DNA of 64,000 nt from an uncultured delta proteobacterium. Lineage in GTDB: Bacteria > Desulfobacterota > Binatia > Binatales > Binataceae. Location of the stretch: positions 741,345 to 805,344 of the forward strand of contig CAWCDG010000004.1 of the NCBI GenBank assembly GCA_963794325.1, given 5' to 3'. Of this stretch, positions 1-64,000 are shown one piece after another. Made by a program: the position numbers and the translations under genes. Each line of letters opens with the position of its first letter. The stretch's first letter is position 1. The notes beneath the pieces are model-generated. The model was not told where the DNA came from, searched no databases, and was given only the letters and a program-made list of their open reading frames with translations.

Positions 1-1
1 C

Positions 2-952
2 CTTGAAGGGCACGTCACGCGCGGCACACTCGAGCTGCTTTCACGCGGCGACGAACTCGCGTCGCGCTTAGGCGGCGCGCTGGTCGCAATCGGCATCGAC
101 AACACTGTCTCGCGGCACTCAGGATTGCTCGCGAGTTTCGGCGCCGACCAGGTGATAACGATCGATAATCCTGCGCTGAGTTCGTACGCGCCGGAAACTG
201 CGGCGGAGGCTGTCGCGAAAATCGTTTCGACCCACGCGCCGTGGGGGATTTTGATTGGCGCGACCGAGCGCGGGCGCGATTGGGGACCTCGGCTGGCCGC
301 GCGGCTGAATCTCGGACTGACCGGAGATGCGATCGATATCGAGCTCGACTCGGAGAATCGGATGGTCGCGCTCAAGCCCGCCTTCGGCGGCAACATCGTC
401 GCGCCGATTTACTCGAAGACGTTTCCGCAGATGGCGACAGTGCGCCCCGGCGTGCTCGAGCTCGCGCGCGCCGTCGGAAGCCAAGCGGGCAGAAGTTCAG
501 ACGATGCGCGTCGAGATTGACTCGCCGAAAAGCCGGCTCATAAAAGCGCACTCGACTCTCGATCCGACCATTGTCCCACTCGAAGGCGCCGAAGTTGTCG
601 TCGGTATCGGCACTGGAGTCGGCGGGCCCGAAGGCGTCGCGAGAGTCGCCGCGTTCGCGCGCGTGCTCGGCGCAGCGATGTGCGCGACTCGCCGCGTGAC
701 CGATCAAGGATGGGTGCCGCGCCAGTTGCAGGTCGGGCTTACCGGTAAGTCGATCGATCCGCGATTGTATATTGCGGTTGGAGTGCGCGGCGCGCCCAAC
801 CATACCTGCGGACTGAAACGCGCACTGACCGTCGTCGCCATCAACAACGACACCGACGCGCTAATCTTCGAGCGCGCGAATATTGGCCTGGTCGCTGATT
901 GGCAGAGCATCCTGCCTGCCCTGCAGGACGCCTTCCAGCGGCGGCTGCGTGA
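2..952 (+). pseudogene. Electron transfer flavoprotein alpha subunit (EtfA/FixB-like), cut by the window edge and frame-disrupted
   Basis: From nt 2 the frame reads LEGHVTRGTLELLSRGDELASRLGG...LKPAFGGNIVAPIYSKTFPQMATVRPGV (EtfA N-terminal domain) and stops at TGA 518-520. The FAD-binding half (PLEGAEVVVGIGTGVGG...RRVTDQGWVPRQLQVGLTGKSIDPRLYIAVGVRGAPNHTCGLK...VVAINND) continues in the +1 frame from about nt 480. The junction lies at or just after a (CG)4 run at 463-470. The second frame has no stop until 1809-1811. A TGA at 950-952 exists only in the original frame. Confidence 0.6.
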
Positions 953-976
953 GACGCGAGCATGCGAGGGAATCTC

Positions 977-2080
977 TCAGGAGGGGGACAATCGAGATTC
1001 TATGCGCGGATTTCGTAGAGCGCCGAAAAAAGATCCTCGATCGGCAAGCCGACGAAAATGCTTGAAACCCGCGCCCGCGACCAGCTCGCGCGCCTTCGCC
1101 TCGCCCATGCATGCGCCGATTCCCGCGCCGCCGTGCGCGAGCGACACCGTCATGCAGTACAGCGTGCTCATCGAGTACATCATGCGGCCCATCGGGTTGA
1201 TGTTGTCCTCGAGCTTCGACGAGACGTTCACCTCGACCATCAGGTACGTGCCGTCGGGCTTGAGCGCGGTGCGAATCGATTTCAGCAGCGCGTCGGGATC
1301 GACGGAATCGTGCACCACGTCGAAGGTCGAGATGAAATCAAACTGCGCAGCCGGCAGCCGGGTGCAATCAACGACCTCAAATTTGATCCGATCGCCGAGC
1401 CCGGCGGCCTGCGCATTTGCCCGCGCGCGCTCGAGCGATCCCTCATGCGCGTCGAAGCCGAAAACTTTCGCCTTGGGAAATGCCGACGCGATCGCGATCG
1501 CCGCTCGTCCGCTCCCACAGCCAACGTCCAGCGACGAGCCACCTTCAGTGAGCTTCGCGACGAGCTGCGGCATCGCGGGCAGCCACTTGCGAATCAACGA
1601 ATGCCGGTACATCGAGGCTGACGAACGCTCCATCGCCTCCCACGTCTCCGGCGGATACTCGCTTTGCGAAACGCCGCGCCCGTTCTTGAATGACTCGAGC
1701 ACCTTGGGCGCGATCGACATCTGCGGAACGATCATTTCGATGAACCCGCCGGCGAAGAATGGCGAGTCATCGCGCGCCAGCACCATCGCGTGCTCAGCCG
1801 GCATCGCGTAGGTCTTTGCCGCGGCGTCGTAGTTCACGTATCCGGCCGCCGTCATCGCGCCGAGCCATTCGCGCAGGTAGCGCTCGCTCAGTCCGGTTTT
1901 TTCCGCGAGTTGCGCGCTCGTGACGGCGCCCGCTCCGGCCAGCGCGCTGAAGATTCCGAGCCGGTCGCCGATATAACTCAGCGCACCAAGCATCGCGGCC
2001 CCGATGTCATTCGATACCTGCTTCGAGAACTTTTTTATCTTGTCCCAGTCGAGCTGCTGCTTTTCGTTTTCGTGGGCCAT
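977..2080 (-). CDS. Class I SAM-dependent methyltransferase with an N-terminal winged-helix-like domain (Rv2258c-type architecture)
   Basis: Motif I is LDVGCGSG, followed by VFGFD and FDFISTFDVVHD. ATG 2080 has GGAGGA 5-6 nt upstream. The track start at 2113 is an in-frame upstream alternative. Confidence 0.75.
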   Translation of the reverse strand: MAHENEKQQLDWDKIKKFSKQVSNDIGAAMLGALSYIGDRLGIFSALAGAGAVTSAQLAEKTGLSERYLREWLGAMTAAGYVNYDAAAKTYAMPAEHAMVLARDDSPFFAGGFIEMIVPQMSIAPKVLESFKNGRGVSQSEYPPETWEAMERSSASMYRHSLIRKWLPAMPQLVAKLTEGGSSLDVGCGSGRAAIAIASAFPKAKVFGFDAHEGSLERARANAQAAGLGDRIKFEVVDCTRLPAAQFDFISTFDVVHDSVDPDALLKSIRTALKPDGTYLMVEVNVSSKLEDNINPMGRMMYSMSTLYCMTVSLAHGGAGIGACMGEAKARELVAGAGFKHFRRLADRGSFFGALRNPRIESRLSPS

Positions 2081-2128
2081 CTGATTCCTCCGCAGACCGG
2101 CAGTATCGATCAATTCAAGCCTCGGCGG

Positions 2129-4519
2129 CTAGACCTCGGGCTCGATAGTTGGTTCTTCGGGTTTCGCCGGCTGCGCGCCGAACAAGGATAGCTGAGCGGG
2201 ATTCTCATTTGTCTCGACGACTGGAACGAACAGGCCAGGCTTCTCGACAAAGATACGAAATTTTTCGTAAAGGTCGGCGAGCTTGTACTGATAGTACTCG
2301 ACGTTTTCGTCGGGATTCTGCGGATCGTATTCCGCCGCCATTTTGGCAAGCGCGTTCACGCTCGACGTCGCGCGACGCCCGGTGACGTAATACGAAATCT
2401 GGTCGCCGGGCAGGTACGGCCGCTCGGCCTTGAGCGCCAACTCGTACGCAGCCGCGAGGTTGCGGCTGTTGTCGCCGATCTTGCCGCGATAAGTGTCGAG
2501 CGAATCCTGCAGCGTCTCGGTTTTCATCAGATCGGAGATTCCGATTTCGTGGCGCGCGAGCCGCGTTTGATATTCGTCAAGAAGTTTCGGAATCTCGTCG
2601 CGCCGTTCCTCGAGCAGCATCCGGAACATCTGCTCCATGAAGCGGCGCTGGAAGCGTTCGAGTCCGCGCGAGCGCAGGCCTGAGCCGCGAATCGTCATCT
2701 TTCCCGCGCCATCCTGCAGGACGTAATTTTTCATTTTGTAGGAGAACATCGCCGCGTAACGGCCGTCTATCTCCAGCCGGATTCCTTCCGGCATGATTGC
2801 GCCGACCTGCTCCAGGAGCCGTTCTGCGCTCTTCTCATCGGAAGCATTTGCGGGCGGCACGAAGTAGATTCCGTCGGTATCGACTTCGATAACCTGCGCG
2901 CCGCGCTCCTCGAGTTCCGCGACCGCGCGCTGAATCAGATCGCGTCCACGCTTGGTCAGAGCGTTGGCTTCGCCGAAGTCATTAAAATGTCCGAGCGAAA
3001 ATCCGAGGTAGCCGTAGAACGAATTGATGAGAATCTTGAACGTTAGCTGAAGCGCGTCGGCGTTGCGGCGCTCGGTGCCCGAGAGCTCGCGCGCGAGCGC
3101 CTTGGCCTGCACGCGGAAGCTGCGCAGATCGCCGAGCAGTTTCAGGAACACGCCGAGATGATCGGCAGCCGGCGCATGCCGATATTGCAGCATCAACGAC
3201 GGATACAGCGAGGTCACGTCGCAGTGCAGGACATTGTGCGCGACGCCGCATCGGCGAACCTCGGTGTATCCGCCGGCGACCGGCGCCGGCTCGGACGGCT
3301 CGGGAATTGAATGTCCCGCGGCCAGGTACGCACGCATCATCAGCGCGTTGATCTTGGTCGCATTCCCGCGCAACACCGCACTCTGATACGAGTACGGAAA
3401 AATCTGCGCCTGCACGAAGTAACTGGGAGAGAGTGTCTCGGCGAGCGCACGAGTCTCGCGCGCATCGTCGAGCGCGTATTCGTAGAGCTTCTCGGGCTCG
3501 TGCTCGAAGTAGTGGCTGATTTTCGACGCGTCGATGTAAACGCGATCTTTGCGCGCGAGTCCAAAGTGTTGCGCGAGCTGCTTTAACCCCAAGCTTTCGA
3601 GTTCGCGGCTCGAGATGTCGTAGTGCTGCGCGAGAATCCACGTATCTATGATGTTGCGGCCCGGGATGTCGTAACGGCGATAGGCGATCGAGCGTTCCGC
3701 AATTTGCATCCGCGATGGACGCGCGCGAAGTTCGCCGCCGTCACGCCCCAGCTTCAGCGGCACTCGATGGCGTCGCGCGCGAGTCTCCAGGTATTCGAGA
3801 TCGAAGCGAAACAGGTTGTGCCCCTCGACCACATCGGGATCGCGCTCCTGGATGACGCGCACCATCTCCTCGAGCATCGCCCGCTCGTCCATCTCGGTGC
3901 CCTTGAGCAGGCGCTCGAAACCAGTCGAGTCGGTCAGTGAGATCGCGATGACCCGATCGCCCTCGCGCGCCGCCGACGGAAATTCAAAACCCGGTGAGAT
4001 GTAGGTCTCGATATCAAGCTGCAGCCGGCGCAACTCGGCGAAATCCATCCCGATGAAAAACGTCGTCCCTGACAGCATCAGGTGCTGCTCGACCGGATCC
4101 GCGAGCACCAGATATGGCGCGTCGGGCGCGTTGGGCGGTTTGTTGGTGACGTTCCTGAGATGGCGCTTACTGGCTTCCAGAGCCTCGATCGAGGCGAAGG
4201 TGACAAGAATCCTGTAGCGGAAATCGCCTTCGAGCACGCGCGTCTCATGCGGCGCTTTGAAGCCTTCGAGCAGCGCAACGTTCTCCACCAGCGCGAACAA
4301 TCGAATCGGACGGCGCTCGCGTGTCAGCTTGCCAACGAGTCGCTTGTACACGTCGATTTCGGTCTTCGATGCCACCTCGACCGCGACCACGCCCCGGTCG
4401 GCTGGATCGCCGAACAGCAAGCGGTTGCTGTAAAACTGCGCCGAAATTTCCTGGTATGTTTTCGTTGTCATCGCGATCCGCGTCTCTCGATTGTGCACCA
4501 GCGCACTCGCCTCAGACAA
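2129..4519 (-). CDS. polB: Family B DNA polymerase (Pol II-like) with intact 3'-5' exonuclease motifs
   Basis: ExoI is LQLDIETY, ExoII is GHNLFRFDLEYL and ExoIII is YALDDARE. Polymerase motif A is DVTSLYPSLM, motif B is KILINSFYGYLG and motif C is VIEVDTDGIYF. A C-terminal clamp-binding QLSLF lies at nt 2180-2194. The start is ambiguous (TTG 4519 or ATG 4471). Confidence 0.85.
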   Translation of the reverse strand: MSEASALVHNRETRIAMTTKTYQEISAQFYSNRLLFGDPADRGVVAVEVASKTEIDVYKRLVGKLTRERRPIRLFALVENVALLEGFKAPHETRVLEGDFRYRILVTFASIEALEASKRHLRNVTNKPPNAPDAPYLVLADPVEQHLMLSGTTFFIGMDFAELRRLQLDIETYISPGFEFPSAAREGDRVIAISLTDSTGFERLLKGTEMDERAMLEEMVRVIQERDPDVVEGHNLFRFDLEYLETRARRHRVPLKLGRDGGELRARPSRMQIAERSIAYRRYDIPGRNIIDTWILAQHYDISSRELESLGLKQLAQHFGLARKDRVYIDASKISHYFEHEPEKLYEYALDDARETRALAETLSPSYFVQAQIFPYSYQSAVLRGNATKINALMMRAYLAAGHSIPEPSEPAPVAGGYTEVRRCGVAHNVLHCDVTSLYPSLMLQYRHAPAADHLGVFLKLLGDLRSFRVQAKALARELSGTERRNADALQLTFKILINSFYGYLGFSLGHFNDFGEANALTKRGRDLIQRAVAELEERGAQVIEVDTDGIYFVPPANASDEKSAERLLEQVGAIMPEGIRLEIDGRYAAMFSYKMKNYVLQDGAGKMTIRGSGLRSRGLERFQRRFMEQMFRMLLEERRDEIPKLLDEYQTRLARHEIGISDLMKTETLQDSLDTYRGKIGDNSRNLAAAYELALKAERPYLPGDQISYYVTGRRATSSVNALAKMAAEYDPQNPDENVEYYQYKLADLYEKFRIFVEKPGLFVPVVETNENPAQLSLFGAQPAKPEEPTIEPEV

Positions 4520-4540
4520 CGCGTCCGCGCGAACAAGATT

Positions 4541-5560
4541 TCAGAACGCGCCGAGGTATCCGAGACCAATCAGAAAAATCGCGTACGCTGCTCCGCCGAT
4601 CATCAGCGTCGGAGTTCGGAGCTCAGCGTCGCGCAGGTTGATATACAGAATCACCACTGATACCAGCGCGATCGATCCCGCGAGCAGCTCCGGATTCGTC
4701 AGATGCCACGGCGAATACGCGAGCCCGAGCGCAACCGGGATGCACGACTGGAAGACCATCGCGCCCGTGATATTGGCGAGCGCGAGGTGGTCCTTGCCCT
4801 GCCGAATCCAGACAACAGAGTTGTACTTCTCGGGCAGTTCGGTCGCGAGCGGGCTCAAGATGAGCGAGAGCACGCCGGGATTCAGATGCGCATGCGCCGA
4901 GAACAGAATGATCTGATCGACGAACTCGACGGCTCCTAGCAGGATCGCGAGCACGCCCACGGTTACTTGCGCGGCGATCGCAAATCCGCGCGGCTCGAGC
5001 GGATCGCCGCGGAAGATCGACTCGAAATAAAGTCCGTGCTCGAGCTCAACCCCGGCCGCGCGCTTGAGCCTCAGCATCACGACCGAATAGCTCGCGTACA
5101 CGATCAACAACGCTACCGCGAGCACATGGCGAACGACCGGTCCCAGGTCGAGGGTGCCTGCGATCACCAGGCACAAAAAAACCGGAAAGAAAAATGCGAG
5201 GTCCCTGCGCGCGTCCTCCCGCACCACTCGCAGCACGATTCGTCCGCGACGTTTGCGAAACGCGATCGCCGCCGTGCCCATCACAAACAGTGCGATGGTG
5301 GACAGCATCAGCGGTGCGCCGACTATCGCGCCGAGTCCGACTGCGGTGTGCGCGGCGGCGGAATCGCGCCCGCTCAGTAGCGCGACGGCCGGAACGAACG
5401 TCTCGGGCAGCGCGGTTCCGACTGCGGCGAGCAAACTCCCGACGGCGGCCTCGGCGATATGCAATCGATGCCCGGCCCATTCGACGCCGTTGGTAAAAAG
5501 TTCCGAGCCTACAAGAATTATCCCGAAGCTGAAGGCTAGGATTATTGCGTGGATTGCCAA
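4541..5560 (-). CDS. CaCA-family sodium/calcium exchanger membrane protein (YrbG-like)
   Basis: The 339-aa protein is polytopic and hydrophobic. It has two alpha-repeat-like segments, AVGTALPETFV and ANITGAMVFQSCIPVALG. The start is TTG, so it is uncertain. Confidence 0.6.
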   Translation of the reverse strand: MAIHAIILAFSFGIILVGSELFTNGVEWAGHRLHIAEAAVGSLLAAVGTALPETFVPAVALLSGRDSAAAHTAVGLGAIVGAPLMLSTIALFVMGTAAIAFRKRRGRIVLRVVREDARRDLAFFFPVFLCLVIAGTLDLGPVVRHVLAVALLIVYASYSVVMLRLKRAAGVELEHGLYFESIFRGDPLEPRGFAIAAQVTVGVLAILLGAVEFVDQIILFSAHAHLNPGVLSLILSPLATELPEKYNSVVWIRQGKDHLALANITGAMVFQSCIPVALGLAYSPWHLTNPELLAGSIALVSVVILYINLRDAELRTPTLMIGGAAYAIFLIGLGYLGAF

Positions 5561-5770
5561 AATTCTGCTCGGGAGCCTGAGCGAGGAGGATAGAGAGGCT
5601 CAATCGCGATTTCCAGTGCGTGCCCTTTTCGCGAACTGATTCTCAGGAAAATTCCATTCACGATGCAGCCAAACCGGCGATCGATGCGTATATTTATCGT
5701 AGCGGCTGCGGGAGACTCGTGATTCGCCCGATGATCGCGTGCGAATCATAGTGCGATGATAGATATTTAG

Positions 5771-5799
5771 TTGACTCGGATGGCGGCGATCTTTAGATT
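5771..5799 (+). promoter_or_regulatory. Sigma70-type promoter candidate upstream of rpoD (TTGACT-N17-TAGATT)
   Basis: TTGACT lies at 5771-5776 and TAGATT at 5794-5799, with a 17-nt spacer. It sits in an AT-rich intergenic region about 155 nt upstream of ATG 5955. Confidence 0.4.
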
Positions 5800-5954
5800 G
5801 AAATGTTGGTGTCGCTTGCTTGCCTTTGTATTCTCGTCTGTATAAATGAGGCTACCTGACTCCCGGCTCGCGGTCGTAACAACGGCCGAATTGCGCGCCG
5901 AGTTTTCACTATCGCATCGGCGGCTAACGTCCGCGCATAACGGAAGCAAAACGA

Positions 5955-7718
5955 ATGAAGCAGAAGTACGAAGGTAAAGACCTACAGGGCCTCGTCGATC
6001 TCGGACGCGAGCAAGGTTACCTCACCTTCGAGCAGGTAAACGACTTCCTGCCTCAGGATGTCGCGTCGCCCACCGACCTGCGCGCCGCCCTCGACAGCTT
6101 CGAGGACTTGGACATCAAGGTGCTCGAGGAAGTTCCGACCGAAGGCGCCGACGAAGTCGAGGTCGAGACCAAGGAAGAGGCCGAAGAAGCGCCCGAGGCC
6201 CCGGCGCCCGCCGCTGATTCGCTCGGCGAGTCGTCCGACCCGGTTCGCCTTTACCTGAAAGAGATGGGCAACTTCCAGCTTCTCTCGCGGGAGCAGGAAG
6301 TCGAAATTGCCAAACGCATCGAGGCCGGCGAGAACGAAGTCGAAGAAGAAGTGCTCGGCTCGCCGATCATGCTCGATTTCGTGATTCGGGTGGGCGAGCG
6401 CGTCGAGGCGGGTGAAGCCGATCTGCGCGACGTCTTCGAGGACGCTGCCGAAGTGCCTGACGATCCCGACGAAGAGCGCGGACCCGAAGCCGACGAGCGT
6501 CAGCTCAAGAAGCTGAGCCTCGCGACCAAAAAGCTGACCGACCTGCGCACCAAGATCGAGGCAATCGAGGAAGAACTTCGCAACAAGCCCGGTCCGCGCC
6601 GCAAGCCCAAGCTCGACAAGGATTTGGAGCGCTACAACGAGCGCGTGAAAAAAGAATTGCGCACGATGGGATTGTCGCGCCGCTTGATGGAAGCCGTGAT
6701 CGGCGAGATGCGCGACTTCCTGCAGCAGTACCGCATCGCGCAACACACCATTGCCAAATACGAAGAGGCGACCGGCCGCTCGCGCACCCATCTGCTCAAG
6801 GAAGCCGCCGAGGCTGAAGATCGCCGCCACGTTCTCAAGATCAATGACGTTCGCGAAAACCTGCTCGACATCGCGGCACGGATTCGCCTCGCGCAGAAGA
6901 CGATTCGCGAAGTCGAAAAAAAGGCCAAGGACGACGGCGAAGACTACGCGCGCAAGCTCGAGACCATCGCCGCCGGACAGGACAAGAGCCGCCGCGCCAA
7001 GAAGGAACTGACCGAAGCCAACCTCCGCCTCGTCGTCAGCCTTGCCAAACGCTACACCAATCGCGGCCTCGGCTTCCTCGACCTGATCCAGGAAGGCAAC
7101 ATCGGCCTGATGCGCGCGGTCGACAAGTTCGAATATCAGCGCGGCTATAAATTTTCGACGTACGCGACCTGGTGGATTCGCCAATCGATGTCGCGTGCGA
7201 TCGCCGACCAGGGCCGCACCATTCGTATCCCCGTGCACATGGTCGAGACCATCAACAAGCTGCTGCGCGTGACGCGCCTGCTCGTGCAGCGCCTCGGTCG
7301 CGAGCCCGGCCCCGAGGAAATCGCGGAGCAAATGGAGATGCCGCTGGACAAGGTCCAGAAGGTGCTGAAGATCGTCAAGGAACCGATTTCGCTGGAAACG
7401 CCAATCGGCGACGAAGAAGAAAGTTCGCTCGGCGATTTCGTCGAGGACGAGCTCGCGCCGTCGCCGGTCGAGGCGGCAATCCAGGGCAACCTCGGCGAGC
7501 AGACGCGCAAGGTCCTCGCGACGCTGACTCCGCGCGAGGAGCAGATTCTGCGCATGCGCTTCGGCATCGGCCAGAAGACCGACTACACCCTCGAGGAAGT
7601 CGGCAAACAATTCGCCGTCACCCGCGAGCGCATCCGCCAAATCGAGGCCAAAGCGCTGCGCAAACTCCGCCAGACTGGCAGATCCCGCACCCTCGAAGGC
7701 TTCCAGGAACGCGAGTAG
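5955..7718 (+). CDS. rpoD: RNA polymerase primary sigma factor RpoD
   Basis: The N-terminus is acidic (region 1.1). Region 2 reads [35 protein letters not shown], region 3 reads [14 protein letters not shown], and region 4.2 reads [28 protein letters not shown]. Confidence 0.97.
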
Positions 7719-7740
7719 CCCGGCTTTCCGATCGCGCCTG

Positions 7741-7910
7741 AGAACCTAACCCCCAACCCCTTCCCATAGTGGGAAGGGGAACCGGATTTAGGAAGAACCC
7801 CTTCCCGAGCGGGAAGGGGAACCGGAAATAAAGGAGAGACTTCCCGATCGGGAGGCCCGTTCTTTCTTATTCCCCTTCCCACTATGGGAAGGGGTTAGGG
7901 GTTAGGTTCT
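7741..7910. repeat. MITE-like palindromic element with terminal inverted repeats of about 38 bp
   Basis: The left arm is agaacctaacccccaaccccttcccatagtgggaagggga (7741-7780). The right arm is tccccttcccactatgggaaggggttaggggttaggttct (7871-7910). Internal hairpins include ccccttcccgagcgggaagggg. The element fills the rpoD-sulfatase spacer. Confidence 0.7.
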
Positions 7911-7938
7911 TGAATCTCTTGTGCTACGAATTCCCTCG

Positions 7939-9324
7939 ATGCCCGCCCGCCCCAACATCATCCTCATCCTCGCCGACGACATGGGTTACGGCGACTTCGG
8001 ATGCTTCAACTACGGCGCGTCGCGCACCCCCACTCTCGATCATCTCGTCAATGAAGGACTCTGCCTGACGCAGCACTATTCGGCGTCTCCCGTATGCGCA
8101 CCAGCGCGAGCCTCGCTCATGACGGGCCGCTATCCACATCGCACCGGCGTCATCGACACCCTCGAAACGCGCGGCCTCGATCGCCTTGCGCTGCGTGAAT
8201 TAACCGTCGCCGAACTCCTGAAACGCGCAGGCTACACCACCGGCCTCGTCGGCAAATGGCACAACGGCGCGTACGATCCGCGCTACCATCCGAACCGTCG
8301 AGGCTTCGACGAGTTCGCCGGTTTTTCCGGCGGATGGCAGCCCTACTACCAGTGGAATCTCGATCGCAACGGCTCGATCTCGCGCGCCGACGGCCGCTAC
8401 TTGACCGACGTCTTCACTGCCGAGGCGATCGATTTCATCAGTCGCCATCGCACTGATCCATTCTTCCTGCACCTCGCGTACAACGCGCCGCATTTTCCTT
8501 TCGAAGCGCCGGAGGCCGACGCCGCGCCGTACAAAGCCAGCGGCAACTTCACGCCCGCGGTCAGCCAAATCTACGCGATGATCGAATGTATGGATCGCGG
8601 AATCGCGCGCGTGCTCGACACGCTCGATCGATCGGGACTCACCGACAACACTATCGTGATGTTCTCGAGCGACAATGGGCCGCAGTTCGGCGGCAAGGGC
8701 GAGATGTGCACCGACCGCTTCAACTGCGGTTTTGCGGGCTCGAAGTTGCTCGTGTACGAAGGCGGAATCCGCTTGCCGATGGTGATCCGATGGCCCGCGG
8801 GACTCGACGGCCACCGCCAGGTCCACGACATGATTCATTTCACCGACTGGCTGCCGACGCTCCTCGCAATCGCCGGCGCCGAGCCGCCGCGCGACCTCAA
8901 GCTCGACGGAATCAACGTGATGCCGACGCTACAAGGCGACCGCGGCAAGGTCCCGACCAAGCGTTTCTGGCAATGGAACCGCTACACGCCCGACGCCGAA
9001 TGCAACGCCGCGATGCGCGACGGCCGCTGGAAGCTGGTCCGCCCCGCGATCCGCGAGTTGATGCAGGTCTCGAACGAAGACCTCGCGATGGACGTGCAAT
9101 CGAAGTACAACCCCGAAAATTTCCACGACATCGCGCGCGGCCCCGAGCCGGAGCGTGTAAAATCCTTACCGCCCCCGGCGCAACTTTTCGATATCGTCAG
9201 CGATCCTTTCGAGCGGATCGATCTCGCCGCGAGCGAACCCGCCCGCGTATCGAAGATGACCAACGCGCTCGCGTCATGGTTCGATGACGTCGAGCAGGAC
9301 CGCCGCTCGATTCCGGCGGTTTGA
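7939..9324 (+). CDS. Arylsulfatase (formylglycine-dependent sulfatase family)
   Basis: The N-terminus reads PNIILILADDMGYGD. The sulfatase signature SPVCAPARASLMTGR fits C-x-P-x-R. Also present are GKWH and NAPHFPF. I take ATG 7939; the track start at 7921 is GTG. No signal peptide is visible. Confidence 0.85.
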   Translation: MPARPNIILILADDMGYGDFGCFNYGASRTPTLDHLVNEGLCLTQHYSASPVCAPARASLMTGRYPHRTGVIDTLETRGLDRLALRELTVAELLKRAGYTTGLVGKWHNGAYDPRYHPNRRGFDEFAGFSGGWQPYYQWNLDRNGSISRADGRYLTDVFTAEAIDFISRHRTDPFFLHLAYNAPHFPFEAPEADAAPYKASGNFTPAVSQIYAMIECMDRGIARVLDTLDRSGLTDNTIVMFSSDNGPQFGGKGEMCTDRFNCGFAGSKLLVYEGGIRLPMVIRWPAGLDGHRQVHDMIHFTDWLPTLLAIAGAEPPRDLKLDGINVMPTLQGDRGKVPTKRFWQWNRYTPDAECNAAMRDGRWKLVRPAIRELMQVSNEDLAMDVQSKYNPENFHDIARGPEPERVKSLPPPAQLFDIVSDPFERIDLAASEPARVSKMTNALASWFDDVEQDRRSIPAV

Positions 9325-9349
9325 TTTACGGCGTGAAGGCACTGCCGCC

Positions 9350-10312
9350 TTACGGAGAGTGGCCATCCTTCGTGCTCACGGTGACGCTGTTGCCGCCCAG
9401 AATGCTGGAGGCTTGCCCGCTCGCGGTATTGCTCTCGCCTCCGCTGACACTGGAGTCCGTGCCGCTCGCTGTGTTAGCGGCGCCGCCCTGAATGCTCGAC
9501 GCCAGAACGCTCGCCGTATTGCCCCCGCCACCGCTGACGCTCGCTGTTTGACCGCTTGCGGTGTTCGACAGGCCACCGCTGACGCTGGATGAACCACCGC
9601 TCGCCGCGTTGTGCGCGCCGCCGCTGACGCTCGCATCCTGGCTGCTCGCCGTGTTCGACTGGCCGCCGCTGACGCTCGAGCCTGCGCCATTAGACGCGTT
9701 TAGCTCGCCGCCGCTGACGCTATCGATACCCGCGTTGCCGTTGAAACAGTTCGACAGGCCCGCGGGAAATGCGGTCGCGCCGGCAGCATTGCAATCCCCG
9801 CCGGTAATGGTGGCCTCGTCAGAGCTGATGAAGTTCCCGAAGCCGAAGACCGCTCCGCCGCTGGCAGTGAACTCATGATCAGGGCCGACCACCAGATTGT
9901 GCGACCCGGTCCGATTGGGGTCGATGGTTGAAGCGCCGAGGCTATCTTCGTCGTAGCCGATAAACAGGTTTCCCAATCCGGTTGAGTCCGCCGTGGTGCC
10001 AGACCCGCTCTCAATATGGACATTGGCGCCGCTGATGACGATGTTCGGTCCCTTAACGCCGTTCTCAGCGCTCGCATCCACGCTGACAAAGGACCCGAGC
10101 GCCAGCGCATGATTGTTCTGCACCGCCGCCAGCGCCGTCTGCAGAGTTGCGACCTGCGCCTGCAGCGTCGTGATCAGCGCCAACAGACAGTTGCCTTTCG
10201 TGCTTCCGGGCTTGCAGGTCTTTGTCTTTGTCGCAACGTCCTGGGCCAAGGCCGGGGACGACAGGGCTATCGCGAGCAGGGTCAGCGCCAATAGGGATTT
10301 CAAGGTCTTCAT
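9350..10312 (-). CDS. Secreted repeat protein: signal peptide, Cys loop, short coiled coil and tandem 14-residue SGG-x-x-N-T-ASG repeats
   Basis: I take ATG 10312 (GGAGAA about 7 nt upstream). The longer track ORF runs into the neighbouring paralog in another frame. The protein starts MKTLKSLLALTLLAIALSSPALA/QD, then has CKPGSTKGNC and LITTLQAQVATLQTAL. C-terminal repeats read SSVSGGQSNTAS / ASVSGGAHNAAS / SSVSGGLSNTAS / ASVSGGGGNTAS / SSIQGGAANTAS / SSVSGGESNTAS. Confidence 0.7.
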   Translation of the reverse strand: MKTLKSLLALTLLAIALSSPALAQDVATKTKTCKPGSTKGNCLLALITTLQAQVATLQTALAAVQNNHALALGSFVSVDASAENGVKGPNIVISGANVHIESGSGTTADSTGLGNLFIGYDEDSLGASTIDPNRTGSHNLVVGPDHEFTASGGAVFGFGNFISSDEATITGGDCNAAGATAFPAGLSNCFNGNAGIDSVSGGELNASNGAGSSVSGGQSNTASSQDASVSGGAHNAASGGSSSVSGGLSNTASGQTASVSGGGGNTASVLASSIQGGAANTASGTDSSVSGGESNTASGQASSILGGNSVTVSTKDGHSP

Positions 10313-10367
10313 CAATTCGTTCTCCTCGTTATGCAGGCCGATTGGTGTTAGGGGACACTGTCTTTGA

Positions 10368-11342
10368 CTACGGCGTGAAAGAACCCCCGCCATCGCTGGC
10401 GTCGGTGCCGCTTTCAGTGATGCCGTTGCCGCCCAGAATGCTGGAATGACCCCCGCTCGCCTCATTGTTCTCGCCACCACTGACGCTCGATCGAAAGCCG
10501 CTCGCCTTGTTGGACTGGCCTCCGCTGACGCTCGATGTAGGGCCGCTCGCGGTGTTGAATGCGCCGCCGCTGACGTTTGATGAAGGACCACTAGAGATGT
10601 TGCCCGTGCCACCGCTGATGCTGGAGTCTCCATTAGTCGCTTGGTTGAATCCGCCGCCGCTGATGCTCGAATCATTGCCGCTCGCAGTGTTGCCAAAGCC
10701 GCCGACGACGTTTGCTCCTTCCGAGGCGCCCGGAGTTGACGAACATGACTTTAAAGGTATTAAAGCTCCGCCCGCAGTGTTGCACTCGCCTCCTGTGACG
10801 CCGGCGTAGTTTGCGAGAGTGGCGTTCGCAAAGCCGCTTACCATACCGCCGCTGGCGGTGAACTCATGCTGCGGGCCTACGATCAAGTTGTGCGAGCCGG
10901 TCCGGTTGACGTCTATCGTCAAAGGCTCGATCGAATCTTCATCGTAGCCGACCACCAAATTTCCCAATCCGGTTGCGTCCACTGTGGTGCCGGACCCACT
11001 CTCGATATGGACATTGGCGCCGCTGATGATGACGTTCGGTCCTGCAAGGCCATTCTCCGCACCCGCATCGACACTGACGTAGGGGCCAAGCGCCAGCGCA
11101 TGATTGTTCTGTACGGCAGTCAGCGCCGTCTGGAGGGTTGTGATGTTGGTATTAGCCGTACTCAATGCCGTCTGCAGGGTTGCGACCTGCCCCTGTAGCG
11201 TCGTGATCAGCGCCAACAGACAGTTGCCCTTCGTGCTTCCGGGCTTGCAGGTCTTTTTCGCGTCAACGTTCTGAGCAAACGCGGGCGACGACAGGACGAT
11301 CACGAGCATGGTCAGCGCCAATCGGGACGTCAAGGTCTTCAT
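10368..11342 (-). CDS. Secreted repeat protein, tandem paralog of 9350-10312
   Basis: It has the same architecture: MKTLTSRLALTMLVIVLSSPAFA/QN, CKPGSTKGNC and LITTLQGQVATLQTAL. The conserved core reads GPNVIISGANVHIESGSGTT...NRTGSHNLIVGPQHEFTASGG. C-terminal repeats include SSISGGGFNQAT, SSISGGTGNISS, SNVSGGAFNTAS, SSVSGGQSNKAS and SSVSGGENNEAS. Confidence 0.7.
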   Translation of the reverse strand: MKTLTSRLALTMLVIVLSSPAFAQNVDAKKTCKPGSTKGNCLLALITTLQGQVATLQTALSTANTNITTLQTALTAVQNNHALALGPYVSVDAGAENGLAGPNVIISGANVHIESGSGTTVDATGLGNLVVGYDEDSIEPLTIDVNRTGSHNLIVGPQHEFTASGGMVSGFANATLANYAGVTGGECNTAGGALIPLKSCSSTPGASEGANVVGGFGNTASGNDSSISGGGFNQATNGDSSISGGTGNISSGPSSNVSGGAFNTASGPTSSVSGGQSNKASGFRSSVSGGENNEASGGHSSILGGNGITESGTDASDGGGSFTP

Positions 11343-11607
11343 CGATTCGTTCTCCTTGGTATGCGGGGCGCTTCGTGCTCAGGACCACTGGTTTGTCGCA
11401 TAAGCACTAGTCACACGCAAACGCGGGTAAGTCCGCCGAAGTATCTGCTACCTGCCTATGCGCATCGCAGGCGTTACTTGATGTCAGTTGTGATGCTAAT
11501 CATCCGCCGGTTTCCGGTTGCCCGTATGGATTGAATTCATCCGCGATGGTCTGATTTAAGAGTCTGTTACAAGGCACCTTCGCCACCGGCTTTCCGATGG
11601 AGCGCAA

Positions 11608-13713
11608 ATGAACGAGCAAGTTACCCGCCAAATCCTGTGGAACATCCCCGCCCCGTTCATCGTGATGATGTACGCCCTGCTCGCGCTGCTGATGGTCGGT
11701 TGCGCCTATGCGTTTCTCAAGTGGTATCGGCTGGTGACTCTCGGCGTGTCCGAAAATCGCCTCGATCGTCCCTTCGAGCGGTTGATGCTCTCGCTGCGCG
11801 ATTCGTTTGGACAGGGCAACGTGATCCGCGAGACCTGGGGCTGGATGCATTACGCGTTCTACGTCGCATTCGTCGGATTGTTCATCGGCACCACTATCGT
11901 CCTGATCAACAGCGACCTGCGCGACCTCGCCAACCTGTTCGGCTTCGATTTCTACTTCTACTACGGCGACTTCTATCTGTACTTCAAAGCCGCGATGGAC
12001 ACCTTCTTCCTGCTGCTGATCCTCGGCGTGCTGATGGAAGGTGCGCGGCGTTCTCTTCGCAAACCGACCGTGTTGAACGACCCGCCCGCCGACAAGATGC
12101 GTGACAATCTCGAGAACCGGCTCGGCTATTGGTTCCCGATGTCTATGATGGTGCTGGCTGCGGTCACCGGCCTGATGCTCGAGGGCGCGCGTATCAACGC
12201 CGCGCATCCCGCCTTCCACGAATGGGCATACGTGGGACGCGTCGTGGGGCGAATCGAGGGCGCGCTCGGAGCGGGCGTCACTTACCATCGATGGCTGTGG
12301 CTGGTGCACGTGCTGCTCGTGTTCACCCTGCTGTTTTGTTTTCCCTTCACCAAGCTGCGTCATCTGATCTTCGGACCGCTGAATCTTTTCTTCCGCAACA
12401 TGGGTCCGCGCGGACGGCTCGCGCCGATCAAGGATTTCGAAAACGCGGAAACCTTCGGCGTCTCGCAGGTCGAGCAGTACACCTGGAAGCAACTGCTCGA
12501 CATGAGCTCGTGCCTCGAATGCGGCCGATGCACCATCAACTGCCCCACCGTCAGCACCGGCAAAGTGTTGAATCCGAAATATCTTGTGATCGAACAGCGC
12601 GAGCATCTGCTCGACAAAGCCCCGTTTCTGCTCGCCGCGAAGGCCAACGGCAAAGCCGCTGAGGGTGCGGAAGCGCCCGCATGGAACGGCCCCGACATGA
12701 TCACGCAGGTCGCGACCGAAGAAGCGGTATGGGGATGCACGACCTGCGGATGGTGCGAAGAGGGCTGCCCGGTCGGCATCGAGCACATCCAGCGAATCGT
12801 GGACATGCGCCGCTACGACGTGCTGATGGAATCGCGATTCCCGACCGAGTTGACCGGCGCATTCAAGGGAATCGAGAACCAGGGGAATCCATGGGGGCTC
12901 GCGCAGGAGAAGCGCGCCGAATGGGCCAAGGGTCTCGACATTCCCGAGATCGCCGAGCTCGAACAGCCGGCGGACATCGACGTGCTGTACTGGGTCGGAT
13001 GCGCCGGTTCGTACGACGAGCGTAATCAGCGCGTCAGCAAGTCGTTCTCAGGCCTGATGAAACAGGCGGGCGTCAAGTTTGCGATTCTCGGCCGCGAGGA
13101 AACCTGCACCGGCGACCCTGCACGCCGGCTCGGCAACGAATACCTGTACGCGACGGTCGCAGCGCAGAACGTCGAGACGCTCAATCGCTACAAGCCGCGG
13201 CGAATCGTCACTCAATGCCCGCACTGCTTTCACAATCTGAAGAACGAGTACCCCGACTTTGGCGGCAACTACACGGTCCTGCACGAAGCCGAATTTATCG
13301 ACGAGCTAATCCAGGCCGGGCGCCTGAAGCCGCGCGGCAAGATCGACGAGCGCATCACCTACCACGACCCGTGCTACATGGCGCGGCACAATCGCAAATG
13401 GGACAGCGCTCGCAGCGCGCTCGGCGCGATTCCCGGCGCCGAGGTGGTGGAGGTCGAGCAGTCGAAGAATCGCACATTCTGCTGCGGCGCCGGCGGCGGA
13501 TGCTTCTGGAAAGAGGAGCACGAAGGTACCCGCATCAATCAGAAACGCTTCGATCAACTTCAGGAAGCCAAGCCGAAATGCGTTGCCGTCGGATGCCCCT
13601 TCTGCATGACGATGCTCGAAGACGCGGTGAAATCCCGCTCGCTCGAAGAAACAGTGCGCGTCCGCGACCTCGCAGAACTAGTCGCCGAATCCACCGGCGT
13701 CCCCACCAAGTGA
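11608..13713 (+). CDS. Membrane-anchored Fe-S oxidoreductase (HdrD/GlpC/EtfD-like: N-terminal TM domain, 2x[4Fe-4S] and two CCG domains)
   Basis: The first 250 aa or so are hydrophobic with several TM helices. Ferredoxin motifs are CLECGRCTINCP and CTTCGWCEEGCP. Cysteine-rich CCG-type segments are YWVGCAGSYD...CPHC and YHDPCYMARH...FCCGAGGG...GCPFC. A GGAG lies upstream of ATG 11608. Confidence 0.75.
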   Translation: MNEQVTRQILWNIPAPFIVMMYALLALLMVGCAYAFLKWYRLVTLGVSENRLDRPFERLMLSLRDSFGQGNVIRETWGWMHYAFYVAFVGLFIGTTIVLINSDLRDLANLFGFDFYFYYGDFYLYFKAAMDTFFLLLILGVLMEGARRSLRKPTVLNDPPADKMRDNLENRLGYWFPMSMMVLAAVTGLMLEGARINAAHPAFHEWAYVGRVVGRIEGALGAGVTYHRWLWLVHVLLVFTLLFCFPFTKLRHLIFGPLNLFFRNMGPRGRLAPIKDFENAETFGVSQVEQYTWKQLLDMSSCLECGRCTINCPTVSTGKVLNPKYLVIEQREHLLDKAPFLLAAKANGKAAEGAEAPAWNGPDMITQVATEEAVWGCTTCGWCEEGCPVGIEHIQRIVDMRRYDVLMESRFPTELTGAFKGIENQGNPWGLAQEKRAEWAKGLDIPEIAELEQPADIDVLYWVGCAGSYDERNQRVSKSFSGLMKQAGVKFAILGREETCTGDPARRLGNEYLYATVAAQNVETLNRYKPRRIVTQCPHCFHNLKNEYPDFGGNYTVLHEAEFIDELIQAGRLKPRGKIDERITYHDPCYMARHNRKWDSARSALGAIPGAEVVEVEQSKNRTFCCGAGGGCFWKEEHEGTRINQKRFDQLQEAKPKCVAVGCPFCMTMLEDAVKSRSLEETVRVRDLAELVAESTGVPTK

Positions 13714-13736
13714 TCGCGTCGTGAGCTCCCCCGCTC

Positions 13737-13777
13737 CGGTTCCCCTTCCCGCTCGGGAAGGGGTTAGGGGTTAGGTT
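13737..13777. repeat. Half copy of the ccccttccc/gggaagggg-ttaggggttaggtt palindromic element
   Basis: ccggttccccttcccgctcgggaaggggttaggggttaggtt matches the right arm of the 7741-7910 element. Confidence 0.6.
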
Positions 13778-13799
13778 GCACGAAGCGTGAGCACTCTTT

Positions 13800-13866
13800 T
13801 CATCCTGACGAAGCTTCGCGTCGCAGTCTGTCATCCTGACGAAGCGAGCAACGCGAGCGGCAGGAA
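13800..13866. repeat. REP-like element with two copies of tcatcctgacgaagc
   Basis: The copies lie at 13800-13814 and 13831-13845. The segment gtcatcctgacgaagcgagcaacgcgagcggcagga recurs, inverted, at 56571-56609. Confidence 0.6.
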
Positions 13867-13959
13867 ATGGCTTCTGGCCTCCGGACAACTTCGTTCCACA
13901 CGCGAAGCCGGTTCCGATCTCCGAGTCGCCCGCCTTGCGGGCCACCACCGAAAAGGCGC

Positions 13960-14922
13960 CTACTTCTTCATATCGGAAAGAAAATCCAGAATCGCCGCGT
14001 TCACCTCTCCCGGCTTTTCCTGCTGCGTCCAATGACCCGAACCCTTGACCAGCACGGTCTTGCGCAGATTCGGCACCCACGTCGTCATCCCCTCGGCCAT
14101 CTCGGGCCGCAGCACAACATCGCGCTCGGCGGTAATCATCAGCGCAGGTTGCTCAACGCGATCGACCTGCCCTTCGCTCTCCTCCCAGTTCCGATCGATG
14201 CATCGATACCAGTTCAGACCGCCGCGAAACCCGCTCTTCTTGAACGCGTTTACGAAGACTTCGAAATCCGCCTCGGTGAGAAACTTCCCGTGCGGGCGAT
14301 CCGAGAATCGATCGAGCAGTCCGCCGCCCGCAGGCCCGAACACGCCCGGCGCCGACTTCCGAATCTCGTCCGGATTCGCTTCCGGCGGATCCTGGTAGAA
14401 GCCGCGCAGCGAACGGGCAACGTCGCGTTCGAGTTCCGCCTCCGCTACGCCCGGCGTTTGAAAATAGAGAATGTAGTGAAAGCCACCCGCCGCCATCGCC
14501 CGCATCGCATCGGTCGGCTTCATCGGCGCGCGCGGTATGAACGGCGTGTTGATGCCAATGACGCGCTCGACGCGGTCACGCGCCATGAGCGCAGTGTTCC
14601 ACGCGACCATGCCGCCCCAATCGTGACCGACGATCACGCATCGCCCGATGTTCAGCGCGTCGAGCATGCCGACGATATCGCCAACCAGCTTGCGCTGCGT
14701 GTATGCCTCGATCGGCGCGGGCGCTTCGCTCTCGGCATAGCCGCGCTGGTCCGGTGCGATCGCGCGAAAGCCCGCCTCCGCCAGCGCCTTCATCTGATGC
14801 CGCCACGAATACCACATCTCGGGAAAGCCATGGCAAAACACCACCGGGAACCCGTCGCCGGTTTCCGCGACGTGCATCCTGATGCCGTTGGTCCGGACGA
14901 AGCTGTGCTTGATTTCACTCAT
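13960..14922 (-). CDS. Alpha/beta hydrolase, epoxide-hydrolase-like
   Basis: It reads MSEIKHSFVRTNGIRMHVAE, then the HGFPEMWYSWRHQ oxyanion motif and the nucleophile elbow VGHDWGG. I take ATG 14922. It is a paralog of 32215-33177. Confidence 0.8.
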   Translation of the reverse strand: MSEIKHSFVRTNGIRMHVAETGDGFPVVFCHGFPEMWYSWRHQMKALAEAGFRAIAPDQRGYAESEAPAPIEAYTQRKLVGDIVGMLDALNIGRCVIVGHDWGGMVAWNTALMARDRVERVIGINTPFIPRAPMKPTDAMRAMAAGGFHYILYFQTPGVAEAELERDVARSLRGFYQDPPEANPDEIRKSAPGVFGPAGGGLLDRFSDRPHGKFLTEADFEVFVNAFKKSGFRGGLNWYRCIDRNWEESEGQVDRVEQPALMITAERDVVLRPEMAEGMTTWVPNLRKTVLVKGSGHWTQQEKPGEVNAAILDFLSDMKK

Positions 14923-15484
14923 CGCGTGCACCTCGGAAAATATTGCGGCGAGCAACACCCGATGGGCCGTTCCGGCCGTCCGATATTGCGGGTGACCTCG
15001 ACGCGAAACTCTGGGCCAATCCCTGGAATTCCTCGCGAAGAACCTTGGCCGACTTGAACGCGCCAGCCAGATACGAGAGTTGGTCTTGAAGCTCGACCGC
15101 CGGTCCGAGTGCGTCGGCGAGTTCGCTCAAATGTTCGGCGAACGACGCGCAAAGCCGTTTGAGTGTCTGGTCGAGAGCCTCCAGCGGAGCAAACCGATTC
15201 GGGACCGGACGAAGGCGATCCTGGAAGTTGTGCATTGACTCGAGCACTCTGGCCAGGTCGCTGACCTGCGTCGCGAACTTGCGTAACTCGTCAAACACGT
15301 TTACCAGCTCGCCGAGCCGCTGAATCGTTTCGCGAAAAGACGCGATACGAGCGAGCTGCGCCTGCAAAGGCTCAACCTGGTCAAAAACTGCCGATACCGT
15401 CAGTCGGGCCTGAAACGCGTTGGAATCTTCGCGCTCGTTGGAAGGCAGCCCGTACAGGTCGGCTTTGATATCAAACAGTATCAT
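14915..15484 (-). CDS. Hypothetical helical-repeat protein, paralog A (no recognisable family)
   Basis: The 189-aa protein aligns with paralogs B and C (SAVFDQVEPLQAQLARIA...LESMHNFQDRL...LEALDQTLKRL...LGPAVELQDQLSYLAGAF...KVLREEFQGLAQSF). It has N- and C-terminal extensions. Its stop overlaps the hydrolase start by 8 nt (ATGAGTGA). Confidence 0.55.
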   Translation of the reverse strand: MILFDIKADLYGLPSNEREDSNAFQARLTVSAVFDQVEPLQAQLARIASFRETIQRLGELVNVFDELRKFATQVSDLARVLESMHNFQDRLRPVPNRFAPLEALDQTLKRLCASFAEHLSELADALGPAVELQDQLSYLAGAFKSAKVLREEFQGLAQSFASRSPAISDGRNGPSGVARRNIFRGARDE

Positions 15485-15566
15485 CGTGCTTTTCCTGGTG
15501 CTCTTCCCACAATCGCAGACTCGCGCGGCACTTCGCGCCAGGAAAGATGGGCGGACCGGCGTTCAC

Positions 15567-16028
15567 TTAATTGGGCAGGTCCGCCGGGTTTCGCTCGAAA
15601 GTTCGAGCCAGCGCAGAGAATTCCTGGCGAAGAGCCTTGGCCGGCTCAAATGCAGTACACAGGTGCGCGAGTCGATCCTGAAGAGCTGCGGCGGGCTCGA
15701 GAGCCGTGGCGAGTTGGCACAGACTTTCGCGGAACGACACGCAGAGCTGGCTGAGTTCCTGGTCGAGCGTTTCCAACGGTGAGAATTGCTTCAACACCTG
15801 CTGAAGTTGGTGCTGGAAGTTGTGCATCGGCTCGAGCACTTTAGCCAGGTCCCTGATCTGTCCCTCGAACTCGCGCAGAGGTTCGAACACGCTTGCAAGC
15901 TCAGAGAGCTGCTGTATCGGTTCGAGGATAACCGCGATCTGCGCCAACTGCTCCTGGAGCGGTCTGATCTGATCGAAGACCGCCGATACCGCCAGACCGG
16001 GCTCAAATGAAGTTCGCTGAGTTGCCAT
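15567..16028 (-). CDS. Hypothetical helical-repeat protein, paralog B
   Basis: The 153-aa protein shows 98 identical residues over the first 146 positions, gap-free, against paralog C in my hand alignment. It is made of proline-punctuated repeats of about 17 residues (EPMHNFQHQLQQVLKQF / SPLETLDQELSQLCVSF / EPAAALQDRLAHLCTAF / EPAKALRQEFSALARTF). Confidence 0.6.
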   Translation of the reverse strand: MATQRTSFEPGLAVSAVFDQIRPLQEQLAQIAVILEPIQQLSELASVFEPLREFEGQIRDLAKVLEPMHNFQHQLQQVLKQFSPLETLDQELSQLCVSFRESLCQLATALEPAAALQDRLAHLCTAFEPAKALRQEFSALARTFERNPADLPN

Positions 16029-16117
16029 CTTAATTCATCCCTAGGCTTTTTAGCTTTTTAGTGGCGAATCGTTGCAGAAGTATAAAAATGCGTCAGATAG
16101 ACGACTTTAGCTCTTGT

Positions 16118-16144
16118 TTGACGATCTTGGCAGCATCGTACAAT
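16118..16144 (+). promoter_or_regulatory. Weak sigma70-type promoter candidate for paralog C (TTGACG-N15-TACAAT)
   Basis: It lies in the AT-rich 248-bp divergent spacer. The 15-nt spacer is short (16 nt if the -35 is read as TTTGAC). Confidence 0.25.
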
Positions 16145-16276
16145 CCATACATCTCTCGCAAGCCGCAGCATCGCGACAATCCACAGGGGCCCAGTTGCCA
16201 TTACAGTGGCCTGACGGCAAGGTACAAGCGACTCGACGGTCAATGAAAGTGGCTGTTGTTGGGAGGATAGACACAA

Positions 16277-16744
16277 ATGGCAGACAAGCAGATTTCGTTT
16301 CACCCCGCGCTCGCGGTAGAGGCGGTGTTTGAGCAGGTAAAGCCGCTTGAAGATCAGCTCGCTCAGATAGCGTCGATTCTGGGACCTATAGGGCAGCTTT
16401 CGGAGCTTGGGAGTGTGTTTGAACCGCTGCGCCTGTTTGGTACGCAAGTCAAGGAATTAGCCAAACTGCTCGAACCGATGCGCAGTTTCCAGGACCAGCT
16501 CCGACAGGTTCTGAATCAATTCGGCCCCCTGCAAGCTCTGGATCAGGAACTCGATCAACTTTCTGAAGGGTTCTGCCAAAGCCTAAGCCAGCTTGCCGCT
16601 GCGCTCGAACCGGCGGTGACGCTTCAGGACAGACTCGCGCATCTGGCTAACGCGTTTGAACCGGCGAAGACCCTTCGCGAGGACTTCTCGGCGCTGGCGC
16701 AGGGTTTCGAGCGAAGCTCACAAGGTTTATCGGAGCAAGCTTGA
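16277..16744 (+). CDS. Hypothetical helical-repeat protein, paralog C
   Basis: The 155-aa protein has GGAGGA 9 nt upstream of ATG. Repeats read KPLEDQLAQIASIL / GPIGQLSELGSVF / EPLRLFGTQVKELAKLL / EPMRSFQDQLRQVLNQF / GPLQALDQELDQLSEGF / EPAVTLQDRLAHLANAF / EPAKTLREDFSALAQGF. No signal peptide is visible. Confidence 0.6.
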   Translation: MADKQISFHPALAVEAVFEQVKPLEDQLAQIASILGPIGQLSELGSVFEPLRLFGTQVKELAKLLEPMRSFQDQLRQVLNQFGPLQALDQELDQLSEGFCQSLSQLAAALEPAVTLQDRLAHLANAFEPAKTLREDFSALAQGFERSSQGLSEQA

Positions 16745-16787
16745 AATATAGAGAAGACTCGCAACCGCGGGATCAGAGCGCAGGGTA

Positions 16788-18305
16788 ATGGACAAACCGA
16801 AAGTGACCGAAGCGGCTGTCGGCGCCGAACAAGTGGTGCGCGATCTGGTCGACGCCTTGAAGTCGCTCCAAAAAAAACAGGCGCCGCTCAGTTCGTCGCC
16901 GCCTGGCGAACAAGAGCAACAAAAACAAAAACCGACCGAATCGCGCGACGGCCGTTCGAAGGCAACCACGCTTCTTGAGACTTTGCCGGGCGTTCCAGAT
17001 GTCGACGAGCCAGAGCCAGAACAAATCCCGGAACTCGAAACCGCCGAGAATTCACAGACCCCAGGCTTCGAAGTTCAATCTGGCGATTACGGAATCGTTC
17101 AAGGATTCTGCCGCAACCACGGAGTCGTCGAGCGCTTCCGGGTGACTCCTGAGGAACTAAAGGCGTTGTCCAACGCATCTCTGCTCGGACCTCTGATTTG
17201 CGAGCAAGATGTTAAGTTCATGCTGCGCCAAATTCGCGAGGCGAGTAAGCCCGCGGAACCGCAGGCCACCATTGCGCCCGAGCAAATCAGGGTCCCATTT
17301 CTCCTGGACGCCGCCTCCTCGCTCGAGCGCGTGGAGAACGGCTCGTCTGGCCCCTCGGGAAACAACAGCGAGGAACGCGAAGTAAACGATCGCGCGACCG
17401 AGGAGGAAAAAGACAAGAGCCAGGGGTTGGGCGCCGCGCTCAACGGTCTGGCCAGCCAGGTCGCCTCTCAACCCGCGCCGCGTAACAGGCGCAAGCGTCG
17501 AACCAGAACCGGCACAAAGGTGGCCATCGGCATTTCTGTCGCCAGTCTGTTGCTGTGGGTCCTGACTCTTGGGGTCTTGTATAAGTTAGTCGACGCTTAT
17601 CGAAGGCACGTAACCACTATAGCTGCGCTCAACACGATCATTGGCAAGCAGCGCGAAATTAGCCAACAAGCCATTTCGGAAGTGCAGGCGCAGGCGGCCG
17701 CCGCCAAACAAGCCTCCCAAGCGGCCGAATCCCAGGCGGATAGCATCAAAACCCAAGCGGACGGCAGCAAGACCGATGCGGACGCTGCCAAGACTCAGGC
17801 AGACTCTGCTGCGCTCTCCGCGCGCAGTGCACGCGATATGGTGGTGATCGCCGAAGCTGCCCACGTCAATGTGGATGCAATCTACTGTTCTCCTCGCGCT
17901 GCATTGAGTCTCGATACGGTATTTACATTGCGTTACCGCAATTCGGGTAGAACTCGTGCCGACAACCTTGAGTCGTCTTTCTCCGCCGGAATTCCCGACG
18001 CTACGCCGACCGAAGAATCAACAGATCCGGCCAGCAAAGTCACTGCTGCTTCGGTAGGCGCAGGTGCGAGCATACCAGGTGGAACCACAGGAACAGTCAG
18101 AGACCTGCTCTCGAAGAGTTTAGGCAGTGTTCCACCCGAACAAACGTTTCAGAAGATTGTTGCGGGGCAGCTCAAGTTTGGGATTTGGGGAACTTCTACG
18201 TACACTGACGTTCTGAAGGAGAAACATCAAGAGAAATTCGAGTACGTTTGGGATCGCAACTTTCCGAACGCTTGCCTGTTCACCGTTGCGCACACCGATG
18301 AATAG
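16788..18305 (+). CDS. Hypothetical bitopic membrane protein with an Ala/Gln-rich coiled coil and a C-terminal beta-rich domain
   Basis: The 505-aa gene starts 43 nt downstream of paralog C. It has an acidic/Pro-rich N-terminus and one TM helix (VAIGISVASLLLWVLTLGVLY) preceded by NRRKRRTRTGTK, implying N-in topology. A low-complexity coiled coil follows (QAQAAAAKQASQAAESQADSIKTQADGSKTDADAAKTQADSAALSA). GC is visibly lower than in the flanks. Confidence 0.55.
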   Translation: MDKPKVTEAAVGAEQVVRDLVDALKSLQKKQAPLSSSPPGEQEQQKQKPTESRDGRSKATTLLETLPGVPDVDEPEPEQIPELETAENSQTPGFEVQSGDYGIVQGFCRNHGVVERFRVTPEELKALSNASLLGPLICEQDVKFMLRQIREASKPAEPQATIAPEQIRVPFLLDAASSLERVENGSSGPSGNNSEEREVNDRATEEEKDKSQGLGAALNGLASQVASQPAPRNRRKRRTRTGTKVAIGISVASLLLWVLTLGVLYKLVDAYRRHVTTIAALNTIIGKQREISQQAISEVQAQAAAAKQASQAAESQADSIKTQADGSKTDADAAKTQADSAALSARSARDMVVIAEAAHVNVDAIYCSPRAALSLDTVFTLRYRNSGRTRADNLESSFSAGIPDATPTEESTDPASKVTAASVGAGASIPGGTTGTVRDLLSKSLGSVPPEQTFQKIVAGQLKFGIWGTSTYTDVLKEKHQEKFEYVWDRNFPNACLFTVAHTDE

Positions 18306-18442
18306 AGTCCCGCGATTGCGTCTACAGGGTTTGGCGAGGCGAACGCGCGTTTCGACAGGCACGTGACGTAGCGCTTGGCGAGTCCCTCTCGGCGAGCGAT
18401 CTCGTATCGAAGCCAGCGCGCGTGGGCGCTAATAAACCGCAA

Positions 18443-18472
18443 TTGACACATCCGCGGACGCGGCTTTATGCT
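18443..18472 (+). promoter_or_regulatory. Sigma70-type promoter candidate (TTGACA-N18-TATGCT) for the 18541 gene
   Basis: A consensus -35 TTGACA lies at 18443-18448 and a -10-like TATGCT at 18467-18472. A GGAGGA RBS lies at about 18529. Confidence 0.3.
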
Positions 18473-18540
18473 CTCGGTTGCAACCGACTGAACGCTAGTT
18501 TGATAGTAGCAACAGTCCAAGCAATCTGGAGGAACACCCG

Positions 18541-19188
18541 ATGAGCCGCGATTTTGAATTCAAACAACTGCTGCGCGCCTACCGCAGCGGAATTATTTCT
18601 CAGGCAACGTTCGAGTCCGAGATGGCATGGCTCGGAGCCGGAGCGCCGGCCACCAACGGCAACGGCGGCGGCGGTTTCAAGGCCTTCGGCCGCACTTACA
18701 AATCCGAACACGCCGCGGTCGTCAGTTTTCTCGACAAAGTTCGCGCCGGCGAGGCCAACGGCGGGGAAGCATTCGCGGCATGGGCGGAGGTCTGCACGAC
18801 AGATTGCATCCGCACGGGCATCCGCATGGTTGCCGAGCGCGAGGCCTATCATTCGCGGGTATTCGCGCAGCGCCTGGCGGAACTCGGCGGTGAGACTCGC
18901 GCGCCCATCACCGAGGACGGACGCAAGTACACTGCTTATCTTGGCGACCCGTCGATTCCCGACAACGAGAAACTGCTCAGCTTCACCAAGCGCGTCGGCA
19001 AGCCCGAGGACGCCATCAAACCCATCTGCGAATTCGCCGAACTGCTGAAAGAAGATCTCTCGACCAGGGAAGCGCTGCGGCTGTTCGCCGAAGACGAACT
19101 GTCGACCGCGAAATGGCTGTGGGATTCGTGCGCCGCACTCAACGCGCCCAAGCAGCAGGCGTCGGCGTCGGACTCAGCATCGATGTAG
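18541..19188 (+). CDS. Hypothetical protein with an N-terminal SHOCT-like motif and a possible degenerate ferritin-like helical bundle
   Basis: FKQLLRAYRSGIISQATFESEMAWLG resembles the SHOCT pattern. A Gly-rich linker follows. Helices carry E...ExxH (AEREAYHSRVF) and FAEDELSTAKW. The assignment is tentative. Confidence 0.4.
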   Translation: MSRDFEFKQLLRAYRSGIISQATFESEMAWLGAGAPATNGNGGGGFKAFGRTYKSEHAAVVSFLDKVRAGEANGGEAFAAWAEVCTTDCIRTGIRMVAEREAYHSRVFAQRLAELGGETRAPITEDGRKYTAYLGDPSIPDNEKLLSFTKRVGKPEDAIKPICEFAELLKEDLSTREALRLFAEDELSTAKWLWDSCAALNAPKQQASASDSASM

Positions 19189-19211
19189 TTTTCGCTTCGG
19201 ACTAAACTGAG

Positions 19212-19246
19212 AGCGGGGCCCAGACGGACCCCGCTTTTCTTTTTGT
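19212..19246 (+). terminator. Rho-independent terminator after the 18541-19188 gene
   Basis: The stem is AGCGGGG...CCCCGCT and is followed by TTTTCTTTTTGT. Confidence 0.6.
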
Positions 19247-19297
19247 CTTCAACTCACTCGCGATCGCTGAATACGCGCGTGAGTCAGCGCGAGCGGC

Positions 19298-20140
19298 TCA
19301 ATGCGTGGCCGGCGACGGCGCGCTCGCGGGCGCTGCTTCGGGCGGCGACATCTTCATCGCACCCGGCGACATCTTCATCGCACCCGGCGACATCTTCATT
19401 GAGCCCGGTCCCGGCAAATCCCTCTTGGTGAAATCCGCGGGAACCGTGAAATCGGCGTCCGCCAGTTTCTTCGCTTCGATTTTCTCGACCACCGTGGTGG
19501 TCATGACCGGCGGGCGTTTCGCCATCATCTCATTGATTTTCGCCGCCTGGTCCGGCGACATCCCCGGGATAGTCACATTCCCCATCTTCATAGACGAGTC
19601 CAGCGCGAGTGGTACTCCGCCCGGTACCTCTCCGGTGGCCCCAGCGGTGCCCGCGCTCTTGAGCTTCTCCGCCATATTCTTTTCGAACGCCGCAAACTCC
19701 GCCGCACCGGGTGCCGTGGTCGAGAAACATTCCTTGACCGTGTAGTCACCCGCCATCATGTGCCCGCCGCCGGTGTAGTCGGCGCACTTGAAGCCGGCGA
19801 TCTCGCGCGAACTGCCCGCCTTCTTGAAGTTCATCGCCGCGTTCGTGCTCGCCGCCATCATCGTGGCCATCTGCCCCTGCGGCGGAAACGCAATCTCGAA
19901 GTAGGTCTTCGCCTTCGGATCGAGCACGTACATTTTCCCGGCGTCCAGATCGGTTATGATCGTGTGACGCTCGGTCACCATCTTCTGCTTGTTGCCCTGC
20001 ACCGAAATCGTTTGTTCGGAGTCGCGAGTGTTCGTTCCACTGGTCACGTGCTGCTTTTGCTGTATGACGACCCCGGCGGCCGCGGGAATCGCGGCCATTG
20101 CGAGCGTCATCCCCGCAACCAGGGCGGTTAATTTCCTCAT
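19298..20140 (-). CDS. Secreted protein (DUF4412-like) with a C-terminal Met-rich triple repeat
   Basis: The signal peptide is MRKLTALVAGMTLAMAAIPAAAG. The segment GKMYVLDPKAKTYFEI is typical of DUF4412-like proteins as I recall them. The C-terminus reads GSMKMSPGAMKMSPGAMKMSPPE. Confidence 0.55.
   Translation of the reverse strand: MRKLTALVAGMTLAMAAIPAAAGVVIQQKQHVTSGTNTRDSEQTISVQGNKQKMVTERHTIITDLDAGKMYVLDPKAKTYFEIAFPPQGQMATMMAASTNAAMNFKKAGSSREIAGFKCADYTGGGHMMAGDYTVKECFSTTAPGAAEFAAFEKNMAEKLKSAGTAGATGEVPGGVPLALDSSMKMGNVTIPGMSPDQAAKINEMMAKRPPVMTTTVVEKIEAKKLADADFTVPADFTKRDLPGPGSMKMSPGAMKMSPGAMKMSPPEAAPASAPSPATH
19344..19406. repeat. 3 x 21-bp tandem repeat encoding (A/S)MKMSPG
   Basis: The unit ggcgacatcttcatcgcaccc occurs twice and is followed by ggcgacatcttcattgagccc. 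Confidence 0.9.
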
Positions 20141-21234
20141 AGCGATTGCTCTCCTTGTGCTCGTTGCATTTTCACCACAGTGTCGCGCCCGTTTGGCGAG
20201 GCGCCCTTAATATCTATGCGCTGCCGCGCGCCCATCCGATGTATCATCAGGGCCAGCAGCCCGAACAACACCCATACCATTTCCTTGATGCGCCGCAGAA
20301 ACCCTACCGCAAAGCCAATCCCCGGCGGATAACCCAGCATCCCCAGGATGAGCGCCTTGCCGCCCTCCTGACTCACCAGCTTGCCCGGGATCAGAAAGGT
20401 CGCGCGTTCAATCAGCAGCCCGACCGACTCGACCAGCAGCGCGGTCTGAAACGTCGCCGACTGATGCAGCAAGCGCAGCAGGATATAGATTTCGAGCGGC
20501 CCGAGACTCCACGCGACCGCGTAGCAAAGGCACGACGCCACGAATCGGCCGCGATTGCGCGCATAGAAATCCAGCAGGACAGCGTCGGCCTCGTCGGCGG
20601 AATCGCGGATTTCGTCGGTGTTGATTCGCGCAATATCGAGCTTGGTCGCGGCACGCCACAGATGCGAGAACGGCCGCTTCATTTGTACGAAAAAGAATCC
20701 GCCTGCCAGCGCGACCGCCAGCGCGAACCCGCCAACGATCGCCCAGTACAGGTTCGCCGCTACCGGGATCATGCGCAGCGAAATCACCAGCGCGATCGAC
20801 ATGAACACGATTTGCCCGACTGCTTCCGCCAGCGACGCGACCACCACCGTCGCGAGCCCTACCGGCATCCGCAGTTTCTCGCGCACCTCCACCGCCATCA
20901 CGAACTGCCCGCCCAGCTGCGCCGACGGCGTTACATAGTCGATCGCCTCGCCGCCAATTCGCGCGCCGAACAGCTCGACGAATCTGAGCCTTGGCGGATA
21001 TTCCTCAATCGTGACCCGCCAACCGAGCGTATTCGCGATTCGCGCGAGCGCCTCGAGCGAGATCGTCAGCGCCAGTCCCCATCCCGCCATCCGCACGTAG
21101 CCAATCACTTCCCGCGGCCCGTAATGGGTCAGGAACCAGGCGTAAAACCCAATTGCTATAACGATGAAAATTGTCTCGACGCGGCGCATCGGCAGGTGTA
21201 GGCCGCCTCGATGGACGGGCGGCAACCGATGCAT
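20137..21234 (-). CDS. Flippase-like membrane protein (UPF0104 / lysyl-PG synthase TM-region family)
   Basis: The protein is polytopic. The segment GWRVTIEEYPPRLRFVELFGARIGGEAIDYVTPSAQLGGQFV is typical of this family. There is a 4-nt ATGA overlap with the downstream 19298-20140 gene. ATG 21189 is an alternative start. Confidence 0.55.
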   Translation of the reverse strand: MHRLPPVHRGGLHLPMRRVETIFIVIAIGFYAWFLTHYGPREVIGYVRMAGWGLALTISLEALARIANTLGWRVTIEEYPPRLRFVELFGARIGGEAIDYVTPSAQLGGQFVMAVEVREKLRMPVGLATVVVASLAEAVGQIVFMSIALVISLRMIPVAANLYWAIVGGFALAVALAGGFFFVQMKRPFSHLWRAATKLDIARINTDEIRDSADEADAVLLDFYARNRGRFVASCLCYAVAWSLGPLEIYILLRLLHQSATFQTALLVESVGLLIERATFLIPGKLVSQEGGKALILGMLGYPPGIGFAVGFLRRIKEMVWVLFGLLALMIHRMGARQRIDIKGASPNGRDTVVKMQRAQGEQSL

Positions 21235-21383
21235 TCTTTCAGCAGCGCCCTACCTGCGCAACCTGCAAATGCATTAGTTATTCGCCGGGTAATGCCCTGG
21301 TTTGAATTGCTTTGTGCGCCCGCGATGGCCGCTAACGTGAGAGATCGGATATGGTCGGTAGAAGAATTGATTGAGGCGGTCCA

Positions 21384-21674
21384 ATGAACCCGGTGATGCT
21401 GCTGCTTTATGCCGAAGCGTTTTGGCAGGACTATCAGACTCCGGTAGAACTCTTGATGGTCCTTGCGGTTTCTGGAGTCTTAGTGAAATGGGTCGTTGAT
21501 GATTTCAGGCACTCGCGCTTGTCCGCGATTACCTGGCTTTTGGTAGTACTATCGCTCCTCGGACCTATATGGGTTGCGTCGTATGTGGCCTCCTCCGGCG
21601 GCCTTGCTCAGTTACGCCACCATCGGGATCTGATCCTGCTCGGCTCAACACCGCACCACGAAGAACGAAATTAG
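21384..21674 (+). CDS. Small hypothetical membrane protein
   Basis: The 96-aa protein has two or three hydrophobic helices. A GAGG lies about 8 nt upstream of the ATG. Confidence 0.4.
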   Translation: MNPVMLLLYAEAFWQDYQTPVELLMVLAVSGVLVKWVVDDFRHSRLSAITWLLVVLSLLGPIWVASYVASSGGLAQLRHHRDLILLGSTPHHEERN

Positions 21675-21716
21675 GACGCTACCATCCGCCGCCCTTCGCG
21701 GAGCGAAACTCGGGTT

Positions 21717-22490
21717 TCAGCCCTTGGCGCGGATCAATCCCGCGAACTTGTCCAGCTCCACCGGATTCAGGTCAGACACCACCCAGCAATTCATCCCGGC
21801 GACCGTCATCTGCTCGACGTTGTATCCGTGCTCGGTCTCGATTCGTTCAGCGCTGGTCGGGGTGCCCGCCGTTGGCCACATGAAGACGTTGATCACGTGC
21901 TTGGCATGCTGATAGACGAGCGCCGCCACCGGCCGTCCGTCGATATAGTCGAGACGCCCACCCACCAGCGGAAATCCGTCTTGCACGAAATCGTTAACCG
22001 GTGGCGAGAAATCCAGCTTGCCGTTGAACCATGGCTTGACGGTATGTTGATCGGTCGAGGCAACGTCCATCAGATGCGTCGCCATCAGCGATCGCACATG
22101 ACTGGCGACCACTTCGTTCGCGAGGTGCTGATTGAGGGCTGGAGCGATCGAGCGCGGCGCGATGACCAGCGCGAGCGCGGCGCCAATCGCCATCGGTACC
22201 GCAAATCTGGCGGCACGTTGAACCCATGGCCCGCGCCGCGATTGATAACCGTTCGACTGCGACGGCGTCGCCGTTGGAAGCGCGCGGCGAATCTTGTCCT
22301 TCAACGCGGCCGGTGCTTCGAATTTGAACGCCTCATCCCTGAGCCGCGTGCGCATCGCACGCAGCGCGGCGTATTCGCTCGCGCATCGCGGACATTCCTC
22401 GATATGCCGCTGCACTTCGAGGTCGTCGGCGAGGTCAAGTTCGCCGTCGAGATGTCCGTGCATCAGGATTCGCGCGTCGTCGCAGTTCAC
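21717..22490 (-). CDS. Anti-sigma factor (zf-HC2 type) with a TM helix and a periplasmic domain
   Basis: The N-terminus MNCDDARILMHGHLDGELD...HIEECPRCASEY carries the H-x3-C-x2-C motif. The TM helix is FAVPMAIGAALALVIAP. There is a 4-nt overlap with the sigma gene. Confidence 0.8.
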   Translation of the reverse strand: MNCDDARILMHGHLDGELDLADDLEVQRHIEECPRCASEYAALRAMRTRLRDEAFKFEAPAALKDKIRRALPTATPSQSNGYQSRRGPWVQRAARFAVPMAIGAALALVIAPRSIAPALNQHLANEVVASHVRSLMATHLMDVASTDQHTVKPWFNGKLDFSPPVNDFVQDGFPLVGGRLDYIDGRPVAALVYQHAKHVINVFMWPTAGTPTSAERIETEHGYNVEQMTVAGMNCWVVSDLNPVELDKFAGLIRAKG

Positions 22491-23017
22491 GTCTGCTCCT
22501 TCCCGATTCGCTCCTTGAGCGAACGCGCGAGCTTGCCGCGAGCGCGCGCCAACCGCGACATGACGGTGCCAATCGGCACGTCGGCCGCGTCGGCGATTTC
22601 CTTGTACGAAAGTCCCTCGATATCCCGCATGACGATCACCTCGCGAAACTCGTCCGCCAGCTCCTCCAGCGCCGCGCGAATCATCGTAGTGTCGGCCTTG
22701 CGGACCGCTTCCGCCTCCAGACCGCTGTCCTCGGTCGTCCCAGCATGCATCTGCTCGTCGAACTCGGTCGGGGCATTGCTACCCCGGTTGCGCTTGAGCC
22801 AGGTGAATGCGGTGTTGCGCACGATCGCGAGAATCCACGCGCGCGGGTCGCCGCCGCGAAATCCGCCGGCGAACCTGAGCGCGCGCAGGTAGGCCTCCTG
22901 CACCACGTCCTGCGCGTCGTGATCATCACGCACCAGCCATCGCGCAAGGTTGTAAGCGGCATCCATATGCGGCAGGAACGTGCGGTCGAAATCGACAGCT
23001 TTGGTATCGTCAGGCAA
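22487..23017 (-). CDS. ECF-family RNA polymerase sigma factor
   Basis: Region 2 reads DAQDVVQEAYLRALRF...WILAIVRNTAFTWLKR. Region 4 reads EFREVIVMRDIEGLSYKEIADAADVPIGTVMSRLARAR. Confidence 0.9.
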   Translation of the reverse strand: MPDDTKAVDFDRTFLPHMDAAYNLARWLVRDDHDAQDVVQEAYLRALRFAGGFRGGDPRAWILAIVRNTAFTWLKRNRGSNAPTEFDEQMHAGTTEDSGLEAEAVRKADTTMIRAALEELADEFREVIVMRDIEGLSYKEIADAADVPIGTVMSRLARARGKLARSLKERIGKEQT

Positions 23018-23052
23018 TCGCTTTTCTTTCGCCCGCCTGTCTCCGTGTAGTT

Positions 23053-23131
23053 TCAGACCGCGAGCGCGCCAATCTTATTCCCGACCGCCACCGGGCCTCA
23101 ATCGCGGGAATATTCCATCGCCTGCCGAGTC
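23053..23131 (+). promoter_or_regulatory. Copy 1 of a duplicated 79-bp module: inverted repeat plus an ECF-like promoter (GGGAAT-N17-GTC)
   Basis: The order is tcagaccgcga, TTATTCCCGAC (23075-23085), CAATCGCGGGAATATTC (23099-23115) and CGAGTC (23126-23131). It uses the same blocks and spacing as copy 2, which lies 602 bp downstream. Confidence 0.45.
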
Positions 23132-23292
23132 CTTACCATTGTGCGGTCATATTTCACGCCTTTACGTCAGGAGAGTTAGCGACCCGAAGTTGTATCGCCA
23201 AAAATCGCCCACACGGTAGAAACGCCCCCTTTTCTGTCGCCCCCCACAGAAACCGTTTCGCCGTGTGGGCATTATCCTCCTGTAGGAGTCCC

Positions 23293-23526
23293 ATGGATCG
23301 ATTCGATCGCGTGAACAGCAGAATCCTGACGGTGCGGGACCTATCGAGCTATCTCCGGGTGCACCCGTCAACGATCTACAAGATGCTGAAAAGAAATCAG
23401 TTGCCCGCGTTCCGCGTCGGCAGCGATTGGCGGTTTACCGTGGAGGCGATCGACCAATGGCTCGCCTCGGCGGAGGAGGGCGTGCCCTCGGCTGGCGCCC
23501 TCGAAACCGAACTTGGCTCGAAGTGA
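23293..23526 (+). CDS. Excisionase/MerR-superfamily helix-turn-helix DNA-binding protein
   Basis: LTVRDLSSYLRVHPSTIYKMLKRNQLPAFRVGSDWRF matches the HTH_17 pattern. I take ATG 23293, which has AGGAG 5 nt upstream. Confidence 0.7.
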   Translation: MDRFDRVNSRILTVRDLSSYLRVHPSTIYKMLKRNQLPAFRVGSDWRFTVEAIDQWLASAEEGVPSAGALETELGSK

Positions 23527-23654
23527 TCTGATAGCTCAAATCGAAATTCTTCGCCGAGAATATTTTCGCGAATCAGCGTCGTGGCATCACCGGAGCCGCG
23601 CGGTGATTCGAGTTCGGCCGTAAATTCCAGCCCGATCTCCCTGCCCGATCAGTC

Positions 23655-23733
23655 TCAGACCGCGATCCAGACAATTTTATTCCCGACAACTTTCGATCTC
23701 CAATCGCGGGAATATTCTCAGCGCCATCGAGTC
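23655..23733 (+). promoter_or_regulatory. Copy 2 of the duplicated module (GGGAAT-N17-GTC), about 40 nt upstream of the phosphoesterase operon
   Basis: The order is tcagaccgcga, TTATTCCCGAC (23677-23687), CAATCGCGGGAATATTC (23701-23717) and CGAGTC (23728-23733). Confidence 0.45.
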
Positions 23734-23773
23734 ATCCACCGTGAAAGCGCACATCAGCGCGAGGTGATTCTTG

Positions 23774-24778
23774 ATGGAAAACAAATTCGATCGTCGATCG
23801 TTCCTGCGGGTTACAGGAACTGCCCTGAGCATCGGCGCACTCTACAGCGTATTCCCCGCGCTCGCGCGAAAAGCCGGTGCCGAAGGAATGACGCGCACCT
23901 TGGCCGAGCTCAATGGCGAGGCTCCCGCGCCGTTCTCGTTCATGCAACTGAGCGATACCCACGTCGGATTCAACGGGCCGCCTGATCCGCTCGGCACCAA
24001 GGCGTTCGAGAACGCGGTTGCCACAATCAACGGGCTGAAGACTCGCCCCGATCTGATCATCGTCACCGGCGATCTGACCCACGACGCCGACTCGCCCGAC
24101 GAGCACGCCAAACGCTTCAAGCTGTTCAAGGAAATCTCGGGCAGAATCGGTGGCGGCGCGCAAATCAAGGTGGTGCCGGGTGAGAATGACGCGGCGCTCG
24201 ACGGCGGCGACATGTTCCGCGAGTTCATGGGGCCGACCCACTACTCGTTCGACCATCGCGGCGTCCATTTCATCGCGCTCGACAACGTCTCCACTGGGCG
24301 GCCGGCAGTCGGTACCGAGCAGCTCACCTGGATGAAATCCGATCTTGCGCGCTTTCCGAAAACCGCGCCCATCGTCGTGTTCACCCATCGTCCGCTGTTC
24401 GACCTCAAACCCGAATGGGAATGGTTCACCAGCGACGGCGACGACGTGATGAATGCGCTCGCGCCGTATGAAAACGTGACGGTGCTCTACGGCCATATTC
24501 ATCGCGAGAATTTCCACCAGGCCGGCACCACGAAAATGTACGCGGCACGCTCGCTGATCTTCGCTTTCCCCGATCCCGCGACCGCGCCCGCGAAAAAGCC
24601 CGCGCCCTTCGACAAGGCGCAGCCGTTCAAGGACCTGGGAATCCGGCGTATCAACGGCAACGCGGACGGCAGCGATTTGCAGATCGAGGAAGTCGAGCTG
24701 GCGACCGCGGAGTTCTCGGGCACCGTCGGAATGGATCAGATGCTCAAACACGGAAACAACGACGCAAAGGACGAGTAA
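23774..24778 (+). CDS. TAT-exported metallophosphoesterase (calcineurin-like)
   Basis: The twin-arginine signal is DRRSFLRVTGTALSIGA. Phosphoesterase motifs are LSDTHVG, VTGDLTHD, PGENDA and GHIHRE. GAGGTGA lies 6 nt upstream of ATG 23774. Confidence 0.85.
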   Translation: MENKFDRRSFLRVTGTALSIGALYSVFPALARKAGAEGMTRTLAELNGEAPAPFSFMQLSDTHVGFNGPPDPLGTKAFENAVATINGLKTRPDLIIVTGDLTHDADSPDEHAKRFKLFKEISGRIGGGAQIKVVPGENDAALDGGDMFREFMGPTHYSFDHRGVHFIALDNVSTGRPAVGTEQLTWMKSDLARFPKTAPIVVFTHRPLFDLKPEWEWFTSDGDDVMNALAPYENVTVLYGHIHRENFHQAGTTKMYAARSLIFAFPDPATAPAKKPAPFDKAQPFKDLGIRRINGNADGSDLQIEEVELATAEFSGTVGMDQMLKHGNNDAKDE

Positions 24779-24782
24779 GAAA

Positions 24783-25172
24783 ATGAAAACCACAACTATC
24801 AAAAAAATCGTCGGCATCATTCTTCTTGCCGGGGTATGCGAAATCGGGCTGGTGGGTGTCCCCGCGGTGATCAATCTCACCCGCGCGAGTGACGAACCGA
24901 AGGTGATCGAGATTACCGCGAAGAAGTTCGAGTTCACGCCGAATCAGATCACGCTCAAGAAGGGCGAGCCGGTAATCCTGCGGCTGAGCAGCCAGGATCG
25001 CGTGCACGGCTTCATGTCCAAGCCGCTCAAAATCGATACCGATATCCCCGCCGACAAGACCGCCGACGTGCCCGTCACGCCGGATACCGCCGGCGACTTC
25101 ACCGTGATCTGCGACCACTACTGCGGCACCGGCCACGGCAACATGAAGATGAAAGTTACGGTCGTCGAGTAG
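24783..25172 (+). CDS. Cupredoxin-domain protein with a CuA-like ligand motif
   Basis: It has an N-terminal anchor or signal. CDHYCGTGHGNM fits the C-x3-C-x3-H-x2-M spacing of cytochrome oxidase subunit II. Confidence 0.7.
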   Translation: MKTTTIKKIVGIILLAGVCEIGLVGVPAVINLTRASDEPKVIEITAKKFEFTPNQITLKKGEPVILRLSSQDRVHGFMSKPLKIDTDIPADKTADVPVTPDTAGDFTVICDHYCGTGHGNMKMKVTVVE

Positions 25173-25189
25173 TAAAAGGAGCGAGTTAA

Positions 25190-25723
25190 ATGTTTGCGCA
25201 ACTGGTCAGCACGTATCATCTGCATCCGATCGTCGATCACTTCACCATCGCGCTGCTGACCTTCGGGATCGCCGCGGAAATCCTCGCCGCCGCGGCGATC
25301 TTTTTCAGTGAAAATGGCGCGCCTTGGTTGTCGGGCTGGGGAGAGAAGCTTCAAAGCACGTCGCTCATGCTGATGATCGGCGGAGCGGTCGCCAGCATCT
25401 TGTCGTATTTCAGCGGCGACGCGGAAGCCGATCGGCTCTGGGACACGACGTCGCCCGCTGCGCAGCAAATTCTTGCATCCTCCGACGGCGCGCGCGCCTA
25501 CTTGTCCCACGCGGTTCTCGGGCAATACCTGATGTACGCGTTTCTGATTCTCGCCGTGTGGCGCGTGATGCTCGAGTTGTCGAGCCGCGTCGCGCGCACG
25601 CGAATCGCGTTCGTGATGGTTGCGGTGGTCGCAGCGGGCGCCCTCCTCTACCAGGGCAAGACCGGCGGAGAACTGGTTTACGAACACGGCGTCGGAGCTT
25701 CGGTCACTCATACTCAGGATTGA
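25190..25723 (+). CDS. DUF2231-family membrane protein
   Basis: It has four or five TM helices. The N-terminal HLHPIVDHFTIALL is typical of DUF2231. Confidence 0.6.
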   Translation: MFAQLVSTYHLHPIVDHFTIALLTFGIAAEILAAAAIFFSENGAPWLSGWGEKLQSTSLMLMIGGAVASILSYFSGDAEADRLWDTTSPAAQQILASSDGARAYLSHAVLGQYLMYAFLILAVWRVMLELSSRVARTRIAFVMVAVVAAGALLYQGKTGGELVYEHGVGASVTHTQD

Positions 25724-25739
25724 CAAAAACGCGACACCG

Positions 25740-26570
25740 CTGTTAGCTCGGCTGGCGAAAAACTCCGTCGCAAATTCTCTTCGATCCGCCGTTTCGTGCG
25801 CGCTCGTTTGCGCCGCGTTGATGATTGGCGCGCCGAATGCCATCGGCGGAGCCTGCCCCTCTCCCTCGGATCCAATCAGCGCGGACCGACCCGGCGTCAC
25901 TAATTCCAGCACCGTCGTCCCTTACGGAAGCTTCGAAGCCGAGAGCGGCAGCGACTGGATGGTTTCCCACGGCACGAATTCTCTGAACGGAAGCAGCACG
26001 AGGCTGCGTCTCGGCGTTTACGATTGCACCGAATTTCTGGTCGACGCGCCCAGCTACACCGGCTCGCTCAATGGCCCCCAGCAGTCGGGCTTTTCAGACG
26101 TAGTAGTCTCGCTGAAGCATCAGTTCCCCGAACCGTTCGGCTTCACAGGATTCAACATATCAGCGACCGCCGGACTCGGATTTCCCAGCGGTTCCGAGAA
26201 GATCGCCGGTCGCGGCTATCAACCTTACATTCAGGCTCCGTGGTCTTACGATCTTCCAGACCACTGGACGGCGGCCGGGATGTTTACGCTGAACTGGTTC
26301 CCGAGCGAATCAGCAAGGAATCCAACCTTTGCGCCGGCCATTTCGATTGGGAAGCAATTTTTCGATTCGCACGCCAATATCAATGTCGAATACGGCGGAA
26401 TGTACGACCATCGACAGCCGATGCACGTGCTCGACACTCTGGGCCAGTGGCGTTTCACGAATACACAACAGCTCGACTTCCAGGCCGGCTTCGGACTCAA
26501 CCGCAACTCAGTCGATCACTTCTTCGGCATCGGCTATTCATTCCGCCTCGACAAATTATTTGGATACTAA
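25740..26570 (+). CDS. Outer-membrane beta-barrel (MetA-pathway/transporter family-like); start codon uncertain
   Basis: It reads ISADRPGVTNSSTVVPYGSFEAESG and then alternating beta-strand sequence, ending FRLDKLFGY. A signal-peptide-like stretch (AKNSVANSLRSAVSCALVCAALMIGAPNA) lies between the DUF2231 stop and the first in-frame ATG (25821). Only CTG 25740 or CTG 25752 would include it. The track start at 25620 (TTG) overlaps the upstream gene by 104 nt. Confidence 0.55.
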   Translation: MLARLAKNSVANSLRSAVSCALVCAALMIGAPNAIGGACPSPSDPISADRPGVTNSSTVVPYGSFEAESGSDWMVSHGTNSLNGSSTRLRLGVYDCTEFLVDAPSYTGSLNGPQQSGFSDVVVSLKHQFPEPFGFTGFNISATAGLGFPSGSEKIAGRGYQPYIQAPWSYDLPDHWTAAGMFTLNWFPSESARNPTFAPAISIGKQFFDSHANINVEYGGMYDHRQPMHVLDTLGQWRFTNTQQLDFQAGFGLNRNSVDHFFGIGYSFRLDKLFGY

Positions 26571-27685
26571 GTTGGATCGCCGCCCTGCTGGAACAATCGC
26601 ATCAACTCCTCGACCGTTGCCGGCGGCTTGCGCGCGGTCTCGAGCGTGTCGCGGACGTGATCGACCGACTTCATTCCGACCAGAGCGACGTCCACCCCCG
26701 GCGTCGATCGCACGAACTGGATCGAGCGCTGCGCGTCGGTCGCAAAGCCACTGAACGCGTTCGCGACGATCGGCGGCAGCCCGCGCGATAGCTGACCTTG
26801 CAGTAGCGATGCGCTCGCGCAGACCGCAAGTCCGAACGCCTTGGCGGCAGCCAGCGGGGTTGCCTTGCCGGCATGCACGAACTGATTCGAGCGCGTGACG
26901 GCCTCCGGCATCGCGAGATTGTACGGCAACTGGATCGCGCGAAAGTGATGCGCATCGCCGGCGACTTCGCGCGCGGTTTTCATCAGCTCGTCGAGCGACA
27001 GCCACCCGCGCTCGGTCGGCGCCGCGCGGAAGCCGTTCCAAGTCGCAGTCCCGTACACGCCGATCTTCCCACTCGCCACCGCAGTTTCCAGGAACTCGAA
27101 AATGGTCTTGATGCGCGCGAGGAAGTCCTTGCGCTCGATCGCCTCGAGCTGCGTCTCGGGATTGTGGATGTAATAAATGTCGATCGTTTCGAGATTCAGG
27201 TTCTTGCGCGACAACTCGAGCATCGCGCCGATATACTTCGGCGTCATGCAGTGCGATCCATCGACCAGGTCGGCCGGCGCGACGATTCCGGTCTTCACGT
27301 AGTGATCTTCGAACCACGCGCGCGGATTGGCCGGCACCTCACCATCGAACGTGATGTACCCGCCCTTGGTGGCGACGATCACCTCCTCGCGCGCGATCTC
27401 TCCCGCCGCCACCAACTCGCCAATCGCTTTTCCGATATTCCGTTCGCTGCGCTGGAACCGGTAGTTCACCGCCGTGTCGATCAGATTGATCCCGCCGCGG
27501 AGACTCGCCTTGATTGCCTCTTCATAAGCGCGATCGGTCTCGTCGTCAGGCTCGCCAAGATAGGTGCCGATTCCGATCGATGAAACCGACACTCCGAGCG
27601 CCGGCCGGAAATTTCCGGGCAGCGTCGGAAACCGGTTCGCGTACGTGGCGGTGGCTTCGGCGGTCGCGCGCCCTTTGAGCATCAT
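26567..27685 (-). CDS. Aldo/keto reductase
   Basis: It reads IGIGTYLG...GINLIDTAVNYRFQRSERNIGKAIG. The length and pattern fit the AKR fold. Confidence 0.8.
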   Translation of the reverse strand: MMLKGRATAEATATYANRFPTLPGNFRPALGVSVSSIGIGTYLGEPDDETDRAYEEAIKASLRGGINLIDTAVNYRFQRSERNIGKAIGELVAAGEIAREEVIVATKGGYITFDGEVPANPRAWFEDHYVKTGIVAPADLVDGSHCMTPKYIGAMLELSRKNLNLETIDIYYIHNPETQLEAIERKDFLARIKTIFEFLETAVASGKIGVYGTATWNGFRAAPTERGWLSLDELMKTAREVAGDAHHFRAIQLPYNLAMPEAVTRSNQFVHAGKATPLAAAKAFGLAVCASASLLQGQLSRGLPPIVANAFSGFATDAQRSIQFVRSTPGVDVALVGMKSVDHVRDTLETARKPPATVEELMRLFQQGGDPT

Positions 27686-27752
27686 GAGGTTTCTCCCGTG
27701 GAAGATATGCGCGCTTGTAGCGACTCAGCTCTGGACTTTACTGAAAAACCCT

Positions 27753-28124
27753 TCACTGAAAAAACTGCGGACTGATCTTCGGTTCGTAGAGCGCCTGGAT
27801 CACGTTGCCGTCGGGATCGCGAATGTAGAATGACACCGAGCCGTCGCGATGATGCTTGAGCTCGTGCACGATCTCGATGCCCGCACTCTTCGCCCACGCG
27901 TATCCCGCCTCGACGTCGGCGATTGTCGGCACGATAAACCCGAGATGGTCGAGGCGCTGCTTATCGCCACCAAAGTCGCCGCGATGCAGCGCGAGGTTGT
28001 CGCATCCCGAGCTCAGGTAAGCGTTGTCCGGGTCGGGCTGCCATACGATCTTCATCCCGAATACACGGATATAAAAATCTTTGGCGCGCTCCACATCGGA
28101 AACCTTGAGCGCCAGATGCCGCAT
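27753..28124 (-). CDS. VOC-family protein (glyoxalase/bleomycin-resistance/dioxygenase fold)
   Basis: It reads MRHLALKVSDVERAKDFYIRVFGM...LDHLGFIV...SFYIRDPDGNVI. I take ATG 28124. Confidence 0.8.
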   Translation of the reverse strand: MRHLALKVSDVERAKDFYIRVFGMKIVWQPDPDNAYLSSGCDNLALHRGDFGGDKQRLDHLGFIVPTIADVEAGYAWAKSAGIEIVHELKHHRDGSVSFYIRDPDGNVIQALYEPKISPQFFQ

Positions 28125-28138
28125 GCCGCGATTCTTGA

Positions 28139-28780
28139 TCAACTCTGTCCCTCGCGCGTTTTGTATCCCACCACCGCCCAAATCGGATCCGACGGCGGCG
28201 CGGTCGGCGCGCTCCGATCGATAAAATCTATATTCTCAAACGCGCCCGACTCCATAAAGTAGCTGCCGACCAGCTTGCCGTGGTCGTAATCGTCGAGACT
28301 CTGCCAAATCGCAACCGCCTTGGTCGGGAACATCCGATTCGAAAACGTCGCGATGAACGGCGCGCCGGGCTTGAGCACCCGCCCGACTTCCGCGAACGTC
28401 TCGAGCGGCCGCGTCATGTACTGCACCGAGACGGTGACCACCGCGCCGTCGAACTCGGCGTCGGCGAACGGCAACCGCGGCACGCGATTGAGATTATGCA
28501 CGACAACCTCGGTCAGCGTCGGATTATTTTCCATCTCCGCGCGATTCATCCCGAGCCCGACCACTCGCGACGGCCGGATATGCGCCGGCAGATGCGACCG
28601 CCAACTGCTCATCAAATCGAGGATCGCGCCGCCTTGGGGCAAGATTTGCGCGTAAATCTCACCGACCTTCGCGATCGCGCCGTCGTCGATATGCGTGACG
28701 AGCCGCGGGACCGAGTAAAATACCTCATCATCGTCGTCATCGACGCGTCTGAAGAAATCTGCGGGAAGTTGTGTCGGCAT
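28139..28780 (-). CDS. Class I SAM-dependent methyltransferase (type 11-like)
   Basis: It reads ILDLMSSWRSHLP...FDGAVVTVSVQYMTRPLETFAEVGRVLKPGAPF. Confidence 0.7.
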   Translation of the reverse strand: MPTQLPADFFRRVDDDDDEVFYSVPRLVTHIDDGAIAKVGEIYAQILPQGGAILDLMSSWRSHLPAHIRPSRVVGLGMNRAEMENNPTLTEVVVHNLNRVPRLPFADAEFDGAVVTVSVQYMTRPLETFAEVGRVLKPGAPFIATFSNRMFPTKAVAIWQSLDDYDHGKLVGSYFMESGAFENIDFIDRSAPTAPPSDPIWAVVGYKTREGQS

Positions 28781-28978
28781 CCTGAAATCCTGTTTTGAGC
28801 GCCTGTTGATAGGTTTCTTTTATCGTTAAATATCAGTTACTTAGCGTGATTTTCCGAGAATTTACCGAGCGTCGTTGACACGCTTCCCGCCGGTCACTTA
28901 AAGTAAAACACTTTTACAATACCGCGCGGAGACTCGTCCTGCGAATCTCAATCCGAAGCCTAGACAGACACTGAAAAA

Positions 28979-29761
28979 ATGGTTCGACGCGATAAAACTA
29001 ATTACGTAATTCAATCCGTCGCCCATGCGCTCGACGTGCTCGAGCAGTTCTTCGGCGACGTCGATGAACTCGGCGTTACGGAACTTTCCAAGCGCCTCAA
29101 GCTGCATAAGAACAACGTCTTCCGGCTGCTCGCCACCCTCGAAGCGCGCGGTTACATCGAACAGAACAAAGCCACCGAAAATTATCGCCTCGGCATCAAG
29201 TGCCTGCACCTCGGTCGCCGATACATCCACCATATGGGCCTCGTCAGGCAAGCGCGCCCCATCCTTACCGATGTCGCCCGCAAATGCCGCGAAAGCGCGT
29301 ACGTCGCGATCGTCCGGCGCGACGGCGTCGTGCCACTCGAAGCCGCCGAGGCCGAAGATCGTGCCGTGCGTATCACGCCGCCAATCGGAATCACGCTCCC
29401 GCTGCATTGTACTGCAGCCGGCAAGGCGCATCTCGCCTTCGACGCCGAAGGCCAACTGAAATCCGCGCTGCCCGAGTCGCTCAAGCGTTTCACCGATCGC
29501 ACGATAGTCGATCGCGCGATGCTTTTGGCGCAGCTCGAAGCAGTCGCGCGCGACGGCTACGCGACCGACTCCGGCGAGTTCATCGAAGAGGTTTCGTCGG
29601 TAGCAGTCCCAATCCGCGACTACACTCGCTCCGTCGTCGGCTCAGTAACGGTTGCAGGCCCGACCTACCGCATCGGCCCCGAACGAATCACCGCCGAAAT
29701 CGCCCCCAGCCTGCTAGACGCTGGCCGCGAACTCTCCCACCGCCTCGGCTACAACGAATAA
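28979..29761 (+). CDS. IclR-family transcriptional regulator
   Basis: The N-terminal wHTH reads SVAHALDVLEQF...LGVTELSKRLKLHKNNVFRLLATLEARGYI. A C-terminal IclR effector domain follows. Confidence 0.88.
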   Translation: MVRRDKTNYVIQSVAHALDVLEQFFGDVDELGVTELSKRLKLHKNNVFRLLATLEARGYIEQNKATENYRLGIKCLHLGRRYIHHMGLVRQARPILTDVARKCRESAYVAIVRRDGVVPLEAAEAEDRAVRITPPIGITLPLHCTAAGKAHLAFDAEGQLKSALPESLKRFTDRTIVDRAMLLAQLEAVARDGYATDSGEFIEEVSSVAVPIRDYTRSVVGSVTVAGPTYRIGPERITAEIAPSLLDAGRELSHRLGYNE

Positions 29762-29766
29762 CAGAT

Positions 29767-29823
29767 GCGAAACCCTTCGCGGGTTTCACACTTCCGCGGC
29801 AGGGGTGACCCCTGCACCCAGTG
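29767..29823. repeat. REP family 1 copy (hairpin gaaaccc..gggtttc plus palindrome gcaggggtgacccctgc)
   Basis: The hairpin lies at 29769-29787 and the 17-bp palindrome at 29799-29815, followed by acccagtg. Confidence 0.8.
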
Positions 29824-29854
29824 ATAGTCGCGAAATGTTGAGGACGCCCCTTCT

Positions 29855-30038
29855 GATTCCCTCCCACGTCGTGGGGGGAGGGTTAGGGTGGGGGACAATT
29901 GGGCGGCGCGATTATCCGTGGCGCCGCATATTCTGAATCCGGAAATTTTGTCCCCCACCCGACGCTGGAAGCGTCGACCTCCCCCCACGAACGGGGGAGG
30001 CAGGATCCGGGATTCTTCGCTTCGCTCTGAATGACACA
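29855..30038. repeat. Composite of nested palindromic REP units
   Basis: It contains cctcccacgtcgtggggggagg and the inverted pair ggtgggggacaa/ttgtcccccacc. It also has gacctccccccacgaacgggggagg and ggatccgggattcttcgcttcgctctgaatgacac, which recurs at 60283-60320. Confidence 0.7.
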
Positions 30039-30103
30039 AGGACCAGAGACACAGAGGTTTCCGCTTGCCAACCTTTGCGCGGCCGCCCTCTCATTAGTAT
30101 TGT

Positions 30104-30132
30104 TTGACTGGTTAGCCGACCATTGTTAGAAA
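30104..30132 (+). promoter_or_regulatory. Sigma70-type promoter candidate for etfBA (TTGACT-N17-TAGAAA)
   Basis: TTGACT lies at 30104-30109 and TAGAAA at 30127-30132, about 88 nt upstream of the etfB start. Confidence 0.4.
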
Positions 30133-30220
30133 TTTTGCGTTTATCGGCTCGATTCCCTGTGCCACTGTCTGTTCTCAGAATTCTGTCGATGCATGAAACC
30201 GTGCGTGGAGTTATAAGGCT

Positions 30221-30964
30221 TTGAAAATCCTGGTTCCAATCAAGCGAGTTCCCGATCCCGCGACCACTATCCGCGTGCTGCCCGACGGCACCGGTATCGC
30301 CACCGACAACGTCAAATGGGTCATCAACCCGTTTGACGAAATCGCCATCGAAGAGGCGCTGCGCATCAAGGAAAAGCAGACCGGCGAGGTCGTGCTTATC
30401 ACGGTCGGGCAGCCGACCTCGCAGGAGCAATTGCGCACCGGCCTCGCGATGGGCGCCGACCGCGCGATCCTGGTCAAGGCGGATGCGCTCGACTCGCTTG
30501 CGATCGCGCGAATCCTCGCGAAAATCGCCGGCGACGAGAAGCCCGACCTCATCATATTGGGCAAGCAGGCGATTGACGACGACGCGAACCAGGTCGGCCA
30601 GATGCTCGCCGAGATGCTCGGATGGCCGCAGGCCACGTTCGCATCGAAGATTGAAATCACGCCCGAAAAAACTTCGGTCGTTCGCGAAGTTGACGGCGGC
30701 CTCGAGACGATCGCATTCAAACTCCCAGCCGTAATCACCACCGACCTGCGCCTCAACGAGCCGCGCTACGCGTCGCTGCCGGGAATCATGAAAGCCCGCA
30801 AGAAAGAGCTGAAGGAGGTCGCGGCCGATAGCCTCGGCGTCGATCTCACTCCTAAGCTCAAGATAAAGACGATGGCCGCTCCGCCCAAGCGTCAGGCCGG
30901 ACGCAAAGTCGCGTCGGTGCAGGAGCTGGTCGCGGTCCTTCACACCGAAGCCAAAGTTATTTGA
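30221..30964 (+). CDS. etfB: Electron transfer flavoprotein beta subunit
   Basis: It reads MKILVPIKRVPDP...VKWVINPFDEIAIEEALRIKE...DLIILGKQAIDDDANQVGQMLAEMLGWPQ. The start is TTG with GGAG upstream. Confidence 0.92.
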   Translation: MKILVPIKRVPDPATTIRVLPDGTGIATDNVKWVINPFDEIAIEEALRIKEKQTGEVVLITVGQPTSQEQLRTGLAMGADRAILVKADALDSLAIARILAKIAGDEKPDLIILGKQAIDDDANQVGQMLAEMLGWPQATFASKIEITPEKTSVVREVDGGLETIAFKLPAVITTDLRLNEPRYASLPGIMKARKKELKEVAADSLGVDLTPKLKIKTMAAPPKRQAGRKVASVQELVAVLHTEAKVI

Positions 30965-31065
30965 TTACGAACCTAGCAGGGTGTTTTAGAGAGTGCCGAC
31001 AATGAATCGTTCCGTTATTTTGCCCTCAATACCCTGCGTAAAATTGGCTGCCTTCCTTAAACTTC

Positions 31066-31127
31066 TCTCCCGCTCTTTTGCGGGGGAGACAGAGAGGGGG
31101 GCAGCCTGTGATTCATCAACAGGCTGC
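31066..31127. repeat. Two REP-like hairpins inside the etfB-etfA spacer
   Basis: The first is tctcccgc-tctttt-gcggggga. The second is a perfect 9-bp stem, GCAGCCTGT-N9-ACAGGCTGC (31101-31127). Confidence 0.6.
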
Positions 31128-31155
31128 TACGATTCCGAATCCGGAGTGAATTGAA

Positions 31156-32130
31156 ATGGGTGACGTTCTGATTTTCGCGGAGCATCAGGGGGGACATTTC
31201 CCCAAGACGACTTTGACCGCCGTTCACGCGGGCCTCGACCTGGCGAAAAAGCGCGGCGGCAAGGCGATCGCGGTCGTCGCGGGCGATGCGCCCGAGTCGG
31301 CCGCGGGCGAGATAGCCAAGTACGGCGTAGCCAAGGTGATCGCGCTGGCGCATCCCGCGCTGAAGAACTATCTCGCCGACGCGCATGCGCAGGCCCTCGC
31401 CGCGCTCGCAAAGAAAGAGAACGCAGAGTTCCTTCTCGCGACCGCGACTGCGATGGGCAAAGATTTGTTCCCGCGGCTCGCCGCACGCTTGGGTGCTCCG
31501 ATGGCCTCGGAAATTACCGCAATCGACGACGAACATACCTTCGTGCGCCCGACCTACGCCGGCAACGTGATGGCGACGGTCGAGCTCGACGGGCCGATCA
31601 AGGTATTGACGGTGCGCGGCACTGCATTCGACGCTGCCAAGCCGGGCGACACAGTTGCTCCCGTCGAGAAGCAGGATGCCGAGATCGACGCCGGTGCGCT
31701 CAAGATGGAATTCGTTTCGTTCAATGCGACCAAGAGCGATCGCCCGCAACTCACCGAGGCGCGGATCATCGTATCGGGCGGCCGCGGCCTCAAGTCCGGC
31801 GAGAATTTCAAGACCGTGCTCGAGCCGCTGGTCGACGAGATGGGCGCCGCGATGGGCGCTTCGCGCGCCGCGGTCGATGCGGGCTTCGTGCCCAACGACC
31901 TGCAAGTCGGACAGACCGGCAAGGTGGTCGCGCCGGAACTTTATATCGCAGTCGGGATTTCAGGCGCGATTCAGCATCTGGCCGGGATGAAAGACTCGAA
32001 GGTCATCTGCGCGATCAACAAAGATGAAGAGGCGCCGATTTTCGCAGTCGCCGATTACGGCCTGGTCGCCGACCTGTTCAAAGCAGTCCCCGAGATGGCC
32101 GAGGAAATCAAAAAGCTCAAGCATTCGTAA
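31156..32130 (+). CDS. etfA: Electron transfer flavoprotein alpha subunit
   Basis: It reads MGDVLIFAEHQGG...RPTYAGNVMATV...IIVSGGRGL...AAVDAGFVPNDLQVGQTGKVVAPELYIAVGISGAIQHLAGM. Confidence 0.92.
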   Translation: MGDVLIFAEHQGGHFPKTTLTAVHAGLDLAKKRGGKAIAVVAGDAPESAAGEIAKYGVAKVIALAHPALKNYLADAHAQALAALAKKENAEFLLATATAMGKDLFPRLAARLGAPMASEITAIDDEHTFVRPTYAGNVMATVELDGPIKVLTVRGTAFDAAKPGDTVAPVEKQDAEIDAGALKMEFVSFNATKSDRPQLTEARIIVSGGRGLKSGENFKTVLEPLVDEMGAAMGASRAAVDAGFVPNDLQVGQTGKVVAPELYIAVGISGAIQHLAGMKDSKVICAINKDEEAPIFAVADYGLVADLFKAVPEMAEEIKKLKHS

Positions 32131-32137
32131 TTTTAGC

Positions 32138-32193
32138 GGAACCCGCCGTGGGTTCCGCGCCTCCTTGGGCAGGGGTGACCCCTGCACCCAGTG
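32138..32193. repeat. REP family 1 copy
   Basis: It has the hairpin ggaacccgccgtgggttcc (32138-32156) and the palindrome gcaggggtgacccctgc (32169-32185), followed by acccagtg. Confidence 0.8.
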
Positions 32194-32214
32194 TTAAGAG
32201 ATGAGGCGCGCGCG

Positions 32215-33177
32215 ATGGCTGAACTGCAGCACAAATTCGTCGAGACCAACGGCATCCGGATGCATTACGTCGAGCAGGGCAGCGGTCCGCTCGTTGTGAT
32301 GTGCCACGGTTGGCCGGAGTCGTGGTACTCGTGGCGGCATCAGATTCCTGCGCTCGCGGCCGCCGGCTTCCGCGTCGTCGCGCCCGACCAGCGCGGTTAC
32401 GGGCAGACTGACGCGCCCGCGCCGATCGAGTCGTACAACATCCTGAACCTCGTCGGCGATATCGTAGGGCTGGTCAACAGCCTCGGCGTCGACTCGGCGG
32501 TGATCGTCGGTCACGATTGGGGCGCGCCCGTCGCCTGGAACTCAGCGTTGTTGCGGCCCGACATCTTTCGCGCGATCGCATTGCTCAGCGTTCCGTATGC
32601 TCCGCGCAGTCCGATGCGTCCGACTGACGGGATGAAGGCGCTCGCCGGCGACCAGCATTTTTACATGCTCTATTTCCAGGAGCCCGGCAAAGTTGAGAAG
32701 GAACTCGACGCCGATCCGCGCCGCTCGATGGCGATGGTCCTCTACTCGGCGTCAGGCGACGCGCCGCGCGACGGCGAGTTCTCGTTCCTGTTCCCCAAAA
32801 CCAAAAAGTTTATCGAGACTGGCACGGTGCCGGACAAGCTGCCGTCGTGGCTGACGGAAGCCGACCTCGATTTCTTTGCCGGCGAGTTCAAGCGCACCGG
32901 CTTCCGCGGTGGAATCAACTGGTATCGCAATACTGATCGCAACTGGGAGCTGACACCGTTCCTCGACGGCGCCAAGCTGCGCCAGCCCGCGGTGTTCGCC
33001 GCCGGTGAGCATGACGTGGTCGGCAAAATGATCCCGGGTGGCTACGAGTTCGCCGGCGCCTTCACTCCGAATCTGAAAAAGAAAGTGATAATCCCGGGCG
33101 CCGGCCATTGGGTGCAGCAGGAGCGTCCGAAAGAGATCAACGAGGTCCTGATCGAGTTCTTGAAGAGTCTGAAGTGA
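32215..33177 (+). CDS. Alpha/beta hydrolase, epoxide-hydrolase-like (paralog of 13960-14922)
   Basis: It reads MAELQHKFVETNGIRMHYVEQG...HGWPESWYSWRHQ...VGHDWGA. I take ATG 32215. Confidence 0.8.
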   Translation: MAELQHKFVETNGIRMHYVEQGSGPLVVMCHGWPESWYSWRHQIPALAAAGFRVVAPDQRGYGQTDAPAPIESYNILNLVGDIVGLVNSLGVDSAVIVGHDWGAPVAWNSALLRPDIFRAIALLSVPYAPRSPMRPTDGMKALAGDQHFYMLYFQEPGKVEKELDADPRRSMAMVLYSASGDAPRDGEFSFLFPKTKKFIETGTVPDKLPSWLTEADLDFFAGEFKRTGFRGGINWYRNTDRNWELTPFLDGAKLRQPAVFAAGEHDVVGKMIPGGYEFAGAFTPNLKKKVIIPGAGHWVQQERPKEINEVLIEFLKSLK

Positions 33178-33186
33178 CACCTCTCG

Positions 33187-33228
33187 GTGGGTTTCACACT
33201 TCCTTGGGCAGCGGTAGCCCCTGCGCCT
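33187..33228. repeat. Degenerate REP family 1 copy
   Basis: ggtgggtttcacacttccttgggcagcggtagcccctgcgcc aligns with 29781-29817. It overlaps the probable 5' end of the next gene. Confidence 0.5.
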
Positions 33229-34529
33229 TAGCAACTATTCGGTTCATTGCTCGAACTGCGTGTTCCCTGGTGCTTGCGATGGTGGTCGGGCTGGGTGAGG
33301 TACGAGCGCAATCTGCTGCGTATGCGGAGCCGAGCGCGTCCGCGAGTCCGCCTGCGGTCGCTGAACTAAAGCCCGACACGATTATCGCCGCGGACAACGT
33401 CGATCATTACGCACGCTACGTTCCGGCGGCCGCCAAATTTGCGATTGCTCATGGGTTCCGGATGCGGGTTCTTCCCGAGCGGCGCGTCGAATGGTCGCAA
33501 GGCTTTCAGCACGCGACTGAAAAATATGCCGCGCAGGTCACCCTCGACAGCGACGACGACATCAAGAATTACATCGCCGGCATGCCGTTCCCGCTGGTCA
33601 ACGCGACCGATCCGAAGAGCGCCGTGAAGATCGCGTACAACTGGCACATGGGACCGTTCATGCCGGACGATTTTTCGATCGCGCCATGGAGCAGCAATGC
33701 GTACGCATCCGATCCCGCCAACGCGACGAAGATCGTGCCGAATTCCGATGCCGACTATGCCTGCGAGCAGTTCGAGTTTCTGCGATTTGCTCATCGCACC
33801 GACCTCGATCCGCGCCCGACGATCGGCGCCAACGCGATGGGCGTCGAGTGGAAAGCGAAATGCAATCGATGGACTAACGATTTCTCCGGCAGCGCGAGCG
33901 AAGGCGCTGGCATCTGGGTGCGTTACCTCGACGCGAAGCATCCCGACGAATTTTTCTCGTTCAATGAAGCGTCGCGCCGTGTCCGGCGTAGCGCGGTGAA
34001 CCTTGCGTATCCGAACGAGTCCTGCCGCGGATGCCACCAGCCGTTCTGGGCTTACGCTCTGCCCAAGACCGAAAATTATTCATATCGACTGCTCGGCACG
34101 ACGACGCTGTTGGCGTGCCTCGCGGCCGATGACGAGCCGGCCGGATTCAAGACTGGCGCGTCGGGATTGACGCTGAGCGAAGAGCCGTTCGAACTTCGTC
34201 ACGCATACATCCTCGAGATGCGCCCGCGATTCCCCGAGGGTTCGTCATCTGCGATGCGCACGGTGATCTATATCGACAGCGAGGTGTACGTCTGGTTGGC
34301 CGCCGAATTTTACGATTCGACCGGCCTGACTGCTACCGCTATGCCGCTGTGGCGGATGCGGCCATCGTCGGAGGGCGGCAGCCTGTTCGATCTCGCGGGC
34401 AGCTTCTATCATCCCGAGAATCGCGGATCGTTCTTCCGTTCCCTGGTTCCCGCACACAACGAGTTTAAACAGGTGATCAATAGCGGCGACGTGACCGAAG
34501 GCGCGTTCAATCCGCTGATGATGCGCTGA
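33204..34529 (+). CDS. DUF1329-family (LolA-like) periplasmic/outer-membrane-associated protein; start uncertain
   Basis: NYIAGMPFPLVNATDPKSAVKIAYNWHMGPF is typical of DUF1329. TTG 33204 gives a signal peptide (...RFIARTACSLVLAMVVGLGEVRA/QS). The track ORF start at 33108 overlaps the hydrolase gene. Confidence 0.55.
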   Translation: MGSGSPCALATIRFIARTACSLVLAMVVGLGEVRAQSAAYAEPSASASPPAVAELKPDTIIAADNVDHYARYVPAAAKFAIAHGFRMRVLPERRVEWSQGFQHATEKYAAQVTLDSDDDIKNYIAGMPFPLVNATDPKSAVKIAYNWHMGPFMPDDFSIAPWSSNAYASDPANATKIVPNSDADYACEQFEFLRFAHRTDLDPRPTIGANAMGVEWKAKCNRWTNDFSGSASEGAGIWVRYLDAKHPDEFFSFNEASRRVRRSAVNLAYPNESCRGCHQPFWAYALPKTENYSYRLLGTTTLLACLAADDEPAGFKTGASGLTLSEEPFELRHAYILEMRPRFPEGSSSAMRTVIYIDSEVYVWLAAEFYDSTGLTATAMPLWRMRPSSEGGSLFDLAGSFYHPENRGSFFRSLVPAHNEFKQVINSGDVTEGAFNPLMMR

Positions 34530-34590
34530 GCCAATAGCTGCTTGTTATCAACAGGAGCTAAACAAGCAGTTAGAAACTCAAGATCCCTTC

Positions 34591-34619
34591 TTGCTGCAAC
34601 TCTGCCCCCTTTATATATA
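34591..34619 (+). promoter_or_regulatory. Sigma70-type promoter candidate for the HNH gene (TTGCTG-N17-TATATA)
   Basis: It lies in the AT-rich pocket, about 34 nt upstream of ATG 34653. Confidence 0.35.
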
Positions 34620-34652
34620 GGTCAGCTATGCTCTCAGGGGGGAACCACTGGT

Positions 34653-34919
34653 ATGGCGACGCGAGGATATCCGTTTGCCTCGGCAGATGAACAGCTGAAG
34701 CTTAGCGTTTGGGCCAAAGGCAAAATCTCCGATGGGTACAATGGGAATTTCTACCGCCGTGACGTATTCGGCTCCTGGATGCAGTATAGTGCGCATGGCG
34801 AGACGCTGTCCCACTTTGGTTGGGAGATAGCCCATATCAAGCCTATCGAAGGAGGCGGAACTGACGACCTTTCGAATCTTCAACCACTCCAGTGGGAGAA
34901 CAACCGCAAGAAAGTTTGA
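34653..34919 (+). CDS. Small stand-alone HNH endonuclease-family protein
   Basis: The 88-aa protein reads GWEIAHIKPIEGGGTDDLSNLQPLQWENNRKK, which fits the H-N-N pattern. GGGGGGA lies 9 nt upstream of the ATG. Local GC is low. Confidence 0.65.
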   Translation: MATRGYPFASADEQLKLSVWAKGKISDGYNGNFYRRDVFGSWMQYSAHGETLSHFGWEIAHIKPIEGGGTDDLSNLQPLQWENNRKKV

Positions 34920-34972
34920 AACCCTGAAAGCCGGCCCTTTTAGCCACAGCGTCTGACAGCTATTGATTGGTG

Positions 34973-36034
34973 ATGCCCCTCGACGACGACGTCACAGCAG
35001 TCCGCGAGCCTCATCGCTTTGACCAGTCTCGTCTCGAACGTTACCTGCGCGACCACATGCCTGACTTTCGCGGTCCGCTCACGGTTCGCCAGTTCGTCGG
35101 CGGGCAATCGAATCCCACGTTTCTCATCGAGACTCACGACGCGCGCTTCGTGATGCGCAAGAAGCCGCCGGGTACTCTGCTTCCGTCGGCTCATCAGGTC
35201 GAGCGCGAATATCGAATCATCAAGGCGCTCGCCGCGACCGACGTGCCGGTTCCACGCGTTCATCTGCTATGCGAGGACGCCGGCGTCATCGGCACGGCGT
35301 TCTTCGTGATGGACTTTGTCGAGGGACGCGTCATGCGCGATCCGATTATGCCCGATTCGAATCCCGACGAGCGCGCCGCGTGCTACGACTCGATGAACGA
35401 CGTGCTCGCGCGATTGCACCAGGTCGATTTTCGCGCGGTGGGGCTCGGTGATTTCGGCCGCCCCGACGGATACGTTGCGCGGCAGCTCGCTCGATGGACC
35501 AGGCAGTATGAGGCTTCGAAGATCGACGAGATTCCCGAAATGGATCGCCTGATCGATTGGCTGAACCGCCACATTCCCACGGCGGACGAGACCACGATCG
35601 CGCACGGCGACTACCGCATGGAGAATCTGATCTTTCATCCCACCGAGCCGCGGGTGATTGCGGTGCTCGACTGGGAACTCTCGACCCTGGGGCATCCGCT
35701 GAGCGACCTGGCGTGGGCCAGCCGTCCGTACCATTGCCCGCCCGGCATCGAAGGCGTGCTGAGTTTTCAGGGGATGGATCTGAAGGCGCTCGGAATTCCG
35801 GGCGAACATGAATTCCTTGGCGCATATTGCCGCCGCGTCGGCCGGGCCAGCGTGCCCGATCTGACTTACTTCGTGGCGTTCTCATTTTTTCGCGGCGCCG
35901 CGATCGCGCAAGGAATTGCGATGCGCGCGAAGCTCGGCAACGCCAGCGGTCCCGACGCCGCACTACGCGGCGCGAAGGCGCGACAGACCGCGGAACTCGG
36001 CTGGGCTGTAGCGCAGCGTGCATCGAAATCGTGA
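34973..36034 (+). CDS. Phosphotransferase-family protein (APH/ChoK-like kinase fold, of the type associated with acyl-CoA dehydrogenases)
   Basis: It reads VRQFVGGQSNPTFLIETHDARFVMRKKPPG...HQVEREYRIIKAL...IAHGDYRMENLIF...VLDWELSTLGHPLSDL. Confidence 0.75.
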   Translation: MPLDDDVTAVREPHRFDQSRLERYLRDHMPDFRGPLTVRQFVGGQSNPTFLIETHDARFVMRKKPPGTLLPSAHQVEREYRIIKALAATDVPVPRVHLLCEDAGVIGTAFFVMDFVEGRVMRDPIMPDSNPDERAACYDSMNDVLARLHQVDFRAVGLGDFGRPDGYVARQLARWTRQYEASKIDEIPEMDRLIDWLNRHIPTADETTIAHGDYRMENLIFHPTEPRVIAVLDWELSTLGHPLSDLAWASRPYHCPPGIEGVLSFQGMDLKALGIPGEHEFLGAYCRRVGRASVPDLTYFVAFSFFRGAAIAQGIAMRAKLGNASGPDAALRGAKARQTAELGWAVAQRASKS

Positions 36035-37473
36035 GCGCGTCGAACATCGTGAACCTCGACGCGGTTGCGCTCGCGCACGCGATCAAAAAGAAACAGGTTT
36101 CGTGCGTCGAGGTGATGAACGCTTATCTCGATCAGATCGAGCGCTTGAATCCTCAGGTCAACGCGATCGTCTCGATTCAACCGCGCGAACGTTTGATCGA
36201 GCAGGCGAAGGATCGCGATTCGCAACTCGCGCGCGACGAGTATCTCGGCTGGATGCACGGCTTTCCGCACGCGGTGAAAGACCTCGAGCCGACGAAGGGA
36301 ATCCGTACGACCAAGGGATCGCCGCTCTTCAAAAATTTCTTCGCGCGCGACGACTCGATCCTGGTCGAGCGAATCCGCAGCGCAGGTGGGATCATCATCG
36401 GCAAGACCAACGTGCCGGAGTTCGGGCTCGGCTCTCAAACTTACAATCCGGTCTTCGGCACGACGCTCAACGCGTACGATCAATCGAAGACCTGCGGCGG
36501 CAGCAGTGGTGGCGCCGCGGTCGCGGTCGCGCTTCGAATGGTTCCGGTCGCCGACGGCAGTGACAACGGCGGCTCGCTGCGCAATCCCGCGGCCTGGAAC
36601 AATGTCTTCGGATTCCGCACCTCAGTCGGCCGGGTGCCGTCGCAGTTCTACGAAGTTTTTATACCGTCGATTTCGGTGCACGGCCCGATGGCGCGGACGG
36701 TGCCGGATCTTGCGATGTTGCTATCCGTGATTGCCGGATACGACCCGCGCACGCCGCTTTCGATTCGCCAGGATCCGGCCGAGTTCGCAGGGCCGCTCGA
36801 ACGCGACTTCAAGGGCGCGCGCATCGGATGGATCGGAGACTTCGGCGGCCAAATCCCCTTCGATCCTGGCGTGCTCGAACTCTGCGAGAGGTCGCTCAGG
36901 GTTTTCGAAACTCTCGGATGTAGCGTGGAAACCGCGACGCTCGACTACCCAATCGAGCCCGTGTGGCAGAGTTGGCTGACGCTGCGCGGCTGGCAAATCG
37001 CCGCTGAGTTCCGTGCGATTTATCCCGACCCTGCTCAACGCGCTCTGATGAAACCCGAGCTGCAGTGGGAAATCGAAAACGGCCTGAAGACGACGGCGAT
37101 GGAAGTCGCGAACGCGTCGCGGGTGCGCACGGCGCGGTACCAAGCGGTGCTCAGATTCTTCGAGAAGTACGATTTCATGATCGCGCCCGCCGGCCAGGTC
37201 TTCCCGTTCGACGCGACCATCCATTGGCCCAAAGAAGTCGGCGGCGTCGCGATGGATACCTACCATCGCTGGATGCAAGTGATGATTCCGATCTCGATGT
37301 CAGGTTGCCCAGCGCTCAGCGTTCCCGCCGGCTTCAACGAAAGCGGCTTGCCGATGGGAATCCAAATCGTAGGCCCAAATCACTCCGAGATGGCATGCAT
37401 GCAACTCGCGCACGCGTACGACCAAGCGACCAACTGGGCAACAAAGCGACCGCCGCCGCTATTGGCGAGGTGA
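36031..37473 (+). CDS. Amidase (amidase-signature family)
   Basis: GTG 36031 overlaps the upstream stop (GTGA). It reads HAVKDLEPTKGIRTTKGS...GKTNVPEFG...CGGSSGGAAVAVA. The track ORF start at 35827 is an upstream extension inside the kinase gene. Confidence 0.85.
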   Translation: MSASNIVNLDAVALAHAIKKKQVSCVEVMNAYLDQIERLNPQVNAIVSIQPRERLIEQAKDRDSQLARDEYLGWMHGFPHAVKDLEPTKGIRTTKGSPLFKNFFARDDSILVERIRSAGGIIIGKTNVPEFGLGSQTYNPVFGTTLNAYDQSKTCGGSSGGAAVAVALRMVPVADGSDNGGSLRNPAAWNNVFGFRTSVGRVPSQFYEVFIPSISVHGPMARTVPDLAMLLSVIAGYDPRTPLSIRQDPAEFAGPLERDFKGARIGWIGDFGGQIPFDPGVLELCERSLRVFETLGCSVETATLDYPIEPVWQSWLTLRGWQIAAEFRAIYPDPAQRALMKPELQWEIENGLKTTAMEVANASRVRTARYQAVLRFFEKYDFMIAPAGQVFPFDATIHWPKEVGGVAMDTYHRWMQVMIPISMSGCPALSVPAGFNESGLPMGIQIVGPNHSEMACMQLAHAYDQATNWATKRPPPLLAR

Positions 37474-37495
37474 ATCTTTCTTTGCGGATTTTCGC

Positions 37496-37936
37496 ATGAA
37501 GAACGCCGGGCTAACTTCTTCCAAGAGCGCGCTCGTGACCTTCCTTTTGGGATTACTGTCATGTGGCTGGACGATGATCGTCGGTCCAGTCGCGCTCACT
37601 AGAGGGTACGTGTCGTTTCCGAGTTTCTTCGCCGTCGCATTTACGCCTTTCATGCTGTCGACTTATGCAGTCGTCGTTCTGTCAGGATCGAGGTCCTGGT
37701 ACGGATCGATGATTGGAGACAAGCAACAGTCGCTCGACCGTTTCCGCCGATACATGCTCATTTGGGTTCTGGGAGCTGCACTGGTAGGACTTGCCTTTTC
37801 CGTTTTTCATCTGCTTACTTCCGACGAGTCGTCCCAAACGATCCACATGTACGCGAGTGCAGGATTTCTGCTCATGGTTTTAGTTTCGCTCTGGGCTCCA
37901 AAGTTCGGAGTACTGCGGCAAAGGGTAGGTGAATAG
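37496..37936 (+). CDS. Hypothetical four-TM membrane protein
   Basis: The 146-aa protein has four hydrophobic helices. GC is lower than in the neighbours. I recognise no motif. Confidence 0.4.
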   Translation: MKNAGLTSSKSALVTFLLGLLSCGWTMIVGPVALTRGYVSFPSFFAVAFTPFMLSTYAVVVLSGSRSWYGSMIGDKQQSLDRFRRYMLIWVLGAALVGLAFSVFHLLTSDESSQTIHMYASAGFLLMVLVSLWAPKFGVLRQRVGE

Positions 37937-40900
37937 TCAGTCGGCGGCGTGCGATTCGGACGGCGCAGGTGTTGGGCGCCCCAGCGCTCGGCGCCACAAC
38001 CCCGACCATCCCGTGCTCAGCCGGTCCATGTACAGATAGATTACCGGCGTTGTGTAGAGCGTCAGCACCTGGCTTACCAGCAGGCCGCCGACGATCGCGA
38101 TGCCGAGTGGGCGGCGCATTTCGGATCCGGTGCCGTTGCCGAGCGCGAGTGGCAGGCCGCCGAGCAGCGCCGCCGCCGTGGTCATCATGATCGGACGGAA
38201 GCGCAGCACGCATGCCTGGTAGATCGCATCGTGCGGCGATTTCCCGTCGCCGCGTTGAGCCTCGAGCGCGAAGTCGATCATCATGATGGCGTTTTTCTTC
38301 ACGATGCCTATCAGCAGGATGATGCCGATAAGCGCGATCACGCTCAGCTCGATATGGAAAAGGAGCAGCGCGACAATTGCGCCGACCCCGGCCGACGGCA
38401 GGGTCGAGAGAATCGTGATCGGATGGATGTAACTCTCGTAGAGAATGCCGAGCACGATATACACCGCGAACAGCGCGAAGGCTATCAGGAAGCCCTCGTT
38501 CTTGAGCGAGTCCTGGAACGCTTGCGCAGTGCCCTGGAATGTCCCGCGGATGCCGGCGGGCATTTTGATCTGCGCCTCGGCCTGTGTGATTGCATCCACC
38601 GCTTCGCCAAGCGCGACGCCCGGCGCGAGGTTGAACGAGATCGTCACCGACGGAAACTGACCCTGGTGGTTGACTGCCAGCGCGGTCTGATCGTTCGCGA
38701 AGTGCGTGAAGGTGCCGAGCCTTACCAGCCCGCCAGTGCTCGAGCGGACGTAGATCAGGTCGAGCGAGGCGGGGTTCTGCCAGAACTGCGGCGCGACTTC
38801 CATCACGACGTGGTACTGATTCAGCGGCGTATACATCGTGGACACTTGCCGCTGCCCGAACGCGTCGTAGAGCGTGTCGTCGATCGCCTGCTGCGACAGT
38901 CCGAGTCGCGAAGCGGTGTCGCGATCGACGATGACGTTGGCTTCGAGGCCACTGTTCTGCTGGTCGCTGCTCACGTCGGCGAGAATTTTGACGGTGCGCA
39001 ATTTCTTGAGCACCTTCGGCGCCCACGTATTGAGTTCCTTGAGGTCGTCGCTCTGAATCGTGAACTGGTATTGCGCGTTGCTGCCTCTGCCGCCGATTCG
39101 CAAATCCTGAACGGCCTGCAGATACAGGTTGACGCCCGCGATGTGCGCGACTTCCTTGCGGATGCGCCCGATAACCAAGTCCGCATTGATCTTGCGCTCG
39201 CTCAAGGGCTTCAGGCCGATATACATGTTCGCAGTGTTGGTCGCGCCGTTGCCGCCGGTGAACGCGATGACGTTGTCCACCGCAGGATCTTTGTCGATAA
39301 CCCCGACCAGTTGGGCAAGGCGATCATGCATCGCCTGGAACGAAGTATCCTGGTCAGCCTGCACTGCGCCCATCAGGCGGCCAGTGTCCTGCTGCGGGAA
39401 AAATCCCTTGGGCACCACCGTGAACAGAAAAATGCTCAACGCGAGCGTGCCGAGCGCGACCATCAGAGTGAGCGGCTGATGGTCGAGAACCCACAACAGG
39501 CTGCTTTCGTAGTGATCGAGCATGCCTTTGAAAAATCGCTCGCTCACGACGTACCAGCGGTTATGTTTCTCCTCGCCATGCGGTTTAAGCAGGTGCGCGG
39601 CCATCATCGGAGTCGTGGTTAGCGAAATCACCAACGAGACGAGTACGGCGGCCGACAGAGTGACCGCGAACTCGCGGAACAGCCGGCCGACGATCCCCGA
39701 CATCAGCAAAATCGGAATGAAGACCGCGATCAGCGAGACGCTGATCGAAACGACGGTGAAGCCGATTCCCGCCGCGCCTTTTATCGCGGCTTCGAACGGC
39801 GCCATTCCCTGTTCGCGGTAGCGCGAAATGTTTTCGATCACGACAATCGCGTCGTCGACCACGAAGCCGGTGCAAATCGTCAGCGCCATCAGCGACAGAT
39901 TGTCCAGGCTGTAGCCGAACAGGTACATCACGCCGAACGTTCCAATGAGCGAAAGCGGAACAACGACTCCAGGAATCAACGTGGCGCGGATGTTACGCAG
40001 GAACAGGAACACCACCATGATGACCAGCGCGATCGAAATCAGCAGCGTCAGTTCGACGTCGTGCACCGACGCACGGATGGTGGTCGTGCGGTCCATGACC
40101 ACCGTGAGCTTGATCGCGGGCGAGATCGAGGCGTGCAATTGCGGCATCGCCGCGTAAACGCGATCGACAGTATCGATGATGTTCGCGCCGGGCTGGCGGA
40201 ATACGATGATCAACACCGCCTGCTTACCGTCAACCATCCCCGCCGCGCGCACGTTCTCGACCGAATCCCTGACCCATGCGATGTCCGAAAGCCGCACCGC
40301 TGACCCGTTTTGATAGCGAACGATGAGCGGCCGGTAGTCTTCGGCCTTGAGCAGCTGGTCGGTCGTGCTCAGCCCCCACGTCTGTGTGTCGTCCGCCAGT
40401 TCGCCCTTGGGTCGGTTCGCGTTGGCGTTAGCAAGAACGGTGCGCACGTCTTCGAGACCGACGCCCAGATTGCTCATCTGCGTCGGGTTCAGCTCGACCC
40501 GGACTCCGGGGAGCGCGCTTCCGCCGACGCTGACCTGGCCGACGCCTTCGATTTGCGAAAGCTTCTGCTCGAGGATCGAATCAGCCGCATCGTACATCAT
40601 TCCCGGCCGCACGGCGTCCGAGGTCAGCGCCAGAATCAGAATCGGCGCGTCGGCGGGATTAACCTTTTTATAGGTCGGCTTGCTCGGCAGATTCGAGGGC
40701 AGTTGCCCGGCTGCCGCATTTATAGCGGCCTGTACATCGCGCGCAGCGGCGTCGATATTACGATTCAAGTCGAATTGCAAAACGATGCTGGTGGCGCCGA
40801 GATAGCTGGTCGAGGTCAGTTCCGTCAGACCCGCGATACGGCCGAACTGGCGCTCGAGCGGAGTCGCCACCGACGACGCCATCGTCTCCGGACTTCCCCC

Positions 40901-41056
40901 CGGTAAATTCGCCTGCACCTGGATCGTCGGGAACTCGACCTGTGGCAACGGCGAAACCGGCAGCAGCCGAAACGCGATCGCTCCCGATAGGGCGAGCGCG
41001 ATCGTCAGTAGCGTGGTCGCAACCGGCTTTCTTATAAATGGCTCGGAAATGCTCAT
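37937..41056 (-). CDS. mdtC: RND multidrug efflux permease, MdtC-like
   Basis: The N-terminus [17 protein letters not shown]...[11 protein letters not shown]...[22 protein letters not shown]...[10 protein letters not shown] is close to E. coli MdtC as I recall it. The ATG overlaps the upstream stop (ATGA). Confidence 0.85.
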
Positions 41057-44000
41057 GACGCTTGAGCTGGAACGGTTCTCGCCACATCCTTCGCCCGCCA
41101 ATTGGCAAATCGCGTCGCCATGCGGTCAAAGGTCAGGAAAATAACCGGCGTTGTGTAGAGCGTCAGCACCTGGCTGACCAGCAGGCCGCCAACGATCGCG
41201 ATACCGAGCGGTCGGCGCAACTCGGAGCCGACCCCGGTGCCCAGCGCGAGCGGCAGGGCGCCGAGCAGCGCCGCCATCGTCGTCATCATGATCGGCCGGA
41301 AGCGCAGCAGGCAGGCCTGGTAGATCGCTTCGCGCGGCGGCTTGCCCTCCTCGCGCTGAGCTTCGAGCGCGAAGTCGATCATCATGATCGCGTTCTTCTT
41401 CACGATACCTATCAGCAGGATGATGCCGATGAGGGCGATCACGCTTAGATCCTGACCGCAGATCATCAACGCCAGAATCGCGCCTACGCCCGCCGACGGC
41501 AACGTCGAAAGAATCGTGACCGGATGGATGTAACTCTCGTAGAGCACGCCCAGCACGATGTACACGGTGATGAGCGCGGCGAGTATCAGTATCGGCTCGT
41601 TGCTCAGCGACGCGCGGAAGGCTGCCGCCGTCCCCTGGAACGAAGCCTCGATGCTCGCCGGCATTCCGATTTGCTGGCGCGCATTGTCGATCGCGGTGAC
41701 CGCGTCACCCAGCGAATATCCCGGCGCCAGATCGAACGAGATCGTCACCGCCGGGAACTGACCTTCATGATTGACGGCCAGCGGCGCCGCACCCGGCTCG
41801 AAATGGGTGAAGGCGCTGAGCGGCACCTCGCCGCCGGTGTTCGATCGAATATAAATGTCGTCGAGCGCGTGCGGATTGCGCTGAAACCGCGGCGCAACTT
41901 CGAGCACCACGTGATACTGGTTCAGTTGCGTGAACATCGTCGACACCTGCCGCTGCCCGAACGCGTCGTACAGCGTGTTGTCGATCAGGTTCGGCGTGAT
42001 ACCCAGCCGCGACGCCGTCAGTCGATCGATTACGACGTGCTCTTCCCATCCGTCGTTTTGCTGATCGGTCGCAACGTTGCGCAGCGCGGGAATCGTCTTA
42101 AGCCTGGTGACCAGCTTGTTGGTCCAGAGGTTCAGCTCGTCGCTACTCGGATCTTCCAGGCTGTACTGATACTGCGTGCGGCTCACGCGATCTTCGACCG
42201 TGAGATCCTGCACCGGCTGCAAGTACAGCGTCATCCCGTTAACCGTCGCCAGCTTCGGCGCGAGGCGGTTGATCACCGTGGTGATATCGACCTTGCGCAC
42301 GTCAAGCGGCTTCAAGTTGATCAGTATGCGTCCGCTGTTGACGGTAGTGTTGGTGCCGTCGATTCCGACGAACGACGACAAGCTCTCGACCGCCGGGTCC
42401 TGCAAGATAATTCGCGCCAAGGCCTGCTGGCCGCGCGCCATCGCGGCGAACGAAACATTCTGCGGCGCTTCGGAAACGCCTTGAATCACTCCGGTATCCT
42501 GCACCGGAAAAAATCCCTTGGGCACCACGATGTAGAGCACGATGGTCAGCACCAGCGTCCCGATCGCGACCATCAGCGTTTCCCATTCGTGCTCGAGCAC
42601 CCATTCGAGCGTGCGGCCGTAAAACGCGATCGTGTCGTTGAAGACTTTTTCCGACCTGCGATAGAACCAGGTCTGCTCAGCTTCAGGTGTATGCCGCAGC
42701 AGTTTCGCGCTCATCATCGGCGTCAGCGTCAGCGAGACCACCGCGGACATCAGGATCGTCACTGCCAGGGTGACCGCGAATTCGCGGAACAGCCGGCCCA
42801 CGATGTCGCCCATGAACAACAGCGGAATCAGCACCGCGATCAGCGAGACGGTCAGCGACAGGATCGTGAAACCGATCTGCTCGGAGCCCTTGAGCGCGGC
42901 CTGAAGCGGCGGGTCGCCTTCCTCGATGAAGCGCGAGATGTTTTCGATCATCACGATCGCGTCGTCAACCACGAAGCCGGTCGAGATCGTCAGCGCCATC
43001 AACGACAGGTTGTCCAGGCTGTAGCCAAGCAGGTACATCACGCCGAACGTGCCGATCAGCGACAGCGGCACCGCGATGCTCGGGATGATCGTCGCCGACA
43101 GGCTGCGCAGAAACAGGAAGATGACCATCACGACCAGCGCCACCGTGAGCATCAGCTCGAACTGCACGTCCTGTACCGACGCGCGAATCGTGGTGGTGCG
43201 ATCGGTGAGAATCTGCACCTTAACCGACGCCGGCAGCGAGGCCTGCAAGCGCGGCATCAGTGCCTTGATGCGGTCCACGACGGCGATGATATTTGCGCCC
43301 GGCTGCCGCTGGACGTTGACGATCACCGCTGGGGTCAGGTCCATCCACGCCGCCGCCTTGACGTTCTCGGCGTCATCGACCGCATCGGCAACATCGGAAA
43401 GCTTGATCGGCGCACCGTTATGGTAAGCGACGACTAGCGGCAGGTAATCCTTGGCGGTGAGCAGTTGGTCGTTGGCGCCAATTGTGTACGCCTGCTGCTT
43501 GCCGTCGAAGTTGCCCTTTGCTTCGTTGACGTTGGCGCTGGCGATAGCGGTGCGCAGGTCTTCGAGCGTCATCCCGTACGACGCGAGCGAAGTGGGATTG
43601 GCCTGGATGCGCACCGAAGGCTTCTGCCCGCCGCCAATACTCACCAGCCCGACGCCGGGCAGTTGCGATATCTTCTGGGCCAGCCGCGTGTCCGCGAGAT
43701 CTTCCACCTGGTCCAGCGGTAGTTCCTTCGAGGTCAGCGCGAGCGTGAGTATCGGCGCATCGGCCGGATTGGTCTTGCTGTAAACTGGTGGATTCGGGAG
43801 ATCGGTCGGCAGGTAGGTGGCCGCCGCATTAATCGCCGCCTGCACCTCCTGCTCTGCAATATCGATGTTCAAGTTGAGATCGAATTGCAGCGTGATGACC
43901 GAAGCGCCGAACGAACTGTTCGACGTCATTTGCGTGAGTCCGGGAACCTGTCCGAATTGCCGCTCGAGCGGCGCCGTCACCGACGATGCCATCACGTCCG

Positions 44001-44166
44001 GACTTCCGCCGGGGTAAAACGTCATCACCTGGATCGTCGGATAGTCCACCTGCGGCAACGCCGACACCGGGAGTTGTTCGTACGCGACGAGGCCCGCGAG
44101 CATCAGCCCGACCATCAACAAGGACGTCGCGACCGGCCGCAGTATGAACGGGCGCGAAAGATTCAA
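41053..44166 (-). CDS. mdtB: RND multidrug efflux permease, MdtB-like
   Basis: The N-terminus reads [18 protein letters not shown]...[41 protein letters not shown]...[11 protein letters not shown]...[16 protein letters not shown], matching MdtB. The TTG start overlaps the adaptor gene's stop. Confidence 0.85.
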
Positions 44167-45398
44167 GGGGTCGCGCTCCCCGGCGGGATTGCCGCAGTCT
44201 GCACGCTCACATGCGATCCCTGCTGCAGCTTGTCCACCCCGTCGGTCACCACCAGGTCGTTCGCTGCAAGACCCTTGCTGATCGCAACCACGTCGCCCTG
44301 GCTTGCGCCGACCGTCACCGGGCGCATCTCGACGGTATGATCCGGCTTGACCACATAGACGAACGCGCCTTGCTGGCTGCGCTGGAGGCCGGCCGCGGGA
44401 ATCAGAATCGCGTTGGGAATCGTGTTCACCAGCAGCCGCGCGTTGACGAACTGATTGGGGAACAGCGCGTTGTCGTCGTTGGGGAAAGCCGCCTTGAGTT
44501 TGATCGTGCCGGTGGACTGATCGATCTGGTTGTCGGTCGTGAGCAGCGTTCCGGTGGCCAGCTTATGCTTCAGATCGCGATCGAAAGCCTCAACCGGCAA
44601 TTGCGGATTCGCTTTCATCGCGGTCTCGAGGTTTGGCAGGTCGTCCTCGGGAATCGCGAAGTCAACCGCGATCGGCTGCAGCTGCGTGATCACCGCCAGT
44701 CCGGTCGCATCCGTCGCGTGAATGATATTCCCCGGATCCACCAGCCGCAGCCCAACTCGCCCGGTAATCGGCGCAGTGATTCGGCTGTAAATCAGCTGAA
44801 GTTTGGCGTTATCGACCACGCCCTTATCGCTTTCGATCGAGCCAGCGAACTGCCCGACCAAAGCCTGCTGATTATCCAGGTCCTGCCGTGCAATAATCTT
44901 CTGCTGGTAGAGTTCCTTGTCGCGCGCCAGAAGAATTTTGTTGTTTTCGAGCGTCGCCAGATCCTTTGCGAGCGTTCCTTCGGCCTGCGTCAACTGCACC
45001 TGGTAGGGACGCGGATCGATCTCCGCCAGCAGGTCGCCGGCCTTGACGATTTGTCCTTCCGTGAAATTGACCTTCATGAGCTGTCCGTCGACACGGCTCT
45101 TGACGGTGACAGTATTGTAAGGCGTCACTGTCCCAATCGCCGATATGTATTGCTTCAAATCGCCGAGCTTCGCCGGCACCGCCGCCACTGGAACGATCGG
45201 ATGAGTCATGGCCGGCGCCGCCGTATCAGTGCTATTCCGTCCGGTCAGATAATAGATTCCAATCACCGCGACGATCAGCACTACTGCCCACAACCGCCAC
45301 CGCTGAGCAGCTTTGTCGATCCAGCTGGACACTTCGGCGTCCTGCATATATCTCGAGGCGCCCGGCTTTCCGGTCGTGGGGCCGTCAGAATCCATCAT
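44163..45398 (-). CDS. mdtA: RND efflux periplasmic adaptor (membrane fusion protein), MdtA-like
   Basis: It has a TM anchor ([16 protein letters not shown]), barrel-sandwich and hairpin motifs ([11 protein letters not shown]...[13 protein letters not shown]) and [11 protein letters not shown] prefer ATG 45398; the track start TTG 45419 is possible. Confidence 0.85.
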
Positions 45399-45457
45399 CT
45401 TCTCTCGCCTCGTCTCCAAACTGGCAAATACCGATCCTGCATCTATTCTTGCAATTT

Positions 45458-45473
45458 TGGACTGGCCAGTCCA
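45458..45473. promoter_or_regulatory. Perfect 16-bp palindrome TGGACTGGCCAGTCCA, a candidate TetR operator
   Basis: It lies in the 146-bp divergent spacer between mdtA and the TetR gene, flanked by AT-rich sequence (aatttTGGACTGGCCAGTCCAtattt). Confidence 0.5.
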
Positions 45474-45543
45474 TATTTCAAACAGGAGACGCTTGAGCGG
45501 GCCACCACGGATCTACGAATCCAATGATTGCAGGTTACCGATC

Positions 45544-46173
45544 GTGAGCGTCAAACGATTATCAGCTTCGCCGCTAATTCGCCGCAAGGAGGGCCGCGGC
45601 CGGCCCTCGACCCCGTTCCTGCGAGAACGAATTTTGCTGAGTGCCGCGGAACTCTTCGCCGAGCGCGAATTCGAGCTGGTCCTGATCGACGAAGTCGCCG
45701 CCCACGCCGGCGTCGGCAAAGGCAGCGTTTACCGCCAATTCAAATCAAAGGAAGAACTGTACGCGGCCGCGGTAATCAACGGTTTCACCGAACTGCAGCG
45801 CGAGATTCGCATGGCGCTCGGGGGATGCACCTCGATGCGCGATCAGATCGCGACAATAGTTCGGCACTCGATCAAATTTTTCTGGACCCGGCGACAGTTC
45901 TTTGCCCTGCTGCGCGACCCGAAAGCGTTGCCACCGTCGCAGGAGCGTCAGTATCGCGCTCAGCGCAATGACTTGTCACGCCTGGTGAGCGGAGTACTCG
46001 ACGAAGGCATTAAGCGCGGTGCGATACGGTCCGGCATCGACACTCGCATCGCAGCCGAAGCGCTGCTCGGCATGATGCGCGGAATGAACCGCTACGGCCG
46101 CGAGTACACGACGCCGGATCGGGCAATCGATATCGTCACGTCAATCTTCCTCGACGGATACTCCGCGCGATAA
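45544..46173 (+). CDS. TetR/AcrR-family transcriptional regulator
   Basis: GRGRPSTPFLRERILLSAAELFAEREFELVLIDEVAAHAGVGKGSVYRQFKSKEELY is a TetR HTH. I take GTG 45544. The track ORF start at 45313 overlaps the mdtA 5' end on the opposite strand and is not credible. Confidence 0.8.
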   Translation: MSVKRLSASPLIRRKEGRGRPSTPFLRERILLSAAELFAEREFELVLIDEVAAHAGVGKGSVYRQFKSKEELYAAAVINGFTELQREIRMALGGCTSMRDQIATIVRHSIKFFWTRRQFFALLRDPKALPPSQERQYRAQRNDLSRLVSGVLDEGIKRGAIRSGIDTRIAAEALLGMMRGMNRYGREYTTPDRAIDIVTSIFLDGYSAR

Positions 46174-46179
46174 CATTCG

Positions 46180-46677
46180 ATGCCGGAGGCTTCCATGCAG
46201 GATCTGATTCCCCTGGCGGAAAAAATCGCGGCGAAGCTCAAAGACCGGCGCGAGACCATCGCAGTCGCCGAATCGAGCACCGGCGGCCTCATCTCGGCGG
46301 CGCTGCTCAGCATCCCCGGCGCCTCGGCGTACTTCATCGGCGGCGCCGTCGTTTACACACTCAAAGCGCGGCGCGCGATGCTCGACGTCCCCGATTCCGC
46401 GTTCGCCGGAATCAAATCAGTCACCGAAGAAGGCGCGATGATCCTCGCGCGCGCCGCCCGCACCCGATTCGCAGTCACCTGGAGCATCGCGGAGATCGGC
46501 GCCAGCGGCCCCACCGGCAACCGCTACGGCGACGCAGCCGGCCACAGTTGCATCGCAATCGCCGGCCCCGTCGAGCGCTCTGTTACGGTGGAGACGGGCA
46601 GCAACGATCGCGTCGCCAACATGCGCACGTTCGCCGCCGCCGGGCTGAATTTGTTAATCCAAAGTATGTCGTTCTGA
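46180..46677 (+). CDS. CinA-family protein / nicotinamide-nucleotide amidohydrolase (PncC-like)
   Basis: It reads IAVAESSTGGLISAALLSIPGASAYFIGGAVVYT. Confidence 0.8.
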   Translation: MPEASMQDLIPLAEKIAAKLKDRRETIAVAESSTGGLISAALLSIPGASAYFIGGAVVYTLKARRAMLDVPDSAFAGIKSVTEEGAMILARAARTRFAVTWSIAEIGASGPTGNRYGDAAGHSCIAIAGPVERSVTVETGSNDRVANMRTFAAAGLNLLIQSMSF

Positions 46678-46918
46678 TCCTAACCTCTCCTTGTCCTAGG
46701 AGAGGTCGGCGCGAGCCGAAGGTGAGCGACGGGAGTGGTACAACGCTGGCAGTTCAGTTGCACGTAGTTGTGCTGCTGTCGGGCCGCGGAGTTAGCCTCT
46801 TTGCATTGCGATTAAATGAGTTGGCGTTGGTGCTGTGTCAGGCGTCGCACCTCACCCGGCGACACCGCTTTTTAAGCGGCTTACGCCGACCTCTCCTGGG
46901 ACAAGGAGAGGTTAGGAT
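46677..46918. repeat. MITE-like element, about 242 bp, with 35-bp terminal inverted repeats (1 mismatch)
   Basis: The left arm is atcctaacctctccttgtcctaggagaggtcggcg (46677-46711). The right arm is cgccgacctctcctgggacaaggagaggttaggat (46884-46918). The interior has further imperfect complementarity and the hairpin CCGCTTtttAAGCGG. The element occupies the whole convergent spacer between the CinA and MFS genes. Confidence 0.75.
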
Positions 46919-46921
46919 TTT

Positions 46922-48163
46922 TCACGGCGTCACTTCCGACAGCCGATCTACTTCGCGCAAACTCGGAAACAGCCGATACCACACCGCGACGATCACCAGC
47001 GTGCCGACCCCGCCGATGACTACCGCCGGCACTGTGCCGAACCATGTTGCCGTCACGCCGGATTCGAACTCGCCCAGTTCATTCGATGCGCCCACGAAAA
47101 GCCTGTTCACCGCGCTCACGCGTCCGCGCATCGCGTCAGGCGTCGCCAGTTGCGTCAATGTGGTTCGCACGTAAACGCTCACCATGTCCGATGCGCCGAG
47201 AATAAAAAGCGCCACCATCGAAAGCGTGAAGTTCCGCGACAAGCCGAAAACGATCGTTGCGATTCCGAAAATCGCGACGCACCAGAACATCGCGAGTCCC
47301 GCGCGCCGCGACAGCGCACGTTGTGCCATCGCTATTCCCAACATCGCCGCCCCGAGCGCCGGCGCGCTGCGCAGCAATCCCAATCCCAGCGGCCCGACAT
47401 GCAGGATGTCGCGCGCATAGACCGGCAACAACGCAGTCGCGCCGCCGAGCAGCACCGCGAACAGATCCAATGAGAAGGCGCCGAGGATTAGCGGCTTGCG
47501 CCACACGTACGCAATCCCCGCCGTGATCCGCTCGAACACCGTCGTATCGGCCTCCACTTCGTAGCGCGCGCGGCGCCCGCCGATGCCCATCATCACGATC
47601 GCGATCGTCACGAACAGGATCAGGCACACGCCGTAGTCGACCGCCGGACCCAGGATGTAGATCGCTCCGCCAATCGCCGGCCCCGCGATCACTGCCACCT
47701 GCGATGTCGAAGAAGCCCACGCTACTGCCTGCGGAAATTGATCCTGCGGCACCAGCAGCGGAACGAAAGACTGCGATGCCGGCCCCGCAAATGCCCGCGC
47801 CGCACCGAACAGCGCGAGCACAATGTAGAACGGCCAGACCACGGCGGTCCGCGTCAACGCCAACCACAGAAACCCGCCGGACGCGACCGCGGTGGATAAA
47901 TTGCTGACCACCAGGATCGACTTGCGATCGAAACGATCCGCAAGATGCCCCGCGGGTATCGTGCAGGCCATCATCGGCAGAAACTGGAAGAGCCCCGCGT
48001 AGCCCAGTGCCAGCGGTGTCCGCGCTATCGCGTAAATTTGCCAGCTAACCGCGACTGACTGGATCTGGGTAGCGAGAATCGCGAGGAACGCCGCGCCCAG
48101 GAAGCGGCGAAAGTCGCGATGCGCCAGTGCGCTTGAATTTACTTTCGCGGGCGAGGCATCCAT
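46922..48163 (-). CDS. MFS transporter
   Basis: It has about 12 TM helices. The N-terminus reads DFRRFLGAAFLAILATQIQSVAVSWQIY...LADRFDRK. ATG 48163 has GGGGAGG 7 nt upstream. Confidence 0.8.
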   Translation of the reverse strand: MDASPAKVNSSALAHRDFRRFLGAAFLAILATQIQSVAVSWQIYAIARTPLALGYAGLFQFLPMMACTIPAGHLADRFDRKSILVVSNLSTAVASGGFLWLALTRTAVVWPFYIVLALFGAARAFAGPASQSFVPLLVPQDQFPQAVAWASSTSQVAVIAGPAIGGAIYILGPAVDYGVCLILFVTIAIVMMGIGGRRARYEVEADTTVFERITAGIAYVWRKPLILGAFSLDLFAVLLGGATALLPVYARDILHVGPLGLGLLRSAPALGAAMLGIAMAQRALSRRAGLAMFWCVAIFGIATIVFGLSRNFTLSMVALFILGASDMVSVYVRTTLTQLATPDAMRGRVSAVNRLFVGASNELGEFESGVTATWFGTVPAVVIGGVGTLVIVAVWYRLFPSLREVDRLSEVTP

Positions 48164-48246
48164 CGGTTGCCTCCCCGTTTGTATTGGAACCGCGGCGCCG
48201 AAGCGACATTTTGCCAATCGGCACTCATCTCGATTAGGCTCGCATC

Positions 48247-49662
48247 ATGGACAAGTCAGCGATTCGAACTCACGTCGATCGGCTTTGGGACGAATCAATC
48301 GTCGCCGAGCTGGTCGAGTACATTCGCATCCCCAACAAGTCGGTCGCGTTCGATCGCGACTGGAAAGCGCACGGCCACATGGACCGCGTCGTCGCGCGCT
48401 TCGAGGATTGGGCGCGCCGCCAGTCCCTCCGCGGGATGAAGCTGGAGGTCGTGCGCCTCGAAGGACGCACCCCGCTGCTGTTCATCGAGATCCCCGGCGA
48501 CTCGGACGATTGCGTGCTGCTCTATGGCCACATGGACAAGCAGCCCGAGATGTCGGGATGGCGCGACGGGCTCGGCCCGTGGAATCCGGTGCGCGAGGGC
48601 GATCGTCTGTACGGCCGCGGCAGCGCCGACGACGGCTACGCGATGTTCGCGTGCCTCGGCGCAATCGGCGCGCTGCAAGCCAACTCGGTCAAGCACGCGC
48701 GATGCGTCGTGATTATCGAGGCATGCGAGGAAAGCGGCAGCTTCGACCTCCCTCATTATATTGCGCATCTCGCGCCGCGCATCGGGCAGCCCAGCCTGTG
48801 CATCGCGCTCGACTCCGGATGCGGCAACTACGAACAACTGTGGCTGACGACCTCGCTGCGCGGCTTGGTCGGCGGGCGCCTGCAAGTCGATATGCTCACC
48901 GAGGGCGTGCACTCGGGCGATGCCGGCGGCGTCGTGCCCGACAGCTTCCGCATCGTGCGCCAGTTGTTAAGCCGCGTCGAGGAGGAGTCAACCGGCAAGG
49001 TGCTCGGTAATGAATTCTACGCGACGATTCCCGACGCGCGCCTCAAGCAAGCGGCCGCGACCGCCAAAGTGCTCGGCGACGACATCTACACAAAGTTCCC
49101 GTTCGTCGAGCACGCACGTCCCGTCAGCAACGATCCCGCGGAGCTGATCCTCAACCGCGCATGGCGGCCCGCGCTCTCGATCATCGGCGCCGACGGCCTG
49201 CCGGCGACCAGTAACGCGGGCAATGTGCTACGCCCGGGCACGGCGGTGAGCGTGTCGCTCAGACTGCCGCCGACGGTCGATGCGAAAGTCGCGTCGCAGA
49301 AGCTGAAAAATATTTTGGAGAAAGATCCGCCTTACGGGTGCAAGGTGACGTTCCAATCCAACTGGGGCGCCAGCGGATGGGATTCTCCAGCGCTATCGCC
49401 ATGGCTCGAGCGCAGCCTCGACGCCGCCTCGAATGACTACTTCGGCAAACCAACTGCGTACATGGGCGAAGGCGGCACGATTCCTTTCATGGGGATGCTG
49501 GGTGAGCGCTTCCCGAAATCTCAATTCCTGATCACCGGTGTGCTAGGCCCACACGCCAACGCCCACGGCCCCAACGAGTTCCTGCACATCCCAACGGCCA
49601 AGAAAGTGACCTGCTGCGTCGCAAAAGTGATCGCCGATCATTTCACTCGCACCAACAGTTAA
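48247..49662 (+). CDS. M20-family metallopeptidase (dipeptidase/ArgE-DapE-like)
   Basis: It reads LLYGHMDKQPEMSGW...GRGSADDGYAMF...IEACEESGS...GGTIPFM. Confidence 0.8.
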   Translation: MDKSAIRTHVDRLWDESIVAELVEYIRIPNKSVAFDRDWKAHGHMDRVVARFEDWARRQSLRGMKLEVVRLEGRTPLLFIEIPGDSDDCVLLYGHMDKQPEMSGWRDGLGPWNPVREGDRLYGRGSADDGYAMFACLGAIGALQANSVKHARCVVIIEACEESGSFDLPHYIAHLAPRIGQPSLCIALDSGCGNYEQLWLTTSLRGLVGGRLQVDMLTEGVHSGDAGGVVPDSFRIVRQLLSRVEEESTGKVLGNEFYATIPDARLKQAAATAKVLGDDIYTKFPFVEHARPVSNDPAELILNRAWRPALSIIGADGLPATSNAGNVLRPGTAVSVSLRLPPTVDAKVASQKLKNILEKDPPYGCKVTFQSNWGASGWDSPALSPWLERSLDAASNDYFGKPTAYMGEGGTIPFMGMLGERFPKSQFLITGVLGPHANAHGPNEFLHIPTAKKVTCCVAKVIADHFTRTNS

Positions 49663-49672
49663 GGAGGACGCC

Positions 49673-50447
49673 ATGTCGATTCGACTTCGTCAGATTGCGC
49701 TGGTCGCTAACAAACTCGCGCCGGTGATCGAGGATCTGAAGGGCGTGTTCGGACTCGAGGTCTGTTACATCGATCCTGGAGTTGGAGCGTTCGGGCTCGA
49801 GAATTCGCTGCTGCCGGTCGGCAACAACTTCATCGAAGTTGTCGCGCCGATCAAGGAAGGCACCGCGGGCGGCCGTTACCTCAAACGGCGCGGCGGCGAC
49901 GGCGGCTACATGGTCATCTGCCAATGCGAGAGTCATGCGGCGCAACTCGAGCGGCGCGAGCGCGCGATCGCGACGGGCATCCGAATCGCGTGGGAGCGAG
50001 AGAGCGGCGGGTATCACGTGATGCAGTTGCATCCGGCGGACACCGGCGGCTCATTCTTCGAGATCGATTGGGACGCGAAGGGCGAGCCCGAAGGCAACTG
50101 GGAACCGGCGGGCGGCAAGCGGATGGCGCAAGGCGAAACGAACGGAAGTCATCAGTGCGTATTCGGCGGTTGAGCTCCAATCACCCGATCCCGCCGGCCT
50201 CGCCGATCGATGGAGTAAAATCGCGGGCGTGCCGGTGCGCAAGGACTCGCGCGGCCGAATCGAGATGCCGCTCGACAACGCGAGCGTCCGCTTCGTCGAG
50301 GCGACCGACGGGCGCGGCGAAGGGCTGTCGGGAATCGACATGGTCGTCGCGGATCGCGCGAAGCTGAATTCCGCCGCCGAGCGCCGCGGCTACAAAACCA
50401 CCGGCGACCAACTGACGATCTGCGGCACGCGCTTCTACTTAGTCTAG
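49673..50447 (+). pseudogene. VOC/glyoxalase-like protein with an apparent +1 frame disruption near 50100-50125
   Basis: The first frame (MSIRLRQIALVANKLAPVIEDL...FFEIDWDAKGEPEGNWEPAGG) stops at 50171-50173. The expected continuation (WRKAKRTEVISAYSAVELQSPDPAGLADRWSKIAGVPV...VRFVEATDGRGEGLSGIDMVV...TICGTRFYLV) is in the +1 frame and ends at 50447. Confidence 0.6.
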
Positions 50448-50468
50448 CCAAATCGCTAGTCTCGCGAT

Positions 50469-52871
50469 GTGCGCAGGATACTGCTCATCGTTGGCATAGT
50501 CGTTGGCGCGGTGGTGCTGATCGCGCTCGGGCTGACCGCGTACGCATTCTTCAATCTGAGTTCGATCGTCGCGCACAACGAGAAGCGAATCCTCGCGCGC
50601 GTGAGCGATGCGCTTGGCCGGCCGGTCCAGGTCGGGAAGATACAGGCGCAGATGGGATGGGGCGTCTCGGTCGAAGTGAGCGGGCTCACGATTGCAGACG
50701 ATCCGGCTTTTTCGCAAAAACCGTTTCTCGCCGCCAACGACGTGTCAGTGGACGTCGAGTTTCTTCCACTGCTGCGCGGCGAGGCGAAGGTCACACGGCT
50801 CGAACTGATCAAGCCCGACATCCGGCTCGTGATGAACGCGGGCGGCGATCTGAATGTGAGTACAATCGGGTCGAGTCCTGAGGATGCCGCCCGAAAAGCG
50901 GCGCATGCGCCGAACCGTCACGGCCACAATCGATCGTCGCTTGGCGACCTGTCGATCAAGGCGCTCAGCATCGAGGACGGCCGGATCTATTTCAACGACC
51001 TTGGCGAAAAGGCGACGCCGATTCACGTCCGCCATCTGGACCTCGACGTGACAAACTTCAACGCCGCTTCGGCGTTTGACATCGCCACGAAATTTGCCTT
51101 TCCAGGTGATGTGCAGAACGTCGCCGCGTCGGGGAAGATCGGACCGTTGCTCAATCAAGGCATGCTGGACGCCTCGGGAATACCCGTCGATCTGACGTTC
51201 AAGCTCGATTCGATTCTGCTCGACAGTCTCCGGCCGCTCGCTGATATCGGTTCGGATATTCCGCCGGGGCTTTCGATTCCCGACGCCGCGTCGATTGGCG
51301 GGACTCTTCGCGGTACGGTCGGCAAACTCGCAATTGCGCTCAGCACCGACCTGACTGCGAACCGGGTCGCATACTCGACGGTGCTCAGCAAGCCCGCGGG
51401 AACTGCGATGACGGTGAATGCGAACGGCACCTGGGGCGATCAGCTCGAGATAGCAAGCATCAACTTGAAGCTGTCCGATCTCGAGGTGACGGCGAGCCGG
51501 TTTGCCGGTTTTTCAACTGGCGGCGCGCAACCCGCAACGCAGCAACCCCTGACCGCGCAAATCGATTCCAACAGTTTCAACCTCGCCAATCTGAGCCCGA
51601 TGATCACTGCTGCGGCCGCGTACGGCGTCGCGGGCACCAGCGAAGTTCACGGCGCGGTGAAACTCGGCAACAACGCACCCGCTATCGATGGAACCGTGAC
51701 GCTGAAACAAGTCGCGCTGAAGCCGCCGTCGTGGCAGAGCGGAGTCAGCGATCTGAATGGATCGGTTCGGTTTGCCAACGGCGTCGAAACGATCGAGCCG
51801 ACCGGCTTCACCTTCGGTTCCGCGCACGCGAACATCGAAGGACGAGTCGAATCGTTGAGCCCGCTGAAAGCGAGTTATTCGTTGAAGGCCGACTCGGTGA
51901 AGCTCGCGCAGATACTCGCCAGCCGTCCACCGACGGACGTGATCAACGGGCTGCTGGTCAACGGCATTGCGGACGGCGAGCTGGCTGCGCCGCGAATCAG
52001 TGCGACGATCAAATCCACCGACGGATCGCTCCAGAATGTTTCATATAACCATCTCGATTTGACGGCGGCCTACTTTAACCGCCGGGTATCGGCGCGTCCG
52101 CTCAACGTCGGATTGTTTGGCGGCTCGCTGGGAGCGAATGCGGATGCGGTCCTCGGCGACGTGCCGACTTTCAACGTCACCCTCGCGATGAGAAATCTGA
52201 ACATGGAGGAGGCGCTGCGCTCGCAGAATATCGATGCGGCCGGAAGGTTGCGCGGATTCCTGACCGGCAACGTGGCGGCGTCGGGCAGCGGCGCGGATTG
52301 GAATCGAATCAGGCCGACTCTTCGCGGCAGCGGCCGAGTGGCGATCGCTAACGGTAAGCTGGTTGGCGTCAATATCGTGGCTGACGCGCTCAACGCGGTC
52401 GCCGCGGCGCCGGGCGTCAGCCAGCTCGTGAACGTGGCCTTCATGTCGAGTCATCACGGGCTGCTGGTCGATCCGGACACCGAGCTGAAATCCGCGAGCA
52501 TGAGCTTTCAGCAAGTAGGGCCGCGATTCACAACGCACGATCTCTTCGTGCAGTCGCCGGACTACGCGATCACGGGCGACGGCTGGTTCGACATGGACAA
52601 GAACATTGAGATGAACGCCGACATCCGCCTCGCGCTCGGACTGCAAGTCGCGATTCCGGTGACGGTGAGCGGGCAACTGCCTGGAGCGCGGGTCTTGCCG
52701 GACGTGCCGAAGCTGGCGGAGCGCGTCGCGATGGGCGCGATTAACACGCCCGGCAATATAATCCGCGGCGGTGTGAACGCGGTCGGCTCGGTGGTCGGCG
52801 CGCCTTCAGCCGGCTCGGCGATTCCGTCGATTCCCAATCCGATTAATGCTCTCAAGAAACTGTGGCATTGA
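50469..52871 (+). CDS. AsmA-family protein
   Basis: It has an N-terminal anchor (ILLIVGIVVGAVVLIALGL) followed by VQVGKIQAQMGWGVSVEVSGLTIADDP...VSVDVEFLPLLRGEAKVTRLELIKPDIRL, which is typical of AsmA. The protein is 800 aa. Confidence 0.8.
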   Translation: MRRILLIVGIVVGAVVLIALGLTAYAFFNLSSIVAHNEKRILARVSDALGRPVQVGKIQAQMGWGVSVEVSGLTIADDPAFSQKPFLAANDVSVDVEFLPLLRGEAKVTRLELIKPDIRLVMNAGGDLNVSTIGSSPEDAARKAAHAPNRHGHNRSSLGDLSIKALSIEDGRIYFNDLGEKATPIHVRHLDLDVTNFNAASAFDIATKFAFPGDVQNVAASGKIGPLLNQGMLDASGIPVDLTFKLDSILLDSLRPLADIGSDIPPGLSIPDAASIGGTLRGTVGKLAIALSTDLTANRVAYSTVLSKPAGTAMTVNANGTWGDQLEIASINLKLSDLEVTASRFAGFSTGGAQPATQQPLTAQIDSNSFNLANLSPMITAAAAYGVAGTSEVHGAVKLGNNAPAIDGTVTLKQVALKPPSWQSGVSDLNGSVRFANGVETIEPTGFTFGSAHANIEGRVESLSPLKASYSLKADSVKLAQILASRPPTDVINGLLVNGIADGELAAPRISATIKSTDGSLQNVSYNHLDLTAAYFNRRVSARPLNVGLFGGSLGANADAVLGDVPTFNVTLAMRNLNMEEALRSQNIDAAGRLRGFLTGNVAASGSGADWNRIRPTLRGSGRVAIANGKLVGVNIVADALNAVAAAPGVSQLVNVAFMSSHHGLLVDPDTELKSASMSFQQVGPRFTTHDLFVQSPDYAITGDGWFDMDKNIEMNADIRLALGLQVAIPVTVSGQLPGARVLPDVPKLAERVAMGAINTPGNIIRGGVNAVGSVVGAPSAGSAIPSIPNPINALKKLWH

Positions 52872-52892
52872 GCACAGCGGGGGCTTCCGCGT

Positions 52893-53072
52893 CTAACGGT
52901 TGAGCAAACCAATCGTGCCGACGATCCACACGACGGTCACGATACCGAAAATCACGCCCGGCAATTCCGAAAGGAAGCAGTTCTGGCACATAGTGAGTCC
53001 CTCGCTCTTGGTCGGAGAAATCACGAACCCGCGAATCGCCGCCACTTGTTTCTGATTGAGCATCGAAGTCAT
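52893..53072 (-). CDS. Small hypothetical tail-anchored membrane protein (59 aa)
   Basis: ATG 53072 has AGGAGG 8 nt upstream. The C-terminal TM helix is LPGVIFGIVTVVWIVGTIGLL. Local GC is low. Confidence 0.45.
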   Translation of the reverse strand: MTSMLNQKQVAAIRGFVISPTKSEGLTMCQNCFLSELPGVIFGIVTVVWIVGTIGLLNR

Positions 53073-53182
53073 TTTGTTCGCCTCCTGATGGAACAACGTC
53101 TTCACCTCTAAGGCGTTAAAACGCCCTGAACGAGTGGTTCAAATGAGGCGAACGGAGCGAACGATTAGCGAAAAGGATTCAG

Positions 53183-53593
53183 TTACGGAAGGATGTCGAA
53201 GCGTCCAAATCGATGCGGCCGATAAATTTCGAAGTCTTGACGGTCAATGGTAAAGACGCGCCGAAGGTTGTCGCGCTCAGCGACGCGCACCAAGGCTGCA
53301 TCTGCGAGATCCATGGGCAGATCGCGATACTTCCACATGAGTTCCCGCATGCGAGGCCAATCGTCAGGACCGAGTCCGGCAAACTGTACGCTTACGAGGT
53401 CGATCATGTCCCATAAAGCCCGCTGGGCCGGTGCACTAGCGCGTAGCAAATGCATCGCTTCGGTAAAGGCCGGCCAGACCGTTATGAGTGGGTCGCGGAT
53501 GGTCGCAAACGCCGCGACGCATCGCTGATTATAGGGATCGCTGCGGTCAATTAGCGCGACGAGAGGACCGGCGTCGACTAGAACGCTTGGCAT
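53183..53593 (-). CDS. vapC: PIN-domain toxin (VapC-like)
   Basis: The acidic residues are conserved in context: VLVDAGPLVAL, TEAMHLL, MDLADAALV and FTIDRQDF. Confidence 0.8.
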   Translation of the reverse strand: MPSVLVDAGPLVALIDRSDPYNQRCVAAFATIRDPLITVWPAFTEAMHLLRASAPAQRALWDMIDLVSVQFAGLGPDDWPRMRELMWKYRDLPMDLADAALVRVAERDNLRRVFTIDRQDFEIYRPHRFGRFDILP

Positions 53594-53852
53594 TCCTTTC
53601 TTCTTGCAGCATTCGTGCGAACCGCTCGCCGGTGCGCTCCGACAAATTCATCCCGCCGCTATCCCAGGAGCCTATCAGATGAGCCACCAGCTCGTAGGGC
53701 GTAGGCTTTGACTTTGAGACCTGCGCCTGTTGGTTTCGCATTGTCGCCAGCGCTTGGCGCACCACTTCGGACTTTGTTAGCCCACGCTCTCGCGCAACTC
53801 GCTCAACGAAAGCGGCGGTCTGCGGATCGATTCTGATGTTCAGGGCGGCCAT
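53547..53852 (-). CDS. vapB: Ribbon-helix-helix antitoxin (VapB/CopG-like)
   Basis: LNIRIDPQTAAFVERVARERGLTKSEVVRQAL fits an RHH fold. The reading frame overlaps the vapC start by 47 nt. I take ATG 53852. Confidence 0.7.
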   Translation of the reverse strand: MAALNIRIDPQTAAFVERVARERGLTKSEVVRQALATMRNQQAQVSKSKPTPYELVAHLIGSWDSGGMNLSERTGERFARMLQEERNAKRSSRRRSSRRAN

Positions 53853-53907
53853 CACCAAATTTGTATCACAGCGTGTAATACAAAGCCACCTTGAGAGGAC
53901 TGGTTTG

Positions 53908-54849
53908 TTAACGCCGAGTGAGCTTGTCTACTTCGGCGAGTTCTTCTGCTGACAGTTTCCAGTTGCCGGCTTTGACGTTCTGCGTCACCTGCTCCGCGCT
54001 GGTTGCGCCGGAGATTACGCTGGAGACTTGCGGTTGCGACGCGAGCCACCCGACTGCCAGCTCGAGCATCGCATGCTCGCGGCTGCTCGCGAACTTCTCG
54101 AGCTTTTCGAGGGTCGCAAAGTTTTCGTCCGTGAGCGCCTGCTTCGCCATCCGCTGCACCAGCGAAAGCCGCGTGCCCTTTGGCGGCTCGGCGCCGCGCT
54201 TGTATTTGCCGGTGAGAAATCCACTTGCCAATGGAAAGTAGGGCAGGATGCCTACGCCGAATTCGCGGCATGCGGGAATCAGTTCGCGCTCGATGCGGCG
54301 GTCGAGCAGGTTGTACTGATTCTGCGCGGAGATATATGAGGCAAGTCCGCGGCTGCGGGAAATCCAGTGCGCATCGACCGCTTGCCACGCCGCGAAGTTG
54401 CTATGTCCGATATAGCGGACCTTGCCGGCGCGCACGAGATCATTGAGCGCTTCGAGCGTCTCATGCTGCGGCGTTTCGGGATCGGGCTGATGAATCTGGT
54501 AGAGGTCGATATAGTCGGTGCCAAGTCGCTTCAGGCTCGCCTCGGCGGCCGCCATGATGTAGCGGTACGATCCTCCTTTCAGATAAGGACCGTCGCCCAT
54601 CGCCATGCCGAACTTGGTCGCGACGATAATGTCGCGGCGGCGATCGCCGAGCGCCTTGCCGAGCAACTCTTCCGAGCCGCCGCGATTGCCGTAAATGTCG
54701 GCGGTGTCGAACAGCGTGATGCCCTCGTCGAGCGCCTTATGCACCACGGCGCGCGTCTGTTCCGCGTCGCATCGCATGCCGAAGTTGTTGCATCCGAGGC
54801 CGACCGCCGAAACCTTGAGTCCGGAATTTCCGAGATTGCGATATTCCAC
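53908..54849 (-). CDS. Aldo/keto reductase
   Basis: It reads MEYRNLGNSGLKVSAVGLGCNNFG...GITLFDTADIYGNRGGSEELLGKAL...IDLYQIHQPD. Confidence 0.88.
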   Translation of the reverse strand: MEYRNLGNSGLKVSAVGLGCNNFGMRCDAEQTRAVVHKALDEGITLFDTADIYGNRGGSEELLGKALGDRRRDIIVATKFGMAMGDGPYLKGGSYRYIMAAAEASLKRLGTDYIDLYQIHQPDPETPQHETLEALNDLVRAGKVRYIGHSNFAAWQAVDAHWISRSRGLASYISAQNQYNLLDRRIERELIPACREFGVGILPYFPLASGFLTGKYKRGAEPPKGTRLSLVQRMAKQALTDENFATLEKLEKFASSREHAMLELAVGWLASQPQVSSVISGATSAEQVTQNVKAGNWKLSAEELAEVDKLTRR

Positions 54850-54869
54850 GATCTATCCTTTTGTGAGCT

Positions 54870-55727
54870 TCATGCTGCGGCTTCGGGAGGAAAGAACACC
54901 AAGGTTCGCACCTCGACGCTTTCGCGCGCCGCGGCGTCCGGCGGACTCGAGGGATCCTCGAAAGCGGAATGCGCGGTGAAGCGCGCTCCCCGTCCGTCGG
55001 AGTCGTAGCACTTGAGCAATAGCACTTCTTCCTTTTGCTGATTCGGAATGTAGTACCATCGATGATTCGGATTATACGCGACCGAGTACACCTCGCCGTC
55101 GCGATCGCGATATTTGAGCACGTGCTTGACGAAGTCGTCCTGCACCATGCTTTGTGCGTCGCAAACTGCCAGCGGAGATTCCTGCACCGGTCCGCGAATC
55201 GGGCGCCAGACGTTGATTACCGCGAAGCGATTCTTGAGCAGTGCATCAGCGTTGTCCGGCAGAAGATCGCGCACGCGTTGCGGCCCACTCTTGAGCGTGT
55301 AGTCGTTGTGCGCGACCTTGACCGGCTCCTGCGCGCCGTTTTCATGGCGCTTCGCCATCGGTCGCGATCGCACGTTATGGTCGAACACGTGCACTTTGAC
55401 GGCGCCGGTAAATTCGCGGACCATCCGCTCGACTTCGGGATAATAAACACGCCGAACTTCTTCGGGGTCGTAAAAATTCTCGACCGCGGTGTTCTGACGC
55501 GTCACCGCAAAGCCTTGGCGGTCGAGAGACAGCTCGCTCATAATCGTGCGGGCGCTGTGAATCGGCACGGTAAACTTTGCGTAGGTTCCGGTCCGCGCGG
55601 GGACGCCCGGCGGCGGCTTGAAGTTGTAGCTGACCGGGCGCTGCTCTTTGTCGGCAAGATAATTGAGCACGCCGCTGACGTAATCGGGACTGCTGTGCGT
55701 CGCAAGCTCGGTATTGGGTGTCGTCAT
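54870..55727 (-). CDS. CmcJ/NvfI-family oxidoreductase-like protein
   Basis: The 285-aa protein reads VHVFDHNVRS...VAHNDYT...RFAVINVWRPI...FTAHSAFEDP, which resembles the family as I remember it. The assignment is from memory only. Confidence 0.45.
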   Translation of the reverse strand: MTTPNTELATHSSPDYVSGVLNYLADKEQRPVSYNFKPPPGVPARTGTYAKFTVPIHSARTIMSELSLDRQGFAVTRQNTAVENFYDPEEVRRVYYPEVERMVREFTGAVKVHVFDHNVRSRPMAKRHENGAQEPVKVAHNDYTLKSGPQRVRDLLPDNADALLKNRFAVINVWRPIRGPVQESPLAVCDAQSMVQDDFVKHVLKYRDRDGEVYSVAYNPNHRWYYIPNQQKEEVLLLKCYDSDGRGARFTAHSAFEDPSSPPDAAARESVEVRTLVFFPPEAAA

Positions 55728-55817
55728 AGGAAGTACTCCTGGGTTCCTTCCCCTTTGCTACGGCAGCCCGCGCGGCGGGTCAAGCGCGATTCTGACGAAG
55801 GTGTCAATATTCAGCGG

Positions 55818-56333
55818 ATGCCCAAGCTGCGCGACATACTGAAGCCGCGGCCGCGAATCCTGTTCGTCGGCATCAATCCAAGTATTCGCTCGGAGCAAAT
55901 GGGGCATCACTTTGCGAGCCCCGGCAATCCGTTCTGGCGACTGCTGTATGCGGCGCGGCTCGTGCCCGAGGAACTTACCAGCGAGCGCGACGCGCGCCTG
56001 ATCGAGTTCGATCTGGCGTTGACCAGTCTCTGCCCGCGCGCGACCCGGTCGGCTGCGGAGTTGACCACCGCTGAAATGATCGCGGGACGAGAAGCGCTCG
56101 CACGAAGGATTCGACGGGTGCGTCCGCGCGTGGTCGCATTCGTGGGAGTGAGCATCTACCGGCGATTTTTTGGAGTCGCGCAAGGCGACGGTGCGGGTCC
56201 CAAGAAGGAGCAAATATTCGGCGCGCGCGTTTTCGTGTTGCCGAATCCCAGCGGCCTGAATGCGAGCTACCCAGGATTCAAGCACAAGTTGATATGGTTC
56301 GAGCGCCTGCGTAAGTTCTCCGAGAATCTGTGA
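55818..56333 (+). CDS. mug: G/U mismatch-specific DNA glycosylase (Mug/TDG family)
   Basis: It reads ILFVGINPSIRSEQMGHHFASPGNPFW...VLPNPSGLNA. I take ATG 55818. The upstream part of the 432-aa track ORF is antisense to the previous gene. Confidence 0.8.
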   Translation: MPKLRDILKPRPRILFVGINPSIRSEQMGHHFASPGNPFWRLLYAARLVPEELTSERDARLIEFDLALTSLCPRATRSAAELTTAEMIAGREALARRIRRVRPRVVAFVGVSIYRRFFGVAQGDGAGPKKEQIFGARVFVLPNPSGLNASYPGFKHKLIWFERLRKFSENL

Positions 56334-56350
56334 GTTCTCTTGCAGTCCAA

Positions 56351-56424
56351 GTGGCACAGGCTTCAGCCTGTGATTCTTTCCTGGATTTATGGACTAGAAA
56401 ATCACAGGCTAAAGCCTGTGCCAC
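56351..56424. repeat. Nested palindromic element (gtggcacaggcttcagcctgtgatt ... aatcacaggctaaagcctgtgccac)
   Basis: The 25-bp inverted arms are separated by about 24 bp. Each arm is itself a hairpin (CACAGGCT-nn-AGCCTGTG). Confidence 0.75.
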
Positions 56425-56476
56425 CAAAATCAATAACCTGAGAGCAAAATGGCGTCCTCGCCATTTTGCGATTAAT

Positions 56477-56609
56477 ACTGGGTGCAGGGGTCACCCCTGC
56501 CGAAGGAGGTGTGGAACCCACCGCGGGTTCCACATTCAATAAAGTGATTTCCCCTTCCCTCGCGTCAGCCCCTTCCTGCCGCTCGCATTGCTCGCTTCGT
56601 CAGGATGAC
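56477..56609. repeat. REP family 1 copy (inverted orientation) followed by an inverted gtcatcctgacgaagc-type unit
   Basis: It contains gcaggggtcacccctgc (56484-56500) and ggaacccaccgcgggttcc (56513-56531). agtgatttccccttccc parallels 60429-60445. The segment 56571-56609 is the reverse complement of 13830-13868 with 2-3 mismatches. Confidence 0.75.
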
Positions 56610-58102
56610 ACGCAGACTCTCCCCGCATCCAGCCGCCACTCGATACTCGTGCATCTGCGCGCCAGCGCATCGTCGTGCGTCACGATCACCATCGCGCCCG
56701 GATATTCGACCAGCGCTTCCTCGAGACGTTCGATCGCCGGCATGTCCAGATGATTGGTCGGCTCGTCGAGCACCATCGCCCACACCTGGCGCCCAAGCCC
56801 ATAGGCCATCGCGAGTTTGCGCGCTTCGCCGGGACTTGGCGCTGCGGATTCGAGCAGCCGATCAGGATCGATTCCCAGCGCGGCGACAAGTGTGAGCACG
56901 TGGCCGCGTTCATGCGGATTCAGTTCGCGGACCGCATCGAGCATCGCGACACCGTCGCGAGCGGTCAGTTCCTGGGGCAGATACAGAATGCGCTCCGCCG
57001 CGACACGCGCCCCGCGGATCATCGCGGCCAGCAAGGTAGTCTTGCCGATTCCATTGGGACCGGCGACGCGAATCTTCGCGTCTCGCAACACTGCTAGGTG
57101 GACCTCTTCGAGAATTCGCGCGTCGCCCGCGTAAATCGCAGCCTCGTCGAGCGTGAAAACCTTGGCCACCGCCGCCGCCACGTAATCGACGAAAATTGAG
57201 CGGCCCTTTGCCTTGCGGAATTTGTACTCGCCGATCTTTTCCGACACCCGATCGACGCTCGCCCGCAGCACCGCCGCGTCGCGCGAGATTCTCTCCGACG
57301 CCATCCGCGCCTTGCCCTTGGCGAGCATACTGGTCGCGTCATGATCGCCGCGAAACTTCATCCGCTTGCGGGTACCGGCATTTGCCTCCGCTTCCGCTGA
57401 CACCGCGAGCCGCCGCTTGTCCGCGAGCCTGTGTGCGAGATTCTCCCGCTGATGCTTCAGCCGTTCGTATTCCGCATAGCGCTCGCGCTCCTCGGCCTCC
57501 CACGCGCACTTCGCGTCGGAGTAGCCGCCGCGCCAGATCCGCGCCGTTCCGTCATGCACGCGCACGGTGTATCGCATGATCCGATCGAGCAGCGCGCGAT
57601 CGTGCGACACTATGATGCCGACGCCGCGAAAGCGCTCGAGGCCCTCGATCAACAGGTCGCGCGCCTCGACATCAAGATGGTCGGTCGGCTCATCGAGCAT
57701 CAGCACCGCGGGCTCGGCTCCCAGGGCCGCGCCGACTTGCCATCGCTTGCGCTCCCCAGGCGACAACGTCGGCCATCGCTCCAGTGAGAAACCGTCGAGC
57801 CGCAACTCGCCGTGGATTCGCCGCGCGACGCCATCGGTCGCGCGCGCGAACGCCGCAATCTCAGGCGTCATCGCTTCGACCGTCTGCGCGCACGCACGAA
57901 TCACTCCGCGCGGCGGATCGAGATTGACGTGACCGGCCGACGGCTCGAGCTCGCCTGCGATCAGTCGCAGCAACGTAGTCTTGCCCGCACCGTTGGGCCC
58001 GACCACTCCCGTCCATCCGGATGCGAGCGTGAGCGTGACGTCGTTAAGCGTGGAAACCGAATCGGTATATGAAAAAGAGAGACCTGAAAGTCGCACGAAC
58101 AT
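56600..58102 (-). CDS. ABC-F family ATPase (two fused ABC domains, no TM domain)
   Basis: The Walker A motifs are [10 protein letters not shown] and [10 protein letters not shown]. The signatures are LSPGERKR and PSPGEARK. The Walker B motifs are [11 protein letters not shown] and [11 protein letters not shown]. Confidence 0.85.
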
Positions 58103-58321
58103 AATAGCTGCTCCACAAAAACGCCCGCGCGCCGAAAAATTCGCACGAGCTGTTGTCCGAAGACACCAACGATGGAGTAGCTACTTCCGCACGCCTTCAA
58201 TCTCTCCTGTTCTGGAATGTAGTTGAAACTATCTGCACGACCGGCGCGAATCAATCACCGCCAGCTACGCTGATCCGCAATAGAATCGATTGTGACGGGA
58301 AGGGATTAGCGGAGAGGTTCG

Positions 58322-58783
58322 TCATTTCGCGCTCCCGGTCTGAGTCGCCTCCGGATTCGGAGCAATCTCCGGTTCCTTCACGCAACTCTGTATCTCACTC
58401 TGCGCCTGGTCCGTGTCCACCGGGTTGAGATGCGGGACTCCCGTCAGCCAGCCCCATCCAAGTTCTTCCCTGACGTAGTACGAGCGCCGCTCGGTGTCGA
58501 ATTCGACTTCGTCGGTCTGGTCCGTCGTCATGCTGCAAACGACCTTCTGCCCGGCTGGAACGATGAACGCATGATAGCCGCCCGGACCGATTCGCGCGGT
58601 GTCCTCGCCGCAGGTTACCGCCGGACGAAGCGCCGACGATCCATAACTGTACGGCCGATACACGTAGATCACGGCATTGCCCGGTGGCGACGAGATCTTT
58701 TCGAAAGGCGTCCCCTGCACGGCGCATCCGATTGCCGTGGACGCGATCACGCCGAGCATCAATAACAGCAGCCCGCGATTCAT
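58322..58783 (-). CDS. DUF2846-like lipoprotein
   Basis: The lipobox is LGVIASTAIGC. The segment NAVIYVYRP...GGYHAFIVPAGQ is typical of DUF2846. Confidence 0.55.
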   Translation of the reverse strand: MNRGLLLLMLGVIASTAIGCAVQGTPFEKISSPPGNAVIYVYRPYSYGSSALRPAVTCGEDTARIGPGGYHAFIVPAGQKVVCSMTTDQTDEVEFDTERRSYYVREELGWGWLTGVPHLNPVDTDQAQSEIQSCVKEPEIAPNPEATQTGSAK

Positions 58784-59385
58784 GGTCCAGCGGATGTAGC
58801 CGGAGCTTTTCCGGCGCTGCCGACAGCTTTCGCCAGCCGCGCTTCATCGCTGTAGATCTTCTGATCGATCCTTTGCCGCACTGCCGCGCGTGCAGCTTCG
58901 TCCACCTCGGCGTGGGTCACGTTGTGGTACATGTTGTACGACTCGGAGGCGTGCTCCTTGGCGGTGTAGTCGGCAAGAATCGTGTCGCCGTCGCTGATCG
59001 ACAAGGACGCAAACGCCGTGACGCCGATATCGCCGAGCGGAGCACCGATCAGGTTGGCCGGATCGAGCGCGGAAATTGCCAGCGGCACGTGATAGTCGTC
59101 GTGCGTCAATTCCTCGCGATAGGTGAACGTCACCGGCGAGCTATCCGCCAGGGACATCGCGATCGCCGGCGGCAGTTCATTGGGATCGCCGGAAAGCAGC
59201 TTGCCTTTGAACGGCAACGGATGAGCCGGCACATCGGCGACCTTGGGCGCAATCACCAGTTGCGCGTGCGATTGATCCGCGACCCCGGTTTGCGATTGCG
59301 ATTGCGCTTGGATCGATTGTTGGCTGCTACATCCGGACACGGCGATCGCAGCAAAAAGGACCGCGAGAACAAATTTATGTCTCAT
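58780..59385 (-). CDS. Hypothetical lipoprotein
   Basis: I take ATG 59385. The protein starts MRHKFVLAVLFAAIAVSGC (lipobox). There is a 4-nt overlap with the downstream lipoprotein gene. Confidence 0.55.
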   Translation of the reverse strand: MRHKFVLAVLFAAIAVSGCSSQQSIQAQSQSQTGVADQSHAQLVIAPKVADVPAHPLPFKGKLLSGDPNELPPAIAMSLADSSPVTFTYREELTHDDYHVPLAISALDPANLIGAPLGDIGVTAFASLSISDGDTILADYTAKEHASESYNMYHNVTHAEVDEAARAAVRQRIDQKIYSDEARLAKAVGSAGKAPATSAGP

Positions 59386-59447
59386 GACCTGGCGGCGCTG
59401 CTTCTCTAAGAATCTCGCCGCGCCGTATCCAGATGATATCAGAAAAC

Positions 59448-60128
59448 TCAGCGCTCCTTGACGATGCCGCTGGCGACATAAACCGTCCCGCCCAGCATTT
59501 GTTCGACCCCCAGCTCTTGCAAAATACCCTCGAGATGGCTCCACGGGCGCGCCAGACCCTCGAGCGTGCTGGTCGATCGCAACGCCGCGTTCCACACGAA
59601 TAGATTCAGCGGCATCGTGCGGACCGGCGCCCACTTGAGTCCGGCCGCGACCACCCGCGCGCCCGGCTTCAGATAGCTGACGACGTTGGCGAGCGCCTTC
59701 GGCGTGCGCATTATGTCGTGCGTAAAATGGAACAGCGCGGCATCGGCGGCAATCGGGATCGCAGCCTCCTCGACCGAAGCCGAGATCAACTCGACGTTCT
59801 TCCAGCTATTCTCCTCCGCCCGCGCACGCGCCCGCTCGAGCATCTCAGGACTCTGCTCGATTCCGACGATCGAGCCTGTAGGGCCGACCAGTCCTTCGAG
59901 AGCCGTGAAGCTAAGCCCAGTGCCGCATCCGACGTCCAAAACGCGATCGCCCTTCTTCAGCCCCAACCGATCGATCGCCTGATGTCGAATAGGCTCGAAC
60001 AACAACAGCTCGAGATCGTAGATCCGCGCGCGCGACCGATACTGCCGCAGCGCAGCCGACCGATTCGGCGTAAACAGCCGCGCAAATCTCTGAACCGGTT
60101 GCGATCGATCGTCAGGAGGATTGTCCAC
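59448..60128 (-). CDS. Class I SAM-dependent methyltransferase
   Basis: Motif I is VLDVGCGTGLS, followed by IVGIEQSPEML. Confidence 0.8.
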   Translation of the reverse strand: MDNPPDDRSQPVQRFARLFTPNRSAALRQYRSRARIYDLELLLFEPIRHQAIDRLGLKKGDRVLDVGCGTGLSFTALEGLVGPTGSIVGIEQSPEMLERARARAEENSWKNVELISASVEEAAIPIAADAALFHFTHDIMRTPKALANVVSYLKPGARVVAAGLKWAPVRTMPLNLFVWNAALRSTSTLEGLARPWSHLEGILQELGVEQMLGGTVYVASGIVKER

Positions 60129-60203
60129 GCTCGATGCCTCGCCCTACGAAATATCACGAAACCCCCGCGCCGTCGCGCTCGATTCCAGCGCCCTCACCCG
60201 TCG

Positions 60204-60447
60204 GACGACATGAATGTCGTCTGCCGACCTCTCCCGGTTTGCGGCTGGCGCCCGAGTCGCCAGCCGCGGGAGAGGTAATTCAAGATCCGGGATTCTTCGC
60301 TACGCTCTAGAATGACACAAAAAAATTCTAACAGGGGCGAAGCCCCGCATCTTGTCTTGATACCGGGTGCAGGGGTCACCCCTGCCGAAGGAAGCGTGAA
60401 ACCCACCGCGGGTTTCACTTTAAAATCAAGTGATTTACCCTTCCCCC
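60204..60447. repeat. Composite REP cluster
   Basis: It contains the hairpin GACGACA-tgaa-TGTCGTC and gacctctcccg..cgggagaggt. The unit agatccgggattcttcgctacgctctagaatgacac (60283-60320) is a copy of 30003-30038. A REP family 1 copy is also present (gcaggggtcacccctgc 60369-60385; gtgaaacccaccgcgggtttcac 60396-60418), followed by agtgatttacccttcccc. Confidence 0.75.
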
Positions 60448-60493
60448 CATGCTCGCCAGCGAGCCGCGCTCACTTACTAGCCAGGCGCCGCCT

Positions 60494-60940
60494 TCACATC
60501 CCCTTGCCGCTCATGCGCAGGCGGCGGCCAGTCAAACGAACCCCCGTGGTTTCATCGACTACCACCGGACGCACTTCGCGGCCCGTTTCGTTGTCGACCA
60601 GAATCACCGGCGGACCGTCTTCGCCCCATAGCCAGTCGCTGCCCCATCGCCACATCGCGGCCAGCACGTCCCAAAACGCCTTGCCCTTGTCCGTCAGCCG
60701 ATACTCGAAACGCGGAGGGCGATCCTCGTACGAGACTTTTTTCAGCAGCCCTTCATCGACCAGCCGATCGAGCCGCCGGGCGAGCACTGCGCGCGGGACT
60801 TTCAGCGCGCGCTGGAAATCCTCGAAGCGGCGGCGTCCCAGGAACGCCTCGCGCATCACGAGCGGCGTCCACCAATCGCCGACCAGGTCGGTGGTGCGCG
60901 CGATTGGGCACGGCCACTGATCGAACCGGGTTCGCCGCAT
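60494..60940 (-). CDS. HxlR-family transcriptional regulator
   Basis: CPIARTTDLVGDWWTPLVMREAFLGRRRFEDFQRALKVPRAVLARRLDRLVDEGLL is an HxlR wHTH. I take ATG 60940, which overlaps the upstream stop (TGATG). Confidence 0.85.
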   Translation of the reverse strand: MRRTRFDQWPCPIARTTDLVGDWWTPLVMREAFLGRRRFEDFQRALKVPRAVLARRLDRLVDEGLLKKVSYEDRPPRFEYRLTDKGKAFWDVLAAMWRWGSDWLWGEDGPPVILVDNETGREVRPVVVDETTGVRLTGRRLRMSGKGM

Positions 60941-63192
60941 CAGGCAACCGCCTCGATTCGCGCCGGCACGTGCTTGTGAAATGGCGTGCCCGCGAACCAG
61001 TCGCGATCCTCGGTCACCGTAAGCTCGTTCGGCGCGACCCCGTGCTGAAATTCCTGTCCTTCGCGGTCGGGGTACCACAGTCCCGTTCCGTTCGGCAGCG
61101 CGACGTGCCCAGGCAGCATCGTATCCGTCAGCTCGACCACACTCTCCGCGCTCGCACGCTTGGTCGTGATACGTACACGGCCGCCGCTTTGAACTCCAAG
61201 CGCGGCGGCGTCAGCCGGGTTCATCCAGAGCGCGCCCGCCGGATCCTTAGGACGCCAACCCGGATCGCGGATGATCGTGTTCGCGGTGCCGGATCGCCGC
61301 TGGCCCGCCGAGAGCACGAATGGAAATTCAGGATCGTGCGACGGCTGCTCGTCGCGCAGTGATTTGAGCTCAGGCATCAGCTCGCCGATAGTCAGATTGA
61401 TCTTATTGTCGTGAATTCTGCGCCAGGTTTCTTCGTATGAATCGACACTGACCACGACGCCCGATCGCTCTTTCAAAATCGCGTCGAACAGCGCGTTGCC
61501 GAGTGCCGGACCTTCTTCGATGAAGCCCGCGCGGCGCAACGACTCCGGATACCTGCGCGCGAAGTTTTGCGCGATACCGAACAGTGACGCCGCATTCTCG
61601 TTGCCCTTCCCCAGCGTCGGACCGAGAGTCTCATACAGCAGCACCGTTATTACTTCCCCCAGATGCGGCCGCTCGGACACGACTCGCATCAGCTCCATCG
61701 CGTAGGCGGCCCTGCCCTTGGCGGCCGCTGCGTGCAGAGGCGCAACGTCTTCATCGGTCATCGCGCCGATCGCGCGAACCAGCCGGCGATGGATTTCTCC
61801 CTCGGGCAGCGTTCCGGGAATCGGATCGAGAATCGGCGCGCGCAGCGTGAACGTATTCGCGTAGTCCGTCTCGGTATGGAACGCCGCGCCGAAGAAAGTC
61901 GCTTCCCATTTTTCGTACTGCGACGACGCCGGCAGCACGTAGTGCGCCTCACGCGCGCTCTCGCTCATCGCAACGTCGATGACCACGACAAATTCCAGCG
62001 CCCGCAGCGCCTCGCGCATCCGCGTGCTGTCGGCGACCGAGTGCGCGGGATTTTCGCTTTCAATGAGCATCGCGCGGAACCGCTTGGGATGGTCCGTCAG
62101 GATTTCATCGGGGATCACGTTGGCCGGGATCATTCCGCCGATGATGCGATGCCCGCCGACCGGACTGGTCTGCGATGACAGCGCTCCGCCGAACATCCCG
62201 GTCAGACTGGTTCCCGCATTCATGCCGCCGCGCTTCCCGACGTTCCCGGTCACCGCGAACAGAAGTTTCTCCAGGTATGAGTTGAGGGTGCTATGCAGCG
62301 ACTGCTCGATCCCTAAGTCTTCGTAAACCGAAACGCTCGACGCGCGCGCGATACGCCGGGCGACGTCGCGAACCAGCGCTTCGTCGAGGCCCGCCCGCGC
62401 ACAATAATCCGCCACCGGAACGTCGCTCAGCGCCGCGAACAGTTCGTCGCTGTTTTGCGTGCGATCGCGAATGTAGTCGTGACTGATCAGATCCTCTTGC
62501 ACCAGCACGCCGAGGATCGCTGAAAGACAGAACGCATCCGTGCCCGGACGCACTCTCAAATGGTAGTCGGCCATCTCCGCGGTCTCCGTGCGGCGCGGAT
62601 CGATCACGACGAGCGCGCGGTTTGGGTCTGCCGCAATGTCGCGGAGAATCGGACGCGCGCGCTGGAAGCCATGCGACTGCCATGGATTCTTGCCGACGAA
62701 TACCGCGACCTCCGCTTGCTGATAGCTTCCGCCGAGTCCCGTTCCGAAAAGCTGATGGTCCACCCAGAACTCGCCGGTCTTTTCCTGCGCAAGAGCGTTG
62801 GAGCTGAACACCGAACCAAGCGCGCGGCGCGTCGACGCACCATAACTGCCGCACAGATGATTGCCCTGTCCGCCGCCGCCGTAATAGAAGATGCTCGCGC
62901 CGCCGTGGGCATCCCGCACTTTCTTGAATCCCGTCGCGACCTCGGCAATCGCGGTGTCCCAATCGATTTCCTCGAAGCTGCCGTCGGGACGCCGCCGAAG
63001 CGGTGACGTCAGCCGGTCGCGCCCGTTCTGGTAGTAGTCGATTCGCTGCGCCTTCTCGCATGCGTAGCCCTTCGACGCGACGTGATCGCGATTTCCACGG
63101 ACCCGAGTGATGCGACGCCCGTCGAGTTTTACTTCCACGCCGCAGTTCACGCTGCACAGGATGCAAATAGTTTTCTGCCAGTCGTCGCTCAT
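60940..63192 (-). CDS. Molybdopterin-dependent oxidoreductase (MopB superfamily) with an N-terminal 4Fe-4S motif
   Basis: It reads CILCSVNCGV...NRDHVASKGYACEKAQ. The length (750 aa) and a C-terminal barrel-like segment (RVRITTKRASAESVVELTDTMLPGHVALP) fit the family. There is no in-frame stop. Confidence 0.8.
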   Translation of the reverse strand: MSDDWQKTICILCSVNCGVEVKLDGRRITRVRGNRDHVASKGYACEKAQRIDYYQNGRDRLTSPLRRRPDGSFEEIDWDTAIAEVATGFKKVRDAHGGASIFYYGGGGQGNHLCGSYGASTRRALGSVFSSNALAQEKTGEFWVDHQLFGTGLGGSYQQAEVAVFVGKNPWQSHGFQRARPILRDIAADPNRALVVIDPRRTETAEMADYHLRVRPGTDAFCLSAILGVLVQEDLISHDYIRDRTQNSDELFAALSDVPVADYCARAGLDEALVRDVARRIARASSVSVYEDLGIEQSLHSTLNSYLEKLLFAVTGNVGKRGGMNAGTSLTGMFGGALSSQTSPVGGHRIIGGMIPANVIPDEILTDHPKRFRAMLIESENPAHSVADSTRMREALRALEFVVVIDVAMSESAREAHYVLPASSQYEKWEATFFGAAFHTETDYANTFTLRAPILDPIPGTLPEGEIHRRLVRAIGAMTDEDVAPLHAAAAKGRAAYAMELMRVVSERPHLGEVITVLLYETLGPTLGKGNENAASLFGIAQNFARRYPESLRRAGFIEEGPALGNALFDAILKERSGVVVSVDSYEETWRRIHDNKINLTIGELMPELKSLRDEQPSHDPEFPFVLSAGQRRSGTANTIIRDPGWRPKDPAGALWMNPADAAALGVQSGGRVRITTKRASAESVVELTDTMLPGHVALPNGTGLWYPDREGQEFQHGVAPNELTVTEDRDWFAGTPFHKHVPARIEAVA

Positions 63193-63211
63193 AGCGGGCC
63201 TCCCTGTATCC

Positions 63212-63255
63212 AGTTCATCTAAAGAACTACATAGTTCAACAAGAGAATGAACTAT
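63212..63255. promoter_or_regulatory. Cluster of GTTCA/TGAAC inverted repeats upstream of the MopB-HxlR operon (candidate operator)
   Basis: AGTTC-atctaaa-GAACT lies at 63212-63228 and ATAGTTCA-N9-TGAACTAT at 63231-63255. The stretch is AT-rich and lies 20-60 nt upstream of ATG 63192. Confidence 0.35.
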
Positions 63256-63345
63256 CTTTCAATTCCACGCAATCGGAAAAAATTCGGCCCGCCGGGTTCA
63301 AATCACGATCTACGGCTCCTTCCTTCCGGCCGCACTGAGATGAAC

Positions 63346-63441
63346 TGGCGGAGGGGGGAGGGAGTCGAACCCTCCGGCAACAATATTAGCCGCCAAGCCG
63401 GTTTTGAAGACCGGTGGGGCCACCGGGCCCCTTCCTCCTCC
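63346..63441 (-). tRNA. selC: tRNA-Sec (anticodon UCA)
   Basis: The 96-nt RNA reads GGAGGAGG-AA-GGGGCC-CGGU-GGCCCC-A-CCGGU-CUUCAAA-ACCGG-(23-nt variable arm)-GAGGG-UUCGACU-CCCUC-CCCCCUCC-G-CCA. It has an 8-bp acceptor stem (one A-C mismatch), a 6-bp D stem with a 4-nt loop, a 5-bp T stem and a long variable arm. This is the bacterial tRNA-Sec 8/5 architecture. Confidence 0.85.
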
Positions 63442-63451
63442 AGCCCTTGTT

Positions 63452-63479
63452 TATTAAGGGGTTACAGCGATTTGCACAA
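63452..63479 (-). promoter_or_regulatory. Promoter candidate for selC (TTGTGC-N16-TTAATA on the minus strand)
   Basis: The -10 TTAATA (complement of 63452-63457) ends 10 nt upstream of the tRNA 5' end. The -35 TTGTGC is the complement of 63474-63479. Confidence 0.4.
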
Positions 63480-63620
63480 CCTGAGAATCGGCTCGAGTGC
63501 CACTTACTGCCCACAATTTTCGGATTCGGTTTTCCGCAAAGGTCAGAAGCATGTAGCCTTGGCGATTCCGCCGGAACCTTTTGAGACTCCTGGCTGCCTC
63601 GCTACCTTGGTGGTTTGGTA

Positions 63621-64000
63621 ATGCTCGCGCCTCCACGTCAAGAGCGCTATATCATCGAGCAGGTTTTCAGCGAGATGCATCCATCGGAAGATCAGCTCCG
63701 GATCATGATCGATACCATGCCCGCACTGGCATGGTCCTGTCTGCCCGATGGCGCCAATGAATTTACCAATAAGCGATGGCGCGATTATACCGGGCTTTCA
63801 CAGGTCGAAGCTCTCGGGTTGGGATGGCAACGGACATTTCATCCGGACGATTTGGGAAAGGTCATGGAGAATTGGCGCGCCGTTCAGGCTTCCGGAGAAC
63901 CGAGCGGGGCGGAAGCCCGCATGCGGCGGTTCGACGGAGAGTATCGCTGGTTCCTGATTCGTGCCGAACCGGTTCGCGACCAGCACGGTAACATCGTCAG
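63621..64000 (+). CDS. PAS-domain sensor protein, 5' part only (runs off the window)
   Basis: ATG 63621 opens an ORF that stays open to the end of the window. It reads MLAPPRQERYIIEQVFSEMHPSEDQLRIMIDTMPALAWSCLPDGANEFTNKRWRDYTGLS...GWQRTFHPDDL...RMRRFDGEYRWFLIRAEPVRDQHGNIV, a classic PAS fold pattern. It is absent from the ORF track because it has no stop. Confidence 0.7.
   Translation, partial: MLAPPRQERYIIEQVFSEMHPSEDQLRIMIDTMPALAWSCLPDGANEFTNKRWRDYTGLSQVEALGLGWQRTFHPDDLGKVMENWRAVQASGEPSGAEARMRRFDGEYRWFLIRAEPVRDQHGNIV

Follow-up and report, generated by a model that had tools for sequence, protein, structure and literature searches.

Background

What is encoded by a 3.4-kb block of four genes that has no known relatives and has so far been found only in Binataceae (an uncultured family of soil bacteria), a range that comes from a genome scan with a single N-terminal peptide pattern and from metagenomic matches most of which carry no taxonomy? 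The block lies in a window of 64,000 nucleotides, the whole stretch of DNA that was analysed, from an uncultured member of this family, which is placed here in the phylum Binatota. An earlier note on the same DNA had proposed a module, probably acquired and matching no known family, with helical proteins reminiscent of surface-coating proteins. The module, the acquisition and the lack of a family match were all upheld in our analysis, and the surface-coating analogy was not.

Results and discussion

Three classes of helical-repeat protein

All four open reading frames were confirmed at the coordinates and on the strands first assigned to them. Three encode proteins with a common proline-punctuated helical-repeat domain of ~145 residues: A (14915-15484, minus strand, 189 aa, A-class), B (15567-16028, minus strand, 153 aa, B-class), which is a bare FEP-repeat domain, and C (16277-16744, plus strand, 155 aa, C-class), located 43 nt upstream of D. 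The fourth, D (16788-18305, plus strand), encodes a bitopic membrane protein of 505 aa. As had been proposed, A, B and C are paralogs, with A more diverged: B and C align without gaps over 151 aa at 65.6% identity (E 9e-68), and A, which has terminal extensions, is 56% identical to B and 54% to C. The N-terminal extension of A, MILFDIKADLYG, is conserved; its C-terminal tail is lineage-specific and overlaps the hydrolase start.

The three proteins represent three orthologous classes conserved across Binataceae. Orthologues of A are 66% (L001, 168 aa), 78% (L038) and 83% (L070) identical, those of B 84-90% (L001_153, 85%) and those of C 77-94% (L001_155, 80%). For each class the identity to the L001 copy exceeds the within-genome identities of 54-66%. 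The classes are ancient, and the "triplication" first suggested is not a local duplication. All four reading frames are under purifying selection (dN/dS 0.17-0.54 against orthologues), with values of 0.37-0.51 for A, 0.19-0.49 for the window copy of B (0.08 in the L001/L002 pair) and 0.17-0.30 for C; B and C fall as low as 0.08-0.09.

In BLOSUM autocorrelation, lag 17 was strongest in A, B, C and a distant relative (z 5.5, 8.9, 7.1 and 10.3 against shuffles), in agreement with the 17-residue period described before, and the accompanying count of seven 17-mers is more accurately given as about eight proline-delimited units. The prolines of C are spaced by 13, 14, 13, 17, 17, 28 and 17 residues, so its N-terminal third is built of shorter units. 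A single hydrophobic stripe runs in phase across the prolines with a period of 3.42 (17/5), and it is narrow: of five 17-mers measured in C, four have a stripe arc of 60-140 degrees. All three proteins are acidic, with net charges of -3 (A), -8 (B) and -10 (C), and Lys-poor, and none has a signal peptide, as previously stated, the maximum 19-residue Kyte-Doolittle mean being at most 1.0. AlphaFold modelled C as all-helical (H10-47, H49-81, H83-126, H128-154; pLDDT 77, pTM 0.32), and Foldseek found no match to this model in the PDB.

Relatives and family searches

That the proteins are not recognisable was borne out by the searches: for all four, nothing reached a curated cut-off in Pfam or NCBIfam, nothing meaningful emerged above cut-off from PADLOC or PHROGs, no relatives were present in IMG/VR viral contigs or PLSDB plasmids, and PDB and BFVD (viral) searches gave weak, generic similarity only. 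A, B and C are an offshoot of a wider family, for which an exhaustive profile search found 193 representatives and in which an extra N-terminal motif and a disordered linker are present. This much larger parent family had been missed by the earlier note. Protein A matches the A1 profile at E 2e-84, and hhalign links A1 to A3 with a probability of 99.9% (E 1.6e-31, 149 columns). The best pattern matches were 8qae (sc-apCC-6, a de novo single-chain antiparallel coiled-coil barrel), found with the parent-family profile at E 1e-5, and Spectrin_Anc-1, which scored 18-23 bits against a cut-off of 33 bits. Regular helix-forming heptad-like patterns are shared with both, but the former is a designed protein and the latter is below cut-off, and the similarity is compositional or pattern-based rather than homology. 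The parent family occupies conserved core-genome synteny. At all 26 of its loci considered, a D-like gene was absent from the surrounding 8 kb. MlaC is encoded at 16 of these loci, in 14 of them within ~2 kb, and MlaE is close by as well.

These data bear on whether A, B and C, as amphipathic analogues of phasins, perilipins or apolipoproteins, cover the surface of a membrane, lipid body or inclusion and are anchored to the membrane by D. Apolipoprotein A-I consists of proline-punctuated tandem amphipathic helices, and A-C resemble apolipoproteins A-I, A-IV and E (PF01442) in their proline-punctuated tandem helical repeats, all-helical character and lack of a recognised globular fold. Weak Pfam Apolipoprotein and spectrin-like matches, the Mla neighbours of the parent family, weak matches of B and C to TIGR00996 and to MCE/PqiB helical regions (E 0.02-0.1), and a single JGI auto-name, "MlaD", point in the same direction. 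However, the Apolipoprotein model scores 12-16 bits where 90 are required, and neither phasin nor PspA models were reached. The period is 17, neither 11 nor 22, and the stripe is not the wide class-A face of the apolipoproteins. Furthermore, A-C would be bacterial, cytoplasmic and partnered by a membrane protein, and their net negative charge and few Lys residues are unfavourable for anionic lipid surfaces. In none of the contexts did the neighbouring genes that were listed or scanned include PHA synthase or lipid-body genes, and the listed ones included no wax-ester genes; the adjacent Mla genes lie on the opposite strand, so that plain synteny within one bacterial family could explain them, and B and C have no MCE domain, TM or signal peptide and score far below the MCE, MlaD and PqiB cut-offs. 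We give a coating function a poor chance; stripe, charge and neighbours are more consistent with helices packing against each other than with a coat on lipid or inclusions.

Architecture of protein D

The order proposed for the 505-aa protein, with an acidic cytoplasmic N-domain, one TM, a coiled coil and a beta-rich C-terminal domain, was recovered in full. The predicted cytoplasmic N-domain (residues 1-156; 16788-17255, plus strand) was modelled by AlphaFold with an amphipathic helix (12-29) at its N-terminus, then an acidic disordered linker and lastly a small beta-hairpin with two helices (100-153), the core of which reads GFCR.HGVVERFRVTPEEL.ALS.ASLLG..C.QDV.FMLRQIREA. It matched no PDB sequence at E <= 10 and no Pfam family, and it aligns with the stand-alone paralogs L001_235, L003_230 and L003_258 and with the fusion protein P0129 (alignment A5). 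A second acidic disordered linker (157-240; 17256-17507, plus strand; pLDDT < 50) is fast-evolving, with dN/dS 0.76-1.40, and is closed just ahead of the TM helix by the basic cluster PRNRRKRRTRTGTK. Residues 1-230 have a net charge of -14, and there are 8 K/R among the 15 residues on the N-side of the TM versus 3 in the C-side flank.

Hydropathy, the positive-inside rule and AlphaFold define residues 241-357 (17508-17858, plus strand) as the TM helix (245-263) and an Ala/Gln/Asp-rich coiled-coil stalk, modelled as one continuous helix (243-355); at dN/dS 0.14-0.38 this is the most constrained part of D. Residues 358-505 (17859-18305, plus strand) are predicted to form an Ig-like beta-sandwich head (360-490, pLDDT ~85) that evolves faster than the stalk (dN/dS 0.44-0.58). 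In alignment A2 the head has the invariant motifs RYRNSGRT.A and G..Y.D...E.H..F, and Cys 367 and Cys 496 are each >90% conserved. Foldseek returned only generic Ig-like sandwiches for it (E >= 4e-3, TM <= 0.5), and P0125 and P0272-P0284 are distant stand-alone relatives. From the positive-inside rule and the conserved Cys pair, which could form a disulfide, we infer that the stalk and C-terminus are periplasmic.

TolA, the i-spanin Rz and Lpp/OprI have an N-terminal TM anchor and a long Ala-rich helical stalk, and TolA also has a C-terminal globular head. The same succession of anchor and stalk in D suggests a reach across the periplasm. Unlike these proteins, D has a cytoplasmic region of ~240 residues and an Ig-like sandwich as its head; it is no sequence member of the group, the Alanine_zipper and Ala_zip_lipo (Lpp) models giving E 0.25-0.73 with the stalk, below cut-off, and the cassette has no TolQR, ExbBD or o-spanin partner genes.

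Small all-helical cytoplasmic proteins acting at the membrane through a bitopic partner are also the design of PspA/Vipp1 (IM30) with PspB/C, and A-C might be highly diverged ESCRT-III-superfamily members recruited by D, as PspA is by PspBC. Their sizes are similar, and the N-terminus of A, MILFDIKADL, superficially resembles the MGLFDR amphipathic helix alpha-0 of PspA/Vipp1. Yet sequence similarity is undetectable: neither the A1 profile nor protein A matches a PspA, Vipp1 or ESCRT-III PDB chain at E <= 10, a Pfam search at E <= 1 does not list PspA_IM30, and the N-terminal helix is absent from B and C. The repeat organisation and the three paralog classes also differ, and a 17-residue proline-punctuated repeat is not known from the ESCRT-III superfamily. 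Such an origin is disfavoured to the point of being scarcely credible.

Conservation of the module and its control region

Helical genes and D occur together in 8/8 long contigs examined (the window, L001, L002, L003, L038, L070, L072 and L081) amid unrelated flanks, in support of the original proposal that the four genes are one undescribed module. The co-occurrence holds down to ~50% D identity, and gene order and class identity are kept to the same depth across four different chromosomal contexts. B and C diverge from a control region (16029-16276; alignment A8) which, like the 43-nt gap between C and D, is as first described: a 248-bp AT-rich spacer. Its GC is 0.48. Blocks reading AGTATAAAAAT.CGTCA are retained in relatives with D only ~50% identical, and a ~110-nt stretch upstream of the C Shine-Dalgarno sequence, including AGTTGC[CT]ATT, is conserved; the window copy is without ~70 nt present in relatives. 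Within this region we found no RNA-structure signal (z -1.7 to +1.5), no Rfam family and, in a simple sigma-70 consensus scan, no site.

The D-type N-domain is separable, another feature previously missed, and is also encoded downstream of helical genes by stand-alone paralogs that end in a C-terminal hydrophobic tail. Whether fused as D or stand-alone, N-domain genes lie directly 3' of a helical-repeat gene, ~40-48 nt away from it: C is followed by D and, in L001, B by a 235-aa paralog, and in L003, 158 is followed by 230 and 153 by 258, the 230-aa N-domain gene overlapping the next, a 162-aa A-class gene, by 1 nt. The L001 paralog sits between B and A and is absent from the window, and is thus dispensable. 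In P0129, from another metagenome, N-domain and helical domain are fused in one reading frame, on a single 2.4-kb contig for which a sequencing or assembly frameshift is possible. Gene order and this fusion together suggest that A, B and C would hetero-oligomerise and dock on the N-domain of D.

Conversely, these could be fast-evolving lineage-specific "orphan" genes hitch-hiking together without joint function, the helical proteins being generic coiled-coil filler, as the lack of family assignments, the high dN/dS of A and D and the loss of the N-domain paralog might suggest. This reading is largely refuted by the synteny just described and left with a very low probability: dN/dS is below 1 for all four genes, the intergenic control region is conserved, and the whole helical domain is collinear with the 193-representative family.

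Transfer of the cassette

Alignment A7, against empty sites in related genomes, places the inserted cassette at approximately 14940-18400, with boundaries read by eye and precise to a few tens of nt. On the hydrolase side, homology to the empty sites runs out shortly beyond the ATG region of that gene. On the other side it picks up again ~130 nt before the orf215 ATG, at a point preceding the conserved promoter-like site of orf215, TTGACA(18443)...TATGCT(18472). Among 56 informative related loci, 39 are empty sites, 11 have neither cassette nor hydrolase and 6 carry the cassette; in different lineages it occupies four different chromosomal sites. Furthermore, its synonymous divergence is 2-6-fold lower than that of the flanks: between the window and L070, L072 and L081, dS is 0.10-0.25 for the module and 0.50-0.60 for the flanks, effectively one independent lineage comparison, since these three are near-identical to each other, versus 0.21-0.30 and 0.18-0.24 in the control pair L001/L002. 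The cassette is younger than the DNA on either side. Nothing that would account for its movement was found, be it an integrase, a transposase, a tRNA or a target-site duplication.

The low GC from which acquisition had been suspected is real but small: 0.569 for the block versus 0.606 for the window, a value as low or lower in 0.5% of equal-length windows across the 64 kb, with GC3 of 0.60-0.68 versus 0.71-0.80 in eight flanking genes. Across five genomes the cassette is constant at ~0.57 (0.564-0.572; flanks 0.574-0.628). The empty sites, differing insertion sites and dS deficit are far stronger evidence of acquisition than this dip. The block is a genuine conserved gene cassette, transferred between genomes.

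The cassette is small and self-contained, is present in some genomes and absent from others, occupies several insertion sites, was exchanged recently and is lower in GC. As such it could be an undescribed anti-phage, exclusion or competition system: the fast-evolving periplasmic head of D would detect or block an invader at the envelope, and the helical proteins in the cytoplasm would transmit the response or carry it out. The dN/dS of A and D (0.4-0.5 versus 0.05-0.2 for flanks), the faster evolution of the head relative to the stalk, the ArdC, RadC and resolvase genes on the contig of P0125, the most distant D relative, and the top BFVD match, a phage "transmembrane protein" of similar architecture (E 8e-4, but TM 0.18/0.29), are in keeping with this. 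Against it, PADLOC models are unmatched (best, a ZorA tail at E 1e-4, 19 bits, 40 residues), the cassette encodes no effector-type domain such as a nuclease, ATPase, protease or NTPase, its sites of insertion do not lie in defence islands, viral contigs and plasmids yielded no relatives, and the parent family sits in core-genome synteny. We consider a dedicated conflict system rather unlikely.

Conclusions

The block probably encodes a membrane-anchored protein assembly, and we lean towards a self-contained, horizontally exchanged accessory cassette whose products would form a helical hetero-oligomeric bundle in the cytoplasm, docked on a stalk protein that spans the membrane. A, B and C would be cytoplasmic and would use their single narrow hydrophobic stripe as the packing surface of an elongated, coiled-coil-like hetero-oligomer. 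This bundle would dock on the membrane-tethered N-domain of D, and the stalk and beta-sandwich head of D would reach into the periplasm. The assembly would thus span the envelope as a tether or sensor that connects this fast-evolving head with the helical scaffold in the cytoplasm. The patchy distribution and mobility of the cassette, together with its elevated dN/dS, suggest an accessory role related to niche or conflict more than a housekeeping one.

A conserved cassette of helical-repeat and membrane proteins

Here we show that four genes in the window form a conserved, mobile cassette of a kind that comprises four to six genes in all, encoding three classes of helical-repeat protein, a membrane-tethered N-domain and a unit made of a transmembrane (TM) helix, a stalk and an Ig head. 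The helical proteins are A (14915-15484, minus strand), B (15567-16028, minus strand) and C (16277-16744, plus strand), and the membrane protein is D (16788-18305, plus strand; 505 aa), all at the positions first assigned to them in the earlier note. B and C diverge from a spacer of 248 bp with a GC content of 0.48, D starts 43 nt after the end of C, and in the window only 82 nt separate B from A. The paralogy proposed from inspection was confirmed, with B and C sharing 65.6% identity in an ungapped alignment of 151 residues, and the more diverged A, which carries terminal extensions, 54-56% identical to both.

We identified about 100 relatives of D, and those with names are all from Candidatus Binatus sp., assigned to the phylum Candidatus Binatota, which is uncultured and known from MAG surveys only; a literature search on Binatota returned metabolic MAG surveys, none of them on the A-D proteins. 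Relatives of D at ~50% identity have the same gene arrangement between unrelated flanks, and D is found together with A, B and C in eight of the eight contigs long enough to judge. Using an all-against-all comparison together with profile scans, we were able to place the helical proteins in three orthologous classes, of which the A class is marked by a MILFDIKADLYG extension. Against the proteins of 168, 153 and 155 aa on the related contig L001 (L001_168, L001_153 and L001_155), A, B and C are 66%, 85% and 80% identical, respectively. Identities within a class between genomes (66-85%) thus exceed those between paralogs within a genome (54-66%), which dates the triplication before the divergence of these lineages; the family is triplicated, as the earlier note had it, in the sense of three old paralogs and not of a recent event.

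Residues ~1-155 of D constitute a separable N-domain, which also occurs in stand-alone paralogs (230-258 aa) that end in a hydrophobic tail. On contig L003, two genes take the place of D, one for the N-domain and one, of 323 aa, for the TM/coiled-coil/beta-sandwich unit. Genes encoding the N-domain lie directly 3' of a helical gene, at gaps of ~40-48 nt: C is followed by D, B is followed on L001 by a 235-aa N-domain paralog, and on L003 the 158-aa helical protein is followed by the 230-aa N-domain protein and the 153-aa one by the 258-aa one. The stand-alone paralog has been lost from the window. One N-domain gene on L003 overlaps the following A-class gene by 1 nt, and in another metagenome the same pair of N-domain and A-class protein is fused into a single ORF of 401 aa (P0129).

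All four genes have a dN/dS below 1, with values of 0.08-0.09 for B and C in one pair. Within D, constraint is strongest in the TM helix and stalk (0.14-0.38) and intermediate in the head and N-domain, and the linkers evolve almost neutrally. Conserved blocks are present in the divergent B/C spacer even where D is only ~50% identical. A structured RNA leader upstream of C was considered and rejected (z -1.7 to +1.5, no Rfam match).

Periodicity and predicted structure of the helical proteins

The 17-residue repeat described for A-C stood as a period but not as a uniform unit. Lag 17 is the leading BLOSUM autocorrelation lag in A, B, C and one distant relative (z 5.5-10.3 against shuffles); the units in the N-terminal third, however, are of 13-14 residues, and successive prolines in C are spaced by 13, 14, 13, 17, 17, 28 and 17 residues. 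The hydrophobicity spectrum of each of the three proteins contains a single sharp peak at 3.42 residues (17/5), which implies one stripe that keeps its phase past the prolines over ~140 residues. The hydrophobic arc, measured in five 17-mers of C, spans 60-140 degrees in four of them. Net charge is -3 in A, -8 in B and -10 in C, and lysine is scarce. As proposed, A-C are devoid of signal peptides, there being no sufficiently hydrophobic segment in any of them.

The model of C is all-helical (helices at residues 10-47, 49-81, 83-126 and 128-154; pLDDT 77, pTM 0.32), with the prolines mostly within helices, and a Foldseek search with it against the PDB gave zero matches. The best PDB sequence match of the profile of the wider parent family, 8qae, a designed six-helix antiparallel barrel (E 1e-5), is a similarity of pattern and not homology. 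A narrow, in-phase stripe and a net negative charge fit an overwound coiled coil or bundle, engaged in protein-protein packing, better than they fit a lipid-coating class-A helix.

Comparison with described families

The earlier note had likened A-C to apolipoprotein- and phasin-type coating proteins, and direct tests disfavoured this analogy. Scores against Apolipoprotein A1/A4/E (PF01442) were 12.5 bits for A and 15.7 bits for C, with a cut-off of 90. In place of the 11/22-residue repeat with a wide lipid face that defines such proteins, A-C have lag 17, the 3.42-residue period, a narrow arc and net negative charge. No phasin family in Pfam or NCBIfam was matched at E <= 1, and no PHA synthase or depolymerase was listed among the precomputed Pfam neighbours on four contigs (L001, L002, L003 and L038) or among eight neighbours in the window. 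With the direct profile, periodicity and arc tests all against it, we consider a coating function of this type unlikely. A PspA/Vipp1-type reading, prompted by the N-terminus of A, we regard as highly improbable: PspA_IM30 was not matched at E <= 1 in Pfam, and neither the family profile nor protein A found a PspA or Vipp1 chain in the PDB at E <= 10. In comparison with the ESCRT-III fold, the C model has four long helices, at a pTM of only 0.32, and is the same model that found nothing in the PDB.

Comparisons with other families were likewise negative. Alanine-zipper models scored well below their cut-offs (PF11839, E 0.73, 10.6 versus 23.1 bits; NF040598, E 0.25, 11.9 versus 43 bits), PADLOC-DB v2 gave only the C-terminal tail of ZorA for A-C (12-19 bits over ~40 residues) and nothing for D, the N-domain paralogs or P0125, a distant relative of D, and PHROGs gave only weak coiled-coil matches (E >= 1e-3). 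Across Pfam, NCBIfam, PADLOC and PHROGs, no match above cut-off was obtained for A-D, the N-domain paralogs, members of the parent family or the distant relatives of D, and what Pfam and NCBIfam returned was coiled-coil-type noise, in agreement with the initial impression that none of the proteins was recognisable. Four profiles and protein A, run against PDB sequences, yielded designed coiled coils and noise only, and the N-domain profile had no PDB match even at E <= 10. Searches of IMG/VR viral contigs and PLSDB plasmids yielded no homologues, and no enzymatic domain was detected in A-D. The three domain families are outside any family or system described in the libraries searched, and we rate the cassette as outside the known kinds. 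At the level of architecture only, the helical proteins are like coiled-coil scaffolds, and D is like the periplasm-spanning proteins of the TolA/i-spanin type.

Architecture of the membrane protein

The model of D reproduced the architecture that had been read from its sequence: an N-domain, one TM helix, a coiled-coil helix and a C-terminal beta-sandwich. A helix at residues 12-29 is followed by a disordered acidic linker, then by a small beta-hairpin with two helices (100-153; pLDDT 60-70) and a second disordered linker. A continuous helix at 243-355, which includes the TM segment at 245-263, leads into the beta-sandwich at 360-490 (pLDDT ~85). Since the N-side flank of the TM segment has eight Lys/Arg residues and the C-side flank three, the N-terminus is predicted to be cytoplasmic and the stalk and head periplasmic. 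Cys 367 and Cys 496 in the head are conserved in >90% of sequences and, as a pair, would be compatible with a disulfide. Foldseek searches of the PDB with D retrieved generic Ig-like sandwiches following a helix (Kir C-terminal domains, ApaG, GAE; E >= 4e-3, TM <= 0.5), and the best match in BFVD was a weak one to a Rhizobium-phage 'transmembrane protein'.

In N-domains of the D type, residues C108, H111 and C138 (17109-17201) form a conserved C-x2-H...C pattern (GFCR.HG ... C.QD), which is missing from the 235/258-aa type of paralog and may represent a metal or redox site. The TM/coiled-coil/sandwich unit has sparse distant relatives (P0125 and P0272-P0284; 21-34% identity), which stand alone without helical partners. 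P0125 (L006, 5699-6712) and P0276 and P0283 (L034-L037) make up a separate uncharacterised family of such relatives, with a signal anchor, a Pro/Gln-rich region, the motif VKVLP..KT.EE and a second TM segment. One distant stand-alone relative of D shares its contig with ArdC, RadC and a resolvase.

Acquisition and exchange of the cassette

The earlier suggestion that the block was acquired, made from its composition, gained support from empty sites, other insertion sites and a dS deficit, besides a small GC dip. Metagenome contigs carrying orf215, the right-flank gene (18541-19188, plus strand; 215 aa), provided 80 loci, 56 of them informative. In 39 of the 56, the alpha/beta-hydrolase gene that lies left of the cassette in the window is directly next to orf215, which constitutes an empty site; 11 have neither hydrolase nor cassette. 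The other six have the cassette, three showing the full A-B-C-D without the hydrolase and three lying on contigs so short that only D beside orf215 can be seen. Only in the window do hydrolase and cassette occur together. Homology to the empty sites ends at ~14940, just past the hydrolase start region, and resumes at ~18400, ahead of a conserved promoter-like TTGACA...TATGCT of orf215. At other sites, the cassette is flanked by RND-efflux and catalase genes (L038), or comes after an Exo_endo_phos gene (L001 and L002) or an XRE regulator (L003).

In GC content, the block is lower than its surroundings, as had been noticed (0.569 versus 0.606 for the window), and is the lowest stretch of its size, but the dip is small; 0.5% of windows of equal length are as low or lower. 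Cassettes from five genomes have a GC content of 0.564-0.572, always below that of their flanks (0.574-0.628). When the window was compared with L070, L072 and L081, which are near-identical and so amount to one independent comparison, the flank genes had a dS of 0.50-0.60 and a dN/dS of 0.05-0.19, and the cassette genes a dS of 0.10-0.25 and a dN/dS of 0.25-0.53. A low dS intrinsic to these genes was rejected by the control pair L001/L002, in which the cassette (dS 0.21-0.30) shows no deficit relative to the flanks (0.18-0.24). The cassette has been exchanged after the chromosomes diverged, and this is the best-supported part of our analysis. No tRNA lies nearby, no integrase or transposase was found among the neighbours, and junction mapping showed no target-site duplication; we infer that transfer occurred by homologous recombination through flanking sequence.

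A 20-nt direct repeat, D6 (18/20 identical), is located near both borders (14950-14969 and 18529-18548). Its first copy falls within the insert, close to the edge, where it overlaps the GTG annotated for the hydrolase ORF, and its second comprises the Shine-Dalgarno sequence and ATG of orf215. Because neither copy coincides with a mapped junction, D6 was rejected as a target-site duplication; it could have been left by the recombination that brought the cassette here, or have arisen by chance. The hydrolase gene (13960-14958, minus strand) is itself variably present at this one site (L040-L119), which marks the interval from the CCG/4Fe-4S gene to orf215 as a small hot spot at which genes are gained and lost. 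The product of orf215 is a widespread uncharacterised protein with no Pfam match; at least 80 metagenome contigs encode it, at 67-94% identity. Its gene follows the CCG/4Fe-4S gene in the 56 informative loci, with hydrolase or cassette between them or absent, and is followed by a DUF4412 gene in most of the 80.

The parent helical family

A profile search run exhaustively over 1.84 billion representatives identified a parent family of 193 proteins at E <= 1e-3 (121 at E <= 1e-10), mostly of 210-300 aa, in which an N-terminal motif, M.LKL[DE]ELR[KR]RLL, and a disordered linker precede, at the C-terminus, the same domain of ~145 residues as in A-C. The alignment of cassette and parent profiles by hhalign is collinear over the whole domain (probability 99.9%, E 1.6e-31, 149 columns). 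Kinship of the N-domain of D with the N-terminal region of the parent family was rejected (hhalign probability 0.1%). All 26 reference-genome loci of the wider family are from Candidatus Binataceae or unclassified 'delta proteobacterium' MAGs, a taxonomic range that is a lower bound because the scan (alignment A4) used one N-terminal peptide pattern. A D-like gene is missing within 8 kb of all 26, and no member of the parent type occurs in the window; A, B and C are therefore a specialised offshoot that has lost the N-terminal motif and linker; A has a different short N-terminal extension in place of the motif.

Parent-family genes are in conserved synteny with lipB, lipA and lpdA. MlaC is present in 16 of the 26 loci, in 14 of them at no more than ~2 kb, and MlaE is also close, with the Mla genes on the opposite strand; this adjacency is a lead only, possibly to lipid transport and possibly plain synteny. 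On L008-L033, the parent gene lies downstream of lipB-lipA (e.g. L014, 8001-8735; L027, 8001-8753), and several genomes have two copies, 10-20 kb apart or in tandem (L026, L032).

Other features of the window

The DUF4412 gene (19298-20140, minus strand) contains three tandem 21-nt copies (19343-19405) that translate into repeats of the heptapeptide MKMSPGA close to the C-terminus of the protein. A 324-aa protein (10368-11342, minus strand) with no Pfam match has a signal peptide, a short coiled-coil-like TLQ repeat and many Gly/Ser/Asn-rich 'SGG.N.ASG' repeats, and looks like a secreted fibre or adhesin-like protein. The only tRNA in the window is a tRNA-SeC (anticodon TCA; 63346-63441, minus strand), implying that the organism uses selenocysteine.

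Proposed function and significance

We propose that A, B and C would form a cytoplasmic hetero-oligomeric helical bundle docked on the N-domain, that D would span the inner membrane and extend its coiled-coil stalk and beta-sandwich head into the periplasm, and that the assembly would thereby connect a binding head in the periplasm with a scaffold in the cytoplasm. Taken as a whole, we judge this arrangement somewhat better than an even bet. An accessory role related to conflict or to a niche is made plausible, if less likely than not, by the mobility, patchiness and elevated dN/dS of the cassette; no defence, phage or plasmid family matched it, and it has no enzymatic domain. Our most extended reading of the proposed assembly is offered tentatively, as a minority possibility: a new envelope-spanning machine, built from a heteromeric bundle of 17-residue (3-4-3-4-3) proline-punctuated coiled-coil repeats, a new docking domain and a periplasmic stalk-Ig head, may have spread among Binataceae for a conflict-related (phage or conjugation exclusion, defence) or niche-specific envelope function.

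Lineage-specific hypothetical cassettes are common, and the present value of this one is as a well-delimited target rather than as a mechanism. It adds three families without described relatives, namely the FEP domain (the helical-repeat domain of ~145 residues), the putative docking N-domain and the TM/coiled-coil/beta-sandwich scaffold, and the very regular 17/5 periodicity is unusual and of interest to coiled-coil structural biology. For the organisms themselves, the findings describe a conserved cassette exchanged between genomes of an uncultured, globally abundant soil phylum, whose patchy, mobile distribution makes it a candidate accessory or conflict system.
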